64,000 nt of DNA from an uncultured delta proteobacterium (GTDB lineage: Bacteria > Myxococcota > Myxococcia > Myxococcales > Myxococcaceae), in NCBI GenBank assembly GCA_963771175.1, contig CAVYSY010000032.1:416001-480000 (forward strand), given 5' to 3'. The position numbers and the translations under genes are program-made. Positions 1-64,000 of this stretch are shown piece by piece. Under the pieces are notes generated by a model. It saw only the letters and a list, made by a program, of their open reading frames with translations, made no database searches and was not told where the DNA came from. Numbering within the stretch: position 1 is the stretch's first letter; each line of letters begins with the position of its first letter.

Positions 1-2477
1 TCGATCTGGTGGAGGAGACGGGCGCGCGCGTCACCCTCGGAGAGGTGCGGGCGCTGACGGCCTTCATCACCACCAGCATCGCCGAGGGCGTGGCCGAGTA
101 CACCCGCCAGCGCGACGCGGCCTGGCGACTGAACGAGGAGCGGCTCCGGATCCTGCTGGACCAGACCCCCGCCGCCATCTACGCCAAGGACGCCGAGGGC
201 CGCTACCTCTTCAGCAACCACCACCTGCAGGAGCTCATGGGGCGCCCGCGCGAGGAAATCCTCGGCCGGGACGACCATGCCCTCTTCCCCTCGGAGCTGG
301 CCGACACCCTGCGGGCCAACGACGCGCAGGTGCTGGTCGGCCGCCCCCGCGCGTTCGAGGAGGTGGTGCACCTGCCCTCGGGCCCGCGCACGTACCTGTC
401 GGTGAAGTTCCCCCTGCCGGGAGCCGAGGGTTTTCCCGCGGCGCTCGGGGGCATCTCCATGGACATCACCGAGCACAAGCAGGCCGAGGCCGAGCGCACC
501 CGGCTGCTGCGCGAGAGCGAGGAGCGCTTCCGCTTGCTGGTGGAGACCGTGGAGGACTACGCCATCTACATGCTCGACCCGGAGGGCCGGGTCGTCAGTT
601 GGAACATGGGCGCCGAGCGCATCAAGGGCTACCAGGCCGAGGAGGTCCTCGGCCGGCCCTTCTCCCTCTTCTACACGCCCGAGGACGTGGCGACGGGGGT
701 GCCCGAGCGGTTCCTCAAGGCCGCGGCCACCCGGGGACACTGCCGCGCCGAGGGGCTGCGCGTGCGCAAGGACGGCCAGCGCTTCTGGGCGGACGCCGTC
801 GTCACCGCCCTGCGCGACGAGCACGGCGTGCTGCGCGGATTCTCCGACGTCACCCGCGACATCTCCAAGCGCAAGCGCGCCGAGCAGACCCTGCTCGAGA
901 CGACCCAGCGGCTGCAGGCCATCTTGGAGACGGCGGTGGACAGCATCATCACCATCGACGAGCGGGGCCTCATCCAGGGCGTCAACCCAGCCACGGTGCG
1001 CGTCTTCGGCTACACCTCCGAGGAGCTCCTCGGCCGCAACGTCAGCATCCTCATGCCCGAGCCCTACCGCGGCGAGCACGATGGCTACATGGCCAACTAC
1101 CTGCGTACCGGCGTGCGCAAGATCATCGGCATCGGGCGCGAGGTGCAGGGGCGGCGCAAGGACGGGAGCGTCTTCCCGATGGAGCTCTCCGTCAGCGAGA
1201 CGCTCCTGCCCCAGGGGCGGCTCTTCACGGGCATCGTGCGCGACATCTCCGTGCGCAAGCGCGCCGAGCAGACGCAGGCCCTCTTCCTCGAGGCGGGGAC
1301 GCTGCTGTCCCAGTCGCTCGACGTGCCCACCACCTTGAAGAAGCTCGCCTCGATCGCGGTGACGCACCTGTGCGACTACTGCATCGTGGACCTGCTGGGG
1401 GAGGACGGGCAGTTGCACCGGCAGGCGTTGGCGGACCGCGACCCGGCACGGGAAGAGCTCATCCTCCGGGCCATGCCCTACCCTCCTCGGATGGAAAGCC
1501 AGAGCCCCCTCATCCTCGCCCTGCGGCGCGGGGAGGCCGTGGCCGCGGAGATCACCCCGGAGTGGCTGGATGCCGCCGCTCTCGACGCGGAGCACCGGGC
1601 CCTGTTGGAGCAGCTCTCCCCGAAGTCCGCGGTCATCGTTCCCCTGGTGGCCCGGGGCCAGAAGCTCGGCATCATCAACCTCGTCTGGACGCGCTCCCGC
1701 TCCACCTCGGTGGCGGCGGACCTGGAGGTGGCCAGGGGACTGGCCGACCGCGCCGCCGTGGCCATCGACAACGCACTCCTCTATCAGCAGGCGCAGGAGG
1801 CCATCCGGGTGCGCGAGGACGTGGTGGCCATCGTCAGCCACGACCTGCGCAACCCCCTCAACGCCATCACCCTGTCGGCCACCACCCTGCTGCGGCACGA
1901 GGATGTGGACGAGCGCACCACGAAGGCCGCCGGCCGCATCCACGCGGCGGCGGAGCGGGCCAGCGGGATGATCAGCGACCTGCTCGACTTCACCCAGGCG
2001 CGCATGGGAGGCATCCCCATCCACCCCAACCCCCTGGACTTCCACGAGCACGTGCAGCGCGTGGTGGACGAGGTGCGGCTCGCCTGGCCCGAGCGGCGCA
2101 TTGGCGTCCAGGCCAGCGGCGACGGGCGGGGCACCTGGGACGAGGGCCGGCTGGCCCAGGTCATCACCAACCTGGTGGGCAACGCCCTCCAGCACAGCCC
2201 CGAGGACACGCCCGTCCACGTCACCACCCGGGGCGAGGGCGAGAGCGTCCTCCTCGAGGTCCACAACGAGGGCGCCCCCATCCCCACCGAGCTGCTGCCG
2301 GTCCTCTTCGAGCCCTACCGACAGGGGCCGGAGGCCGGGGCGAGCCGGGGCAGCCTGGGCCTGGGCCTCTTCATCACCCGGCAGATCGTCCTCGGCCACG
2401 GCGGCACGCTCGACGTGCGCTCCTCGGCCGAGGAGGGCACCACCTTCACGGTGCGGCTGCCCCGTCACCGGGACTGA
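1..2477 (+). CDS. PAS-PAS-PAS-GAF sensor histidine kinase, 5' end probably outside the window
   Basis: The frame is open from the window start. It has three PAS/PAC repeats, a GAF region (ADRAAVAIDNA), H-box SHDLRNPL, N-box NLVGNA and G-box GLGLFI. Confidence 0.93.
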   Translation, partial: DLVEETGARVTLGEVRALTAFITTSIAEGVAEYTRQRDAAWRLNEERLRILLDQTPAAIYAKDAEGRYLFSNHHLQELMGRPREEILGRDDHALFPSELADTLRANDAQVLVGRPRAFEEVVHLPSGPRTYLSVKFPLPGAEGFPAALGGISMDITEHKQAEAERTRLLRESEERFRLLVETVEDYAIYMLDPEGRVVSWNMGAERIKGYQAEEVLGRPFSLFYTPEDVATGVPERFLKAAATRGHCRAEGLRVRKDGQRFWADAVVTALRDEHGVLRGFSDVTRDISKRKRAEQTLLETTQRLQAILETAVDSIITIDERGLIQGVNPATVRVFGYTSEELLGRNVSILMPEPYRGEHDGYMANYLRTGVRKIIGIGREVQGRRKDGSVFPMELSVSETLLPQGRLFTGIVRDISVRKRAEQTQALFLEAGTLLSQSLDVPTTLKKLASIAVTHLCDYCIVDLLGEDGQLHRQALADRDPAREELILRAMPYPPRMESQSPLILALRRGEAVAAEITPEWLDAAALDAEHRALLEQLSPKSAVIVPLVARGQKLGIINLVWTRSRSTSVAADLEVARGLADRAAVAIDNALLYQQAQEAIRVREDVVAIVSHDLRNPLNAITLSATTLLRHEDVDERTTKAAGRIHAAAERASGMISDLLDFTQARMGGIPIHPNPLDFHEHVQRVVDEVRLAWPERRIGVQASGDGRGTWDEGRLAQVITNLVGNALQHSPEDTPVHVTTRGEGESVLLEVHNEGAPIPTELLPVLFEPYRQGPEAGASRGSLGLGLFITRQIVLGHGGTLDVRSSAEEGTTFTVRLPRHRD

Positions 2478-2481
2478 CGCG

Positions 2482-4074
2482 CTAGCGACGCCGGTAGACG
2501 TGCAGCGGCGCGGAGAAACCGTCCTGCTCCTCGTACACCACGCCATCGAGCGTCAGCGTGCGGCCCTCCAGCTTCACGCCGGCGTCCTTCTCCAGCGAGC
2601 CACCGTCGAAGCGCACGAGGTACTCCGGCGAGGCCTCGCGCAGGTGCTTGCGGAAGGTCTCCCAGCGAACACGGGCGAGCCGCTCATCCGGCAGCCCGGA
2701 GAAGAAGGCGAGCTGCAGGTCCAGGTAGTTCGGATCCTGGTCGAGCACGGCCGCGCCCCCCTTGGCCGCCACCTCGTCCTTGAGGAAGCGAGCCACCTGC
2801 ATCAGCGGCACCGGGTTGGTGGAGGTGGGGCTCACCGGCCGAAGGCTGTCGTGCAGGCCGCCGTCGGCGCGGAAGGTGTAGAGGCCCAGGGCCAAGGGCA
2901 CGGCCACAGCCAGCACCGCGCACAGCCCGGCCACGGCCTTGCGCGCCCCGGCGCCGCGCTGGCCCATGGTCGCCTCGAAGCCCGGCACCACGAAGGGCAG
3001 CAGCAGCGCCACCTCCGTCACCGTGAAGCGCCCCAGGGGCTGGAAGTTCAGCAGCACCGCGGCCCGGAAGGTGAAGTACGCGGCGGGCACCACGGATACG
3101 AGCACCAGCCAGCGCACGTCCGGCCGCTCGCGCCACATCCGCTTCATGCCCACCATGCCCAGCAGGGCCACGCCCGGCGACAGCGTCAGCAGCGCCACCC
3201 CCGGCCAGAAGCCGAGGCTCTGCAGCCGGTAGCCCAGCGCGCCCATCCGGGCGATGCCGTCCCTCACCCAGACCGCGTGGAACTGCTCCACGTCGCGAAT
3301 GGGGAAGAAGGGGTCTCCATGCGCCAGCTCGTTGCCCTGCATCCACAACAGCGGGAAGGGCAGGCACAGCAGGCCGAAGCCCACCGCGCGGGTGATGGCG
3401 GCGATCCGATCCTCGCCCCAGAAGAGCAGCGCCACGGGGATCAGCGGCATGAAGAGCCATGCGTCATAGCGTGTGGCGCACGCCAGGTTGAGCACCGCCG
3501 CCGCCCCGAAGATGGGCCCCAGGCGGTTCTCGTCCAGTCCCTCCGCGATGAGCGCGAACACCCACAGCATGAGGAAGAGCGAGAGCGCCTCACTGGCCGC
3601 CGTCGTGGACATCTGCACGTGCATGCCCCAGACGGAGAAGGCCAGCGCGGACCACACCCCGGCGCGCCAGTCGAAGAGGCGCCGGGTGAGCGAGAAGAGC
3701 GGCACCACCGCCAGCACTCCGAAGAGCAGGCTCACCAGCCGGCCCGCGAGCGCCTTGTCCTCCACCACCTTCAGCGCGGCTCCCACCAGGTACAGATGGA
3801 GGGGCCCGAACTGGTAGGCGCCGTCTCCATAGGAGGTGATGAGGTGCGGCGCATTTGCCCAGCGCTCGGCCAGATCCGTGCGCGCCACCGCGTCGCCGTA
3901 GAAGTTCTCGTTGAAGGGCATCAACAGCAGGCGCGGCAGCAGCACCGCGGCGAGCAGCAGGCCCAGCAGCAACCGGGAGCTCGGCTCCGAGGCCACATCG
4001 GGCACTGCGGAGAGGACAGGGGTGGCGCCGGAGGGGCGCGAGGGAGCGGAGGGGGAGGTCGAAGCGGACGACAT
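2482..4074 (-). CDS. GT-C fold membrane glycosyltransferase (ArnT/PMT, GT39/83-like)
   Basis: 530 aa with many TM segments, an acidic first loop (ENFYGDA), a GPLHLYL...GRLVSLLFG pattern and a C-terminal soluble domain. Confidence 0.75.
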   Translation of the reverse strand: MSSASTSPSAPSRPSGATPVLSAVPDVASEPSSRLLLGLLLAAVLLPRLLLMPFNENFYGDAVARTDLAERWANAPHLITSYGDGAYQFGPLHLYLVGAALKVVEDKALAGRLVSLLFGVLAVVPLFSLTRRLFDWRAGVWSALAFSVWGMHVQMSTTAASEALSLFLMLWVFALIAEGLDENRLGPIFGAAAVLNLACATRYDAWLFMPLIPVALLFWGEDRIAAITRAVGFGLLCLPFPLLWMQGNELAHGDPFFPIRDVEQFHAVWVRDGIARMGALGYRLQSLGFWPGVALLTLSPGVALLGMVGMKRMWRERPDVRWLVLVSVVPAAYFTFRAAVLLNFQPLGRFTVTEVALLLPFVVPGFEATMGQRGAGARKAVAGLCAVLAVAVPLALGLYTFRADGGLHDSLRPVSPTSTNPVPLMQVARFLKDEVAAKGGAAVLDQDPNYLDLQLAFFSGLPDERLARVRWETFRKHLREASPEYLVRFDGGSLEKDAGVKLEGRTLTLDGVVYEEQDGFSAPLHVYRRR

Positions 4075-4231
4075 GAGGGCGCGCAGAATACGCAGGCCCG
4101 GCCCAAAGCCAAGGGAGCAACCAGCGAAAGGGGGTCCTTCCCTACCCCCGGATTACCTGCCTGTTGGGCAATCATGTTAGTTTGAGCCCCGCCCGTCCGA
4201 CGGGTCATCCGAAAAGGGGGAATCACCACAC

Positions 4232-5125
4232 ATGCTGTCCTCTCGCACTCTGCGTCATGTCGTCCTGGCGCTCGCGACCACCCTCGTGGTGGGTTGCGCG
4301 CCGACCCTGAAGGTCAACGTCCTGCAGCCCGCCCGCGTGAACCTGGGCTCCGCCAAGCGTCTGACCGTGGTCCAGACCGAGGGCCGTAAAGGCGCTCGCG
4401 ACTTCGTCATCGACGAGATGACCCGCCAGGCCCGCGGCCAGGGCTACTTCCAGGTGACGGACCGCTCCGACGAAGGCATCGTCGTGAAGGTGGCCGGTCG
4501 CTCGGTGCAGGTCGTCAACGCCGGCAGCGGCCCCGCCCAGACCGCGGATGAGATCGGCGTGCGCATCGACATCAACGACTGGGACGCCGAGAAGAAGACC
4601 GAGACCGTCAAGGGCACCGACAGCAAGGGCAACCCCACCGAGCGTGAGGAGAAGTTCTACGAGGCCAAGACGGTGGTGAGCGTCACGGCCTTCACCTCGG
4701 CGGGCAAGGCGGTGCTGGCCGAGGAGGAGTACGAGACGGTGGCCCGTGGCGAGGACAAGGACCAGGCCATCGGCAACGCGGCCCGCGCGCTGGTGAGCCG
4801 GATCTTCTTCGACATCACGCCCAAGTACGTGACGAAGCACATCCGCATGGATGACGACGACAAGGCGCAGAAGCCCATCATCGAGGTGGCCGAGAAGGGC
4901 AACGTGCCGCGCGCCATCACCGAGATGGAGGGCTACGTGCAGAACAACCCGCAGAACGCCGCGGCGCTCTACAACCTCGCGGTGCTGCTGGACGCCTCGG
5001 GCAAGTACCAGGAGGCCCTGGACCTGTACACCAAGGCCATCTCCCTGTCCTCCAAGGACTTCTACGTGCAGATGAAGGGCGAGTGCGCCCGCCGCCTCGC
5101 CGACCAGCAGGCGCTGGAGCAGTAA
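4232..5125 (+). CDS. lipoprotein with C-terminal TPR
   Basis: RBS AAGGGGG, signal peptide with lipobox VVGC, TPR AAALYNLAVLLDASGKYQEALDLYTKAI, strong codon bias. Confidence 0.8.
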   Translation: MLSSRTLRHVVLALATTLVVGCAPTLKVNVLQPARVNLGSAKRLTVVQTEGRKGARDFVIDEMTRQARGQGYFQVTDRSDEGIVVKVAGRSVQVVNAGSGPAQTADEIGVRIDINDWDAEKKTETVKGTDSKGNPTEREEKFYEAKTVVSVTAFTSAGKAVLAEEEYETVARGEDKDQAIGNAARALVSRIFFDITPKYVTKHIRMDDDDKAQKPIIEVAEKGNVPRAITEMEGYVQNNPQNAAALYNLAVLLDASGKYQEALDLYTKAISLSSKDFYVQMKGECARRLADQQALEQ

Positions 5126-5150
5126 TCCACCGCCGAGCCGGGTTCCACCC

Positions 5151-5199
5151 ACCGGGCCGTCATCGGGACACTGTCTCCCGGTGGCGGCCCGGTTGTTTT
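5151..5199 (+). terminator. intrinsic terminator
   Basis: 18-bp stem 5151-5168/5176-5193 (two G:U pairs) followed by TGTTTT, 25 nt after the lipoprotein stop. Confidence 0.75.
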
Positions 5200-5300
5200 A
5201 CGTGCAGGCAACCCTCCGCTCGCGCCAGCCGCCCAGGTTTCTTCGGCACCCGGTGGACTCGCGCATTCACCCCGGCGCGGCTTTCGGGTGAGATGGAGGG

Positions 5301-6075
5301 ATGCCCGCCGCGCCGGAGGTCGAGGTCGTCGCCCTGGAGAAGACATACCCGCGGCCCTTGTGGGCGTGGGCGCGCCTGAGGGGCCGGAAGGAGACCTCCC
5401 GACAGGCCCTGCGCGGCATCTCGTTCGAGGTGCGGGCCGGAGAGGTGGTGGCCCTCATCGGCCCCAATGGCGCGGGCAAGAGCACCCTGTTGCGCATCCT
5501 CTCCGGGCTGCTGCTGCCGAGCGCCGGCCTGGCGCGGGTGGCCTCGCGCGACGTGGTGCGCGAGCGCCCCGAGTGCCGCCGCGAGGTGGGCGCCGCGCTC
5601 GCCGATGACCGGGGCCTCTCGCCCCGACTCACCGCGCGCCAGAACCTGCGCTTCTACGCCGCGCTCTACGGCGTCCCCCCGCGCGAGGTGGACGCGAGAA
5701 TCCACGAACTGGCCGGAGCGATGGAGGCCCGGCGCCTGCTGGACAGGGAGGTGCGCACCTGCTCCACCGGGGAGAAGGCGCGGGTGGTGATGATGCGCGC
5801 CCTGCTCCACCAACCACGGGTGCTGCTGCTGGACGAGGTGACGCGCTCGCTGGACCCGGGGGCCGCACGCCGCCTGCGCACGCGCCTGCTGTCGGACGTG
5901 GCCGCTCGGGGGACGGCCGTGCTCTTCGCCAGCCACGACCTGGCCGAGGTGGAGGCCGTGGCCCACCGCGTGTTGCTGCTGGACGCGGGCCGCCTCGCCG
6001 CCTCCGGCTCCTTCGCCGAGGTGCGGCCGCGCCGCCGAGTCCGTCTTCGCCGCCGTCCCGCGGGAGGAGACGTGA
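5301..6075 (+). CDS. ABC transporter ATP-binding protein (one +1 frameshift near 6030)
   Basis: Walker A GPNGAGKST, Walker B VLLLDE and H-loop ASHD. The +1 frame gives AAESVFAAVPREET-stop at 6073-6075, overlapping the next ATG (TGATG). Confidence 0.85.
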
Positions 6076-6872
6076 TGCGCCTGCTGCTCGCCTTCCTGCG
6101 CCGCGACCTGCAGATAGCGACGGCCTACCGGCTCAACGCCCTGCTGCTCGTCTCCGGGGGCCTCTTCACCCTCACCCTCTTCTACTTCCTTGCCCGCACG
6201 GTGGGCGAGGCCCCGCTGGTACGGGAGCGCTACGGGGCGGACTACTTCTCCTTCGCGCTGGTGGGCCTGGCCACCGCGGCGCTGCTGCGCGCCCTGCAGA
6301 CGGGCTTCGGGGGCGCGGTGCGCGCGGCCCAGAACGATGGCTCCCTCGAGCCGCTGCTGGGCGCGCCCCTGTCCACCGTCCACGTCATCACCCTCATGGG
6401 AGCCTGGCCGGTGGCCAACGCCCTGCTGCGAGCGGTCGGCCTGCTCGCCCTGGGAGCACTCCTCTTCGGTGCCCGGCTGCAGCTCCACCTGGCGGCCTTC
6501 ACCTTCACCCTGCTCCTGAGCGCCCTCACCTTCTGCGCGCTCGGCCTGCTGTCGGCCGCCTTCGTGCTCGTCTTCAAACGCGGCGACCCCTTCACCTACG
6601 CCCTGGACGCGCTCAGCTACCTCTTCGCGGGTGTCCTCTACCCGACAGACGTCCTGCCCCCTCTGCTGCGGGCCGCGGCACGCTTCCTGCCCGCCACGCA
6701 CGCCCTCCAGGGCCTGCGGGACACCGCGCTCCGGGGCGCGGGGCCCGCGCAACTGTTGCCCACCTGGCTCTCGCTGCTGGGCTTCTGTCTGGTGCTCTGG
6801 CCATTGGCCGCGCTCGCCCTGTCCGCGGCGCGCCGACATGTAGAGCAGGCGGGGACGCTGCCCCACAGTTGA
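6075..6872 (+). CDS. ABC-2 type transporter permease
   Basis: GGAGG at 6063-6067 and ATG at 6075. Six TM segments with ABC-2 motifs GSLEPLLGAP and GVLYPTDVLPPLLR...LPATHA. Confidence 0.85.
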   Translation: MRLLLAFLRRDLQIATAYRLNALLLVSGGLFTLTLFYFLARTVGEAPLVRERYGADYFSFALVGLATAALLRALQTGFGGAVRAAQNDGSLEPLLGAPLSTVHVITLMGAWPVANALLRAVGLLALGALLFGARLQLHLAAFTFTLLLSALTFCALGLLSAAFVLVFKRGDPFTYALDALSYLFAGVLYPTDVLPPLLRAAARFLPATHALQGLRDTALRGAGPAQLLPTWLSLLGFCLVLWPLAALALSAARRHVEQAGTLPHS

Positions 6873-6955
6873 CCGTCCCAGCTCCGCTCCCCCGCGTACT
6901 GTCGTTCACTGATGACCGACCGGGGCCCCCCCCTGCCCCCGCGCGGGCGCACCCT

Positions 6956-6961
6956 TATAAT
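6956..6961 (+). promoter_or_regulatory. putative -10 box for the prkA operon
   Basis: Perfect TATAAT in 70% GC intergenic DNA; no clear -35. Confidence 0.35.
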
Positions 6962-7203
6962 GGAAGATGCCTTTTCACCCCGTGGAGGCGGGACCCGCCG
7001 CACCGGCGACGAGCCCCTCCGACACGAGCTGGCCACGCGGTCCCACCCCGCGGCGGGGTCCCGAAAAGGGCAGGTCGGGCGTTCGTGTCGTGATTGGGAC
7101 CCGTCATGGGTGGGATTGGAATGACCGATTACCCCCCCAGGTTCACTTTTTGGCCCTCTAAAGGCGCGGAAATCCCGCGCTCCGGGTGGCCCGAGGGAGA
7201 GAC

Positions 7204-9270
<2,067 letters not shown>

Positions 9271-9288
9271 CACCCAAGGGGGCTGATC

Positions 9289-10398
9289 GTGTCGCTGCGG
9301 ATCCACCAAGACCACTCACGCTTCAAACAGATCGTCCGCGGGAAGATCAAAGCCAACCTGCGCAAGTACGTGCAGAAGGGGGAGATGGTCGGGAAGAAGG
9401 GGAAGGACTCCATCTCCATCCCCATCCCGTTCATCGACATTCCCCACTTCAAGTACGGCCACAAGGAGCAGGGGGGCGTTGGGCAGGGAGATGGCGAGGT
9501 GGGTCAGCAGCTCTCCCCGGGCTCCGTCCAGCCCGGGGACGGGCATCAGGCCGGCCAGGGAGAGGGTGACCACGCCATGGAGGTCGACGTCACCCTCGAT
9601 GAGCTGGCTCAGATTCTCGGGGAGGAGCTGCAGCTCCCCCACATCGAGCGCCGGCACAACGAGAAGATCGTCACCCAGAAGATCAAGTACACCGGGGTCA
9701 ACACCACCGGCCCCGAGTCGCTGCGCCACTTCAAGCGCACCTACAAACAGGCGCTCAAGCGGCAGATCGCGATGGGCACGTATGACCCGAACCGGCCCAT
9801 CATCGTCCCCACCCGCGAGGACCGGCGCTACCGCAGCTACAAGCTGCAGGATCTGCCGGAGACCAACGCCGTCATCATCTACATGATGGACGTGTCCGGC
9901 TCGATGGGTGACGAGCAGAAGGAGATCGTCCGCATCGAGAGCTTCTGGCTCGATACGTGGCTGCGCCACCAGTACAAGGGCCTGGAGTCGCGCTACATCA
10001 TCCACGATGCCGTGGCGCGCGAGGTGGACCGGGATACCTTCTTCCACACCCGCGAGTCCGGCGGCACGATGATCTCCAGCGCCTACAAGCTGTGCCGGGA
10101 CATCATCAAGGCGGACTACCCGAAGAGCGCGTGGAACATCTACCCGTTCCACTTCTCGGACGGGGACAACTGGAGCGCGGATGACACGCGCCAGTGCATC
10201 GAGATGCTTCGCGAGGACATCCTTCCGGGCGTCAACCAGTTCGCCTACGGCCAGGTGGAGAGCCCCTATGGCAGCGGCCAGTTCATCAAGGATCTGCGCG
10301 AGGCCATCGGGGATGCCAACAATGTCGCCTTGAGCGAGATCGCGGACAAGGACGCCATCTACGCCTCCATCAAGGATTTCCTCGGCAAGGGCCGCTAA
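9289..10398 (+). CDS. yeaH: YeaH/YhbH family (DUF444) vWA-like protein
   Basis: [23 protein letters not shown] and FHFSDGDNW; lies between prkA and spoVR. Confidence 0.93.
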
Positions 10399-10424
10399 GC
10401 GGTCCACGCCCCCCGGAGCTCGCG

Positions 10425-11918
10425 ATGCCCAAGAGTCTCACCCCGAGCCTGTCGAAGCTGAAGGAGGAGATCGAAGGCTATGCCCGCCAGTTCGGTCTCG
10501 ACTTCTTCGAGACCATCTTCGAGGTCGTCAGCTACGACGAGCTGAACATGGTGGCCTCCTACGGAGGATTCCCCACGCGCTATCCGCACTGGCGCTGGGG
10601 CATGGAGTACGAGCAGCTCTCCAAGGGGTACGAGTACGGGCTCTCGAAAATCTACGAGCTCGTCATCAACAACGACCCCTGCTACGCCTACCTGCAGGAG
10701 AGCAACTCGGACGTGGATCAGAAGCTCGTGATGGCGCACGTGTACGGCCACTGCGACTTCTTCAAGAACAACTTCTCCTTCCGCCACACCAACCGCCGGA
10801 TGATCGACGACATGGCGAACCACGCCACGCGCGTGCGCCGGTGGATCGACAAGATTGGCGTGGAGAAGGTGGAGGACTTCATCGACCGGACGCTGTCGCT
10901 GGAGAACCTCATCGACCAGCACGCTCCGCACATCCGCCGCAACCCGGACCCCAAGCGGGCCGAGGACGAGATGAAGTCCAACGAGCGGGTGGAGGGCTTC
11001 AAGGTGGACCGCGAGTACATGCGCGGCTTCATCAACCCCTCCGAGTTCCTCGACAGCCAGCGCCAGAAGGTGGAGGACGAGAAGCAGCGGGCCAAGAGGT
11101 TCCCCGAGCGCCCCCAGCGCGACGTGCTGCTCTTCCTCCTGGAGCACGCCCCGCTCGAGCCGTGGGAGTCGGACGTCCTCTCCATCATCCGCGACGAGGC
11201 CTACTACTTCGCGCCCCAGGGCCAGACCAAGATCATGAACGAGGGGTGGGCCAGCTACTGGCACTCCACCATCATGACCCGGCGCGCGCTCAAGGATGAG
11301 GAGATCATCGACTACGCGGACCGGCACTCGGGCACCATGGGGACCCGGCCCGGCGCGCTCAACCCGTACAAGCTCGGCATCGAGCTGTGGCGGGACATCG
11401 AGGATCGCTGGAACAAGGGCCGCTTCGGCAAGGAGTGGGACGAGTGCGACGACCTGCGCGCGCGCCGCTCCTGGGACAAGAAGCTGAACGCGGGCCGCGA
11501 GAAGATCTTCGAGGTGCGCAAGCACTACAACGACATCACCTTCATCGACACGTTCCTCACCCCCGAGTTCGCCATCGAGCAGAAGCTGTTCGTCTACGGC
11601 TTCAACGAGAAGCGCAACTCGTGGGAGATCCTCGACCGTGAGTTCCGGAAGGTGAAGAACAAGCTGCTGCAGGGACTCACCAACTTCGGCCAGCCCATCA
11701 TCGAGGTGGTGGACGGCAACCACGAGAACCGGGGCGAGCTGCTGCTGGCGCACAAGCACGACGGGCAGGACCTGAAGGGGGACTACGCCCGCGAGACGCT
11801 GCGCAACCTGCAGTCCCTGTGGCGCCGGCCCACGAGCATCATCACCCGCTACGACAACAAGGGCATGATGCTGCGCTTCGACGGGCAGAACCACACGGAG
11901 AAGAAGATCGAGCTCTGA
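10425..11918 (+). CDS. spoVR: SpoVR/YcgB family protein
   Basis: [50 protein letters not shown] and NPYKLG. Confidence 0.95.
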
Positions 11919-11952
11919 GCGGGCCCTGATTTCCGCCTGCTGGCAAAACCAC

Positions 11953-11973
11953 GGCTCCCCTGCACGGGGAGCC
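11953..11973 (+). terminator. hairpin after spoVR
   Basis: GGCTCCCC-N5-GGGGAGCC; no U-tract. Confidence 0.35.
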
Positions 11974-12064
11974 CAGCCAGCCAGGCGAGCGCCCGCTGAC
12001 AGGTGGGAATCTTCTGCCGGAAGTTAGGCACAGGCCTGTAGCTCCATTACACTGCGCGGGCTCC

Positions 12065-13231
12065 ATGAGACTCGCCGCTACCGTCCTGTGCCTGGGCGTG
12101 CTGTTCGCCGCGTCCTTCGCCGAAGCCTCCTCCTACTCCGTCAAGAATCGCCGCATCGAGCCGAACCAGCCGCTCGCGGTGGCCTTGCAGGACGCGGGGC
12201 TGCCCCCGGAGCAGGTGGGGGCGCTCATCTCCGCGCTCGAGGGCGTGTTCGACTTCCGCAAGTCGCGGGTGGGAGACCAGTTCCGCCTCGTCATCCGCGG
12301 GGGCGAGCTGGACTTCTTCGACTACCGGCAGAGCACGGTGGACGAGTGGCAGGTGCGCCGCGACGGCGACAAGTTCGTCGGCAGCAAGCGCTCCATCGAG
12401 GTGGAGAAGCAGGTCGCCCTGGTGTCGCTGGAGATCAACAACTCGCTCTACGAGGCGGCGCTGGCCGCGGGCGAGGACCCCGTCATCGGCATGGTGCTGG
12501 CGGACGTGTTCGCCTGGGACATCGACTTCTACCGGGACGTGCGCAAGGGAGACCGGGCGCGGGCGCTGGTGGAGAAGTTCGTCTCCAAGGGCCGCATCCT
12601 CCGCTACGGCGAGGTGCTGGCGGCCACGTACGAGGGCGAGTCGGTGGGCAACAAGCGCGTCTTCCGCTACGAGCTGCCGGACGGGCGGGCGAGCTTCTTC
12701 CAGGAGGACGGCGCGAGCGCGCGCAAGGCCTTCCTGAAGAGCCCGCTGAAGTACGCGCACGTCACCAGCCGCTTCGGCAGCCGCGTGCACCCGGTGCTCA
12801 AGTACGTGAAGGCGCACAACGGCGTGGACTACGCGGCCGCCATCGGCACCCCGGTGTGGTCCGTGGCCGACGGCACCGTCACCGTGGCCCACAACACCGG
12901 GGCCGGCGGCAACACCGTCTGCGTGCGGCACGCCAACGCCTTCGAGACGTGCTACCTCCACCTGTCGAAGTACGGCTCCGGCGTGCGCGTGGGCGCCCGG
13001 GTGAGCCAGAAGCAGGTCATCGCCTACTCGGGCAACACGGGCCGCAGCACCGGCCCCCACCTGCACTACGCCCTCAAGCGCAACGGCGGCCACGTCAATC
13101 CGCTCAACCAGAATTTCCCGCGCACGGAGCCGCTGCCCAAGAGCCTCCTGGCCGACTTCCGCGCCAAGGTTTCCCCTCTGGCCCAGCAGCTCGACGCCGT
13201 CTCCGTGGCCGCCGTGGCCGCCCAGAAGTAG
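12065..13231 (+). CDS. M23 family peptidoglycan DD-metalloendopeptidase (MepM/Csd3-like)
   Basis: Signal peptide, HNGVD (HxxxD) and STGPHLHY (HxH) zinc motifs, FAWDIDF Csd3-type N-domain. Confidence 0.93.
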   Translation: MRLAATVLCLGVLFAASFAEASSYSVKNRRIEPNQPLAVALQDAGLPPEQVGALISALEGVFDFRKSRVGDQFRLVIRGGELDFFDYRQSTVDEWQVRRDGDKFVGSKRSIEVEKQVALVSLEINNSLYEAALAAGEDPVIGMVLADVFAWDIDFYRDVRKGDRARALVEKFVSKGRILRYGEVLAATYEGESVGNKRVFRYELPDGRASFFQEDGASARKAFLKSPLKYAHVTSRFGSRVHPVLKYVKAHNGVDYAAAIGTPVWSVADGTVTVAHNTGAGGNTVCVRHANAFETCYLHLSKYGSGVRVGARVSQKQVIAYSGNTGRSTGPHLHYALKRNGGHVNPLNQNFPRTEPLPKSLLADFRAKVSPLAQQLDAVSVAAVAAQK

Positions 13232-13392
13232 GTTCTTCCAGGGCTGTCCGCCTGACCTCGGCTGTAGGGTCCTCCGTGCCCTCCCCTCTCGGGGCGCCCG
13301 CGTCTCGCGGGTGTGCCCCCTGCGCACGGCGTGACCTGTCTGATAGGATGGACCGTTACCCCCCCTCGTAACCCCCCATCCCCCCAGATCGC

Positions 13393-14469
13393 ATGTCCGC
13401 TATCGCCGAGTTCATCCATACCTCCGAGGAGCTCCACCGCGGGCTCTCCCGGATCAGTGACGAGTTGCAGCAAGGCCTCCCGGAGCGCCTCGCGCGCTTC
13501 CCGAGAGATCCCCAGCAGCGCCAGGCCATGCAGGAAGAGCAGCGCGAGCTGCTGCACCGGCGCATCCCCGAGGTGACCGCCTGGCTGGACAGCATCTACG
13601 TCCGGCTCACGGAGCTGGACGCCAGCTTCACGGAAGAGGAGCGCGAGCGCGCGCTCGAGCACCACCACTCGGCCGTGCAGCCCTTCTTCCTGCAGTCCCC
13701 CTTCGTCCGGCGCGCCGTGGACAAGCCCCTGGGCTACCCCGGGGACTACGTGACGGTGGAGATGGTCTTCGGCAGCGAGGATCAGGGCGTCTCCACCCTG
13801 GCGCGGCTGCTCTCCCACTACGCGCTCAACTGCGGGCCGGCCCAGGCGCACCGGGCCCGGCCGCCCTGGCTGCTCGGCCACATGCGCCGGCGGGAGCAGG
13901 AGCTGGGACGCCCCCTGCGCATCATGTCCTTCGCGTGCGGGCCCGAGCACACCCTGCGCGAGCACACCTCCCTGGGGGGCACGGGCTCCTTCATCCTGTG
14001 CGACTTCGATCCCGCCCCGCTCGACTACTGCCGCCGGCAGTTCGAGAAGCTGGCGCGCATGCCCCGCGGGGGCGTCCCCTCTCCGCAGCTTCGCTTCGTC
14101 CAGCTCTCCACCTACCAGCTCATCCGCCAGCGGGACTCCCTGGACAAGCTCCGCCATCCCGACGGCCCCCTGGACGTGGTGGTGGCGGCGGGCATCCTCG
14201 ACTACCTGAAGGACAACGTCATCTCCCGCTTCCTGGACATGATGGCCTCGCTGCTCGGTCCCGGCGGGCTGCTGCTGCTCACCAACCTGCACGACCAGAA
14301 CCCCTGGCGGTCCTTCATGACGTACGTGGGCGACTGGAACGTGTACCACCGCTCGCGCGAGCAGTTCCAAGCGCTCTGTGAGGGCACCCCCGAGCGGAAG
14401 ATGGGCACGTTCGAGCTCACCACCGACCCGTCCGGCACCAACCTCTTCTGGGCCGGCCAGAAGCGCTGA
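13393..14469 (+). CDS. class I SAM-dependent methyltransferase, PhcB-like
   Basis: KPLGYPGDY, IMSFACGP (motif I variant), AAGILDYL, LGPGGLLLLTN and DWNVYHRS. Confidence 0.7.
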   Translation: MSAIAEFIHTSEELHRGLSRISDELQQGLPERLARFPRDPQQRQAMQEEQRELLHRRIPEVTAWLDSIYVRLTELDASFTEEERERALEHHHSAVQPFFLQSPFVRRAVDKPLGYPGDYVTVEMVFGSEDQGVSTLARLLSHYALNCGPAQAHRARPPWLLGHMRRREQELGRPLRIMSFACGPEHTLREHTSLGGTGSFILCDFDPAPLDYCRRQFEKLARMPRGGVPSPQLRFVQLSTYQLIRQRDSLDKLRHPDGPLDVVVAAGILDYLKDNVISRFLDMMASLLGPGGLLLLTNLHDQNPWRSFMTYVGDWNVYHRSREQFQALCEGTPERKMGTFELTTDPSGTNLFWAGQKR

Positions 14470-14487
14470 GCCACGCCGGGAAGGCGA

Positions 14488-15073
14488 TCACCACTCCAGC
14501 AGGTACTCGGCGTGGTCCAGGGCGATCGCCTTCCCCGTCACCTTGCCGCTGCCACACAGCACGCGAAGGACCTCGGAGAGGCTGCCCTCGTGGAACTGCA
14601 CGGGCTGCATGTCCCCGCGGAAGATGACGAGCCCCCGGTTGCTCCCGAGGTCCTGGAACTCGCGCGTGCCGTAGCTCACCAGCGTCGAGTACACCGTCCC
14701 CACCGTGGAGAGGGCCCGCCGGGGCTCTCCCATGCCGATGAGCTTCATCAGCGTGTTGCCCACGTAGGAGTTGAAGAAGCCCGTCACCGTGGAGAGCCCC
14801 ACAGGCCCGGAAGGCATCCTCCACGCTGGGGTACTGCGGCTCCAGCACGTCCGCGGCCGTGTAGAGCAGCCGCAGGAAGTCCGCCACCGGGTAGGAGAAG
14901 AAGTCCACCGGCATCTTCGCGCCCCGAAGCTGCAGCAGGATGCGATCCACGCCCGCGGTGCCCGTGCGCTGCTCCACCAGCCCGTACACGGACTTGAAGA
15001 TGAAGCCTCGGACGGTGTCCTCGGGCTTGCAGATCGCAATCCGCTGAGCGAGTTCGTTCTTGTCGCTGGGCAT
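14488..15073 (-). CDS. DUF2378 / TIGR02265 Myxococcales-restricted protein (one +1 frameshift near 14800)
   Basis: N-half DTVRGFIF...VDFFSYPVADFLRLL and C-half VSYGTRE...FHEG...YLLEW lie in adjacent frames, joined at a G-run. Confidence 0.8.
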
Positions 15074-15345
15074 GAAGGAACCTTCCGGGTTCCGAGTGGG
15101 GGGCAGAACCTGGGTGCTCCTGCTTCCTACCAGAGTCCTCGCCCGATCGGCAGGACTCTACACACCCTATCCTCGTGCGCCACGAGGCATGTCCGCCCCC
15201 ATGGCGTGCACTCGCGGCTCCCGAGTGCCCGCTCGCCCTGGGAGCACGCGTTTTTCTTTCGGTGCGAGCGGGTTGCCCGACGGGATACCCTAGCGAGCCC
15301 ATCTGTTCTCTTGGGTCAACCTGATTTCCTCGAAGAGCGCCCCGA

Positions 15346-17862
15346 ATGTCCAACCTCGCCCCCATCGCCGATCTGCCGCACACCTCCGCGTCCGACACAC
15401 ACGACACGGGGCGTGAGCCCAGCCGCACCGGGTTGGATCCGCACAACGTCCGCCACGGCTTTCTCCAGCATGTGCGCTACTCGCGCGGCAAGAACCCGGA
15501 GACGGCCACCGCCCACGACCGCTTCATGGCCCTGGCGCTCGCTGTGCGCGACCGGCTCGCCGACCGCTGGGTCCGCACCGCGCGCACCTACTACGAGCAG
15601 GACGTCAAGCGCGCCTACTACCTCAGCGCCGAGTACCTATTAGGTCGTGCGCTGGGCAACAACCTCATCAACATCGGCATGTACGAGGCCGCCGAGCAGG
15701 CCATGCGCGAGGTGGGCGTGGACCTGAGCACGCTCGTCGAGATGGAGCCGGACGCGGGCCTCGGCAACGGTGGCCTGGGGCGGCTCGCGGCGTGCTTCCT
15801 CGACTCGCTGGCCACGCTCGGCTACCCCGGCACGGGGTACGGCATCCGCTACGAGTTCGGCATCTTCACCCAGGACATCGTCGACGGCTACCAGGTGGAG
15901 CGCGCCGACGAGTGGCTGAAGTTCGGCAACCCCTGGGAGATCGTCCGGCCGGAGAAGGCGGTGCCGGTGCGCTTCTTCGGGCGCGTGGAGCACCACCAGG
16001 GCGCCGACGGCCGGCCCGTGGCTCGCTGGGTGGGCGGCAAGACGGTCATCGGCGTGCCCTACGACACGCCCATCGCCGGCTACGGCAACAACACCGTCAA
16101 CACCCTGCGGCTGTGGCAGGCGCGCGCCAGCGAGGAGTTCGACCTGCTGCTCTTCAACGCCGGTGACTACGAGCGCTCGGTGGTGGAGAAGAACGACTCG
16201 GAGGTCATCTCCAAGGTCCTCTACCCCAACGACGCCTTCCAGGCCGGCAAGGAGCTGCGCCTCAAGCAGCAGTACTTCTTCGTGGCCTGCTCCATCGCGG
16301 ACATCGTCCGGCGCTACCTGAAGAAACACACGGACTTCCGCGACTTCCCCAACAAGGCGGCCATCCAGCTCAACGACACCCACCCGGCCATCGCCGTGGC
16401 CGAGCTGATGCGCGTGTTCGTGGACGAGAAGCGCCTCAACTGGGACGAGGCCTTCGCGATCACCCAGGCCACCTTCGGCTACACCAACCACACGCTCCTG
16501 GCCGAGGCCATGGAGAAGTGGCCCGCCACGCTCTTCGAGCGCCTGCTGCCGCGCCACCTGGAAATCATCTACGAGATCAACCACCGCTTCCTGCGGCAGG
16601 TGCAGATCCGCTACCCGTTCGATCATGACCGGATGCGGCGGCTGAGCCTGGTGGAGGAGGGCCCGGAGAAGAAGATCCGCATGGCGCACCTGGCGGTGGT
16701 GGGCAGCCACAGCGTCAACGGCGTGGCCGAGCTGCACACCGACCTGCTGCGGCGCGACGTGCTGTCGGACTTCGCGGAGCTGTACCCCGAGCGGTTCAAC
16801 AACAAGACCAACGGGGTGACGCCGCGGCGCTGGCTGGCGTGGTGCAACCCGCGGCTGTCCAAGCTGATCACCAGCCGCATCGGTGGCGGCTGGGCGACGG
16901 ACCTGGATCAGCTCCAGAAGCTGGCGCCGCACGCGGAGGACCCCGCGTTCCGCAAGGCCTTCGCCGAGGTGAAGAAGCAGAACAAGGAGGACCTCTCGCG
17001 CTACCTGAGGGACCTCTGCTGGGTGGACCTGAACCCGAACGCCATCTTCGACGTGCAGATCAAGCGTCTGCACGAGTACAAGCGCCAGCTCCTCAACGCG
17101 GTGCACATCGTGTCGCTGTGGATGAAGGCGCGCAGGGACCCCGCCACCATCATCGCGCCGCGGGTGTTCCTCTTCGGGGCCAAGGCGGCGCCGGGCTACG
17201 TCGAGGCCAAGCTCATCATCCGCCTCATCAACGGCATCGCCGAGGTGGTCAACAGCGACGCGGGCACCACGGGCCTGCAGGTGCTGTTCGTCCCCAACTA
17301 CCGGGTGAGCCTCGCCGAGCGCATCATCCCGGCCACCGACGTGTCCGAGCAGATTTCGACCGCGGGCATGGAGGCCTCCGGCACGGGCAACATGAAGTTC
17401 ATGATGAACGGCGCGCTCACGCTGGGCACGCTGGACGGAGCGAACGTCGAAATCCGCCAGGCGGTGGGCGACGACAACTTCTTCCTCTTCGGCCTCACGG
17501 CGGACGAGGTCATCGCCCGCAAGCGCGCCGGCTACCGGCCGCGTGAGGAGTACGAGCGCAACGTCGAGCTGCGCGAGGCGCTGGATCTCATCTCCTCGGG
17601 CTTCTTCTCGCCGGAGGACAAGAACCTCTTCAAGCCGCTGGTGGACGGCCTGCTGAACGAGGACCGCTACCTCGTGCTGGCGGACTTCGCCTCGTACGCG
17701 GCGAAGCAGGAGGAGGTGGCGCGGGCCTACAAGGACCAGGAGACCTGGACGCGCAAGACCATCCTCAACGTGGCGCAGTCGGGCATCTTCTCCTCGGACC
17801 GCACCATCAAGCAGTACGCCGAGGAGATCTGGCAGGTGAAGCAGACGCCCGTGGGGCAGTGA
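15346..17862 (+). CDS. glgP: glycogen/starch/alpha-glucan phosphorylase
   Basis: GLGNGGLGRLAACFLDS, QLNDTHP, QIKRLHEYKRQ and EASGTGNMKF (PLP lysine). Confidence 0.97.
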   Translation: MSNLAPIADLPHTSASDTHDTGREPSRTGLDPHNVRHGFLQHVRYSRGKNPETATAHDRFMALALAVRDRLADRWVRTARTYYEQDVKRAYYLSAEYLLGRALGNNLINIGMYEAAEQAMREVGVDLSTLVEMEPDAGLGNGGLGRLAACFLDSLATLGYPGTGYGIRYEFGIFTQDIVDGYQVERADEWLKFGNPWEIVRPEKAVPVRFFGRVEHHQGADGRPVARWVGGKTVIGVPYDTPIAGYGNNTVNTLRLWQARASEEFDLLLFNAGDYERSVVEKNDSEVISKVLYPNDAFQAGKELRLKQQYFFVACSIADIVRRYLKKHTDFRDFPNKAAIQLNDTHPAIAVAELMRVFVDEKRLNWDEAFAITQATFGYTNHTLLAEAMEKWPATLFERLLPRHLEIIYEINHRFLRQVQIRYPFDHDRMRRLSLVEEGPEKKIRMAHLAVVGSHSVNGVAELHTDLLRRDVLSDFAELYPERFNNKTNGVTPRRWLAWCNPRLSKLITSRIGGGWATDLDQLQKLAPHAEDPAFRKAFAEVKKQNKEDLSRYLRDLCWVDLNPNAIFDVQIKRLHEYKRQLLNAVHIVSLWMKARRDPATIIAPRVFLFGAKAAPGYVEAKLIIRLINGIAEVVNSDAGTTGLQVLFVPNYRVSLAERIIPATDVSEQISTAGMEASGTGNMKFMMNGALTLGTLDGANVEIRQAVGDDNFFLFGLTADEVIARKRAGYRPREEYERNVELREALDLISSGFFSPEDKNLFKPLVDGLLNEDRYLVLADFASYAAKQEEVARAYKDQETWTRKTILNVAQSGIFSSDRTIKQYAEEIWQVKQTPVGQ

Positions 17863-17926
17863 GCCGCTGATACGCCGGGTGCCCGCGGTGCGCTGTCGCC
17901 GCGGGCCCCCTCCCCTCTCCGAGCGC

Positions 17927-18379
17927 TCAACCGGCCTTGATGCCGGGCAGCCCGAAGTGATGCCGGATGCGCTCGGCCTCGGAGCCGAGCCCGGCCTCCT
18001 CCAGCCTGGCCGTCACGAACCGCACGGCCGAGTCCATGTCGGCCACGGCGGCATACGGCATGGGCAGGGGCTTGAGGTAGAAGATGAGGCTCACCGCCAG
18101 CCGGATGGGCGCCGAGGTGAGGAGGTTGGCGCTGCCGAGCACCCACTCACGCAGGGCGGCCTCGTGCTGGCGGATCCACTCGGCCTGCATGTGGCGTTGG
18201 GCGGCCGAGGGCAGGCCGGCCTGACCCATGTCCGAGATGGTGACGTACTTCTCCCCTCGCTCCACGTAGTAGGTGGACCGGACGAGGTACTCCTCGAACT
18301 GCTTGTCCGTCATCGTGCCGGTTATCCGGAGCGTGAGCAGAGGCCAGAGCGAATCGTCGAAGGTAATGATGGCGCTCAT
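17927..18379 (-). CDS. hypothetical protein, STAS/SEC14 (SpoIIAA-like) myxobacterial family
   Basis: RBS AAGGAA then ATG 18379; FDDSLWPLL...PSAAQR...AEW pattern; 150 aa. Confidence 0.6.
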   Translation of the reverse strand: MSAIITFDDSLWPLLTLRITGTMTDKQFEEYLVRSTYYVERGEKYVTISDMGQAGLPSAAQRHMQAEWIRQHEAALREWVLGSANLLTSAPIRLAVSLIFYLKPLPMPYAAVADMDSAVRFVTARLEEAGLGSEAERIRHHFGLPGIKAG

Positions 18380-18448
18380 GCCAGATTCCTTTTCGTTCAA
18401 CCCGGCGAGCAGGCGCGGCCTTCCCGGTGACGGTGCGGGGCCCAAGAG

Positions 18449-18483
18449 AAGAGGCCGCCCCTGTGTGCCCGGGACGGCCTCTT
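18449..18483 (-). terminator. intrinsic terminator of the large surface-protein gene
   Basis: AAGAGGCCG...CGGCCTCTT stem followed on the minus strand by CTCTT, about 22 nt after the stop at 18506. Confidence 0.55.
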
Positions 18484-18505
18484 GGAGCTTCAGTGGGACG
18501 AGTGA

Positions 18506-21500
18506 CTACTGGGCTTCAATGGCGCTCGTGGAGCCCTGCGGCTGGCGCGCGGTGCGCGTGACGAAGTCCGTCGAGTTGTTGTCGCTGTCGTATCCGTTGC
18601 CGCTGTTGGCGTCGCCGCCACCCACCGCCATGGTCGTCGAGGTCGAGGTGGAGACCGCCTTGCGCTCGAGGCTGCCACCCGCGGCGGGGTGAGCAGGCGC
18701 CGCCGAGCCCTCGGGCGAGTTCCCGGTGCCGAAAGCCAGCTTGTCCACGGTCTTCGGGTCGTCGACGATGGTCCCGAGACCCGGGCCGATGCGGATGTGA
18801 CCGCCGCCCGTGGTCGACGCCGACGTGTCGAATATGTAGCTGACGTCCTTGGTCGCCGAACCACTGTAGTTCGCGCCCACGAGCAGGAAGTACCCCCTGG
18901 CCTTGATGATCGTCGACCCGGTGAGCACGGTGCTCGCGTTGATGGTGACCGAATTGCTGTAGGACGTGCCCGTGGCGGACTTGTACTGCACCGTCCACCC
19001 GTTCAGGTCCACCGGGCTGTTGGTCGGGTTGTACAGCTCGATGAACTCGTCCGTAGCGGCGGAACCGGAACCATTGCCTCCAGAGAACTCGCTGATGACC
19101 ACGTGGTTCGTCAGCTCGGGAGGGAAGACCGTCACGGTGCCGTAGTTGCCGGCCGGCGGAGTCACGGCCCCGCTCTGGTCGCAATACGTGTAGGGCGAGT
19201 AGGTGCCCGTGGCCGGATCCAGAATCCGGTAGCGGAACCCGTATTTGTACATGCCCGCGATGGGGATGCTCAGCGTCCCCTTCACCTCGTCGTCGTTGCT
19301 GGACGCGCTGGAGTAAGCGGCATTGGGGTTCGCCGACGTCCACGTCCAGCCCGCCGGGTTGGTGGCGTCCGTGCCGTAGCCCAGCTCGGCGAAGACATGC
19401 GGGTAGTGGTCGTTGCCCTTCGTGTTCCTGTCGGTGAGGCCCGGCTCGTAGAACTGGCTGAAGATGGTCCACGAGGAGCCGGGAAGAACGGAGGCCGGGT
19501 AGACTCCATCCCCCGACGGGAACGTCTTCGGGTACTGGATGGCGCAGTAGTCCACGGGCGCGCCGGGCGCGATGCCGCACGAGGAGTTGGTGGCGTTGGG
19601 CGTCCCGTAGTCGCCGCCCGAGAGCAGCGCCGTCAGCTCGGAGTCACACCAGTACCAGGAGCGCGCGTTGGCCCGCGTCCCCACCACGAGCGACGAGAGG
19701 TTCATCGCGCGGCCCGTCGTCTGCGGGAAGCTCGTGGTGTACGTGAAGTCCTCCACCATGGTGCCGCCACTGACGAGCTGGATCTGCCCCGACTTGTCCA
19801 GGTCGATGGCCGAGCCGTACGCGAAGTCGGCGGAGACGCCACCATTGGTGGCCAGGTCCTTGTTCTGCGCCAGGACGAAGGTGCCCTTGCCGGTGAGGAC
19901 CACCGGCACGCTGCCGGAGCCCACCGTGAAGGACCCCAGGGTGGTACCGACACTGGACCGGAAGAAGACCTCGAGGCCGTTGAGGTTGAGCAGGTTGCCC
20001 GTGTTGTTGGTCAGCTCGACGTACTCGGTGGTGCTGGACGAGGACGACGTGTGCATCACCTCGGAGACGCTCAGCGCGTTGGCGCTCGGCTTCGCCGCCG
20101 TGTCACAGGCGCCCATGAAGCAGACGGCGTCGGTGCCCGGACAGGCGGTGGTCGTCTGCGCCTCCTGGCAGGTGGCGGTGTTGCCCACGTCCACGCAGGT
20201 CGACGTGTAGGTGGTGCGCGAGACGCCGTCCGCGGCGCAGATGGGTGCGGTCGCCGTGCAGGTGTACCCGGCGCACGGGTCTACGTTGGTCTTCACGCTC
20301 AGCAGGGAGAGCACGCTCGCGTTACCGACGTCGTCCTTCACCCGCAGCGCGAGGTAGTACGTGGTGTCGGGGCTCAGCCCGGTGATGAGGCCCGAATACA
20401 TGACGCCCGACTCCAGCGGGATAACGGCCACCCCGCTGTCGGAGGCGGAGGCGAACGACGAGTCGTCGATGGGGCTCGTCGAGTAGCGCAGCTCGTAGCT
20501 GGTGGCGGCGCCGGCCATACCGTCATCACCCACGACGTTCCACTGCAGCTCCACCCGGATGCTCGTCTTGCTCACTTCGGAGAGCGACGGAGCGCTCGGC
20601 GCGACGCCATCCACGATGGAGAAGAGGACACTGGAGACGGGGTCGTACGCGCCCCCCGTGGCCTGGAGCTGGAAGCCCGAGCCCTGCTGGTCCACGGAAA
20701 GGGTGGAGAAGGTGGCGATGCCGCCCGAAGGGCTGACCGGCACCATGCCGCCGAGCACGGCCGCGGGGTTGTCGCCACCGACCAGGCTCAGGGAGATCTC
20801 CGGCAACGAGACGTCGACGACGTTGTCGAACAGGTCGGTGACGGCCACGGTCACCGTCCCCAGGGACGCACGCACCGTGGTGGGGCTCCCGGGCTGGCCG
20901 AGGAACGCGAGCTTCGCGGCCGGGCCGGCATTGACCCGGACGGAGGTCCCCGCCGCCAGGAGGGGGTTGGCCAGCTCCTTCACGGACACGGTCTGGTCAT
21001 CGACCTTGGCGGTCTTCAGCGTCACGGAGAAGGACTTGTGGCCGGAATCCCCGGTGACGAACGTGTAGTCGGCGGGGAGGACCGCCTTCGCGTCGCTCGA
21101 CTCGAAGTGGACCGTGCCCGTGTAACCGGTGGCCACGTTCCCGAAGTCGTCCTTCGCGGTCACGTCGACGATGAGCTCGGTGCCCGCGGTCACGGGCCCG
21201 GTGGGCGTCACCGTCATGACGAGCTGCATGGCGGAGGCGTGGGAGACCACCACCGTGTCGGAGCCACTCTTGCCCAGGGCCGAGTCCGTCACGGTGATCG
21301 TGGTGGACTCGGCCTTCTTCACCGTGAAGGAGAAGACGGCGCTGCCCTTGTCCCCCAGGGTGAACGCGTAGTCCGCCGGAACCGTGGCGCCAGTGGGGTT
21401 CGAGGAGAAGCCCACCGTGCCGGTGTAGTCCTCCACGACGTTGTCATGGGCATCGAGCGCGGTGACCTGAGCCGTGAACGGGTCGCCCGCCTTCGCGGAG

Positions 21501-24147
21501 GCCGGAGCATCCAGCAGGAAGCGCGCCAGCCCGGCCCACGTCACCGTGGTGCTGGCCGTGGCGGTGAACGTCGGCATGTCCTTGTCCTGCGACCGTCACG
21601 GAATGCGCGAGCGCGCGCGCCGTCACCAGCGTCACGGGGAACTCCTTGATGCCCATGTCGGCGGCCGTGAAGGTGTACTCGCCCGGCAGCGTGGCCTTGC
21701 CGTCCGTGGAGGTGAAGCGCACCGTGCCGGTGTAGCTGGTATCGCGCACGTCGAAGCCGTCGAGCGCCTCGACCGTTACCATGGGCGTCTCGCCCGCCTT
21801 CATCGTGGCCGGCAGGCCCGTCAGCACCAGCTTGCCCGGGGGCACGGGGGTCACCTCCACCGCCAGCGTGTTGCTCGTCAGGCCGTCAGCCGAGGACGCG
21901 GTGAGGGTCCGCGAGCCCGTGGTGCGCAGGATGACGTCGGCGAAGGTGTACTGCGCCTTGTCGGCGGCGGTGAAGGCGTGGGAGGCCGGCAGCGTGGCGC
22001 TGGTGTCATCGGAGGCGAGCGACACCGTTCCGGTGTAGCCCTCCGCGAGGTTGTCGTAGGGGTCCAGCACCGTCACCGTCACGCTGTTCTTGGTGGTGGC
22101 GACCACCGAGGCCGGGCCCGACAGCACCAGGCGCGAGGCCGGGGCGTGGGTGATGTTGAAGAAGTTGCTGGTGGCGGGGGTGAGCGGGGTGCCCTCGGTG
22201 GTGCTGGCGGTGGCCTCCAGGGAGTAGTCCTTGCCCGCCTTGTCGATCCGCACGGCATTGGCGCCATCGAACGTGGCCACGCCATTGTTGGCGGTCACGG
22301 TGAAGGGACCGAAGCCCGAGACGCCCTTCACCGTGAGCGTCACGGTGAAGTTCGCGTTGCCCACGATGCGCCCGGCCGCGTCCTGGATGGCCACCGTGAC
22401 GGGGGGGAGAGCTGCGGCGAGCCGGCCGTCCCGTTGCGCGGCTGCTCGACGAAGACGAGCTTGGAGGCCGTCGGGAAGGGCGTGGAGGCCGAGCGCGTGA
22501 CGCTCGCGGCGTTGCCGATGTTGTCCAGCACCTTCAGCTCCACGTAGTAGGTGGTACCGGGAATGAGGCCCGGGAGCGTCACCGACTCGATGCTCGTTGG
22601 CCGGCTTGGGCTGGCCCAGGCTCACCGGAATGGCCCCGATGAAGTCCGGCGCGGTGGAGTAGCGGAACTCGTAGCTGCTCGCCTGCCCGAGCAGCCCGTC
22701 ATCGCCAACCGCCTTCCAACCGACGGTGATGGAGTCGATGCCGTTGACCGTCAGGGTGAGGTCCGGCGCGGCGGGCGCCACGTTGTCGGTGATGGTGAAG
22801 GCGTTGCTGGGGGCGGGGGTCAGCCCGACGCCCGAGGCCGTCAGCACGTAGCCCGAGTCATCCTCGGCGATGGAGAGGCCCGAGAAGGTGGCCACGCCAT
22901 CCACCGGCGACACGGGGACGAGGCCCGTCAACGTCCCAGTGGCCTTGTTGAGGCCGAGCGTCACCACCGGAGCGCTGGCGGCCACCCGGTTTCCAAAGGT
23001 GTCCGTCAGCGCCACCTGCACGCCGAACGTCTGGCGGATGAGGCGGTCGGCCGGCTGCCCGATGAAGGCGAGCGTCGTGGCGGCGCCCGCGACCACGCCC
23101 ACCTCCTGGGTGGAGCCAAGGGTCGCATCGTTTGCGTCCTTCACCGTCACCTGGCGCAGGCCGGCCTGCTTCAGCACGAGCGCGCCGGTGAAGACGTGGC
23201 GGCCCGCGTCGGCCGCGGTGAAGACGTAGTCCGTCGGCAGCGTGGCCGAGCCATCATCGGAGGAGAAGCGCACGGTGCCGGTGTAGCCCGTCACCACGTT
23301 GCCGAAGGCGTCCAGCGCGGACACCTCGGGGCTGAGCGCGGCACCCGCCGTCACTGTGGCCGCCACCTGCGCCACCGCCAGCGTGGCGGGCGCGGCGGGC
23401 GCCACGTCGAAGGACTGGCTCGTCGTGCCCGTCAGCCCCTCGCCGCTCGCCACCAGGGTGTAGCCCCGCGCGGCCTTCTTCAGCACCAGCTCGGAGAAGC
23501 GCGCCACGCCGTTCACCGCCGCCACCGACACCGTCCCCTCCAGGGCGGCCGCCGCCGGGCCGGAGCCGAGCGCCACCGTCACGGTGTTCGTGGCCCCCGT
23601 CATCGTCTCGCCATCCCCGTTCTGGATGGTGACCTCGAAGGCCCCGAGCACCGCGCCGGCCGTGCCGGTCGTGGGCGCCTGGGTGAAGGCCAGCTTGGAG
23701 GCCGGCAGCACGATGAACTCGAGGGAGGGCCGCGACGTCAGCGTCACCGGGCCGCCCTCGGCCTCCACCGAGGCCGTCACCGTCTTGATGCCGGCGACGG
23801 TGGACGACACCTTGGCGAACGGCCACGCCCAACGCGTCGGTGGTGCCCGCGGGCTGCAGCACCGTGTTGCCCTCACCGGAGACCGTCACCTTCACGGTGC
23901 GGCCTTCCAGCGCCGTCCCGTCCGCCTTGCGCACCGTCACCTTGATGTCGACGATGTCCTTGCCGTTGGCCCGGATCGCCTGGGCCTTGCTGGCCTCCAC
24001 CGCCGAGCGGTCCGCGTCCGGCATCTCACGCGTAGCCGGGGGCGCAACCGGATCCGCGCCACAACCCGCACCACACCCAACGGACAGACCGAGCAACAGC
24101 ACGCTCCACGCGATCAATCGCGCGAACGTGGGGGGGCCATGCTTCAT
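18506..24147 (-). CDS. about 1880-aa surface (lipo)protein: Big_1/invasin-like domain, Ig-like repeats, two FN3, Cys-rich segment, two lamin-tail domains (at least 4 frameshifts)
   Basis: Signal peptide with Cys (SVGCGAGC), repeated DxFGNVxTGYTGTVxFxSxD units, WxxVGDDG...SYExRYST FN3, and LTD motifs VSEVM...EYVELTN and VVISEF...DEFIELYNPT. Pieces are ORFs 23254-24222, 21444-23876, 22340-22582 and 18506-21577. Confidence 0.8.
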
Positions 24148-24200
24148 GAACAGCTCCAGGCAGGGGAAACCGCCCTCGCCCGCAGGCGGAGGGACAAGAA

Positions 24201-24291
24201 CGAAGTGTCTTTTAACAGACACTTCGCCCCTGGAGAAACCCGAGGCCCGGAGACACGGCCTCCCTACCTTTGACTCACAACCAATTGAGTC
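24201..24291. promoter_or_regulatory. cluster of inverted repeats upstream of the surface-protein gene
   Basis: CGAAGTGTCT-N6-AGACACTTCG (24201-24226), GAGGCC-N9-GGCCTC (24242-24262), GACTCA-N8-TGAGTC (24272-24291). Confidence 0.45.
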
Positions 24292-24315
24292 CCAACAGAA
24301 GGCCGCTCGACCGCT

Positions 24316-25116
24316 TCACATGCCCATGGCCTGGAGCATGAGACCGGAGCCGAGCAACGACTGGCCTCCGTCGCACACCATGATGGAGCCGGTGATGTAC
24401 GAGGCCGCATCCGACGCGAGGAAAAGCGCGAGTTGCGCGATGTCCTGCTTGGTACCGAAGCGCTGCAGGGGCAGGGCCTGGATGAGCTTCTGGCGGACGT
24501 CGTCGCCGGGGGCGAGCCGGCGCATGCCCTCGGTGTCGTCGATGGGGCCGGGGGTGATGGAGTTGAGGCGCACGCCCGCCCCACCCCACTCGATGGCCAG
24601 GGTGCGAGTGAGCATGTCCACGCCGGCCTTGGCGGCGCAGACGTGGGCCTGCATGGCCATGGGCAGGTAGGCCTGGGGCGCGGAGATGTTGATGATGGAG
24701 GCGCCCGGCTTGCGCAGGTGCTCGAAGGCGGCGCGGCACGCGTTGAAGGTGCCGAGCACGTCGATCTCCAGCACCGACTTGAAGCCGTTGGAGGACATGC
24801 CGATCGCCGGAGCGGGGAAGTTGCCGGCCGCGCCGCACACGAGGATGTCGAGCTCCCCATACGCGTCACGAGCCGCCTGGAAGCTCTTCTCCACGGCCTC
24901 GTAGTTGCGCACGTCCGCGGACACGCCCATGGCGGTGCCGTGGGCCTGGAGCCCCTTCACGGCGGCCTCCAGCTTCTCCACGTTGCGGCCGTTGATGACC
25001 ACCTTGGCGCCCGCCTTCACGAACGCCTCGGCGATACCGAGGTTGATGCCGCTGCTACCGCCGGTGACGAACGCCACCTTGCCTTGGAGCAGCCCCGGCT
25101 TGAACACGTCTGCCAT
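24316..25116 (-). CDS. SDR oxidoreductase, peroxisomal-type 2,4-dienoyl-CoA reductase (DECR2/SPS19-like)
   Basis: TGGSSGIN, CGAAGNF, QAHVCAAKAGVD (lacks YxxxK tyrosine) and PGPIDDTEG. Confidence 0.85.
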   Translation of the reverse strand: MADVFKPGLLQGKVAFVTGGSSGINLGIAEAFVKAGAKVVINGRNVEKLEAAVKGLQAHGTAMGVSADVRNYEAVEKSFQAARDAYGELDILVCGAAGNFPAPAIGMSSNGFKSVLEIDVLGTFNACRAAFEHLRKPGASIINISAPQAYLPMAMQAHVCAAKAGVDMLTRTLAIEWGGAGVRLNSITPGPIDDTEGMRRLAPGDDVRQKLIQALPLQRFGTKQDIAQLALFLASDAASYITGSIMVCDGGQSLLGSGLMLQAMGM

Positions 25117-25121
25117 GTGAT

Positions 25122-25949
25122 TCATCTCCCCTGGAAGCGCGGAGGCCGCCGCTCGGCGAACGCGGCGAAAGCCTCAGCGAGATCATTCGACTGAAGGAAG
25201 GCGGAGTTCCACACCGCCACGTAGCGCAGGCCGTCCGCCACGGACTTGTCCGCGCAATACTCCATCACCTGCTTGGCCCCCTGGACGACGAGCGGCGGAT
25301 TGTCGGCGATCTTCCGCGCGGTGGCGCGCGCCGCGGTCAGCAGCTCCTCGGGGGTGGCGAAGACCTGGTTCACCAGGCCCATCTGGAGGGCGCGGTCCGC
25401 GTCGATGTCCCCGCCGGTATAGGCGAGCTCGCGGGTGTTCCCCTCGCCAATGATGCGCGGCAGCCGCTGCAGCGCGCCGAGGTCCGCGGTGATGCCCACG
25501 CGCACCTCGCGCAGGGAGAACTTCGCCTCCCGCGAGCAGTAGCGGAAGTCGCACGCGGCGATGAGGTCGATGCCGCCGCCAATGCACCAGCCGTGCACCG
25601 CCGCCAGCACCGGCTTGCGGCAACGGGCGAGGCCCTCGGTGGCGGCCTGCATCTTCTCGATGAGTTGGAGCAGCTTCGTGCGTTCCAGCGCGAGGTTGCC
25701 CTCCCCCAGCAGCAGCGGCCCGAGCGACTCCATCATCGCCATCAGGTCCAGACCGTAGGAGAAGTGGGCGCCGTCGCCGCGCAGGAGGATGACGCGCACC
25801 GACTCATCCGCGTCGAGCGCCCGGAGTGCCTCGGGCATCTCGCGCCAGAAGTCCGGCCCGAGCGCATTGCCCTTACCGGGGCCGGTGAGCACCACCTCGG
25901 CGATGCCATCCGCCTGCTCGATGCGAAGAGACTGGTATGCCGCCGTCAT
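25122..25949 (-). CDS. crotonase family, delta3,5-delta2,4-dienoyl-CoA isomerase (ECH1-like)
   Basis: FSYGLDL, HGWCIGGGIDLIAACDFRYC and REVRVGITADLGALQRLPRIIG. Confidence 0.85.
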   Translation of the reverse strand: MTAAYQSLRIEQADGIAEVVLTGPGKGNALGPDFWREMPEALRALDADESVRVILLRGDGAHFSYGLDLMAMMESLGPLLLGEGNLALERTKLLQLIEKMQAATEGLARCRKPVLAAVHGWCIGGGIDLIAACDFRYCSREAKFSLREVRVGITADLGALQRLPRIIGEGNTRELAYTGGDIDADRALQMGLVNQVFATPEELLTAARATARKIADNPPLVVQGAKQVMEYCADKSVADGLRYVAVWNSAFLQSNDLAEAFAAFAERRPPRFQGR

Positions 25950-26022
25950 TCAGGCCCTCCCTCGCGGGGTGAGGGCGCCACTTGAGCAGAACGGGTGGGC
26001 AGCGTCCACGCCCGCGACGGGC

Positions 26023-29000
26023 TCAGCCGAACTCGACCACCTTCATGCCGAAGAGCCGCTCCACCGCGAGGATGAGGTCGTCGTCCACCTGCACCTTGAG
26101 CGCGATGTTGCCGATGAGGGCCTCGGCCTCGTTGGTGAACAGCAGGCTCACCGCCATCGGCGTGGCGCCGGCGTACTTCTTGGCGAGCTCCGCCAGCTTC
26201 GCCATCCGGTCCTCCGTGGCGAGGTCCACCGGCAGCCGCAGCTCCAGCCGCTTGGTGCGCTTCTCGCGCACGGCCTTGAGGCTCTGGATGTCCTCGACGA
26301 TGAGCTCCGCCACCGGCGTGTCCTCGTCGCGCTGGTTGATTTGAACGGTGCCCGTCACGAGGATGGGGTCATCGCTCTTGAGCAGCTGCTCCCAGTGCTC
26401 GAAGCCGGGCTTGGGCCCCGACTTCGTCCACTTGCCGTCCTTGCCCATGACGTTCCGGGTGCCGTCCTTGCCCGGGAAGCACACCAGCTCGAGGGAGCCG
26501 GACAGGTCCTCCAGCGTCACCCACGCCATGCGCTTGCCCGTCTTGGTGGGCCGCTCGCGCAGCGCCGCCACGACGCCGGCGATGGTGAGCTTCTCGTCCT
26601 TGCGCGCGCGCGCCACCGCGGTGATGGGCCGCGCGTAGCGCTTGAGCTCCTTGTCGTACTGGTGCAGCGGGTGGCCCGACACGTAGAAGCCGATGGCCTC
26701 CTTCTCCAGGGAGAGGCGCTCCTTCTCCGGCCACTCCTCCACCTGGACGTAGTCGTCCTTCGTCGCGCCGCCACCCGACCCGCCGCCTCCGAGCATGCCG
26801 AACAGCGAGCTCTGCCCCGCGGCCTTGTCCTTCTGGCTGCTGGAGCCGCGGCCCATCGCGCGCTCGATGCTCTCGAAGATCTGGCGCCGCGGGCGATTCT
26901 CGAAGTCGAAGGAGCCCGCCTTCACCAGCGCTTCCAGCACCTTCCGGTTCACCTTCCGCGAATCCACGCGCTCGCAGAAGTCGAACAGGCTCTTGAAGGG
27001 CCCTTCCTTACGGGCCTCGACGATGGCCTCGATGGCGCCCTCGCCCACGCCCTTGATGGCACCCAGGCCGAAGCGGATCTTCCCCTCCACCGCGCCGAAG
27101 GCCATGTCCGACTGGTTCACGTCCGGCGGCAGCACCTGCACGCCCGACTGGCGCGCCTCGCCGATGTGCAGCACCACCTTGTCGGTGTTTTCCTTCTCAC
27201 TCGTGAGAAGGGCCGCCATGAACTCCACGCGGTAGTGCGCCTTGAGCCACGCCGTGTGGATGGTGACCAGGCCGTAGGCCGCGGAGTGGCTCTTGTTGAA
27301 GCCGTACTCGGCGAACTTCTCCATGAGGTCGAAGATTTCACCGGCGACCTTGAGGTCGACGTTGTTGTTCTTGCAGCCCTCGAGGAAGCCGGCCCGCTCG
27401 GCCTGCATGACCTCGGCCTTCTTCTTGCCCATCGCGCGGCGCAGCAGGTCCGCGCGGCCCAGGGTGTAGCCTCCCAGCACCTGGGAGATCTGCATCACCT
27501 GTTCCTGGTAGACGATGACGCCGTAGGTGTCCTTGAGGACGGGCTCCAGCGCGGGGTGCGGGTACACCACCGGCTCGCGGCCGTGCTTGCGGTTGATGAA
27601 GACGTCCACCATGCCCGAGTCGAGCGGACCCGGGCGATAGAGCGCGCCGGCGGCGACGACGTCCTCGAAGCAGGACGGCTTGAGCTTCATCACCATTTCG
27701 GTGAAGCCGCTGGACTCCATCTGGAAGACGCCGGCCGTGTCGCCCTCGGCCATCAGCTTCCAGACCTCCGCGTCACCCTGCAGCGGGATGTCCTCGCGCA
27801 GGATGGGCTTGCCGCCCGGAGGGTTGCGGTTGATGAGGTTGAGCGCGTTCTGGATGACGGTGAGCGTCTTGAGGCCGAGGAAGTCGAACTTCACCAGGCC
27901 CGCGGCCTCCACCTCGTCCTTGGCGAACTGGGTGATGAGGAAGCTCTCCCCCGGGGGCTGATAGGTGGGGACGAACTCCCACAGCGGCTTGTCGGCGATG
28001 ACGACGCCGGCCGCGTGCATGCCGGGCTGGCGGTGCAGGCCCTCCAGCGCGAGGGAGATTTCCAGCACGTCCTTGGTGGTGACGTCCTTGCCGTCCACCT
28101 GCCCGATGGCGGTGGGCTTCTCCATCATCTCCTTGAGGCGCGGCTCCTGCTCGATGGCCTCCTTGAGGGTGATGCCGAGCACCTCGGGCACCAGCTTGGC
28201 GATGCGGTCACCCTCGCTGAAGGGCAGCGCGAACACGCGGCACACGTCGCGCAGCACGCTCTTGGCCTTGAGCGAGCCGAAGGTGATGATCTGCCCGACG
28301 TTGTTCTCGCCGTACTTGCGACCCACGTACTTGATGACCTCCTCGCGCCGGTCCTGGCAGAAGTCGACGTCGAAGTCGGGCATCGAGACGCGCTCAGGGT
28401 TGAGGAAGCGCTCGAAGAGGAGGTTGTACGGCAGCGGGTCCAGGTCGGTGATGCGCAGGCAGTAGGCCACCAGCGAACCGGCGCCCGAGCCACGGCCCGG
28501 CCCCACGGGGATGCCGTGCTCCTTCGCCCAGTTGATGAAGTCCTGGACGATGAGGAAGTAGCCGCTGAAGCCCATCTTCTTGATGACGCCCAGCTCCAGC
28601 TCCAGACGGGCCTTGTAGGGCTCGCGGTCCACGGGAGGCTGGTTCGCGCGGTAGCGCGCCAGGTCGATTTCCTTGAAGCGCTCCTCGAGGTTCTTGCGCG
28701 CCAGCTCCACCATGAAGCTGTCGGCGTCATAGCCCTCGGGCACCTGGAAGGTGGGCAGCATGGGCTTGCCCAGCTTCAGCTCCAGGTTGATCTGCTCGAC
28801 GATGCGCTGGGTGTTGTGGACGGCCTCGGGCGTGTCCTTGAAGTACTCCAGCATCTCCTGGGGGCTCGTGACGTAGAGCTTGTCCGTGGAGTGCTTCATG
28901 CGCTTGCCGTCGGCGAGCGTCTTGCCGCTGGCGATGCACATGAGGAGCTCGTGTGCGCGCGCGTCCTCACGCTTGATGTAGTGCGCGTCCGCGGTGGCGC

Positions 29001-29595
29001 ACAGCGGGACGTCGATGTCCCGGCTGAGCTGCTTGAGGTTTTCGTTGGCCTTCTCCTGCTCGGGCATCCCGTTGGACTGCACCTCGAGGAAGAACTGGCC
29101 GGGCTCGAAGATCTCCTTGTACTCGAGCGCCGCCCTGCGGGCGTGGTCCATGTCCCCGCGGAAGGCCGCGCCGGTGACCTCGCCACCCAGGCACGCGGTG
29201 AGCGCGAAGAGGCCCTTGCTGTGGTTCTTGAGGAGCTGCTTGTCGATGCGCGGGTGGTAGTAGAAGCCCTCGCGGTAGGCCATGGACGAGAGGTACTTGA
29301 GGTTGTCGTACCCGTCCTTGTTCTTGGCCAGCAGGATGAGGTGGTGGCCCACCTTCTCCGTGCGGTCCTGCCTCCCCTTGGGGCCGGCGACGTAGGTCTC
29401 CATGCCGATGATCGGCTTGATGCCCGCGTCCTTGGCCTTCTTGTAGAAGTCGATGGTGGCGAACATGTTGCCGTGATCCGTCACGGCCACGCTCGTCATC
29501 CCCTTCTCCTTCACCGTCTTGATGAGGTCCTTCATCCGGATCGCCCCATCGAGGAGCGAGTACAGGGAGTGCAGATGGAGATGGGTAAAGGACAT
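26023..29595 (-). CDS. dnaE: DNA polymerase III subunit alpha
   Basis: FTHLHLHSLYSLLDG PHP start, GPGRGSGAGS, ERVSMPDFDVDF, KFDFLGL, YGFNKSH and OB fold; no intein. Confidence 0.98.
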   Translation of the reverse strand: MSFTHLHLHSLYSLLDGAIRMKDLIKTVKEKGMTSVAVTDHGNMFATIDFYKKAKDAGIKPIIGMETYVAGPKGRQDRTEKVGHHLILLAKNKDGYDNLKYLSSMAYREGFYYHPRIDKQLLKNHSKGLFALTACLGGEVTGAAFRGDMDHARRAALEYKEIFEPGQFFLEVQSNGMPEQEKANENLKQLSRDIDVPLCATADAHYIKREDARAHELLMCIASGKTLADGKRMKHSTDKLYVTSPQEMLEYFKDTPEAVHNTQRIVEQINLELKLGKPMLPTFQVPEGYDADSFMVELARKNLEERFKEIDLARYRANQPPVDREPYKARLELELGVIKKMGFSGYFLIVQDFINWAKEHGIPVGPGRGSGAGSLVAYCLRITDLDPLPYNLLFERFLNPERVSMPDFDVDFCQDRREEVIKYVGRKYGENNVGQIITFGSLKAKSVLRDVCRVFALPFSEGDRIAKLVPEVLGITLKEAIEQEPRLKEMMEKPTAIGQVDGKDVTTKDVLEISLALEGLHRQPGMHAAGVVIADKPLWEFVPTYQPPGESFLITQFAKDEVEAAGLVKFDFLGLKTLTVIQNALNLINRNPPGGKPILREDIPLQGDAEVWKLMAEGDTAGVFQMESSGFTEMVMKLKPSCFEDVVAAGALYRPGPLDSGMVDVFINRKHGREPVVYPHPALEPVLKDTYGVIVYQEQVMQISQVLGGYTLGRADLLRRAMGKKKAEVMQAERAGFLEGCKNNNVDLKVAGEIFDLMEKFAEYGFNKSHSAAYGLVTIHTAWLKAHYRVEFMAALLTSEKENTDKVVLHIGEARQSGVQVLPPDVNQSDMAFGAVEGKIRFGLGAIKGVGEGAIEAIVEARKEGPFKSLFDFCERVDSRKVNRKVLEALVKAGSFDFENRPRRQIFESIERAMGRGSSSQKDKAAGQSSLFGMLGGGGSGGGATKDDYVQVEEWPEKERLSLEKEAIGFYVSGHPLHQYDKELKRYARPITAVARARKDEKLTIAGVVAALRERPTKTGKRMAWVTLEDLSGSLELVCFPGKDGTRNVMGKDGKWTKSGPKPGFEHWEQLLKSDDPILVTGTVQINQRDEDTPVAELIVEDIQSLKAVREKRTKRLELRLPVDLATEDRMAKLAELAKKYAGATPMAVSLLFTNEAEALIGNIALKVQVDDDLILAVERLFGMKVVEFG

Positions 29596-29968
29596 GGCTC
29601 GAAAGTAGTCAGGAAGAGGGGCTACAGCATCACAATTGTTCAGGGTCGGGGCGCTCGCCAGTTCCCGTCCGGGCAATGCGACCGGGGCCGGAAAATCGGC
29701 CTCGGCGCGTTGTGGCATGCCCCATACGGGCCGTGAAGGAGCCATCAGGTCGGGCAGCACACAGCCTGCCACCTGGGGTGGGCTCCGGGCGCTCGCCGGG
29801 TCGGTCGCTGGGGAGGCGGGCCCCGCGGAGGGCTCCCGCGCGGGCTTCACACTTCTTTACGCCACGCACAAGCGCCCGAAATGGGCCCCTCGCATCCTGT
29901 GAACCGTCGCCGATTGTCGGCGTCCTCGGACAGAGAGCGGGGCCTTCGAGGCCCCTGGAGCATACGCC

Positions 29969-30442
29969 ATGACCACGAAGAACAAGATCCTCGTCGCCGG
30001 TTCCGCCGTCCTCGCCTTCGTCCTCCTGACGGGCTTCCGCGGCGGGCACATGGGCTGGGGCGGCCCGCGCGACCCCGAGCGCGTGAAGCAGATGATCTCC
30101 TGGAAGGTGGATGACCGCCTGGACGAGCTGAAGGCCACCGACGCCCAGAAGCAGGCCATCCACGGGCTGAAGGACTCGCTCTTCGAGGACGGCAAGCGCC
30201 TCTTCGAGGAGCAGAAGGGAGCCCGGACCGAGATGTTGAACCAGTGGGAGTCGCCCAACCCGGACGCCAAGGCCGTGCACGCCCTGGTGGACGCGCGCCT
30301 GGACGCCTTCCGCGCCTTCGCCCACAAGGTGGCGGACGCCGCGCTGGAGGCCCACCGCATCCTCACCCCGGAGCAGCGGAAGCAGGTCACCGCCGAGGTC
30401 CGTGAGCACATGGAGGCCCGTGGGCACATGAACGGTCGCTAG
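29969..30442 (+). CDS. Spy/CpxP-like periplasmic helical protein
   Basis: Signal peptide, LKATDAQK and ILTPEQR (LTXXQ) motifs. Confidence 0.8.
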   Translation: MTTKNKILVAGSAVLAFVLLTGFRGGHMGWGGPRDPERVKQMISWKVDDRLDELKATDAQKQAIHGLKDSLFEDGKRLFEEQKGARTEMLNQWESPNPDAKAVHALVDARLDAFRAFAHKVADAALEAHRILTPEQRKQVTAEVREHMEARGHMNGR

Positions 30443-30539
30443 CACTCATTCGCACCCGATAGCCCGCGGATGCACACATTGAGGGCTATCGGGTGCAGCG
30501 CCCCCTCCGGGGCACGTCTTCTGTGAGTACCCTGGAGGG

Positions 30540-31337
30540 GTGACCCAGAACTACGCAGAGTACGCCCGCCGCATCCGCGGCTACTTCGAGATCGCCGATG
30601 TGAACGAGTACGCCCGAGTCGTGGAGGGGGATGTCGAGTACCCACTCTTCCGGCTCATGGTGCCCGGCGAACGTTGGCTGGTCATCACCTCGGGCTTCCA
30701 CGGCGAGGAGCCCGCCGGCCCGCTCACGCTGGCGCACTACTTCGCCGACATCGCCGCCTACGCCCGCGAGCGCGACGTGGGCCTGCGCGTGTACCCGTGC
30801 ATCAACCCCTCGGGCTTCGAGGACGGCACCCGCTACAACCGCAGCGGAGAGAAGCCCAACAACGACTTCATGCGCTACGAGACGTCCCCCGGCGAGTGGA
30901 AGGGCGAGCTGCCGCGCGACGAGCCCTTCCTGCGCTGGGCGCTCTACGACGGCGGCCCCAAGGAGACGCGCGCAGTGCGCTCGGACATCGCGCGCTACCC
31001 CGCTCCCGCCGCCGCGCTGGACATCCACCAGGACAACTATCTGCCGGGTGCCGCTACCTACGCCTATACCTTCGGGGACAAGAGCGCCTACCGGCCCCTC
31101 ATGGAGGCCGCCTCGGTGCACGCCCGCGTCATCCGCGACGAGAAGGTGGACGAGCACAACCGCACCGACCCGGACGGCCTCATCGAGTACCACGATGGAA
31201 GCGTCACCGATTACTTCATGCGCAGCGGCGTGCTCTACACCGCGGCGTTGGAGACGACCACCCGGACTCCGCTAGAAGCCTGCCACGCCATCAACCTCAT
31301 CTGGATTCGCGGCTTCATCGACCTGGCCGCGCGCTGA
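30540..31337 (+). CDS. M14-like zinc peptidase/deacylase (succinylglutamate desuccinylase/aspartoacylase superfamily)
   Basis: SGFHGEE, CINPSGF...TRYN, LDIHQD and LET motifs; GGAGG then GTG start. Confidence 0.75.
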   Translation: MTQNYAEYARRIRGYFEIADVNEYARVVEGDVEYPLFRLMVPGERWLVITSGFHGEEPAGPLTLAHYFADIAAYARERDVGLRVYPCINPSGFEDGTRYNRSGEKPNNDFMRYETSPGEWKGELPRDEPFLRWALYDGGPKETRAVRSDIARYPAPAAALDIHQDNYLPGAATYAYTFGDKSAYRPLMEAASVHARVIRDEKVDEHNRTDPDGLIEYHDGSVTDYFMRSGVLYTAALETTTRTPLEACHAINLIWIRGFIDLAAR

Positions 31338-31342
31338 AGCAC

Positions 31343-31378
31343 CGGGGAGCTCCACTTGCCACCAGCGGGGGCTCCCCG
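31343..31378. terminator. hairpin after the M14 gene
   Basis: CGGGGAGCTCC...GGGGCTCCCCG. Confidence 0.35.
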
Positions 31379-31457
31379 CACACTGCATCCTTCGATAAGT
31401 GTCCTCGACGCTCGTGCGGGAGCGCCAGGGTCGGGCGCACTCGCCTGGAGGAATGCC

Positions 31458-33044
31458 GTGAGGCGCTGGAATGGTTGGGGACACGCCGCCGTCAGCCACC
31501 CGCTGCCGGACTCGGCCGCCGCCGTCCTGGCGGAGCGGGTGGGCGCGGGCACTCCGCCCCGTGATGCCACGCTGAACGAAGTGCTGGCCTCGGTGCCTCC
31601 CTCCCGGCTGCCACCCCACCCGCTCGTCTCCACCGAGCCAGAGGTCCGCCTGCGCCATGCGCGCGGGCAGAGCTTCCCCGACCTCGTCGTCCTGCGCGGT
31701 GGGCGCGTGCCGGCCTTCCCCGACGGTGTCGCCCTTCCCCGTAGCTCCGAGGAGGTGCGCACTCTCTTCGACTACGCGCGCGAGGCGGGCGCCCGCATCA
31801 TCCCGTACGGCGGAGGCACCAGCGTCGTCGGCCACGTCAACGTCGAGCCCGGTGATGCCCCCATCCTCACCGTCTCCCTGGAGCGCCTCCATCAACTCCA
31901 CTCGCTCTCCGAGGAGGATCGGCTGGCCACCTTCGGCGCCGGCGTGAGTGGCCCCCGGCTCGAAGAAACGCTGAATGCGCGCGGCTACACGCTCGGGCAC
32001 TTCCCGCAGTCCTTCGAGCTGTCCACGCTCGGCGGGTGGATCGTCACCCGCTCGCGCGGCCAGCAGTCACTCGGGTACGGGCGCATCGAGAACCTGTTCG
32101 CCGGAGGGCGGCTCGAGTCCCCCGCCGGAACCGTGGTGCTGCCCACCTTCCCCGCCAGCTCCACCGGGCCGGAGGTGCGCGAGCTCGTCCTCGGCTCGGA
32201 GGGGCGCATGGGCATCCTCACCGAGGCCACGGTGCGCATCACTCCCGTGCCCGAGCGGGAGGACTTCCACGCCCTCTTCTTCCCCGACTGGGAGCGGGCC
32301 CGCACCGCCGTGCGCGAGCTGGTGCAGAGCGGCGCACCGTTCTCCATGCTGCGCCTGAGCACCTCCGAGGAGACGGCCATCAACCTCGCGCTGGCCGGCC
32401 ATCCGCGCATGGTGGGGCTGCTGTCCGGAGCGCTCTCGCTGCGCGGGGTGGGCGCGAACGGCTGCATGCTGGTGCTCGGCCTGTCCGGGAGCGAGCGCGC
32501 CGTGGCGCATGGGTGGCGGACGGCCCTGGACATCACGGGCAACCACGGCGCGGTGCGCATGCCCCTGCTGGGACAGAAGTGGCTCGAGGGCCGCTTCCGG
32601 GCACCCTACTTCCGCAACGCCGCCTGGGAGCGCGGCTGGGGCGTGGACACCGTGGAGACGGCGACGAACTGGAGCAACGTGCCTCGGCTGCTCGCGGCCG
32701 TCGAGGACGCTCTGCGTGGGGCCCTGGCGGATCGGAGCGAGCGGGTCCTCGCCTTCACGCACCTGTCCCACGTGTACGCGACCGGCTCCAACCTCTACAC
32801 CACGTTCGTCTTCCGCCTGGGCCCCGATGCCGAGGAGACCCACGCCCGCTGGCGCGCACTCAAGACGGCCGCCAGCCGCGCCATGGTCGCCCACGGCGGA
32901 ACCATCAGCCACCAGCACGGCGTGGGCACGGACCACCGGCCCTATCTGGAGGCGGAGAAGGGGCCACTCGGCATCTCCGCCATCCGCAACGTGCTGGGAG
33001 CATTCGATCCAACGGGCCTGCTCAATCCGGGCAAGCTCGTCTGA
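31458..33044 (+). CDS. FAD-binding oxidoreductase, alkyl-dihydroxyacetonephosphate synthase-like
   Basis: IPYGGGTSV, GHFPQSFELSTLGGW, GSEGRMG, HLSHVY, ISHQHGVG and LNPGK; GGAGG then GTG 31458. Confidence 0.88.
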   Translation: MRRWNGWGHAAVSHPLPDSAAAVLAERVGAGTPPRDATLNEVLASVPPSRLPPHPLVSTEPEVRLRHARGQSFPDLVVLRGGRVPAFPDGVALPRSSEEVRTLFDYAREAGARIIPYGGGTSVVGHVNVEPGDAPILTVSLERLHQLHSLSEEDRLATFGAGVSGPRLEETLNARGYTLGHFPQSFELSTLGGWIVTRSRGQQSLGYGRIENLFAGGRLESPAGTVVLPTFPASSTGPEVRELVLGSEGRMGILTEATVRITPVPEREDFHALFFPDWERARTAVRELVQSGAPFSMLRLSTSEETAINLALAGHPRMVGLLSGALSLRGVGANGCMLVLGLSGSERAVAHGWRTALDITGNHGAVRMPLLGQKWLEGRFRAPYFRNAAWERGWGVDTVETATNWSNVPRLLAAVEDALRGALADRSERVLAFTHLSHVYATGSNLYTTFVFRLGPDAEETHARWRALKTAASRAMVAHGGTISHQHGVGTDHRPYLEAEKGPLGISAIRNVLGAFDPTGLLNPGKLV

Positions 33045-33071
33045 CAAGCCGTCGGGGGGAGTCGCCACATC

Positions 33072-34643
33072 ATGTCCGCATCCACGCAACGCGAGGCGCT
33101 CTGGGGAGCACTCGCACGCCCCTGGGATTTGATCATCATCGGAGGAGGCATCACGGGTGCCTCGGTCCTCCGTGAGGCCACTCGCGCGGGCCTGAAGGCC
33201 CTGCTCGTCGAGCAGCGGGACTTCGCCTGGGGCACCTCCAGCCGCTCCACCAAGCTGGTCCACGGCGGCCTGCGCTACCTCGCGAGCGGCGACGTCCCCC
33301 TCGTCCGCCAGTCCATCCGCGAGCGCAAGCGGCTGATGGCCGAGGGCAACGGACTGGTGATGCCGCTCGACTTCATGCTCGCCACCCACCAGAAGGAGGG
33401 CGGCAAGCACTGGCAGGGCCGTGCCGGCATCTTCGTGTACGAGCTCCTCACCGGCAGGTGGCCTCGGGGCAACCACGACGGAAACCGGCTCCGCGAGCTG
33501 GTGCCCTCGCTCGTACAGGAGGAGGGGCTCCTCGGCGTGCCCTATGACGAGGCCTGGGTCGATGACGCGCGCCTCGTCCTGCGCATCCTCCGCGAGGCCG
33601 TGTCCGCGGGGGGCTCGGCGCTCAACTACGTGCGCGTCACCGGCCTGCTCCGAGAGGACGGCCGTGTAGCGGGCGTCGAGCTGCAGGACACCGTCGGCCA
33701 ACGCTCCACCACCGTCCGCGCCCGAGCCGTCGTCAACGCCACCGGCGTGTGGGCCGACCAGGTGCGCGCACACCTGTCCGCCGCGCCGAAGCTGCGCCCG
33801 CTGCGCGGCAGTCACCTCGTCTTCTCCTCCAGGCGCTTCCCCCTCACGCACGGCATCAGCTTCCGGCACCCACGCGACGGGCGCTTCGTGTGCGTCGTGC
33901 CCTGGGAGGACTCCACCCTCGTGGGGACCACGGACCTGGACCATGGCCCCTCACTGAACGAGGAGCCCGCCATCTCCGCCGAGGAGGTGGCCTACCTGAT
34001 GGAGGCAGTGGAGGCCCGGTTCCCCTCGCTCCAGCTCACCCGCGACGACGTGGTGTCGTGCTACGCCGGCGTGCGGCCCGTCATCTCCTCCGGCGCGAGC
34101 GACCCGTCCAAGGAGTCCCGCGAGCACCTCGTCCTCGAGGAGGAGGGGCTGGTCACCGTCACCGGCGGCAAGCTGACCACCTGCCGCGCCATCGCGCACG
34201 ATGCGCTGCGAGCCCTGCGGCGCCGGATTCCCGAGCTGGCCTCGTTGAAGTCGGACGGGCCCTTCCTCGACACTCCGCCGTCCCTGGAGGAGGTGCCCCT
34301 CGCTCCACCGGCCCGTCTGCGCCTGCGCGGGCGCTACGGAGCGGAGGCCGCCGCGCTGGTGGCCGAGGCCCGCCCCGGTGAGCTCGACTCCATCCCCGAC
34401 ACCTCCACCCTCTGGGCGGAACTGCGCTGGGCGGCCCGAAACGAGCAGGTCGTCCACCTGGATGACCTGCTGCTGCGGCGCGTGCGGCTGGGCCTGCTGT
34501 TGCCCAACGGAGGCGAGGCGCACCTGCCCGCCCTCGGCGCCCTCTGCCAGCAAGAGCTGGGCTGGGATGACACGCGCTGGGAATCCGAGACCCGGGCCTA
34601 CCTGACGCTCTGGCGTGCCCACTACGCCCTGCGTCAGACCTGA
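33072..34643 (+). CDS. glpD: FAD-dependent glycerol-3-phosphate dehydrogenase/oxidase
   Basis: IGGGITG, GTSSRSTKLVHGGLRYL, VNATGVWAD, GTTD and GGKLTT. Confidence 0.9.
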   Translation: MSASTQREALWGALARPWDLIIIGGGITGASVLREATRAGLKALLVEQRDFAWGTSSRSTKLVHGGLRYLASGDVPLVRQSIRERKRLMAEGNGLVMPLDFMLATHQKEGGKHWQGRAGIFVYELLTGRWPRGNHDGNRLRELVPSLVQEEGLLGVPYDEAWVDDARLVLRILREAVSAGGSALNYVRVTGLLREDGRVAGVELQDTVGQRSTTVRARAVVNATGVWADQVRAHLSAAPKLRPLRGSHLVFSSRRFPLTHGISFRHPRDGRFVCVVPWEDSTLVGTTDLDHGPSLNEEPAISAEEVAYLMEAVEARFPSLQLTRDDVVSCYAGVRPVISSGASDPSKESREHLVLEEEGLVTVTGGKLTTCRAIAHDALRALRRRIPELASLKSDGPFLDTPPSLEEVPLAPPARLRLRGRYGAEAAALVAEARPGELDSIPDTSTLWAELRWAARNEQVVHLDDLLLRRVRLGLLLPNGGEAHLPALGALCQQELGWDDTRWESETRAYLTLWRAHYALRQT

Positions 34644-34707
34644 TGCACCTGGGCCACCAGGGTCCAGTGGGTCCGGTTCGAGCGGACGAAAGAGCAACCC
34701 GTCATGG

Positions 34708-35685
34708 CTACCGGCCGCCGCCGGCCATGCGCTGCATCTGCGCCGTGTACTCGGCCAGGGTGCCCAGGCCCACCGCGGCGCGGCGTGCGTCCACGTTGGC
34801 CTCGTCCTCGATGGGGCGCGGCACCAGCTTACCGTCCACCATGTGGAACTGGCTGCCGTAGCGCTGCGGCTTGCCCTCGGCCACCAGCACGCGGTCCGTC
34901 AGATACGCGAGGTCCTTCGCCGAGCCCTCGCCGGCCGCCACCGCCTTCTCCAGCAGCGGCAGGCACTCCTTCTGGAAGGCCGGGTCGAGGTCCGCGTGCT
35001 GCACCAGGAGCCACGCGGCCTTCGAGGCCTTCTCGCCCACCAGTGTCTTCGTGGGCCAGCCCTCCTGGGCGAGGATCTGCTTCATGCGCGCGGTGTTGCG
35101 CATGTCGATGGCCTTCATGCGCTCGCTGGCCGCCGGGTCCTTGAAGTTCGCCGCGGCCGACGCGCGCCGGGCGGTCTGGTCCTCCTCCATCATGCGCAGC
35201 AGCTCGTCGCGCAACTCCGGCTTCCGCGCCACGTTCAGCTTCGCCTCGTTGGCGGCCACCCGCTCGAGGATGCGCGCGAAGGCGGGGTCCTCACGCACCG
35301 AGACGAGGTCCGGATCCGCCTTCATGTGGCTGGCCTCGGCGAGGCCGGCCTCCGCGGTGCGCTCGAGCCAGGTGAGGGCCTCGGCCTTCTGGCCTTCGAG
35401 GGCCGCGGCGCAGGCGGCGTCGTAGAGGATGCCCTGGTCTCGGACGCCCTGCTCCCACGCCTGGCGGAAGAGCGGGAGCGCCTCGGCCGTCTTCCCGCTC
35501 ATGGCGAGCCCATCGGCCTGGCGCGCCAGAGCGAGGGCCTCGGCCGAGGGAGCCGGAGCCGAGGCCGGGGCGGAAGCGGCGGGAGCAGAGGCCACGGGGG
35601 CGGCCTCGGGAGCCTCGGAAGAAGCGGTGTGGACGCAGCCCGCGAGCAGGCTCAGGGCGGCGAGCCGGACGATGAGGCGATTCAT
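34708..35685 (-). CDS. lipoprotein with TPR-like region and DUF6624-type domain
   Basis: Lipobox LAGC, YDAACAAALEG, and GWP...AAWLLVQHAD...AYLTDR...PQRYGSQ...VDARRAAVGL. Confidence 0.8.
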   Translation of the reverse strand: MNRLIVRLAALSLLAGCVHTASSEAPEAAPVASAPAASAPASAPAPSAEALALARQADGLAMSGKTAEALPLFRQAWEQGVRDQGILYDAACAAALEGQKAEALTWLERTAEAGLAEASHMKADPDLVSVREDPAFARILERVAANEAKLNVARKPELRDELLRMMEEDQTARRASAAANFKDPAASERMKAIDMRNTARMKQILAQEGWPTKTLVGEKASKAAWLLVQHADLDPAFQKECLPLLEKAVAAGEGSAKDLAYLTDRVLVAEGKPQRYGSQFHMVDGKLVPRPIEDEANVDARRAAVGLGTLAEYTAQMQRMAGGGR

Positions 35686-35899
35686 TCAGGTATCTCCAGG
35701 AGTGGACCCGGGACCGACGGAATGCCGGCCCGAGCCTGCGATAGTAACGAAGGGCCTGACGGGCAATCTGCCGCTTGCAAGCCCGCCATGTCCCTGTCAC
35801 GAAGGTCCCGGGCTGTCGGGGTTTTCCCACCGGATCCCGGCCATGGTTTGAGCCCAAATCAGTTCAACGGACAGCCCTTGTCCGATAGAGTCGGGAGCC

Positions 35900-36727
35900 A
35901 TGAATTTCATGAGCCGGAACCTGTGGATTGTTGGAGGTCTGAGCCTGGCGTTGGGAGCGTGTGGACCGAAGCGCGTGGCGCCGGTGCAGCAGTACAGCCT
36001 GGGCATGTCGCGCGCGGAGTACCGCGACTACAACGCCGCCCAGGCCAACATCTGTGACGCGGAGCCGCGGTGGCTCTCGGAGGAACTGGGCGCGGTGAAC
36101 GGCCTGCTCAACCGCTTCCTGATCTCCACGGAGCAGGCGAAGAATCCGGACGCGGCGGAGCACGACCAGCAGGTGGCGCTCTTGAAGGAGGCATCGGGCT
36201 CGCTGGGCAAGGTGCTGGACGTACACCAGCGCAACCTCCAGGCGGTGCAGCGGTGCGGCTTCGCGAAGTCCGGGGGCATCCAGGAGCTGACGAAGCGCGG
36301 CACCTCGCTGGTGGAGCAGTCGCGGGCGCGGCTGGCCGAGGCCACCCAGGTGCTGGCCATGGAGGAGGCACAGAACAAGTGGAAGACCGAGGCGCCCCAG
36401 CGGGAGCAGACGGCGCGTCAGACGTGGTGCGCGAAGAACCCCGAGGTGGGCACCACCGACGTGTACTACGCGCGCAAGTTCGCCGATGGTCGCACCGAGT
36501 GGTTCTTCTGTGATGGCCACATCGTCCAGTCCGCCAGCGGCGCCGAGCCGACCCTCGTGTCGCCCGAGGGCCTGAGCGCGAAGGAGCGCCGCAAGGTGAA
36601 GCCGCCGCGCTACCTCGAGGCCGCGCGCGGCTACCCGGCGGAGGAGTTCGACAAGCAGCCGACCGCTGGTGGCGACCCGGCTCCCGCTCCCGCTGCCGCC
36701 CAGAGCTCGGACGCGAGCGGGGGCTGA
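35900..36727 (+). CDS. hypothetical lipoprotein
   Basis: Lipobox LGAC, biased codons, RBS GGGAG. Confidence 0.75.
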   Translation: MNFMSRNLWIVGGLSLALGACGPKRVAPVQQYSLGMSRAEYRDYNAAQANICDAEPRWLSEELGAVNGLLNRFLISTEQAKNPDAAEHDQQVALLKEASGSLGKVLDVHQRNLQAVQRCGFAKSGGIQELTKRGTSLVEQSRARLAEATQVLAMEEAQNKWKTEAPQREQTARQTWCAKNPEVGTTDVYYARKFADGRTEWFFCDGHIVQSASGAEPTLVSPEGLSAKERRKVKPPRYLEAARGYPAEEFDKQPTAGGDPAPAPAAAQSSDASGG

Positions 36728-36736
36728 GCGAGCGCG

Positions 36737-36880
36737 CTACGGCGCGTACGTCACCACCAGGTGGTTGGCGGTGAGCACCATCCGGCGCGGCACGGCGTTG
36801 CCGCCCTGGATGGTGAGGTCGAAGCCGAAGGGCGCGCGCAGCACGCGCACGGGCAACCAGCACCAGCGGGACCTGATCAT
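36737..36880 (-). CDS. 47-aa small ORF or 3' gene remnant
   Basis: ATG...TAG read by hand: MIRSRWCWLPVRVLRAPFGFDLTIQGGNAVPRRMVLTANHLVVTYAP, with all third positions G/C. Confidence 0.35.
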   Translation of the reverse strand: MIRSRWCWLPVRVLRAPFGFDLTIQGGNAVPRRMVLTANHLVVTYAP

Positions 36881-36901
36881 GGCCCCGCTCGGTAGTACCC
36901 C

Positions 36902-37777
36902 TCACGCCCCCAGACGGGACAGGCGCTCGGAGAGGTGCGCGTCGCCTCCGGCATCGAGCCCGCGCAGCCAGGCCGGCAGCGAGCTGCCCGATGACAGCAG
37001 GTGCCCCTCGACGTGCGGGCGCAGCTCGCTCCAGCGCTTCTCCCACCCCTCCCCGGAGCCACCTCGCCCCTCGGGCCGCTCCGCCAGCAGCGCGCCCATG
37101 CGCAGCGCCAGCTCGGGCTCGCCCAGGGCCTCGGACTGGAGGGCCAGCGCGCGGGTGGCGGCCTGGGCCGGCGCTCCGGCGGGAGCCCGCTTCCACTGCT
37201 CCAGCGTCCGGAGGAAGACCGCGGCATCCAGCTCGGCCAGCAGCCCCATGGCCGCCCACAGCGGCAGCCGGGGCTGGTCCCGGGGCGCCACCACCTTCGC
37301 CATCAACGCGGTGAACACCGGGCCCAGGGCGGCGTGGCTGGCCGGGTCGAGCCCGCCGAGGGCCCGGAGCGCGCGCCGGGCCTGGCGGGCCTGGAGCGCC
37401 ACCTTCCAGCTCCGCCCGCCCACGAGGGAGTCCAGCGCGGAGAGCGCCTCGGCGGCCGCGGTCACCTGCGCCGCGGACGGCTTGCCCGCGCGCACCCGGG
37501 GAGCCAGCGTGAGCTTCGGCGAGGCCGCGGCCGCGCCCTTCGTCCCCTTGGGGGCCGCCGCTGGCGCCTCCGAGGACACCTCCTGGTAGCCCTCGCGCAC
37601 CTTCTCGGCCACCTTGCGCTCGTACTCGCGCCGCGCGCCCTCCGGGTCGGGGAAGTCCTTCTCCTTGCGCTGGCCCTCGGTGCCCAGCCGCCCGTACACC
37701 ACGATGAAGGTGGAGCCTTGGACGTCGGCCATCCAGAACTTCGCGCTGGTGCCCTCGACGAACTCGAACCTGCGCAT
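36902..37777 (-). CDS. WGR domain-containing protein
   Basis: MRRFEFVEGTSAKFW...YGRLGTEGQ...EKVREGY N-terminal WGR domain; RBS GGAGG. Confidence 0.85.
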   Translation of the reverse strand: MRRFEFVEGTSAKFWMADVQGSTFIVVYGRLGTEGQRKEKDFPDPEGARREYERKVAEKVREGYQEVSSEAPAAAPKGTKGAAAASPKLTLAPRVRAGKPSAAQVTAAAEALSALDSLVGGRSWKVALQARQARRALRALGGLDPASHAALGPVFTALMAKVVAPRDQPRLPLWAAMGLLAELDAAVFLRTLEQWKRAPAGAPAQAATRALALQSEALGEPELALRMGALLAERPEGRGGSGEGWEKRWSELRPHVEGHLLSSGSSLPAWLRGLDAGGDAHLSERLSRLGA

Positions 37778-37869
37778 GACGCTGTCCCCTCCCGTTTGCC
37801 GGGTGTGCGGTGCCCTCCGGACGCTACTACGGGCGCCACCGCCTCTCCCACTCCGGTAGCATCGCCCAC

Positions 37870-38346
37870 ATGATTCGTTCCGCGACCCCCTCGGACATCC
37901 CCACCATCGCCCGGCTCATCCGAGCCCTGGCCGAGTACGAGAAGCTCTCCCATGAGGTCGTCCTGCGCGAGGAGGACCTGCACCAGCACCTCTTCGGCGA
38001 CAAGCCCTATGCCGAGGTCGCCCTCGCCGAGGACGGCGGGCAGGTGGTGGGCATGGCCCTCTTCTTCCACAACTACTCCACCTTCCTGGCGAAGCCGGGC
38101 CTCTACCTGGAGGACCTCTTCGTCCTGCCCGAGCACCGGAGCAAGGGGCACGGCAAGGCGCTGCTGTCGCACCTGGCGAAGCTCGCCGTCGAGCGAGGCT
38201 GTGGGCGCTTCGAGTGGGCCGTGCTCGACTGGAACACGCCGGCCATCGAGTTCTACAAGTCGTTTGGCGCCGTGCCGCAGCACGACTGGACCGTCTTCCG
38301 CGTCACCGGCGACGCGCTGCGGCGGCTGGCGACGCGAGCCACTTGA
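37870..38346 (+). CDS. GNAT N-acetyltransferase (spermidine/diamine acetyltransferase-like)
   Basis: LAEYEK, NYSTF...GLYLEDLFV, RSKGHG and VLDWNTPAIEFY. Confidence 0.92.
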   Translation: MIRSATPSDIPTIARLIRALAEYEKLSHEVVLREEDLHQHLFGDKPYAEVALAEDGGQVVGMALFFHNYSTFLAKPGLYLEDLFVLPEHRSKGHGKALLSHLAKLAVERGCGRFEWAVLDWNTPAIEFYKSFGAVPQHDWTVFRVTGDALRRLATRAT

Positions 38347-38463
38347 GCCCGGTCCCTGGCCGGGCGACCTGCCGCGGAGCATCGCCGCGCGTCAACCCAT
38401 GAATCAGTGCAACGATGCGTTTTCGCTGCCCCGAGGGCGTGACATCCTCGGGGGAGAGGTCGC

Positions 38464-41400
38464 ATGAAGTCCTTCGATGACAAGGAGCGCCGCACGCTCG
38501 TCGACGAGCGCCGTACGCCCGTGACGGACGATCGCCGCACGCTCGTCAAGGACGATCGCCGCACGCTCGCCCTTGGCCCGGGGGACGCTTCAGGTACCCA
38601 GAACCGGCCCCAACCTCCGGAGGCACCAGCGCTCGGCCGTGGCACGCCCCTGGACCGCTACGTGGTGCTGGATCCACTGGGCGAGGGCGGCATGGGGATG
38701 GTGTACGCCGCGTACGACTCGGTGCTGGACCGGAAGGTGGCGCTCAAGCTGCTGCCCCAGGAGACCGCCGACGGCAGCTCCGAGCCGACCTCGGGACGGG
38801 CCCGGCTGCTGCGCGAAGCGCAGGCCATGGCCAAGCTCTCCCACCCCAACGTGGTGGGCGTCTACGACGTGTACCAGCACGGGGCCCTCGTCTTCATGGC
38901 CATGGAGCTGGTGGAGGGCCAGACGCTGCTGCAGTGGCTGCAGGAGAAGCCGCGCGGCAAGAGGGAGATCCTCGCGGCCTTCCTGTCCGCGGGCCGGGGA
39001 CTGGCCGCCGCTCATGCCGCCGGGCTCGTGCACCGCGACTTCAAGCCCACCAACGTGCTGGTGGGCAAGGACGGCCGTGTCCGGGTAACGGACTTCGGTC
39101 TGGCGCGCACCCATGACGCACCTCCGGAGCCCCTGGCCGAGGATGCCGCGCCGTCCCCGAGCACCAGCCCGGTCAAGCCGCACAGCCTGCTGGAGCTGGA
39201 GCTGACGCAGAAGGGCGCGGTGCTGGGCACGCCGGCCTACATGGCGCCCGAGCAGTTCCGCGGCGCCACCGCGGACGCCCGGAGCGACCAGTTCTCCTTC
39301 GCCGTGTCGCTGTGGGAGGCCCTCTACGGCGAGCGCCCCTTCGAGGGCCGCTCCTCCAGCGAGCGCAAGGAGAAGGTGCTGGCGGGCCACACCAATCCCC
39401 CGCCGTCCCACTCCCGGGTCCCGCCGTGGATCCACCGCGCCCTGCTGCGGGCCCTCAGCACCGCGCCGGAGGCACGCTACCCCTCGCTGGACGCGCTGCT
39501 GGCCACCCTGGAGAGGGATCCGGCCCAGGTGCGCCGCCGCAGGCTGGCCGTCGCGGCTTTGCTGCTCCTCGTCACCGGCTCGGGCGTGATGGCCGGGATC
39601 ATCTGGCACCAGCGCAAGACGAGCCTGTGCACCGGCGTCCAGGAGAAGCTGGTGGGCATCTGGGACGCGCGGCGCCAGTCCGCCATCGAGAGGGCCTTCC
39701 TCGAGACCCGGCAGAGCTATGCCGGGGATACCTGGACGCGCGTGCGCGACGCCCTGAACACGTACACCGCGGTGTGGACGGGCATGCACCAGGACACCTG
39801 CGAGGCCACGCGAATCCGCGGTGAGCAGTCCGAGACCGTCATGTCCCTGCGCATGGCGTGCCTGGAGAGCCGCCGACAGGAGCTGGCCGCGCTCACCGAG
39901 GTCTTCACCGAGGCGGATGCCACCGTGGTGGAGAAGGCCATCTCCGCCGCCAGCTCCCTGCATCCCCTGCGGGGCTGCGCGGATGTGGAGGCCCTGCTGG
40001 CCGAGGTGAAGCCGCCCGAGGACGCCGCCACGCGACAGGCCGTGGAGGCCGCGCGCGCCCAGCTCGCCCGCGTCAAGGCCCACACCGACGCCGGTAAATA
40101 CAAGGAGGCGCTGGAGCTGGCGACGGCGGTGGCGCAGAAGACGGCCACGCTCGGCTACGGTCCCATCCACGCCGAGGCCCTCTTCATGCGGGCCTGGACG
40201 CAGATCATCTCCGGGGAGAGCCAGGGCGTCACCCCGCTGCTCACCGAGGCGCTGTGGCTCGCGCACGCCTCGCGGCACGACACCATCGTCGCCGAGGCTA
40301 CCGTGCGGCTGATGGGCTACTACAGCTACCGCGGGCCCAAGGAGGAGGAGGACCGCTGGGAGCACTTCGCGCGGGCCTCGCTCGACCGACTCCGGGAGAA
40401 TGGCGAGCTGCGGGCCATCTACCACAACAACCGGGGCCTCTCGTTCTACCAGCAGGGCAACTTCGCCGAGGCCTACGAGTCCTTCGACAAGGCCTTCGCC
40501 CTGGCGGAGCAGCACCTGGGCCCCGCCAACGCGACGACGCTGCGCTACGCCTCCAACTCCCAGGCCGCGTTGGGCAACATGGACCGTGTCGAGGACTCGC
40601 TGAGGGCCCTCGAGGCGCTCGTCCGCATGGGGGAGACGAACCTCGGTCCCACCCACCCGTTCCTCACCCAACCCCTGTCGAACCTGTCCAACGTGTATCT
40701 CATGCAGGGGCGGCTCGCCGACGCGCGCCGCGTGCTCGACCAGATGCGGGAGATCGGCCAGCAGGCCTACCAGCCCGGCTCGGAGGAGTGGGCGTACTTC
40801 CACCTCGCCTATGGCGACCTCGAGAGCGAGGAGGGCCGGGACGCCGAGTCCCTCCAGAACTACGAGGAGTCCGCGCGCCTGTTCCAGGAGCGCACGGGCG
40901 AGGAGAGCACGGACACGCTGCAGGCACTCGTGCGGGTGGCCGAGGCCCAGATGTCACTGGAGCGGCTGACCCAATCGCAGCAGACCTTCCAGCGGGTGCT
41001 GGAGCTGGCGAAGAAGGACCCGCAGCAGCGCGAGCACGTCTACACCCAGGCGCTGCTCGGGCTGGCGACGCTCCACTCGGTGCGCGGCCAGTACGACAAG
41101 GCGCTCCGGTTGCGCCAGCAGGCGCTGGAGCTGCGCGAGAAGTACCTGGGCTCCGAGCACTACAACACGTCCCTCGTCCGCCAGGACATCGCCAGCACCT
41201 ACCTCGAGCTGGGACAGCCCGCCCGCGCGCTCGTGCTCCTCGAGCAGGTGCTGGCCCGCTTCCAGAAGACGGACCTGGAGACTCCCGCCGGGGCCCTGCT
41301 GCTGGCCGGCAAGGGCAACGCGCTGTGGAAGCTGGGCAGGGCCTCCGAGGCCATCCCGCTCCTGGAGCACGCGCTCCAGCTCGTCGAGCACCGGCCGGGA

Positions 41401-41628
41401 CGCGCCGAGTACGTGGCCATCGTCCAGTCCATCCTGGCCCACACCCTCATGGACGCCGGGCAGCCGGAGCGCGCCCTGCGGCTCGCCACGGCGGCGCGCA
41501 CCACGTACTCCCGCGCCCCCGTCCTCCATGCCATCGAACTGGCCCGGCTCGACGCCCTGCTGAAGCACCGGGCCCCGGAAACGACCTCGGCCCCACCGGG
41601 CCCGTCGGCGCAGCCGCCCCCTCCGTGA
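38464..41628 (+). CDS. membrane-anchored Ser/Thr protein kinase with C-terminal TPR repeats
   Basis: GEGGMG, VALK, HRDFKPTN, DFG, GTPAYMAPE, a TM segment and TPR repeats. Confidence 0.95.
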   Translation: MKSFDDKERRTLVDERRTPVTDDRRTLVKDDRRTLALGPGDASGTQNRPQPPEAPALGRGTPLDRYVVLDPLGEGGMGMVYAAYDSVLDRKVALKLLPQETADGSSEPTSGRARLLREAQAMAKLSHPNVVGVYDVYQHGALVFMAMELVEGQTLLQWLQEKPRGKREILAAFLSAGRGLAAAHAAGLVHRDFKPTNVLVGKDGRVRVTDFGLARTHDAPPEPLAEDAAPSPSTSPVKPHSLLELELTQKGAVLGTPAYMAPEQFRGATADARSDQFSFAVSLWEALYGERPFEGRSSSERKEKVLAGHTNPPPSHSRVPPWIHRALLRALSTAPEARYPSLDALLATLERDPAQVRRRRLAVAALLLLVTGSGVMAGIIWHQRKTSLCTGVQEKLVGIWDARRQSAIERAFLETRQSYAGDTWTRVRDALNTYTAVWTGMHQDTCEATRIRGEQSETVMSLRMACLESRRQELAALTEVFTEADATVVEKAISAASSLHPLRGCADVEALLAEVKPPEDAATRQAVEAARAQLARVKAHTDAGKYKEALELATAVAQKTATLGYGPIHAEALFMRAWTQIISGESQGVTPLLTEALWLAHASRHDTIVAEATVRLMGYYSYRGPKEEEDRWEHFARASLDRLRENGELRAIYHNNRGLSFYQQGNFAEAYESFDKAFALAEQHLGPANATTLRYASNSQAALGNMDRVEDSLRALEALVRMGETNLGPTHPFLTQPLSNLSNVYLMQGRLADARRVLDQMREIGQQAYQPGSEEWAYFHLAYGDLESEEGRDAESLQNYEESARLFQERTGEESTDTLQALVRVAEAQMSLERLTQSQQTFQRVLELAKKDPQQREHVYTQALLGLATLHSVRGQYDKALRLRQQALELREKYLGSEHYNTSLVRQDIASTYLELGQPARALVLLEQVLARFQKTDLETPAGALLLAGKGNALWKLGRASEAIPLLEHALQLVEHRPGRAEYVAIVQSILAHTLMDAGQPERALRLATAARTTYSRAPVLHAIELARLDALLKHRAPETTSAPPGPSAQPPPP
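38485..38571 (+). repeat. four tandem 21-24 nt coding repeats (D)[ED]RRT[LP][VA]
   Basis: GA[GT]CGCCG[CT]ACGC[TC]CG repeated four times at the kinase N-terminus. Confidence 0.8.
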
Positions 41629-41670
41629 GGACCGCTGCCCGCCCGAGAGAGGGCGGGCGAGCGGGGCGAC

Positions 41671-42099
41671 TCAGGCGGTAGCGGGCTCGGTGCGCGGCAT
41701 CGTCACCAGCGCGAGCTGCTTCATGATGCGCTCGATGTGCAGGGAGCAGGCGGCGAAGTGCTTCCAGTCCCTCGTGAGCCACGGCTCGAGCGCATCCCGC
41801 AGCTCGGCGAGCGCACCGGACTCCTTGCCCGTCCACAGCGCATCCACTTCCTTCTGGGCCTTGTCGCTGATCTTCCTGCCCGGCTCGGGCGCCTTGGGCA
41901 TGTGCGCCGCGCCGATCTTCTCGATGCGCTCGGCGAACGCCTTGAGCGCGTCCGGCGTCACGCCCTCGGCCCGGAGGCGATAGGCCATGCCCAGCGAGAA
42001 GTACCCGTTGATGCCCTCGCGCATCGAGCCCTCGGGGCTCAACGGCCCCTCCTTCAGATAGTCCCGCGGATGAATGGCGGAGAATTCATTCGGCTGCAT
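41671..42099 (-). CDS. hypothetical protein (142 aa)
   Basis: GAGGAG RBS, coding-like codon usage, last gene of a three-gene cassette. Confidence 0.7.
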   Translation of the reverse strand: MQPNEFSAIHPRDYLKEGPLSPEGSMREGINGYFSLGMAYRLRAEGVTPDALKAFAERIEKIGAAHMPKAPEPGRKISDKAQKEVDALWTGKESGALAELRDALEPWLTRDWKHFAACSLHIERIMKQLALVTMPRTEPATA

Positions 42100-42109
42100 G
42101 GATGACTCC

Positions 42110-42586
42110 TCACAGACGCGCCAGGGCGTCCGTCACGCGTTTCTTGAGTCGTGGCTTCTCGACGCTCTCCCAGATCGGTCCCGACCAGGTGAGCGCGTCG
42201 ATGGGTTTCGTGAGCGCCTCGAGTTGTTGCTTCTTCTGGTCCATCGGCAGGCCCGAGCGGCTGATGCGCTCGGCCTCGGTTCCCACCAGCGCGTTGAGCA
42301 GGTCGTACGCGCACACCAGGTAGATGTCCTCCTCCATCAACGGGCCCGTCGGCGGCGACATGCGACCGCTCTCGATGATCTTCTCGTGCTCCCGAGTGAC
42401 CTGGGCGAACCGCTCCGCGTAGGGAGCCGGCCCCGAGGCCAGGGAGACCAGACGCGAGAAGCCCTCGCGATAGACGGGACCGAGCTTCTTGAGGTCCTTG
42501 TGGCAGCGCTCGGCTTCAGGCTGGTAGGGCAGTTTGAACATGTTCGTGTCGGTAGGTGGCGGGCGGGTGCAACCGCCGAGAGCCAT
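42110..42586 (-). CDS. hypothetical probable lipoprotein (start uncertain)
   Basis: VVLTGLLMALGGC lipobox-like stretch abuts and overlaps the upstream stop; ORF 42110-42703 frame. Confidence 0.6.
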   Translation of the reverse strand: MALGGCTRPPPTDTNMFKLPYQPEAERCHKDLKKLGPVYREGFSRLVSLASGPAPYAERFAQVTREHEKIIESGRMSPPTGPLMEEDIYLVCAYDLLNALVGTEAERISRSGLPMDQKKQQLEALTKPIDALTWSGPIWESVEKPRLKKRVTDALARL

Positions 42587-42603
42587 CAACAGGCCCGTGA
42601 GGA

Positions 42604-44004
42604 CTACTCGTAGGTGACCCAAAGACGTCCCTGACCGGCCGAGAAGTTCGTGTTCCCGTCCACGATGTCCTTGTGGTTCACCCACTGGGTATTGCCGTTC
42701 CACGGGTCGGTGAGGAGGTACTGGCGGTCATCCCCCCTGCCGCGCACGTCGGTCAGCATCTGCACGTGCGAGCCACCACCGGTCCACGCCACCACGATGG
42801 GGACGTCCTGACCATTTCGCAGGAGCTGGTCGGCACGGTCCATCGCGGCGGTGCGGGCCTCCGGCGTGTCGGGCAGGGTGTTCTTGGTATAGGTCTTGTT
42901 GGTGTACGTCCCCACCTTGTCGTTGAGCGTGTTGCCCGTCTCGGGCCACATGCCGATGCCACCGGCCTCGTTGGGGTCGCGCGTCTTGGCGGCACCGCCG
43001 TTGCCATCGAGGATGGCCCGCTGCTCGTCCGCGAGCATCCCCGTGGAGCCGAGGGTGTGGATGGGGTCCTTGTGCCCCGCGAGCGCGTAGACGGGGTCGG
43101 CGTCCGCCCGGGCGATCTGCATCGAGGTGGGGCCGCACGACATGGTGAAGCGCTGCTGCAGGGCCCCGGCACCGCCGTCCAGGTCGATGAAGGTGGCCTT
43201 GCGGACCAGCTCATCGCGCGGCATGCCCTTGATCTGCGCGGAGTAGTTGAGCACCTCCTGCATCGTCGAGGAGGGCTGGCCCACGAGGCCGCGAGCCTTG
43301 TCCCAGAAACCCGGGCTGGCCAGCTCGTCCTTGCGCGCCGCGACCGCCTTGAGGACGAGGGCGCGCTCGGTCTGCACGTCCGCGCCGCTCGCCTCGCACA
43401 CCTTGTCGCGCGCGCTGCCGTAGTCGAGCGTCTTCTTGAGCTGCTCGTAGTCGGACGCCGGCATGGTGATCATCGCCTGGGCCGCGTCGAGCGCCTGCTG
43501 CTTGCCGAGCACGCCCTCGGTGCCCGCGGTGCTGCCAGTCCGCGCCCGCGCCACACCATCCGTCAACGTGTGGACGACGTCGTTGGTGATGCGATCCGGA
43601 CGGGTGTCCTGCAGCGTCTTGAGCTGGAGGTAGGTCGAGAGCGCGCGGTCCGGGTTCTTCGAGGAGAGCACCGTCTGGAGATACGTCGTCTCCTGCTGCC
43701 GCGTGGCGGGGTCCATCTTCGCCAGGCGCTCGTTCATCTGCACGAGGTCCCCGGCGGGGATGGTGTCCTTGGGAAGCTTGTCGAGCGTCTTCTGCAGCTC
43801 CGGTGGAGTGGTCGCCCCGCCTCCGCCGGGAGCCGGAGAGCCCTTGACGAACTCGGACCGGGCCATCTGGTTGGCGGTGTTCTGCACCGCCGTGTTCTGG
43901 GTCGCCGTGTTCTGCACCGCCGGTTTCTGGACGGTGTTCTCGACAGGCGTCTCCGTGCGCTGCGTGGGCATCGACGTCTTGGGTGCGACGCGATCAATGG
44001 ACAT
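42604..44004 (-). CDS. protein with low-complexity N-terminus and C-terminal papain-like (C39-type) cysteine peptidase domain
   Basis: QQRFTMSCGPT (Q/C), GGGSHVQML (H) and YLLTDPW (D); RBS AGGGGG before ATG 44004. Confidence 0.7.
   Translation of the reverse strand: MSIDRVAPKTSMPTQRTETPVENTVQKPAVQNTATQNTAVQNTANQMARSEFVKGSPAPGGGGATTPPELQKTLDKLPKDTIPAGDLVQMNERLAKMDPATRQQETTYLQTVLSSKNPDRALSTYLQLKTLQDTRPDRITNDVVHTLTDGVARARTGSTAGTEGVLGKQQALDAAQAMITMPASDYEQLKKTLDYGSARDKVCEASGADVQTERALVLKAVAARKDELASPGFWDKARGLVGQPSSTMQEVLNYSAQIKGMPRDELVRKATFIDLDGGAGALQQRFTMSCGPTSMQIARADADPVYALAGHKDPIHTLGSTGMLADEQRAILDGNGGAAKTRDPNEAGGIGMWPETGNTLNDKVGTYTNKTYTKNTLPDTPEARTAAMDRADQLLRNGQDVPIVVAWTGGGSHVQMLTDVRGRGDDRQYLLTDPWNGNTQWVNHKDIVDGNTNFSAGQGRLWVTYE
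43873..43944 (-). repeat. 15-nt coding repeats (xQNTA)
   Basis: VENTVQKPAVQNTATQNTAVQNTA. Confidence 0.7.
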
Positions 44005-44040
44005 GCGCAAATCCCCCTTTGCTCAAGCCCGGTGACGCTA

Positions 44041-44406
44041 TCACAAGTGGTCGGATGCGAGCGCGCGGCGGATCACCGGGGTGAGCTCTGTCGCCCCGAG
44101 CGCGTCCAACGCAAGCTCCCAGCGGCCCTCGGCACAGAGACCGCTCATGCCCGCGTCCTCATAGGCCTGCCGAGCCGCTGACGACAGCGCCTCGCGCACC
44201 GCCTCGGCGACCGCGCGACCGGCTTCGTCGCAGCGTTTGCACTCGAGCTCGACACCGAGCCGGCTGCGCCGTCCCTCCTCGGTGAGGATCCACGGACGCT
44301 CCATCCACGGCGGCTGATGGCGCATGTGCTGCCGGTGGCCGCACGCGAGGTCGGCGACCCAGTGGTTCTCACTGTCGAGATGGAATCCCGTGATGGGCTG
44401 CTTCAT
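44041..44406 (-). CDS. DUF3565 domain protein with C-terminal extension
   Basis: ITGFHLDSENHWVADLACGHRQHMRHQPPWMERPW...LECKRC; C-tail SGLCAEGRWE. Confidence 0.85.
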   Translation of the reverse strand: MKQPITGFHLDSENHWVADLACGHRQHMRHQPPWMERPWILTEEGRRSRLGVELECKRCDEAGRAVAEAVREALSSAARQAYEDAGMSGLCAEGRWELALDALGATELTPVIRRALASDHL

Positions 44407-44492
44407 CAGCGCCGGCTCCTCTGGAGAGTACCCAGGCGACGGGGCGCCTCCGTCTTGTGCACTCCAGAACACATGCCCAACTTTCCAGGGTC

Positions 44493-44726
44493 ATGAAGAC
44501 CCTGAGCATGATGCCCGCCTGGATGCTGTACCTGCTCGCGCCGATGATGGCGCTCGCCCAGACCGCTCCGCCCTCCGACAGCCAGCGACAGGACCAGTAT
44601 GTCGTGAGCAGTCCCGCGCTCTGGCTCTGGGTGGCGATGCTCGTGGTGGCGGCGGCGGCCTTCGCGTTCGTCTCCTTCCGCCTGTCGAAGCGGAGGCAGC
44701 CACCGCACCGTCCGAGCACACCCTGA
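44493..44726 (+). CDS. small exported/membrane protein (77 aa)
   Basis: Signal-peptide-like N-terminus ending ALAQ, short polar linker, TM segment and basic tail KRR. Confidence 0.5.
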   Translation: MKTLSMMPAWMLYLLAPMMALAQTAPPSDSQRQDQYVVSSPALWLWVAMLVVAAAAFAFVSFRLSKRRQPPHRPSTP

Positions 44727-44732
44727 CGCGGC

Positions 44733-45605
44733 TCAGGGCGAGTCCGCGGCGGCCTTGGCCTCGCCCTGCTTGCCCGAGGGGAGATCCGGAATCAGGAGGA
44801 TCTCGATGCGCCGGTTGCGAGCGCGACCCGTGGGCGTGGCATTGGTGGCCACGGGCTTGGTCTGGCCATGGCCCGCGGCCACGAGCCGGCCCGCCGGGAC
44901 AGCGGCATGCTCGTTCAGGAAGCGCACCACGTTCACCGCGCGGGCCACGGACAGCTCCCAGTTCGTCGGGTAGGTCGCCACCAGCCGCTGCGAGGGCGGC
45001 GCATCATCCGTGTGGCCCGACACGAAGATGGAGCGGCCCTCCACCTTCGCGAGCACCGCGCCCAGCCGCGACAGCACCTCGCTGCCACGCGGGTTGAGGC
45101 TGGCCTCGCCCGAGTCGAAGAGAATCTTGTCCACGAGGTCCACCTGGATGCGGCCCGCGGCCTGCGACAGACGGATCTCCCCATCGGCGATCTCCGCCTT
45201 CAGCTTCTGCTCGATGTCCTCGTAGGTGGCCTTGAGGCGCGCCAGCTCGGCCTCCTTCTCCGCCACCGTCTGCTGGAGCTGGTCGCGCTCGCTGGACAGC
45301 CGGGTGCGCTCGTCCTCGAGTGCCGTGAGCTTCTGGTCCCGCGCCGCGAGCTGCTCCGAGAGCTTCGCCTCCAGCTCCTTGCGCGCCTGCTCCGAGGTCT
45401 CTACCTGCGCGCGCGCGTCCGCGGCCGACTTCTCCGCGCCCTCCGCGCGAGCCTTCTGCTCCGACCAGGCTCCGAAGCCGTAGTAGCCCGCGACACCGGC
45501 GAGGAGCACCACCAGCACCGTCACCAGCCACGGAACCCAGGGCTTCGAGCCACGACTCCGGGGAGCAATCCCCTTGGCGTACACCGTCTCATTGTCTCCA
45601 GACAT
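44733..45605 (-). CDS. OmpA/MotB family peptidoglycan-binding membrane protein
   Basis: N-terminal TM, coiled coil, ILFDSG, VSGHTD, NWELSVARA and NRRIEI. Confidence 0.9.
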   Translation of the reverse strand: MSGDNETVYAKGIAPRSRGSKPWVPWLVTVLVVLLAGVAGYYGFGAWSEQKARAEGAEKSAADARAQVETSEQARKELEAKLSEQLAARDQKLTALEDERTRLSSERDQLQQTVAEKEAELARLKATYEDIEQKLKAEIADGEIRLSQAAGRIQVDLVDKILFDSGEASLNPRGSEVLSRLGAVLAKVEGRSIFVSGHTDDAPPSQRLVATYPTNWELSVARAVNVVRFLNEHAAVPAGRLVAAGHGQTKPVATNATPTGRARNRRIEILLIPDLPSGKQGEAKAAADSP

Positions 45606-45697
45606 GGCGGTGAAGCTAGAGGCCCCGCCCGGTGCGCCTCAAGGAGGCACAGGTGAGCGCAGGTGTCTGGAGGTGCAAGGTTCCACTCGTGGTGGAC

Positions 45698-46090
45698 TCA
45701 GACGGAGGGGCCGCTCGCCGCGCGCAGGGCGTCGATGAGCTCGTCGGCCGACACCGGGTGGCCCTGCCCTTCCGGCGTGAAGAAGATGCCCACCGGCATC
45801 CCCTCCTCGGCGAGCTGCGGCAGCACGTTGTCGATCAACTCCCGCAGCTTGATGGGGCGGGGCTGGAAGCCGGACCACAGCCGCGTGGCGCAGAGGGCGG
45901 CGAACTCGGGCGCGGGCCAGAGCGGCAGCACGTCCCGCCCGGCGTCGTCGAGCGCGAGCGCCCAGCCCTCGCCATCGAGCCCCCAGACCTCGCCGGATTC
46001 CACCACGCGCTGGAGGAAGTACGAATAGCGGCGGGCAGCGGGTAACCGCAGCACGGCCTGCACACGTTCCTGGCTTTGCTCACGTTCCAT
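45698..46090 (-). CDS. DUF2750 domain protein
   Basis: RYSYFLQRVVESGEVWGL...LPLWP...FAALCA...W pattern. Confidence 0.8.
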   Translation of the reverse strand: MEREQSQERVQAVLRLPAARRYSYFLQRVVESGEVWGLDGEGWALALDDAGRDVLPLWPAPEFAALCATRLWSGFQPRPIKLRELIDNVLPQLAEEGMPVGIFFTPEGQGHPVSADELIDALRAASGPSV

Positions 46091-47090
46091 TCGTCCTCCC
46101 ATTCCTCGAAGAAGGATTCATCACCGGTCCGACATGGGCCACGCCACCGGCGACCCCACCCACCAGCGAGGTCACCTCCTCGGCACAACCCCAGGAGAGC
46201 GTCACGCCCGCGCCTCCGTGTCCGTAGTTGTGGATGACGCACCGCCCCTCCACCCGCTCCACCTCGAGGCGCACCGAGGGCCGCCCGGGCCGCAGCCCCA
46301 CGAGGTGTTGCAGCACGTGGATGCGGGTGCCCTCGGGGAGCAGCCGCGCCGCGCGCGCGAGGATGGCCTCGGCCTGCGCCGGGTCGGGCTCCAGCGATGC
46401 GTTCCCCTCCTCGGCCGTGCCGCCGAGGATGCAGTCGTGGGTGCGGGGAATGATGTAGGTCATGCCGCGAGTCTCGTCTTCGTCGAGGAGGAAGCGCTCT
46501 ACCGGGAGCGGCGCCACGCGGAGCACCTCGCCGCGGATGGGGAAGAGCGACTCGTCCCCCAGCAGGGAGCGCGAGCCCAGGCCGGTGCAGTTGACCACCA
46601 GCGGAGCCACCGCCCAGGCCTCGTCCAGCGAGCGCACCTCGCGCGGATGGATGGAGCCCCCGAGCTGGCGGAAGCGCGCCAGCAGGTAGGGGAGGTAGCG
46701 CGGCATGTCGATGACGGGGGCCTCGAAGACGAAGCCATCCACGTAGCCGGGGAGCAGCTCGGCTGGAGTGGCCCGGCGGAAGTCGGGCACGCACGAGCGC
46801 CACCACGGGTCGGGAGCAGGCTCGCGCAGGAGCTCGAGCCCGAGGACCTTGCGCACGCCGGTGTCGGGCCGGGTGGCGAGCGCGCACAGCTCGTCGAAGG
46901 TGCGACCGGCCCAGGCGGTGACGCGCTCCTGGGGGAATGCGCGGTACGGGTACCAGACGGCCGCCGCGATATCGGAGGTGGTGTGCGGGGGCTGCTCGCG
47001 CGCCCAGATCTCCACCGTGTGACCGGCTTCAAGCAGCCGGACACCACAAGACAGGCCGGAGACTCCACAACCGAGAATGACGACGTGCAT
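46080..47090 (-). CDS. dao: D-amino-acid oxidase (FAD)
   Basis: GCGVSG, TTSDIAAAVW, VVNCTGLG, IRGE, YIIPR, VGLRPGR and HNYGHGGAGVTLSWGCA. Confidence 0.9.
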   Translation of the reverse strand: MHVVILGCGVSGLSCGVRLLEAGHTVEIWAREQPPHTTSDIAAAVWYPYRAFPQERVTAWAGRTFDELCALATRPDTGVRKVLGLELLREPAPDPWWRSCVPDFRRATPAELLPGYVDGFVFEAPVIDMPRYLPYLLARFRQLGGSIHPREVRSLDEAWAVAPLVVNCTGLGSRSLLGDESLFPIRGEVLRVAPLPVERFLLDEDETRGMTYIIPRTHDCILGGTAEEGNASLEPDPAQAEAILARAARLLPEGTRIHVLQHLVGLRPGRPSVRLEVERVEGRCVIHNYGHGGAGVTLSWGCAEEVTSLVGGVAGGVAHVGPVMNPSSRNGRTNGT

Positions 47091-47194
47091 GGGGGAACAG
47101 GGGAGCGATTCCCAGTTCTAGCGCGGATGGGGCCGGAAGCGTGAATGCCTCCCTCACTCCATGTAATCGAGGGGTGGAGGTATCTTCCCCGGCG

Positions 47195-47980
47195 ATGCCT
47201 CCCCCCATCGGTCTGCTGACGGATTTCGGCTTGACGGACACCTACGTGGGCCAGATGAAGGCGGCCATCCTCCGGGTCGCCCCGACGGCCGTCCTGGTGG
47301 ACCTCACGCATGCGGTGCCCGCCCAGGACGTGAGGGGAGGCGCGTTCCTACTGTGGAGCGCGGTGGAGGCCTTCCCCGAGGGCTCCTTGCAGCTCGCGGT
47401 GGTGGATCCGGGCGTGGGCTCGACGCGACGCGCCGTGGCGGCCCGGACGCGGCGGGGAGACGTGCTGGTGGGTCCGGACAACGGACTGCTGGTGCCGGCC
47501 ATCGAGCAGCTCGGGGGGCTGGCCGCGGCGGTCGAGCTGACCGAGCCCGCGTATTGGGGCCCTCGCAAGTCGAGAACCTTCCACGGAAGGGACCTGTTCG
47601 CTCCAGTGGTGGGGCACCTGGCGACGGGCGTCCCGCTGGAGAAGCTCGGCCCCGCGCTGCACCACCTGCAAACCCCCTTCTCCTTCCCACCGCCGACGGA
47701 GGAGGACGGGTGCCCGGTGGGCGAGGTCCTCCACGTGGACACCTACGGCAACCTCATCACCAACCTCCCCGGAGCGTTGCTGCCGGCGCGCTTCCGGGTG
47801 CACCTCGGGTCCACGGTCATCGAGGGCGCGCCCCACGCGCACTACCAGGTCGTCACTTCCGGTGAACCGCTCTCACTCGTGGGCAGTGCGGGGCTGTTGG
47901 AGGTGTCGGTGCGGGACGGCAGCGCGGCCGAGGTGCTCGGCGTGGGCCGGGGCGCACGCGTGCACATCGAGCCGGCTTGA
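47195..47980 (+). CDS. SAM hydrolase / SAM hydroxide adenosyltransferase (DUF62)
   Basis: LLTDFG, DLTH, VVDPGVG, GPDNG, SRTFHGRDLF and HVDTYGN. Confidence 0.9.
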   Translation: MPPPIGLLTDFGLTDTYVGQMKAAILRVAPTAVLVDLTHAVPAQDVRGGAFLLWSAVEAFPEGSLQLAVVDPGVGSTRRAVAARTRRGDVLVGPDNGLLVPAIEQLGGLAAAVELTEPAYWGPRKSRTFHGRDLFAPVVGHLATGVPLEKLGPALHHLQTPFSFPPPTEEDGCPVGEVLHVDTYGNLITNLPGALLPARFRVHLGSTVIEGAPHAHYQVVTSGEPLSLVGSAGLLEVSVRDGSAAEVLGVGRGARVHIEPA

Positions 47981-48027
47981 CCCTTCCTGTCGAGCGACTC
48001 CGTGCCCAGCTTGTCCACGAAGGAGCC

Positions 48028-48630
48028 ATGCGCATGGGGACGGAGCGGCCGAGGCGGAAAGCACCCGGCTGGGCGAAGGCCCACATCTACACGGTAGGCC
48101 ACTCCACCCGCTCGACGGAGGAGCTGGTGGAGCTGCTGCACGCGCACGGCATCCGGACGCTCGTGGACATCCGCACGGTGCCCCGCTCTCGCACCAATCC
48201 CCAGTTCAACCAGGACACTCTTCCGAAGACGCTCGCACGGGCGGACATCCGGTACGTCCACCTGCCACGGCTCGGGGGCCTGCGCCACGCACGCAAGGAC
48301 TCACCCAATAGCGCGTGGCGCAACGCCAGCTTCCGGGGCTACGCGGACTACATGGGGACCGACGAGTTCGCCCAGGGGCTCGAGGAGTTGCGCGAGCTCA
48401 CCGAGGACGGGCCGCTGGCCCTCATGTGCGCCGAGGCCATGCGCTGGCGCTGCCACCGCACCCTCGTGGCGGACGCGCTGTACGCACGAGGCGTGGTGGC
48501 ACTGCACATCACCAGCCGCACCCGCGCCGTGCCCCACGAGCTCACGCCCTTCGCGGTGCTGCACGGCCGGCAGGTGCTCTACCCGGGCACGCCCGAGGCC
48601 GGGGCGGAGGCCTCCGCTCCCGCGCCTTGA
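48028..48630 (+). CDS. DUF488 domain protein
   Basis: IYTVGHST, LVDIRTVPRS, WRNASFRGYADYM and MCAE...CHR. Confidence 0.9.
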   Translation: MRMGTERPRRKAPGWAKAHIYTVGHSTRSTEELVELLHAHGIRTLVDIRTVPRSRTNPQFNQDTLPKTLARADIRYVHLPRLGGLRHARKDSPNSAWRNASFRGYADYMGTDEFAQGLEELRELTEDGPLALMCAEAMRWRCHRTLVADALYARGVVALHITSRTRAVPHELTPFAVLHGRQVLYPGTPEAGAEASAPAP

Positions 48631-48642
48631 GCCGGGTTCTCC

Positions 48643-49020
48643 TCAGGCAGTCTCGCGCACGCGCTGACCGAAGGGCGCGAGCGCGAGGAACGCGAGCTTC
48701 AAGTGCTGGAGCGCGAACGGGATGCCGATGATCGTCACCGCGAGCGACAACCCGAGCGCGAGGTGGCTCAGGAAGATCCACACCCCAGCGACCACGAGCC
48801 AGAAGACGTTCAGCACGCAGCCAATGCCGCCGCTGCCCTTCTGCTCGGTGATGTCCTTGCCGAAGGGCATCAGCGCCAGACCGGCGATCTTGAAGCACTG
48901 CACCCCAAAGGGGATGCCCACGATGGTGAGGCAGAGAAGCAGGCCGCCGAGCAGGTACTCGAGCCAGATGACGAACCCACCGCCGAACACGATCCACAAG
49001 AGGTTCAGGAGCAATCGCAT
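48643..49020 (-). CDS. YccF domain inner-membrane protein
   Basis: Two repeats of LNxxW...TIxGIPF...K...ALxPFG. Confidence 0.9.
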   Translation of the reverse strand: MRLLLNLLWIVFGGGFVIWLEYLLGGLLLCLTIVGIPFGVQCFKIAGLALMPFGKDITEQKGSGGIGCVLNVFWLVVAGVWIFLSHLALGLSLAVTIIGIPFALQHLKLAFLALAPFGQRVRETA

Positions 49021-49039
49021 GTCCTGCACCTAAATGGGA

Positions 49040-49064
49040 TTGGGCCCATCATTCAAGGGCCCAA
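49040..49064. promoter_or_regulatory. inverted repeat between divergent yccF-like and cbrX-like genes
   Basis: TTGGGCCC-N9-GGGCCCAA, perfect 8-bp arms. Confidence 0.4.
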
Positions 49065-49101
49065 GTACCTGGAGCCCGGCGCACTGCTATGCTCGGAGGC
49101 G

Positions 49102-49291
49102 ATGAAGCGCGCGTCGGAACCCGGGGGACAGCCAATCATGCTCGCGCTGTTCGTGTTCGCCGTGGCGGCGCTCCTCTTCGGCTCGCCCCTGCGCCAGCTC
49201 TGGCTGCGCGAGGGCGCCCCCTGGTACCAGCCCTTCACCGTGTGGCTCGGCGTCATCGGGCTCGGGGCCTGGGCCGCACGCCGGAGCGGCC

Positions 49292-49302
<11 letters not shown>
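49102..49302 (+). CDS. cbrX: CbrX-like small two-TM membrane peptide (66 aa)
   Basis: GGAGG then ATG 49102. LLFGSPLRQLW...APWYQPFTVWLGVI resembles Pseudomonas CbrX as recalled (LFSP..DWW...AWYRPYLLWL). The stop overlaps the kinase start by 11 nt. Confidence 0.72.
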
Positions 49303-52247
<2,945 letters not shown>

Positions 52248-52375
52248 CATGACGCGTCTCGTCACGCCGTTTGGAAGTGGACAGAAACCCGGGCAACGGG
52301 ACTACCCTCTCGGTCAAGCCTTCCGAGGGATTCGCCCAGTTCCCGCGAGCGGCCTCGGAAGGGGGGGCAGCAGCC

Positions 52376-53737
52376 ATGAGCCGCATCCTGGTCATCGAGG
52401 ACGAGCCCGTCATCCGCACCGAGCTGCGGCGCCTGTTGACGCGAGCGGGACACGACGTGGCCGAGGCGAGAGCCATCCACGAGGCCGAGACCGACTACGC
52501 GCTGGACACGTTCGACCTCATCCTGAGCGACCTGCGCCTGCCGGGCGCGCCGGGCACGGACGTCATCGCCAAGGCGCCGGGCGTGCCGGTGCTCATCATG
52601 ACGAGCTACGCCACGGTGCGCTCGGCGGTGGATGCCATGAAGCTGGGCGCGGTGGACTACATCGCCAAGCCCTTCGACCATGACGAGCTGCTGCTCCAGG
52701 TGGAGCGCGTGCTGCGCGAGGGCCGACTGAGCCGGCAGAACGCCGCGCTGAAGCGCGAGGTGGAGCGCGCGTACGCGGTGAGCGGGATGGTGGGCACCTG
52801 CGCGGCCATGCGTGAGGTATTCGAGCGCGTCCGCAAGGTGGCGGCCTCGCCGGCCACGGTGCTGGTGCTGGGCGAGTCCGGCACGGGCAAGGAGCTGGTG
52901 GCGCGCGCCCTCCACGCGCAGAGCCCCCGGCATGACGGGCCACTGGTGGCCGTCAACTGCGCCGCCATCCCCGAGGGCCTGCTGGAGTCCGAGCTGTTCG
53001 GCCACGAGAAGGGCGCCTTCACCGGAGCACAGACGGCGCACGCGGGCCTGGTGGAGAGCGCGGACGGGGGCACGCTCTTCCTCGACGAGATTGGCGAGCT
53101 TCCCGCCCCGGCCCAGGCCCGCCTGCTGCGGATGATGCAGGACGGAGAGGTTCGACGCGTGGGCGCCACGCGCTCGCGCAAGGTGGACGTGCGCATCGTC
53201 GCCGCCACCCACCGGGACCTGCCCAAGCGCGTCCAGGAGGGCGCCTTCCGGCAGGATCTCTACTTCCGCCTGCGCGTGGTGGAGATCAAGCTGCCGCCCC
53301 TGCGCGAACGTGGCGAGGACGTCCCGGCGCTCGCGAAGCACCTGCTGGAGAAGGCGTGCCAGCGGCTCAACCGCCCCCCCGCGACGTTCTCGCCCGAGGC
53401 GCTGGCGACCATCGCCACGCACCCCTGGCCCGGCAACGTGCGCGAGCTGGAGAACGCCCTCGAGCGGGCCGTCATCCTCGCCGATGGCCCGGTCATCACG
53501 CCCGGGCTGCTCGCGCTGGAGCCCGGTGGCAACAGCGCCTTCGAGACGCCGGAGCTGCCCGATCCCGGCATCGAGGGCAGCGCCTCGCCCGACTCGCTGG
53601 AGGAGTACTTCCGCCGCTTCGTGCTGGAGCACCAGGAGAAGTTGGGCGAGACGGAGCTGGCGCGCCGGCTGGGTATCAGCCGCAAGGCCCTCTGGGAGCG
53701 GCGCCAGCGGCTCGGCATTCCTCGCATGCGCGCCTGA
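52376..53737 (+). CDS. cbrB: sigma54-dependent response regulator, CbrB-like
   Basis: REC (LSDLRLP), GESGTGKE, GAFTGA and WPGNVREL. The C-terminal SLEEYFRRFVLEHQ...ETELARRLGISRKALWERRQRLGIPR is characteristic of CbrB. Confidence 0.88.
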   Translation: MSRILVIEDEPVIRTELRRLLTRAGHDVAEARAIHEAETDYALDTFDLILSDLRLPGAPGTDVIAKAPGVPVLIMTSYATVRSAVDAMKLGAVDYIAKPFDHDELLLQVERVLREGRLSRQNAALKREVERAYAVSGMVGTCAAMREVFERVRKVAASPATVLVLGESGTGKELVARALHAQSPRHDGPLVAVNCAAIPEGLLESELFGHEKGAFTGAQTAHAGLVESADGGTLFLDEIGELPAPAQARLLRMMQDGEVRRVGATRSRKVDVRIVAATHRDLPKRVQEGAFRQDLYFRLRVVEIKLPPLRERGEDVPALAKHLLEKACQRLNRPPATFSPEALATIATHPWPGNVRELENALERAVILADGPVITPGLLALEPGGNSAFETPELPDPGIEGSASPDSLEEYFRRFVLEHQEKLGETELARRLGISRKALWERRQRLGIPRMRA

Positions 53738-53899
53738 TGAAGCGCTCGTCAGTCCCCGCAGTGACCAATCCGTGACAGTCCGGGCGTGTTCTGCCCTCAA
53801 CGTCCGCACGCGCCGGGCCCGTGGGCCGAGCGCCATCCCGTGCTCTCTTGTGCTTCCAGACGCTCTCCCGGAGTTGGGGGGAGCAGGGGAGCCGCGTCC

Positions 53900-55804
53900 A
53901 TGCACAGCACATCCATCGTGGGAGTCGGGCTGGAGGGGACCCGGACACCGAAGCCGTCCGTCCCCTCGCCGCCCCGCCTTGGTCCATGGGCATGGGTCCT
54001 GGCGCGGCTGGACGCATGTCTCCCGGAGTCGCTGCGCCAGTCTTGTCCCGTGGAGCTCAGTCGGGGCCGGCTGCTGGTGGGCATCCTCGGGATGCTGCAG
54101 CTGCTCAACCTGCTGGTCCTGTTCTTCTACGTGCGGTTGAGCCCGGACCCGTGGCGCACCGGCTTCATCCAGATGGCGTGCCTGGTGGGCTTCACCGGAA
54201 CGCTGTGGAGACTGCGCCGGGCCTCGTCGCTCCGGTTGCCCTCGCTGGCTCTGTGCTTCCTCGTGACGGCGTCCGTGATCTCCGAGTCCTGGTTGACCGG
54301 ACAGCAGTTCGTGGCCGTGAACGTCATGGCCATGCTGGTGCCGATGCTGAGCGTGTACCTGCTGGGACTGCGCTGGGGCCTGTTCTTCACCGCGCTCATC
54401 GCCGTGAACACGGGCATCCTCCACCCCCTCGCCTTCCCGCCTCCGGGAGGCCCGATGCTGAACGCCTTCTCGGCGATCTTCGTCCTGTGCGGCTGGCTGG
54501 TGAGCTGGATGTTCCTCGCCTCGCGCGAGGGGGCACACGCGGCGCTCGAGCAGGCGCTGCGGACGATGCGCGACAGCGAGGGCAAGCTCGTCAGCCTCTT
54601 CGAGAGCACGGATGACCCGGTGTTCTCCCTCGACACGCGGGGGCGGATCATCACCACCAACCAGGCGGGGAAGGAGGAGTGCCACCAGCTCTTCGGGAGC
54701 GAGCCGACCCAGCTCGGGTCCATCTTCGACGTGCTCGCACCGGAGCATCGGACCCTCTGGAAGGAGCGGCTCGAGCAGACACTCAGTGGGCAGCGCGTCC
54801 GCTTCCAGGTGGACACCCTGGTGCAGGGCCGACTCCGGGTCATGGACATCAGCCTCAACCCCGTCTTCGGGGCCGAGGGACACCCGGTGGGGGTCACCCT
54901 CTTCGGGCGGAACATCACCGCGCTCAAGGAGGCCGAGGCCCGGCTGAGCGAGCTGCACCGCAGCCTGCTGGACGTGTCGCGCCAGGCGGGCATGGCGGAG
55001 ATGGCCACCGGCATCCTCCACAACGTGGGCAACACGCTCAACAGTGTGAACGTGTCGGCGGGGGTCATCTCCGAGCGGCTGCGCTCCCTGCGAGTGGCCG
55101 GCGTGTCCAGGGTCTCGGGGTTGCTGCGCGAGCACGCGCACGACCTGGGCGCCTTCTTCACCCAGGACCCCCGGGCCCAGCAGCTCCCCGCCTATATGGA
55201 GACGCTCTCCGAGCAGCTCGTCGCCGACCAGGAGGCGCTGCTGGCCGAGACGCGGGCGCTCAACCAGAGCGTCGAGCACATCAAGGCAGTGGTGAGCATG
55301 CAGCAGTCGCAGGCGCGCTCCTCCGGCATGCTGGAGCAGATATCGGTGCCCCAGCTCCTGGACGATGCACTGCGCCTGCACACCCTGTCCTTCGGGCGCC
55401 TGGGCATCCAGGTGCGCACCGAGTACGCCGCGGTGCCGCCCGCGATGGTGGATCGGCACAAGCTGCTTCAAATCCTGCACAACCTGCTGACCAACGCGCG
55501 GCACGCGGTGCTCGACAACGGCGGACCGGACAAGCTGATCTCCGTCCGCGTGGCACAACACCCCCAGGGGTGGCTGCGCATCGAGGTGACCGACAACGGC
55601 GTGGGCATCCGGCCGGAGCACCTGCCGCGCATGTTCACCCAGGGCTTCACCACGAAGAAGGATGGGCATGGCTTCGGCCTGCACATCAGCGCGCTGGCGG
55701 CCGAGGAGATGGGCGGCTCGCTCACGTGCGCGAGCGCGGGCACGGGCCAGGGAGCGACCTTCTCCATCGAGCTCCCCCTCGAGGGCCAGGAGCCCAGGGA
55801 CTGA
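53900..55804 (+). CDS. multi-TM PAS sensor histidine kinase
   Basis: Five to six TM segments, PAS, AGMAEMATGILHNVGN H-box, NLLTNA and GFTTKKDGHGFGLH. Confidence 0.9.
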   Translation: MHSTSIVGVGLEGTRTPKPSVPSPPRLGPWAWVLARLDACLPESLRQSCPVELSRGRLLVGILGMLQLLNLLVLFFYVRLSPDPWRTGFIQMACLVGFTGTLWRLRRASSLRLPSLALCFLVTASVISESWLTGQQFVAVNVMAMLVPMLSVYLLGLRWGLFFTALIAVNTGILHPLAFPPPGGPMLNAFSAIFVLCGWLVSWMFLASREGAHAALEQALRTMRDSEGKLVSLFESTDDPVFSLDTRGRIITTNQAGKEECHQLFGSEPTQLGSIFDVLAPEHRTLWKERLEQTLSGQRVRFQVDTLVQGRLRVMDISLNPVFGAEGHPVGVTLFGRNITALKEAEARLSELHRSLLDVSRQAGMAEMATGILHNVGNTLNSVNVSAGVISERLRSLRVAGVSRVSGLLREHAHDLGAFFTQDPRAQQLPAYMETLSEQLVADQEALLAETRALNQSVEHIKAVVSMQQSQARSSGMLEQISVPQLLDDALRLHTLSFGRLGIQVRTEYAAVPPAMVDRHKLLQILHNLLTNARHAVLDNGGPDKLISVRVAQHPQGWLRIEVTDNGVGIRPEHLPRMFTQGFTTKKDGHGFGLHISALAAEEMGGSLTCASAGTGQGATFSIELPLEGQEPRD

Positions 55805-55820
55805 CGCCCGCGCGCGAGCG

Positions 55821-56456
55821 CTACCGGATGTGGGACGGGTCGTCCGGCACCACCCACAGGTACAGGGTGGTCCCGTCGGATTCGACGGTGCGCTCCGGTT
55901 CCCAGCCCTCGATGTCGAAGGCATGCGAGACGATGCGCGTCCCCGGCTTCAGCTCGCCCAGCAGCTTCGGCTTGAGCTGGGTGTTGACGCTCGGCAGCAG
56001 GTACATCGTCACCACCGTCGCGTCGCCGATGTCCGCCTTGAAGATGTCCTCCTGACGGAACTCGGCGAGGTCCTGCACGCCCTCGGCGCGAGCGTTGGCC
56101 TCGGCCTCCTGGATGCGCTCGGGGTTGATGTCGATGCCCACCCCGTGCACGCCGTACCGCTTCGCCGCGGTGATGACGATACGCCCGTCTCCCGAGCCCA
56201 GGTCATAGAGCACGTCCCCCGGCTTCACGTCGGCCAGCTCCAGCATGTCGTCCACCACCTGCTGCGGGGTGGGCACGTACGGCACGTCCGGCGGCTTTTC
56301 GGGCAGGTCCGAACGTCCCAGGTTGTACGGCACGTACAGGGGCGCCGCGGATTCATCCTGGTCCTGGTTCTGGTCCTGTGACTGAGCCAGCGCCGAGAGC
56401 CCCAGCGCGCCCACGCCCATCAGCGCTACACCGAACGCGGCTTTCCGAATCTCCAT
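55821..56456 (-). CDS. class I SAM-dependent methyltransferase with N-terminal signal peptide
   Basis: GGAGG then ATG 56456; signal peptide ending ALA-Q; DVPYVPTP, YDLGSGDGRIV and LKPGTRIVSH. Confidence 0.88.
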   Translation of the reverse strand: MEIRKAAFGVALMGVGALGLSALAQSQDQNQDQDESAAPLYVPYNLGRSDLPEKPPDVPYVPTPQQVVDDMLELADVKPGDVLYDLGSGDGRIVITAAKRYGVHGVGIDINPERIQEAEANARAEGVQDLAEFRQEDIFKADIGDATVVTMYLLPSVNTQLKPKLLGELKPGTRIVSHAFDIEGWEPERTVESDGTTLYLWVVPDDPSHIR

Positions 56457-57887
56457 GTCTTGCGACCTCCAGGTGAGGGGTTTCCTCGCGGGCGGGCCTT
56501 CCGCCGGTGCATGAGCGCGAGCGGAATCAGGCCCGTGGCCAGCACCACCACCCCGACAAGCGCCCCCGCTCCGGTGTACGCGAGACTCGAATAGAGGAGA
56601 TACGCGCAGGTCGCGCAGAACAGCAGCGGGGTGAGCGGGTACAGCGGCACGCGGAAGGGGCGCACCACGTCCGGCTCGCGCCGGCGCAGCACCAGCAGCG
56701 ACACGCCCGTGAGCAGGAAGAAGAACCAGAAGACGGGCGCGGTGTACTCCACCATCGTCTCGAAACCGCGCCGGGTGATGGCGCCCACGCCCACCAGGAC
56801 CAGGGCGATGGCCCCCTGCACCAGCAGCGCGTTCACCGGCGAGCCCGCGCGCGCGCTCCACCGCCCCAGCGGGGAGAACATCGGGAAGTCCCGCCCCAGC
56901 GCGTAGTGGGTGCGCGAGCCCATGAGAATGGTGGCGTTGGACGAGGTGAGCACGGCCGCGCAGATGAGGAGGCTGATGAGCCGCGCGCCCGGGGCGCCGG
57001 CCACGTGCCGCAGGAGATCCGCCGCGACCGCCTCCGATTGCCCCATGCCCGCCAGCCCCAGCGCCTTCAGGTAGGCCACATTGACCAGCAGGTAGAGGCC
57101 CGTCACGGCCACCAGGCTCCACAGCAGCGCGGACACGATGCTCCGGCGTCCCGCCATGCAGCTCGCTGGAGATGTAGGCCGCCTCGTTCCACCCTCCGTA
57201 CGTCAGCAGCACGAACACCATCGCCAGACCCCAGGCGGCATGGCGCGGCCCGTCCTGAGCCATCTCGGCGGCGGGTGGCGGCGCGGCCGGTGGGAAGAAG
57301 AGCCCCGCGACGATGACCAGCCCCAGTCCCACCACCACCATCACCGTGAGGAGGTTCTGCGTCCACTTGCCCAACCGGATGCCGGCCACGTTCAACCCGG
57401 TGAGCACCACCACCGAGAGCGCGGCGTAGATGGCGGAGGAGTGCTCGCCCAGCGGCAACAGTTGCGAGGCGTAGTCCCCGAAGATGAACCCCAGCAGCGC
57501 GATGGAGCCGGTGGGAATGACCGTCAGCCGCGCCCAGGCGAACAGGAAGGCCAACGAGTCCCCGAGTGCCCGCCGCAGGTAGTGATAGTCCCCTCCGGCG
57601 TGGGGCCAGGTGCTGGCCAGCTCCGCGTAGCACAGGGCCCCGATGAGGGAGACCAGCCCGCCGAGGCCCCACAGCAGCAGCACGGAGGCCTCGCTCGACG
57701 CGTTCGCCGCCACCATCGAGGGCGTGCGGAAGATGCCCGCCCCCACCACGATGCCCACGATGAGCGCGATGGCGTCCGCGACGCGCAGGCTCGGCAGGGG
57801 GAGCGCCGCGGACCCCTCCGGCGGAGCGGCCGTGTCGAGGCGCGCCTCGCCTGGCCGCCCCTCCCCCTGGTCCCGCTCACGCCTCAT
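56426..57887 (-). CDS. APC family amino acid permease (one +1 frameshift near 57150)
   Basis: GIVVGAGIF, LCYAEL, GGDYHYL, LTYGGWNE; continues in ORF 56426-57157 with RPFRVPLYP. Confidence 0.88.
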
Positions 57888-57990
57888 CAGCTCCACCCCC
57901 TGGATGTGTGAAGGGATGGACACCTCCCGGGAACGAGGCAATGTGCCCCGCTCCACCGAGTGCTCGGCGAGGGTCCAGCGGGGCGAGCCG

Positions 57991-58028
57991 GCGTTACCGG
58001 GGTGACGCATCCGTTACCTTTCGAAACG
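57991..58028 (+). promoter_or_regulatory. putative enhancer-binding-protein sites (CGTTAC boxes)
   Basis: GCGTTAC-N4-GTGACGC (57991-58008) and a second CGTTAC at 58012, 20 bp after the first, 70-90 bp upstream of the sigma54 element. Confidence 0.5.
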
Positions 58029-58080
58029 TCCGACGCGGTGTGGCAGGCGCCAACCCCGCGAGAACATTCATGCTGCGGCC

Positions 58081-58096
58081 TGGAATGAGCGTTGCT
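58081..58096 (+). promoter_or_regulatory. sigma54 -24/-12 promoter of the acetate operon
   Basis: TGGAAT-N5-TTGCT with exact GG-N10-GC spacing. Confidence 0.65.
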
Positions 58097-58109
58097 CATG
58101 GAGGCTCGC

Positions 58110-59258
58110 GTGCGACCCCACACACCGCCTCGACCCACCTCTCTCGTCGTCCTCCTGGCCGCGATGGCGGCCCTTGTCCTTCCCACCCCGGCTCACGCCG
58201 TGAAGGTTCCGCTGGGAGAAGGCCCGGCCACGCTCAACGTCAATGTGCTGGCACAACCCTGGGTGCAGCTCTCCAAGGACGGCGCACCCGCCGGCGGCAT
58301 GGGCACGGACTTCTTCCTGAGGCGAATCCGCCTCCTCGTCTTCGGCAACGTCACCGAGCGCGTCTCCTTCTTCATGGAGACGGACCAGCCCAACCTGGGG
58401 CGTGACGGCAACTGGGACCCGGCCTTCTTCGTCCAGGATGCCTTCATCTCCGTGAAGCTCACGGAGAGCCCCCAGTTCTTCATCGACGCGGGCATGATTC
58501 TCGCCCCCTTCACCCACCACTCGCTGCAGGGCGCCGTCGCGCTCAACACGGTGGACTACCACGCCTCGCTCGTCCGCTTCCCGCGCAACGAGGGGAAGAT
58601 CTGGCGCGATGCGGGCGTGCAGTTCCGCGGCTTCGCGGGGCCGCTGCACTTCCGCCTGGGCGTCTTCAACGGCATCGAGGGCACGAAGGCCACCGACACC
58701 GCACCCGCCATCAACCCGGACGACATCCCGCGCGTGGCGACCCACATCCGCTACAACTTCCTCGGCAAGGAAGAGAGCTTCTTCTTCAACGGCATCTACT
58801 TCGCGGACGCGCCGAAGCTGTCGGTGGGCGTGGGCGCGGACTACCAGCCGCGTGCGGTGCTGGCCGCTGGCCACGAGCGGGATGACCTGAACGTGGGCGT
58901 GGACCTCTTCCTCGACTACCCCATCGCCGAGAACCAGGAGCTCGTCTTCCAGACCAATGCCTTCCGCTACTGGCAGGGCCGGGAGAACACCAACAGCGGC
59001 TTCGGCATCTTCGGCGAGTTGGGCTACCGCATCGGCATCATCGAGCCCGTCTTCTCCGCCGAGTACTTCAACGCGGACGTGGCCGACACGGACTTCCTCG
59101 CGCTGCGGCCCGGGCTCAACGTCTGGATGATGAAGCACACCTTCAACTTCAAGGCGGAGGTGGCCGTCCAGCGCCAGCAGATGCCCGCCACCGCCGCCGC
59201 CGAGGCCAGCACCACCACCGCCGTGGTCGGCACCGCCCAGCTCCAGCTCTTCTACTGA
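58110..59258 (+). CDS. outer-membrane beta-barrel porin (OprO/OprP-like); start could be ATG 58098
   Basis: Signal peptide ending AHA, FFLRRIRL, QDAF, WRDAG, amphipathic strands and terminal QLQLFY. Confidence 0.8.
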   Translation: MRPHTPPRPTSLVVLLAAMAALVLPTPAHAVKVPLGEGPATLNVNVLAQPWVQLSKDGAPAGGMGTDFFLRRIRLLVFGNVTERVSFFMETDQPNLGRDGNWDPAFFVQDAFISVKLTESPQFFIDAGMILAPFTHHSLQGAVALNTVDYHASLVRFPRNEGKIWRDAGVQFRGFAGPLHFRLGVFNGIEGTKATDTAPAINPDDIPRVATHIRYNFLGKEESFFFNGIYFADAPKLSVGVGADYQPRAVLAAGHERDDLNVGVDLFLDYPIAENQELVFQTNAFRYWQGRENTNSGFGIFGELGYRIGIIEPVFSAEYFNADVADTDFLALRPGLNVWMMKHTFNFKAEVAVQRQQMPATAAAEASTTTAVVGTAQLQLFY

Positions 59259-59291
59259 GCCCCCTTCCCCCGAGCCCCCAGGAGACACCGG

Positions 59292-61243
<1,952 letters not shown>

Positions 61244-61270
61244 CCCACCCCCAAGGAGAAATCCCGCACC

Positions 61271-61549
61271 ATGTCCCAGAAATCCAAGGCCGATGAGCTC
61301 GAAGCCCTGGCGGCGGCGCGCTGGCGCGTGGCCGCCGTCCTCACCGCCGCCACGCTGGTTTCCTACTTCGGATTCATCCTGCTCGTCGCGTTCAACAAGC
61401 CGCTGATGGGCAAGCAGATCGCCCCGGGGCTGTCGCTCGGCATCCTCCTCGGAGCACTGGTCATCGCCACCGCCTGGGTGCTCACCGGCATCTACGTCTG
61501 CTGGGCCAACAACCGCTACGACAAGGCCCTCCACCAGTACCGCCGCTGA
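61271..61549 (+). CDS. yjcH: DUF485 (YjcH-like) membrane protein
   Basis: [10 protein letters not shown]...LTGIYV.WAN..YD; typical position before actP; RBS AAGGAG. Confidence 0.9.
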
Positions 61550-61565
61550 GCCCGGAGCCACTCGA

Positions 61566-63189
61566 ATGAATCCACAGCAGACAACGACCTCGATCGGCGA
61601 GCCCAACGCCATCGCCATCGCTCTTCTTCCTGGCGTTCGTGGGCCTCACGCTCGCCATCACGTACTGGGCGGCGCGCAAGACGAAGACGACCTCGGAGTT
61701 CTTCACCGCGGGCGGAGGGGTGAGCGCGCCTCCAGAACGGCTTCGCGCTCGCCGGCGACTACATGAGCGCCGCGAGCTTCCTGGGCATCGCCGGCCTGGT
61801 GGCGCTCTCCGGCTTCGACGGCCTCATCTACTCGGTGGGCTGGCTGGTGGGCTGGCCGGTGGTGACGTTCCTCATCGCCGAGCCGCTGCGCAACCTGGGC
61901 AAGTACACCTTCGCGGACGTGGTGGCCTACCGGCTGAAGCAGACGCCGGTGCGCATCTCGGCCGCGGTGGGCACGCTCACCGTGGTGAGCTTCTACCTGA
62001 TCGCCCAGATGGTGGGCGCCGGCAACCTCATCCGCATGATGTTCGGCCTGTCCTACGAGATGGCCGTCTGCATCGTGGGCGTGGTGATGATCCTCTACGT
62101 GCTCTTCGGCGGGATGATCGCCACCACGTGGGTGCAGATCGTCAAGGCGGTGCTGCTGCTGGCGGGCGCGACGCGTGCTGGCGGTGATGGTGCTGGCGAA
62201 GTTCGACTTCAGCCCGCTGGAGCTCTTCCAGACGGCGGCCAACCAGTACGGCCCGGAGGTGCTGGCGCCGGGCAAGCTGGTGTCGAGCCCGATGGAGGCG
62301 GTGTCGCTGGGCCTGGCGCTGATGTTCGGCACCGCGGGCCTGCCGCACATCCTCATGCGCTTCTACACGGTGCCCAACGCGAAGGCGGCGCGCAGCTCCG
62401 TGTTCTACGCCACCGGCCTCATCGGCTACTTCTACCTGGTGACGTTCATCCTCGGCTTCGGCGCCTCGGTGCTGGTGGGCCGCGCCGCGCATCACGGGCG
62501 TGGACAAGGGCGGCAACATGGCGGCGCCCATGCTGGCCGAGGCGCTGGGCGGCACGCCCTTCCTCGGCTTCATCTCCGCGGTGGCCTTCGCCACCATCCT
62601 CGCGGTGGTGGCCGGGCTGACGCTGTCGGGCGCGGCGGCGCTCTCGCACGACCTGTGGACGAGCGTGGTGCGCAAGGGCAAGGCGCCGGAGCACGAGCAG
62701 CTCCGGGTGGCCAAGCTGGCCAGCCTCGCCCTGGGAGTTCTCGCCATCCTCCTGGGCATCCTCTTCAAGGGGCAGAACGTGGCCTTCATGGTGGGCCTGG
62801 CCTTCGCCATCGCCGCGAGCGCCAACTTCCCCGCCCTGCTGCTGTCCATGGCCTGGAAGGGCTTCACCACGCGCGGCGCGGTGGCGAGCATGATCACCGG
62901 CGCGGTCAGCGCGGTGGTGCTCATCTTCCTGTCGCCCACGGTGCAGGTGGACCTGCTGGGCAACAAGGACGCGCTCTTCCCGCTGAAGAACCCGGCCCTC
63001 GTCACCATGCCGCTGTCCTTCCTGGTGGGCTGGATGGTGTCGATGATCTCCCCCGAGCCCGAGGCGTCCGGCCGCTTCGCCGAGGTGCGGCACCGCATGC
63101 ACGTGGGTGCCGAGGTCGAGGCGTCCCACGCCACCGCCAAACCCGCGACGGAGGCTCCCGTGGCGACCCCGGACGCCCAGACCACCTGA
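61566..63189 (+). CDS. actP: cation/acetate symporter ActP (four +1 frameshifts)
   Basis: [49 protein letters not shown] and [20 protein letters not shown]. Confidence 0.92.
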
Positions 63190-63195
63190 GCACCC

Positions 63196-63226
63196 GCGGC
63201 GGGGACGGCATCCTCGTCCCCGCCGC
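63196..63226. terminator. terminator hairpin between convergent genes
   Basis: Perfect 12-bp stem GCGGCGGGGACG-N7-CGTCCCCGCCGC. Confidence 0.6.
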
Positions 63227-63234
63227 TTCCCCCT

Positions 63235-64000
63235 TCAGTGGGACTCCTCCTGCCGGTCTGGCCTCAGCGGCAGCTCCACGATGAAGGTCGCTCCCTCGGA
63301 GGGACGACTCTCCACGCGGATGCGCCCATCCATGGCCTCGATGATCTGCTTGGAGATGAACAGCCCCAGCCCCAACCCGCCGTAGTGTCGTTCCGACACC
63401 GCGCGCCCGAAGCGGCTGAACAGGCGGGATAGGCCCTCGGGGGCGATGCCGATCCCCTCGTCCCGGATACTCAGCACGGCATGCCCCGCTTCGACCTTCG
63501 CGCGCACGTGGATGGGCCTGCCCGCGCCGTACTTGGCCGCGTTGGAGAGCAGGTTGACCAGCACCTGCTCCAACCGGAGCAGGTCCCAGTACCCGAGCAC
63601 CGGCTCCGTGGGGGGAAAGTCCACGGAGCACTCAGCCAGGGAGAACACCTCCGAGAGCCGATCCAGCACCTCGCGGATGAGCTGGGTGAGCTCCATGTCG
63701 ATGGGCTCGAGCCTCAATCGGCCAGCGGTGATGCGGCTCACGTCCAGGAGGCTGTCCACGAGCGAGGAGAGCCGGCCCACCTGCCGGGCGGCCACCGAGA
63801 GCCTCGGAGCAACGGACTCCCGACACTCCCCGGGCAAGAATCGGTCGATGAGCTGATGCTGGAGCTTGAGCGAGGTGAGCGGCGTCTTCAGCTCATGGCT
63901 CGCGATGGAGAGGAACTCGTCGCGCAGACCCACGGCCTGCCGGGTTTCTCGAAAGAGGCGGAGGTTCTCGAGGGCCATGGCCAACCGGTGGGCCAGTTCC
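63235..64000 (-). CDS. GAF-histidine kinase, C-terminal part (5' end outside the window)
   Basis: [11 protein letters not shown] end, [18 protein letters not shown] and GGLGLGLFI. Confidence 0.92.

Follow-up and report, generated by a model that had tools for sequence, protein, structure and literature searches.

Genes at the locus

The stretch analysed here (the window, 64,000 nucleotides) belongs to the 9.8-Mb genome of an Archangium-like myxobacterium and carries genes for a small membrane peptide, a sensor kinase and a response regulator, followed at some distance by a four-gene acetate operon (Table 1). The order porin-acs-DUF485-actP, proposed in a first-pass annotation, is confirmed by domain and family-model matches. 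The porin is a predicted β-barrel that matches trimeric porins, with a weak Porin_O_P match in 11/14 of its homologues. At 930 bits, the acs product of an intact congener exceeds the 725-bit cut-off of TIGR02188, and its Myxococcus orthologues have G367 and W396, in agreement with the published AcoL residues. For the pieces of actP the top NCBIfam models are ActP/cation-acetate symporter, at scores below cut-off. The 4.3 kb that had been put between regulator and operon is correct as a distance (4.25 kb, counted from the end of the regulator at 53737), but the gap itself is an Archangium insertion: its genes found no matches in the cbrB-acetate loci of other genera and, judged from these loci, it is specific to Archangium and outside the conserved system.

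Table 1. Features of the locus, with positions in the window
Feature	Position	Strand	Remarks
cbrX-like 54-aa membrane peptide	49138..49302	+	end overlaps cbrA start
CbrA orthologue, SLC5-STAC-PAS histidine kinase	49292..52247	+	+1 frameshift near 51963; MXAN_5852 by gene order
CbrB orthologue, REC-AAA+ sigma54 activator with CbrB-type C-terminal DNA-binding end	52376..53737	+	Pfam; MXAN_5853 by gene order
Insert between cbrB and operon	53900..57885		PAS histidine kinase (+), SAM methyltransferase (-), APC amino-acid permease (-)
Predicted CbrB enhancer	57992..58028	+	F1 CGTTAC 57992, R1 GTGAC 58002, F2 CGTTAC 58012, R2 GAAAC 58023
Predicted sigma54 -24/-12 promoter, TGGAATGAGCGTTGCT	58081..58096	+	conserved in relatives
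Porin, outer-membrane (OprO/P- and ExtI-like)	58110..59258	+	orthologue MXAN_5855
acs, acetate-CoA ligase	59292..61243	+	five +1 frameshifts; orthologue of MXAN_5856 (AcoL)
DUF485 (YjcH-like) small membrane protein	61271..61549	+	PF04341 E 2e-25; MXAN_5857
actP, cation/acetate symporter	61566..63189	+	four +1 frameshifts; MXAN_5858

Orthology of the upstream pair

The upstream genes, annotated at first as a CbrAB-like pair, proved to be a real CbrX-CbrA-CbrB orthologue, as judged from the match to the CbrA structure, the clade support, the DNA-binding end of CbrB and the cbrX overlap. Residues 2-588 of CbrA match the SLC5-STAC structure (PDB 10ED) with 515 bits; PAS and HisKA domains were found, and an intact orthologue (P0272) has a HATPase domain and no receiver domain (REC), which is present in L112, P0247 and P0252. 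In a quick IQ-TREE of 34 rows picked from a 148-row FastTree, the protein falls in the CbrA clade with an SH-aLRT of 100, apart from the CrbS-type hybrid kinases, and the myxobacterial proteins form a clade separate from gammaproteobacterial CbrA. Five of the nine histidine-pocket positions (Y51, S53, W55, A56, F71, Y75, K196, F248 and F406) are identical (Y, W, Y, K, F), the substitutions being S53T, A56S, F71Y and F248S; the resulting T/S/S at 53/56/248 matches the CrbS-type hybrid kinases, not gammaproteobacterial CbrA. Of 91 matching genomes, all except 5 gave a single SLC5 kinase match, and therefore no second CrbS-type system was found with that query. When metagenomes were scanned for CbrA loci of Gammaproteobacteria, the matches covered the kinase domain alone.

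As comparison standard for CbrB we used the Amphritea regulator of locus L111, the only one with the canonical order cbrX-cbrA-cbrB-pcnB-folK, whose promoter carries TGTTAC/GTAACA boxes. CbrB is 57% identical to this regulator, with a nearly identical C-terminal segment (67% over the last 45 residues), and the cbrX-like peptide is 34% identical (E 9e-10) to the small gene that precedes cbrA there. Similar small ORFs occur in many relatives, in a regex-based search whose count is unreliable. Downstream of cbrB, as judged from gene order, we found neither crcZ nor the pcnB-folK synteny; rather, the promoter with boxes leads directly into protein-coding genes. The identification of MXAN_5853 as nla1 was not confirmed and was dropped.

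The predicted promoter and its conservation

Upstream of the porin the claimed motifs are where they had been placed, namely TGGAAT-GAGCG-TTGCT at 58081-58096 and CGTTAC at 57992 and 58012, the first within GCGTTAC-CGGG-GTGACGC (57991-58008). With a degenerate fourth half-site, GAAAC (58023-58027), the boxes F1/R1/F2/R2 stand at -88/-79/-68/-58 relative to the T of TGG. Transcription is predicted to start near 58107, ∼3 nt upstream of the porin GTG, and the operon transcript would thus be nearly leaderless. Contigs from RNA runs on a Myxococcus locus (4/24 runs) extend across the predicted start, contigs being unable to reveal starts. No sigma70-type site was found in 57800-63400. Taken singly, the window motifs carry little weight: the window has 7 copies of CGTTAC vs 6.6 expected, the sigma54 pattern was matched in 16/100 shuffles and the dyad in 7/100. 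Chance does not account for the combination of a sigma54 site with boxes: among 1205 sigma54-like sites across the 9.8-Mb genome, just 2 are preceded by at least two boxes, and the genome contains a single CGTTAC-N4-GTRACG.

Both the motifs and the linkage of cbrAB to acs extend to the relatives. Upstream of the acetate genes, 70/74 myxobacterial loci have a sigma54 site together with phased GTTAC/GTAAC boxes, a composite seen in 80/5000 random windows; its boxes lie at -111/-89/-79/-68/-59, that is, in helical steps. The composite is missing upstream of the acetate-type gene in 4/74 loci; in L041 and L091 it instead precedes a transporter resembling an MFS permease. A same-strand acetate-type gene lies within 8 kb in 68/79 cbrB loci, and within 600 bases in 35/79, and cbrB remains within ∼7 kb of actP even where cbrA is 17 to 100 kb away. 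None of 19 cbrB-negative genomes has the composite up to 3.3 kb upstream of the closest acs, which is 58-69% identical. Within one genus, a cbrB-positive genome has the composite and eight cbrB-negative genomes lack it; because the genomes are related, these locus and genome counts are not independent. Another cbrB-positive genome (G078) has an unlinked acs without the composite. In another family the candidate target, again with boxes and a sigma54 site, is acs with DUF4212 and a VC_2705-type symporter.

Candidate targets also lie away from cbrB. Boxes at F-90/R-80 precede an unlinked second acs in 14/14 genomes, and this gene was not found in five cbrB-less congeners (96-100% complete), which are dispersed over a tree built from one locus; in G140, the same promoter type precedes an unlinked porin. 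A second dyad in G195 (L181) is without a sigma54 site, and the other 7 of 10 genome box sites inspected gave no convincing target. Taken genome-wide, the box clusters point to what is probably a narrow, acid-specific regulon. Citrate synthase (G000:C10:127255) was rejected as a target, its upstream GTAAC pairs being absent from 10 correctly read congeners (6/17 rows were mis-anchored).

Published data for Myxococcus xanthus

M. xanthus has the same genes in the same order, MXAN_5852-5858. In PMC11804543 (PNAS 2025) and its preprint (bioRxiv 2023.12.11.571100), MXAN_5856 is AcoL, with acetate-CoA ligase activity in vitro, and its loss leads to better predation; the tables of the former annotate MXAN_5855 as Porin. 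Parallel mutations in MXAN_5852 arose in four evolved populations (the same accounts; bioRxiv 2021.06.17.448787). The RNA-seq supplements of PMC11804543 give ∼122 counts for MXAN_5854 and ∼9700 for MXAN_5855, an 80-fold step-up at the promoter. On three prey, including E. coli, expression of MXAN_5855-5858 is 2- to 7-fold lower, with MXAN_5852 and MXAN_5853 little changed, and MXAN_5855 rises 3-fold in Acs-null strains, which additionally carry epsJ D79N (PMC11804543). On these published values the four operon genes are co-regulated. In the available parts of PMC11804543 and bioRxiv 2021.06.17.448787, MXAN_5852/5853 are neither identified as CbrAB nor tied to the operon, and the four supplementary Cappable-seq files of PMC8844925 contain no rows for MXAN_5852-5856.

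Proposed control of the operon

Sequence establishes the orthology of the three regulatory genes and the promoter elements, which are conserved and occur together with cbrB. Comparative genomics supports the direct sigma54 activation by a CbrAB-type pair that had been proposed, through orthology, synteny, the conservation and phasing of the motifs, the cbrB-less control and the unlinked target. We consider it very probable that CbrB binds the boxes at 57992-58028, activates sigma54 polymerase at 58081-58096 and so drives transcription of porin-acs-DUF485-actP. CbrA would phosphorylate CbrB, which would occupy two tandem half-site pairs on a single helix face and contact sigma54. The porin and ActP would let acetate in and Acs would fix it, a reaction that would draw down the inducer and so weaken the promoter. 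We presume a small, dedicated regulon, made up of the acetate operon, in Archangium also the unlinked second acs, and in other genera porins or transporters. The input, the step of which we are least sure, may be acetate or another short-chain acid; two results call for caution over acetate, the lower expression of the operon with E. coli as prey and the presence of the epsJ mutation in the Acs-null strains.

The same wiring might instead respond to general carbon or energy shortage, the operon being a scavenging module used when better carbon is missing. This differs from our best explanation in the signal alone, and we hold it to be a real possibility, if short of probable. Repression of 5855-5858 on all three prey species would fit such an input, and with Acs lost the promoter could rise because acetyl-CoA is low and not because acetate is high. 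In Pseudomonas, poor carbon sources induce the CbrAB targets, whose expression is lowest in rich medium (PMC8871633, PMC6296734), and the PAS-kinase part of CbrA functions in chimeras without its own SLC5 domain (PMC8871633). However, the box clusters suggest an acid-specific regulon, and the pocket at 53/56/248 is unlike that of gammaproteobacterial CbrA.

Myxobacteria have dozens of enhancer-binding proteins, and another of these, or the inserted PAS kinase, might drive the promoter with cbrAB a mere neighbour. Boxes of merely 5-6 bp leave room for this, as do two congeners without intact cbrB that retain the sigma54 site, G002 with one box and G005 with three; the latter carries cbrA/cbrB remnants, so retention may reflect recent loss. 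We nonetheless judge another activator unlikely, since the boxes fit the published CbrB half-sites, the DNA-binding end of CbrB is conserved, the element is absent from the cbrB-less control genomes, and the inserted kinase occurs in Archangium loci only. Slightly less likely still is a decaying pseudogene cluster with a relic promoter, which the frameshifts in acs (5), actP (4) and cbrA (1), and the loss of porin, acs or cbrAB from some congeners, could suggest. Each of the ten breaks is one inserted base by comparison with an intact congener, and rpoA, an essential gene, is split in this assembly as well, so the frameshifts are likely assembly errors; moreover, intact segments of acs and the first actP piece are 89-97% identical to a congener.

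Relation to CbrAB and CrbS/CrbR

Predatory myxobacteria thus carry a true CbrA/CbrB relative, though a review restricts the system to Pseudomonadaceae. The predicted job, control of an acetate operon, is assigned elsewhere to CrbS/CrbR. It gives MXAN_5852/5853 a predicted function and acoL a candidate regulator, two loci each hit in M. xanthus evolution experiments in the accounts cited above. Which signal activates CbrAB, still a question in the literature, becomes directly testable with a copy whose output looks single and narrow and whose host is a genetic model.

The first-pass annotation had described a CbrAB sensor rewired to CrbSR-type targets. That combination, of which we found no description in the literature, is also predicted here, but it need not be a rewiring: given the CrbS-like pocket and separate clade, the Pseudomonas CrcZ wiring may itself be derived, and control of acid uptake may be ancestral. 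Tentatively, myxobacterial CbrAB would keep the ancestral role of a sensor for short-chain acids that has a CrbS-like pocket and acts through sigma54, driving its own uptake and activation genes, with histidine binding and global CrcZ control derived in Pseudomonas, and the M. xanthus system would be the missing AcoL regulator, acting via a nearly leaderless sigma54 transcript.

Pseudomonas and Azotobacter CbrX-CbrA/CbrB (PMC8871633; PMC6296734; PMC13022988, PDB 10ED) likewise have cbrX overlapping cbrA, an SLC5-STAC-PAS kinase without REC, a sigma54 activator whose C-terminal DNA-binding segment is the same, and GTTAC/GTAAC half-sites ∼20-22 bp apart at a sigma54 promoter beside cbrB. In the published consensus, TGTTAC/GTAACA, the centres of the subsites are 20-25 bp apart (PMC8871633, PMC6296734), and P. 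putida CbrB binds certain sites without activating them (PMC6296734). In contrast, the myxobacterial system lies in Myxococcota in a clade of its own, its F-R spacing is 4-5 bp rather than 12-14 (about one helical turn less), its pocket has T/S/S for S53/A56/F248, its adjacent predicted target is a protein-coding acid-uptake operon rather than the CrcZ RNA, and its regulon looks narrow rather than global. CrbS/CrbR (MxtR/ErdR) of Vibrio, Pseudomonas and Sinorhizobium also has an SLC5-STAC sensor, with similar pocket positions 53/56/248, and targets acs, actP and a small upstream gene, to which the targets predicted here from the promoter are equivalent. However, CrbS belongs to the hybrid kinases, and its partner CrbR is of the LuxR type and works on RpoD promoters via the ACTU motif (PMC5715377; PMC9100948), whereas the kinase here is without REC, the regulator is a sigma54 activator and the operon has no sigma70-type site in the region searched.

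Identity of the regulatory genes

On sequence comparison, the window's regulator is a true CbrXAB, and the CbrAB-like pair claimed in the first-pass annotation is borne out by a structure match, a tree clade, the DNA-binding end of the regulator and a cbrX-like peptide. The kinase matches PDB 10ED, the CbrA structure of PMC13022988, with 515 bits over residues 2-588, and its nearest named relatives are Archangium-group records at 82-90% identity. A quick IQ-TREE of 34 rows chosen from a 148-row FastTree unites the CbrA-type kinases in a single clade with SH-aLRT 100, to which the CrbS-type hybrid kinases do not belong; this clade splits into 12 gammaproteobacterial-side rows (support 100) and 12 myxobacterial-side rows (99), with three rows unplaced. 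In the large FastTree a Methanothrix SLC5-STAC-DUF835 protein (P0221) falls beside the CbrA clade, but the smaller tree gives it no resolved place. Compared with the sigma54 activator of the canonical Amphritea dksA-gluQ-cbrX-cbrA-cbrB-pcnB-folK locus, the regulator shows 57% identity and a nearly identical DNA-binding end, and TGTTAC/GTAACA boxes lie upstream of that locus's own sigma54 site. A 54-residue cbrX-like gene overlaps the start of the kinase gene. Ten single-base insertions across acs, actP and cbrA, relative to an intact congener, are read as assembly errors because rpoA is likewise split in the same assembly.

CbrAB is described as unique to Pseudomonadaceae in a review (PMC8871633). 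Kinase matches at E<=1e-40 occur in 90 of 207 other family genomes (one, G225, at the weaker level of the second SLC5 kinases); the regulator-end query matches in 88 of the 207, and the kinase also has matches in 7/19 genomes of one family outside the order. The Amphritea japonica locus (L111:5757-10900), also outside Pseudomonadaceae, holds a complete cbrX-cbrA-cbrB with boxes and sigma54 site, as well as an A-rich crcZ-like gap between cbrB and pcnB-folK; the record is labelled a plasmid, yet chromosome-type genes lie on it. A further SLC5 kinase, not of the CbrA type, is encoded within the same cluster in some family members, behind acs-DUF4212-symporter-like genes (L042:14892-17711; L102).

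A predicted composite promoter upstream of the acetate operon

The sigma54-like site, the two half-sites and the near-palindrome claimed earlier are all present, and family assignments of the genes 3' of them confirm the proposed order of porin, acs, DUF485 and actP.

Predicted promoter elements in the window
Feature	Position	Strand	Basis
Predicted sigma54 site TGGAAT-N5-TTGCT	58081-58096	+	Sequence read
CGTTAC half-sites	57992 and 58012	+	Sequence read
Dyad	57991-58008		Sequence read

Each element taken singly occurs at about chance level within the window. The combination is rare genome-wide: across the whole 9.8-Mb genome just 2 of 1205 TGG-N8-TTGC sites are preceded, at a distance of 30-130 bases, by at least two GTTAC/GTAAC boxes, and there is a single CGTTAC-N4-GTRACG. 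With F for GTTAC-type and R for GTAAC-type boxes, the window layout is F1-N4-R1-N6-F2-N5-R2. Perfect copies differ by genus, different members being kept intact in different genera, and in relatives' loci the boxes lie at about -111, -89, -79, -68 and -59 relative to the T of TGG. The published CbrB site is TGTTAC-N12-14-GTAACA-N15-19-GTAACA (PMC8871633), with subsite centers 20-25 bp apart on one helix face (PMC6296734).

Neighborhoods were taken from a chosen subset of positive genomes, themselves related to one another. A same-strand acetate-type gene lies within 8 kb in 68/79 full-cbrB loci and within 600 bases in 35/79; several of the 11 misses stop at a contig edge, and one genome is counted twice among them. 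After removal of 8 duplicates and 22 loci without a porin, acs or DUF485 match from 104 oriented loci, 74 were scored, and the composite of sigma54 site and upstream boxes precedes the gene in 70, versus 80 of 5000 random windows drawn from the same loci. The motifs, and the linkage of cbrB to acetate-type genes, are conserved in most of these related loci. Four Archangium genomes have cbrA at a distance of 17 to 100 kb, with cbrB still beside the operon.

The composite was found upstream of the closest acs in none of 19 genomes without a cbrB match, where up to 3.3 kb was read (0.5 and 1.7 kb in two); one further control genome, without upstream DNA, was dropped. Within one genus, it is present in cbrB-positive G077 and absent in eight cbrB-negative genomes. 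Counting against the link, sigma54 site and boxes are kept in two cbrB-less congeners (G002 and G005), and in G078, which does have cbrB, an unlinked acs is not preceded by the composite.

Several rearrangements were also observed. Archangium carries variable insertions in both the cbrA-cbrB gap (window 52250-52375) and the cbrB-operon gap (53740-57990), the largest cbrA-cbrB separation being ~100 kb (G015), and porin, acs or cbrAB are lost in different combinations among congeners. One box set lies between two divergent sigma54 sites, before acs and before a porin-looking gene, at L098:11875-13500 (G119). The gene that follows cbrB in two genera encodes a shortened acs-like protein of ~510 aa that matches just the first half of Acs models (L093:11923-13500; L099).

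Unlinked and alternative candidate targets

A genome scan located GTTAC-N5-GTAAC at G000:C26:670640 in the window's own genome, 90 and 80 bases before the sigma54-like site of a second acs, a congener's copy of which scores above the acetate-CoA ligase cut-off. The boxes are kept in 14/14 genomes with the gene and the sigma54 site in 13/14. The second acs was not found in the five cbrB-less congeners of 96-100% completeness, which do not group together in a one-locus tree; in G007 (73% complete, no cbrB match) it is present with a damaged -12 element. The gene (G000:C26:668600-670750; L182, L186) stands back to back with what by eye looks like a CHASE2 adenylate cyclase gene.

The same promoter also stands before an unlinked porin gene in G140. 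Another family has acs-like, DUF4212, VC_2705-type symporter and propionate-ligase-like genes after cbrB, with boxes and sigma54 site present, and the gene behind the promoter in L041 and L091 is instead one that by eye resembles an MFS transporter. Four GTTAC/GTAAC words at G000:C54:139759-139800, before a 4-hydroxyphenylpyruvate dioxygenase-looking gene and beside a MarR-like gene, are probably another regulator's operator.

Expression of the Myxococcus xanthus orthologues

Gene order is the same in the Myxococcus loci, where Acs carries G367 and W396, the residues mutated in MXAN_5856 (preprint of PMC11804543, bioRxiv 2023.12.11.571100); MXAN_5856 is an acetate-CoA ligase whose loss improves predation (same preprint). 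The supplements of PMC11804543 list MXAN_5852 as a histidine kinase, 5853 as a sigma54 regulator, 5855 as porin, 5856 as acs, 5857 as DUF485 and 5858 as actP, and MXAN_5852/5853 are given as a pair in PMC4603909. In those supplements wild-type mean counts step from 122 for MXAN_5854 to 9713 for MXAN_5855, a step that locates a strong promoter to the ~190-base gap containing the boxes. On three prey MXAN_5855-5858 drop 2- to 7-fold, MXAN_5852 and 5853 show little change (on E. coli, from 325 to 385 and from 1981 to 1348), and MXAN_5855 rises to 30194 in an Acs-null evolved strain that also has epsJ D79N (PMC11804543 supplements). MXAN_5855, 5856 and 5858 change together in the PMC11980068 supplement, and four evolved populations acquired mutations in MXAN_5852 (bioRxiv 2021.06.17.448787).

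Proposed mechanism, signal and transcript start

In the proposed mechanism, CbrA, with CbrX, would phosphorylate CbrB, which would bind the phased boxes and activate sigma54 polymerase. Direct CbrB-sigma54 control of the acetate operon, as the first-pass annotation had suggested, is in our judgment very probable, being favored by linkage, conservation of the composite, the cbrB-less control and the unlinked second acs.

At the pocket positions S53/A56/F248 (P. putida numbering), myxobacterial-side kinases have T in 51/67, T/S in 65/67 and S/A in 62/67, and an outgroup including CrbS-type hybrids has T in 38/40, T in 40/40 and S/A in 38/40; the gammaproteobacterial side has S/G in 35/41, A as the commonest residue (18/41) and F in 36/41. 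The likeness of the myxobacterial pocket to the outgroup favors a short-chain acid as input, and it hints that the derived form may be the one in Pseudomonas. That acetate itself is the signal we hold at about even odds; the repression of the operon on prey is equally compatible with a carbon-shortage signal.

An in-frame start lies 12-16 bases past TTGCN in 32/35 porin-first loci (window 58097-58112), and in several Archangium loci the start of acs itself lies 14 bases past it. With the usual sigma54 geometry from the -12 element to the start, the predicted leader would be 2-6 nt, giving a near-leaderless sigma54 transcript, and the GGAGG at 58100 would fall outside the mRNA. Leaderless mRNA in myxobacteria has been proposed, in the part of PMC12754779 consulted, for a sigmaA promoter only.

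Comparison with known systems

A search of literature outside most subscription journals found no description of a myxobacterial CbrAB or of sigma54 control of the acetate operon. The predicted targets of the window system are those of CrbS/R, in which a hybrid kinase and a regulator of the LuxR type act at RpoD promoters (PMC5715377, PMC9100948); none of these three features was found in the window system, and its sensor, regulator, peptide and box are all of the CbrAB kind.
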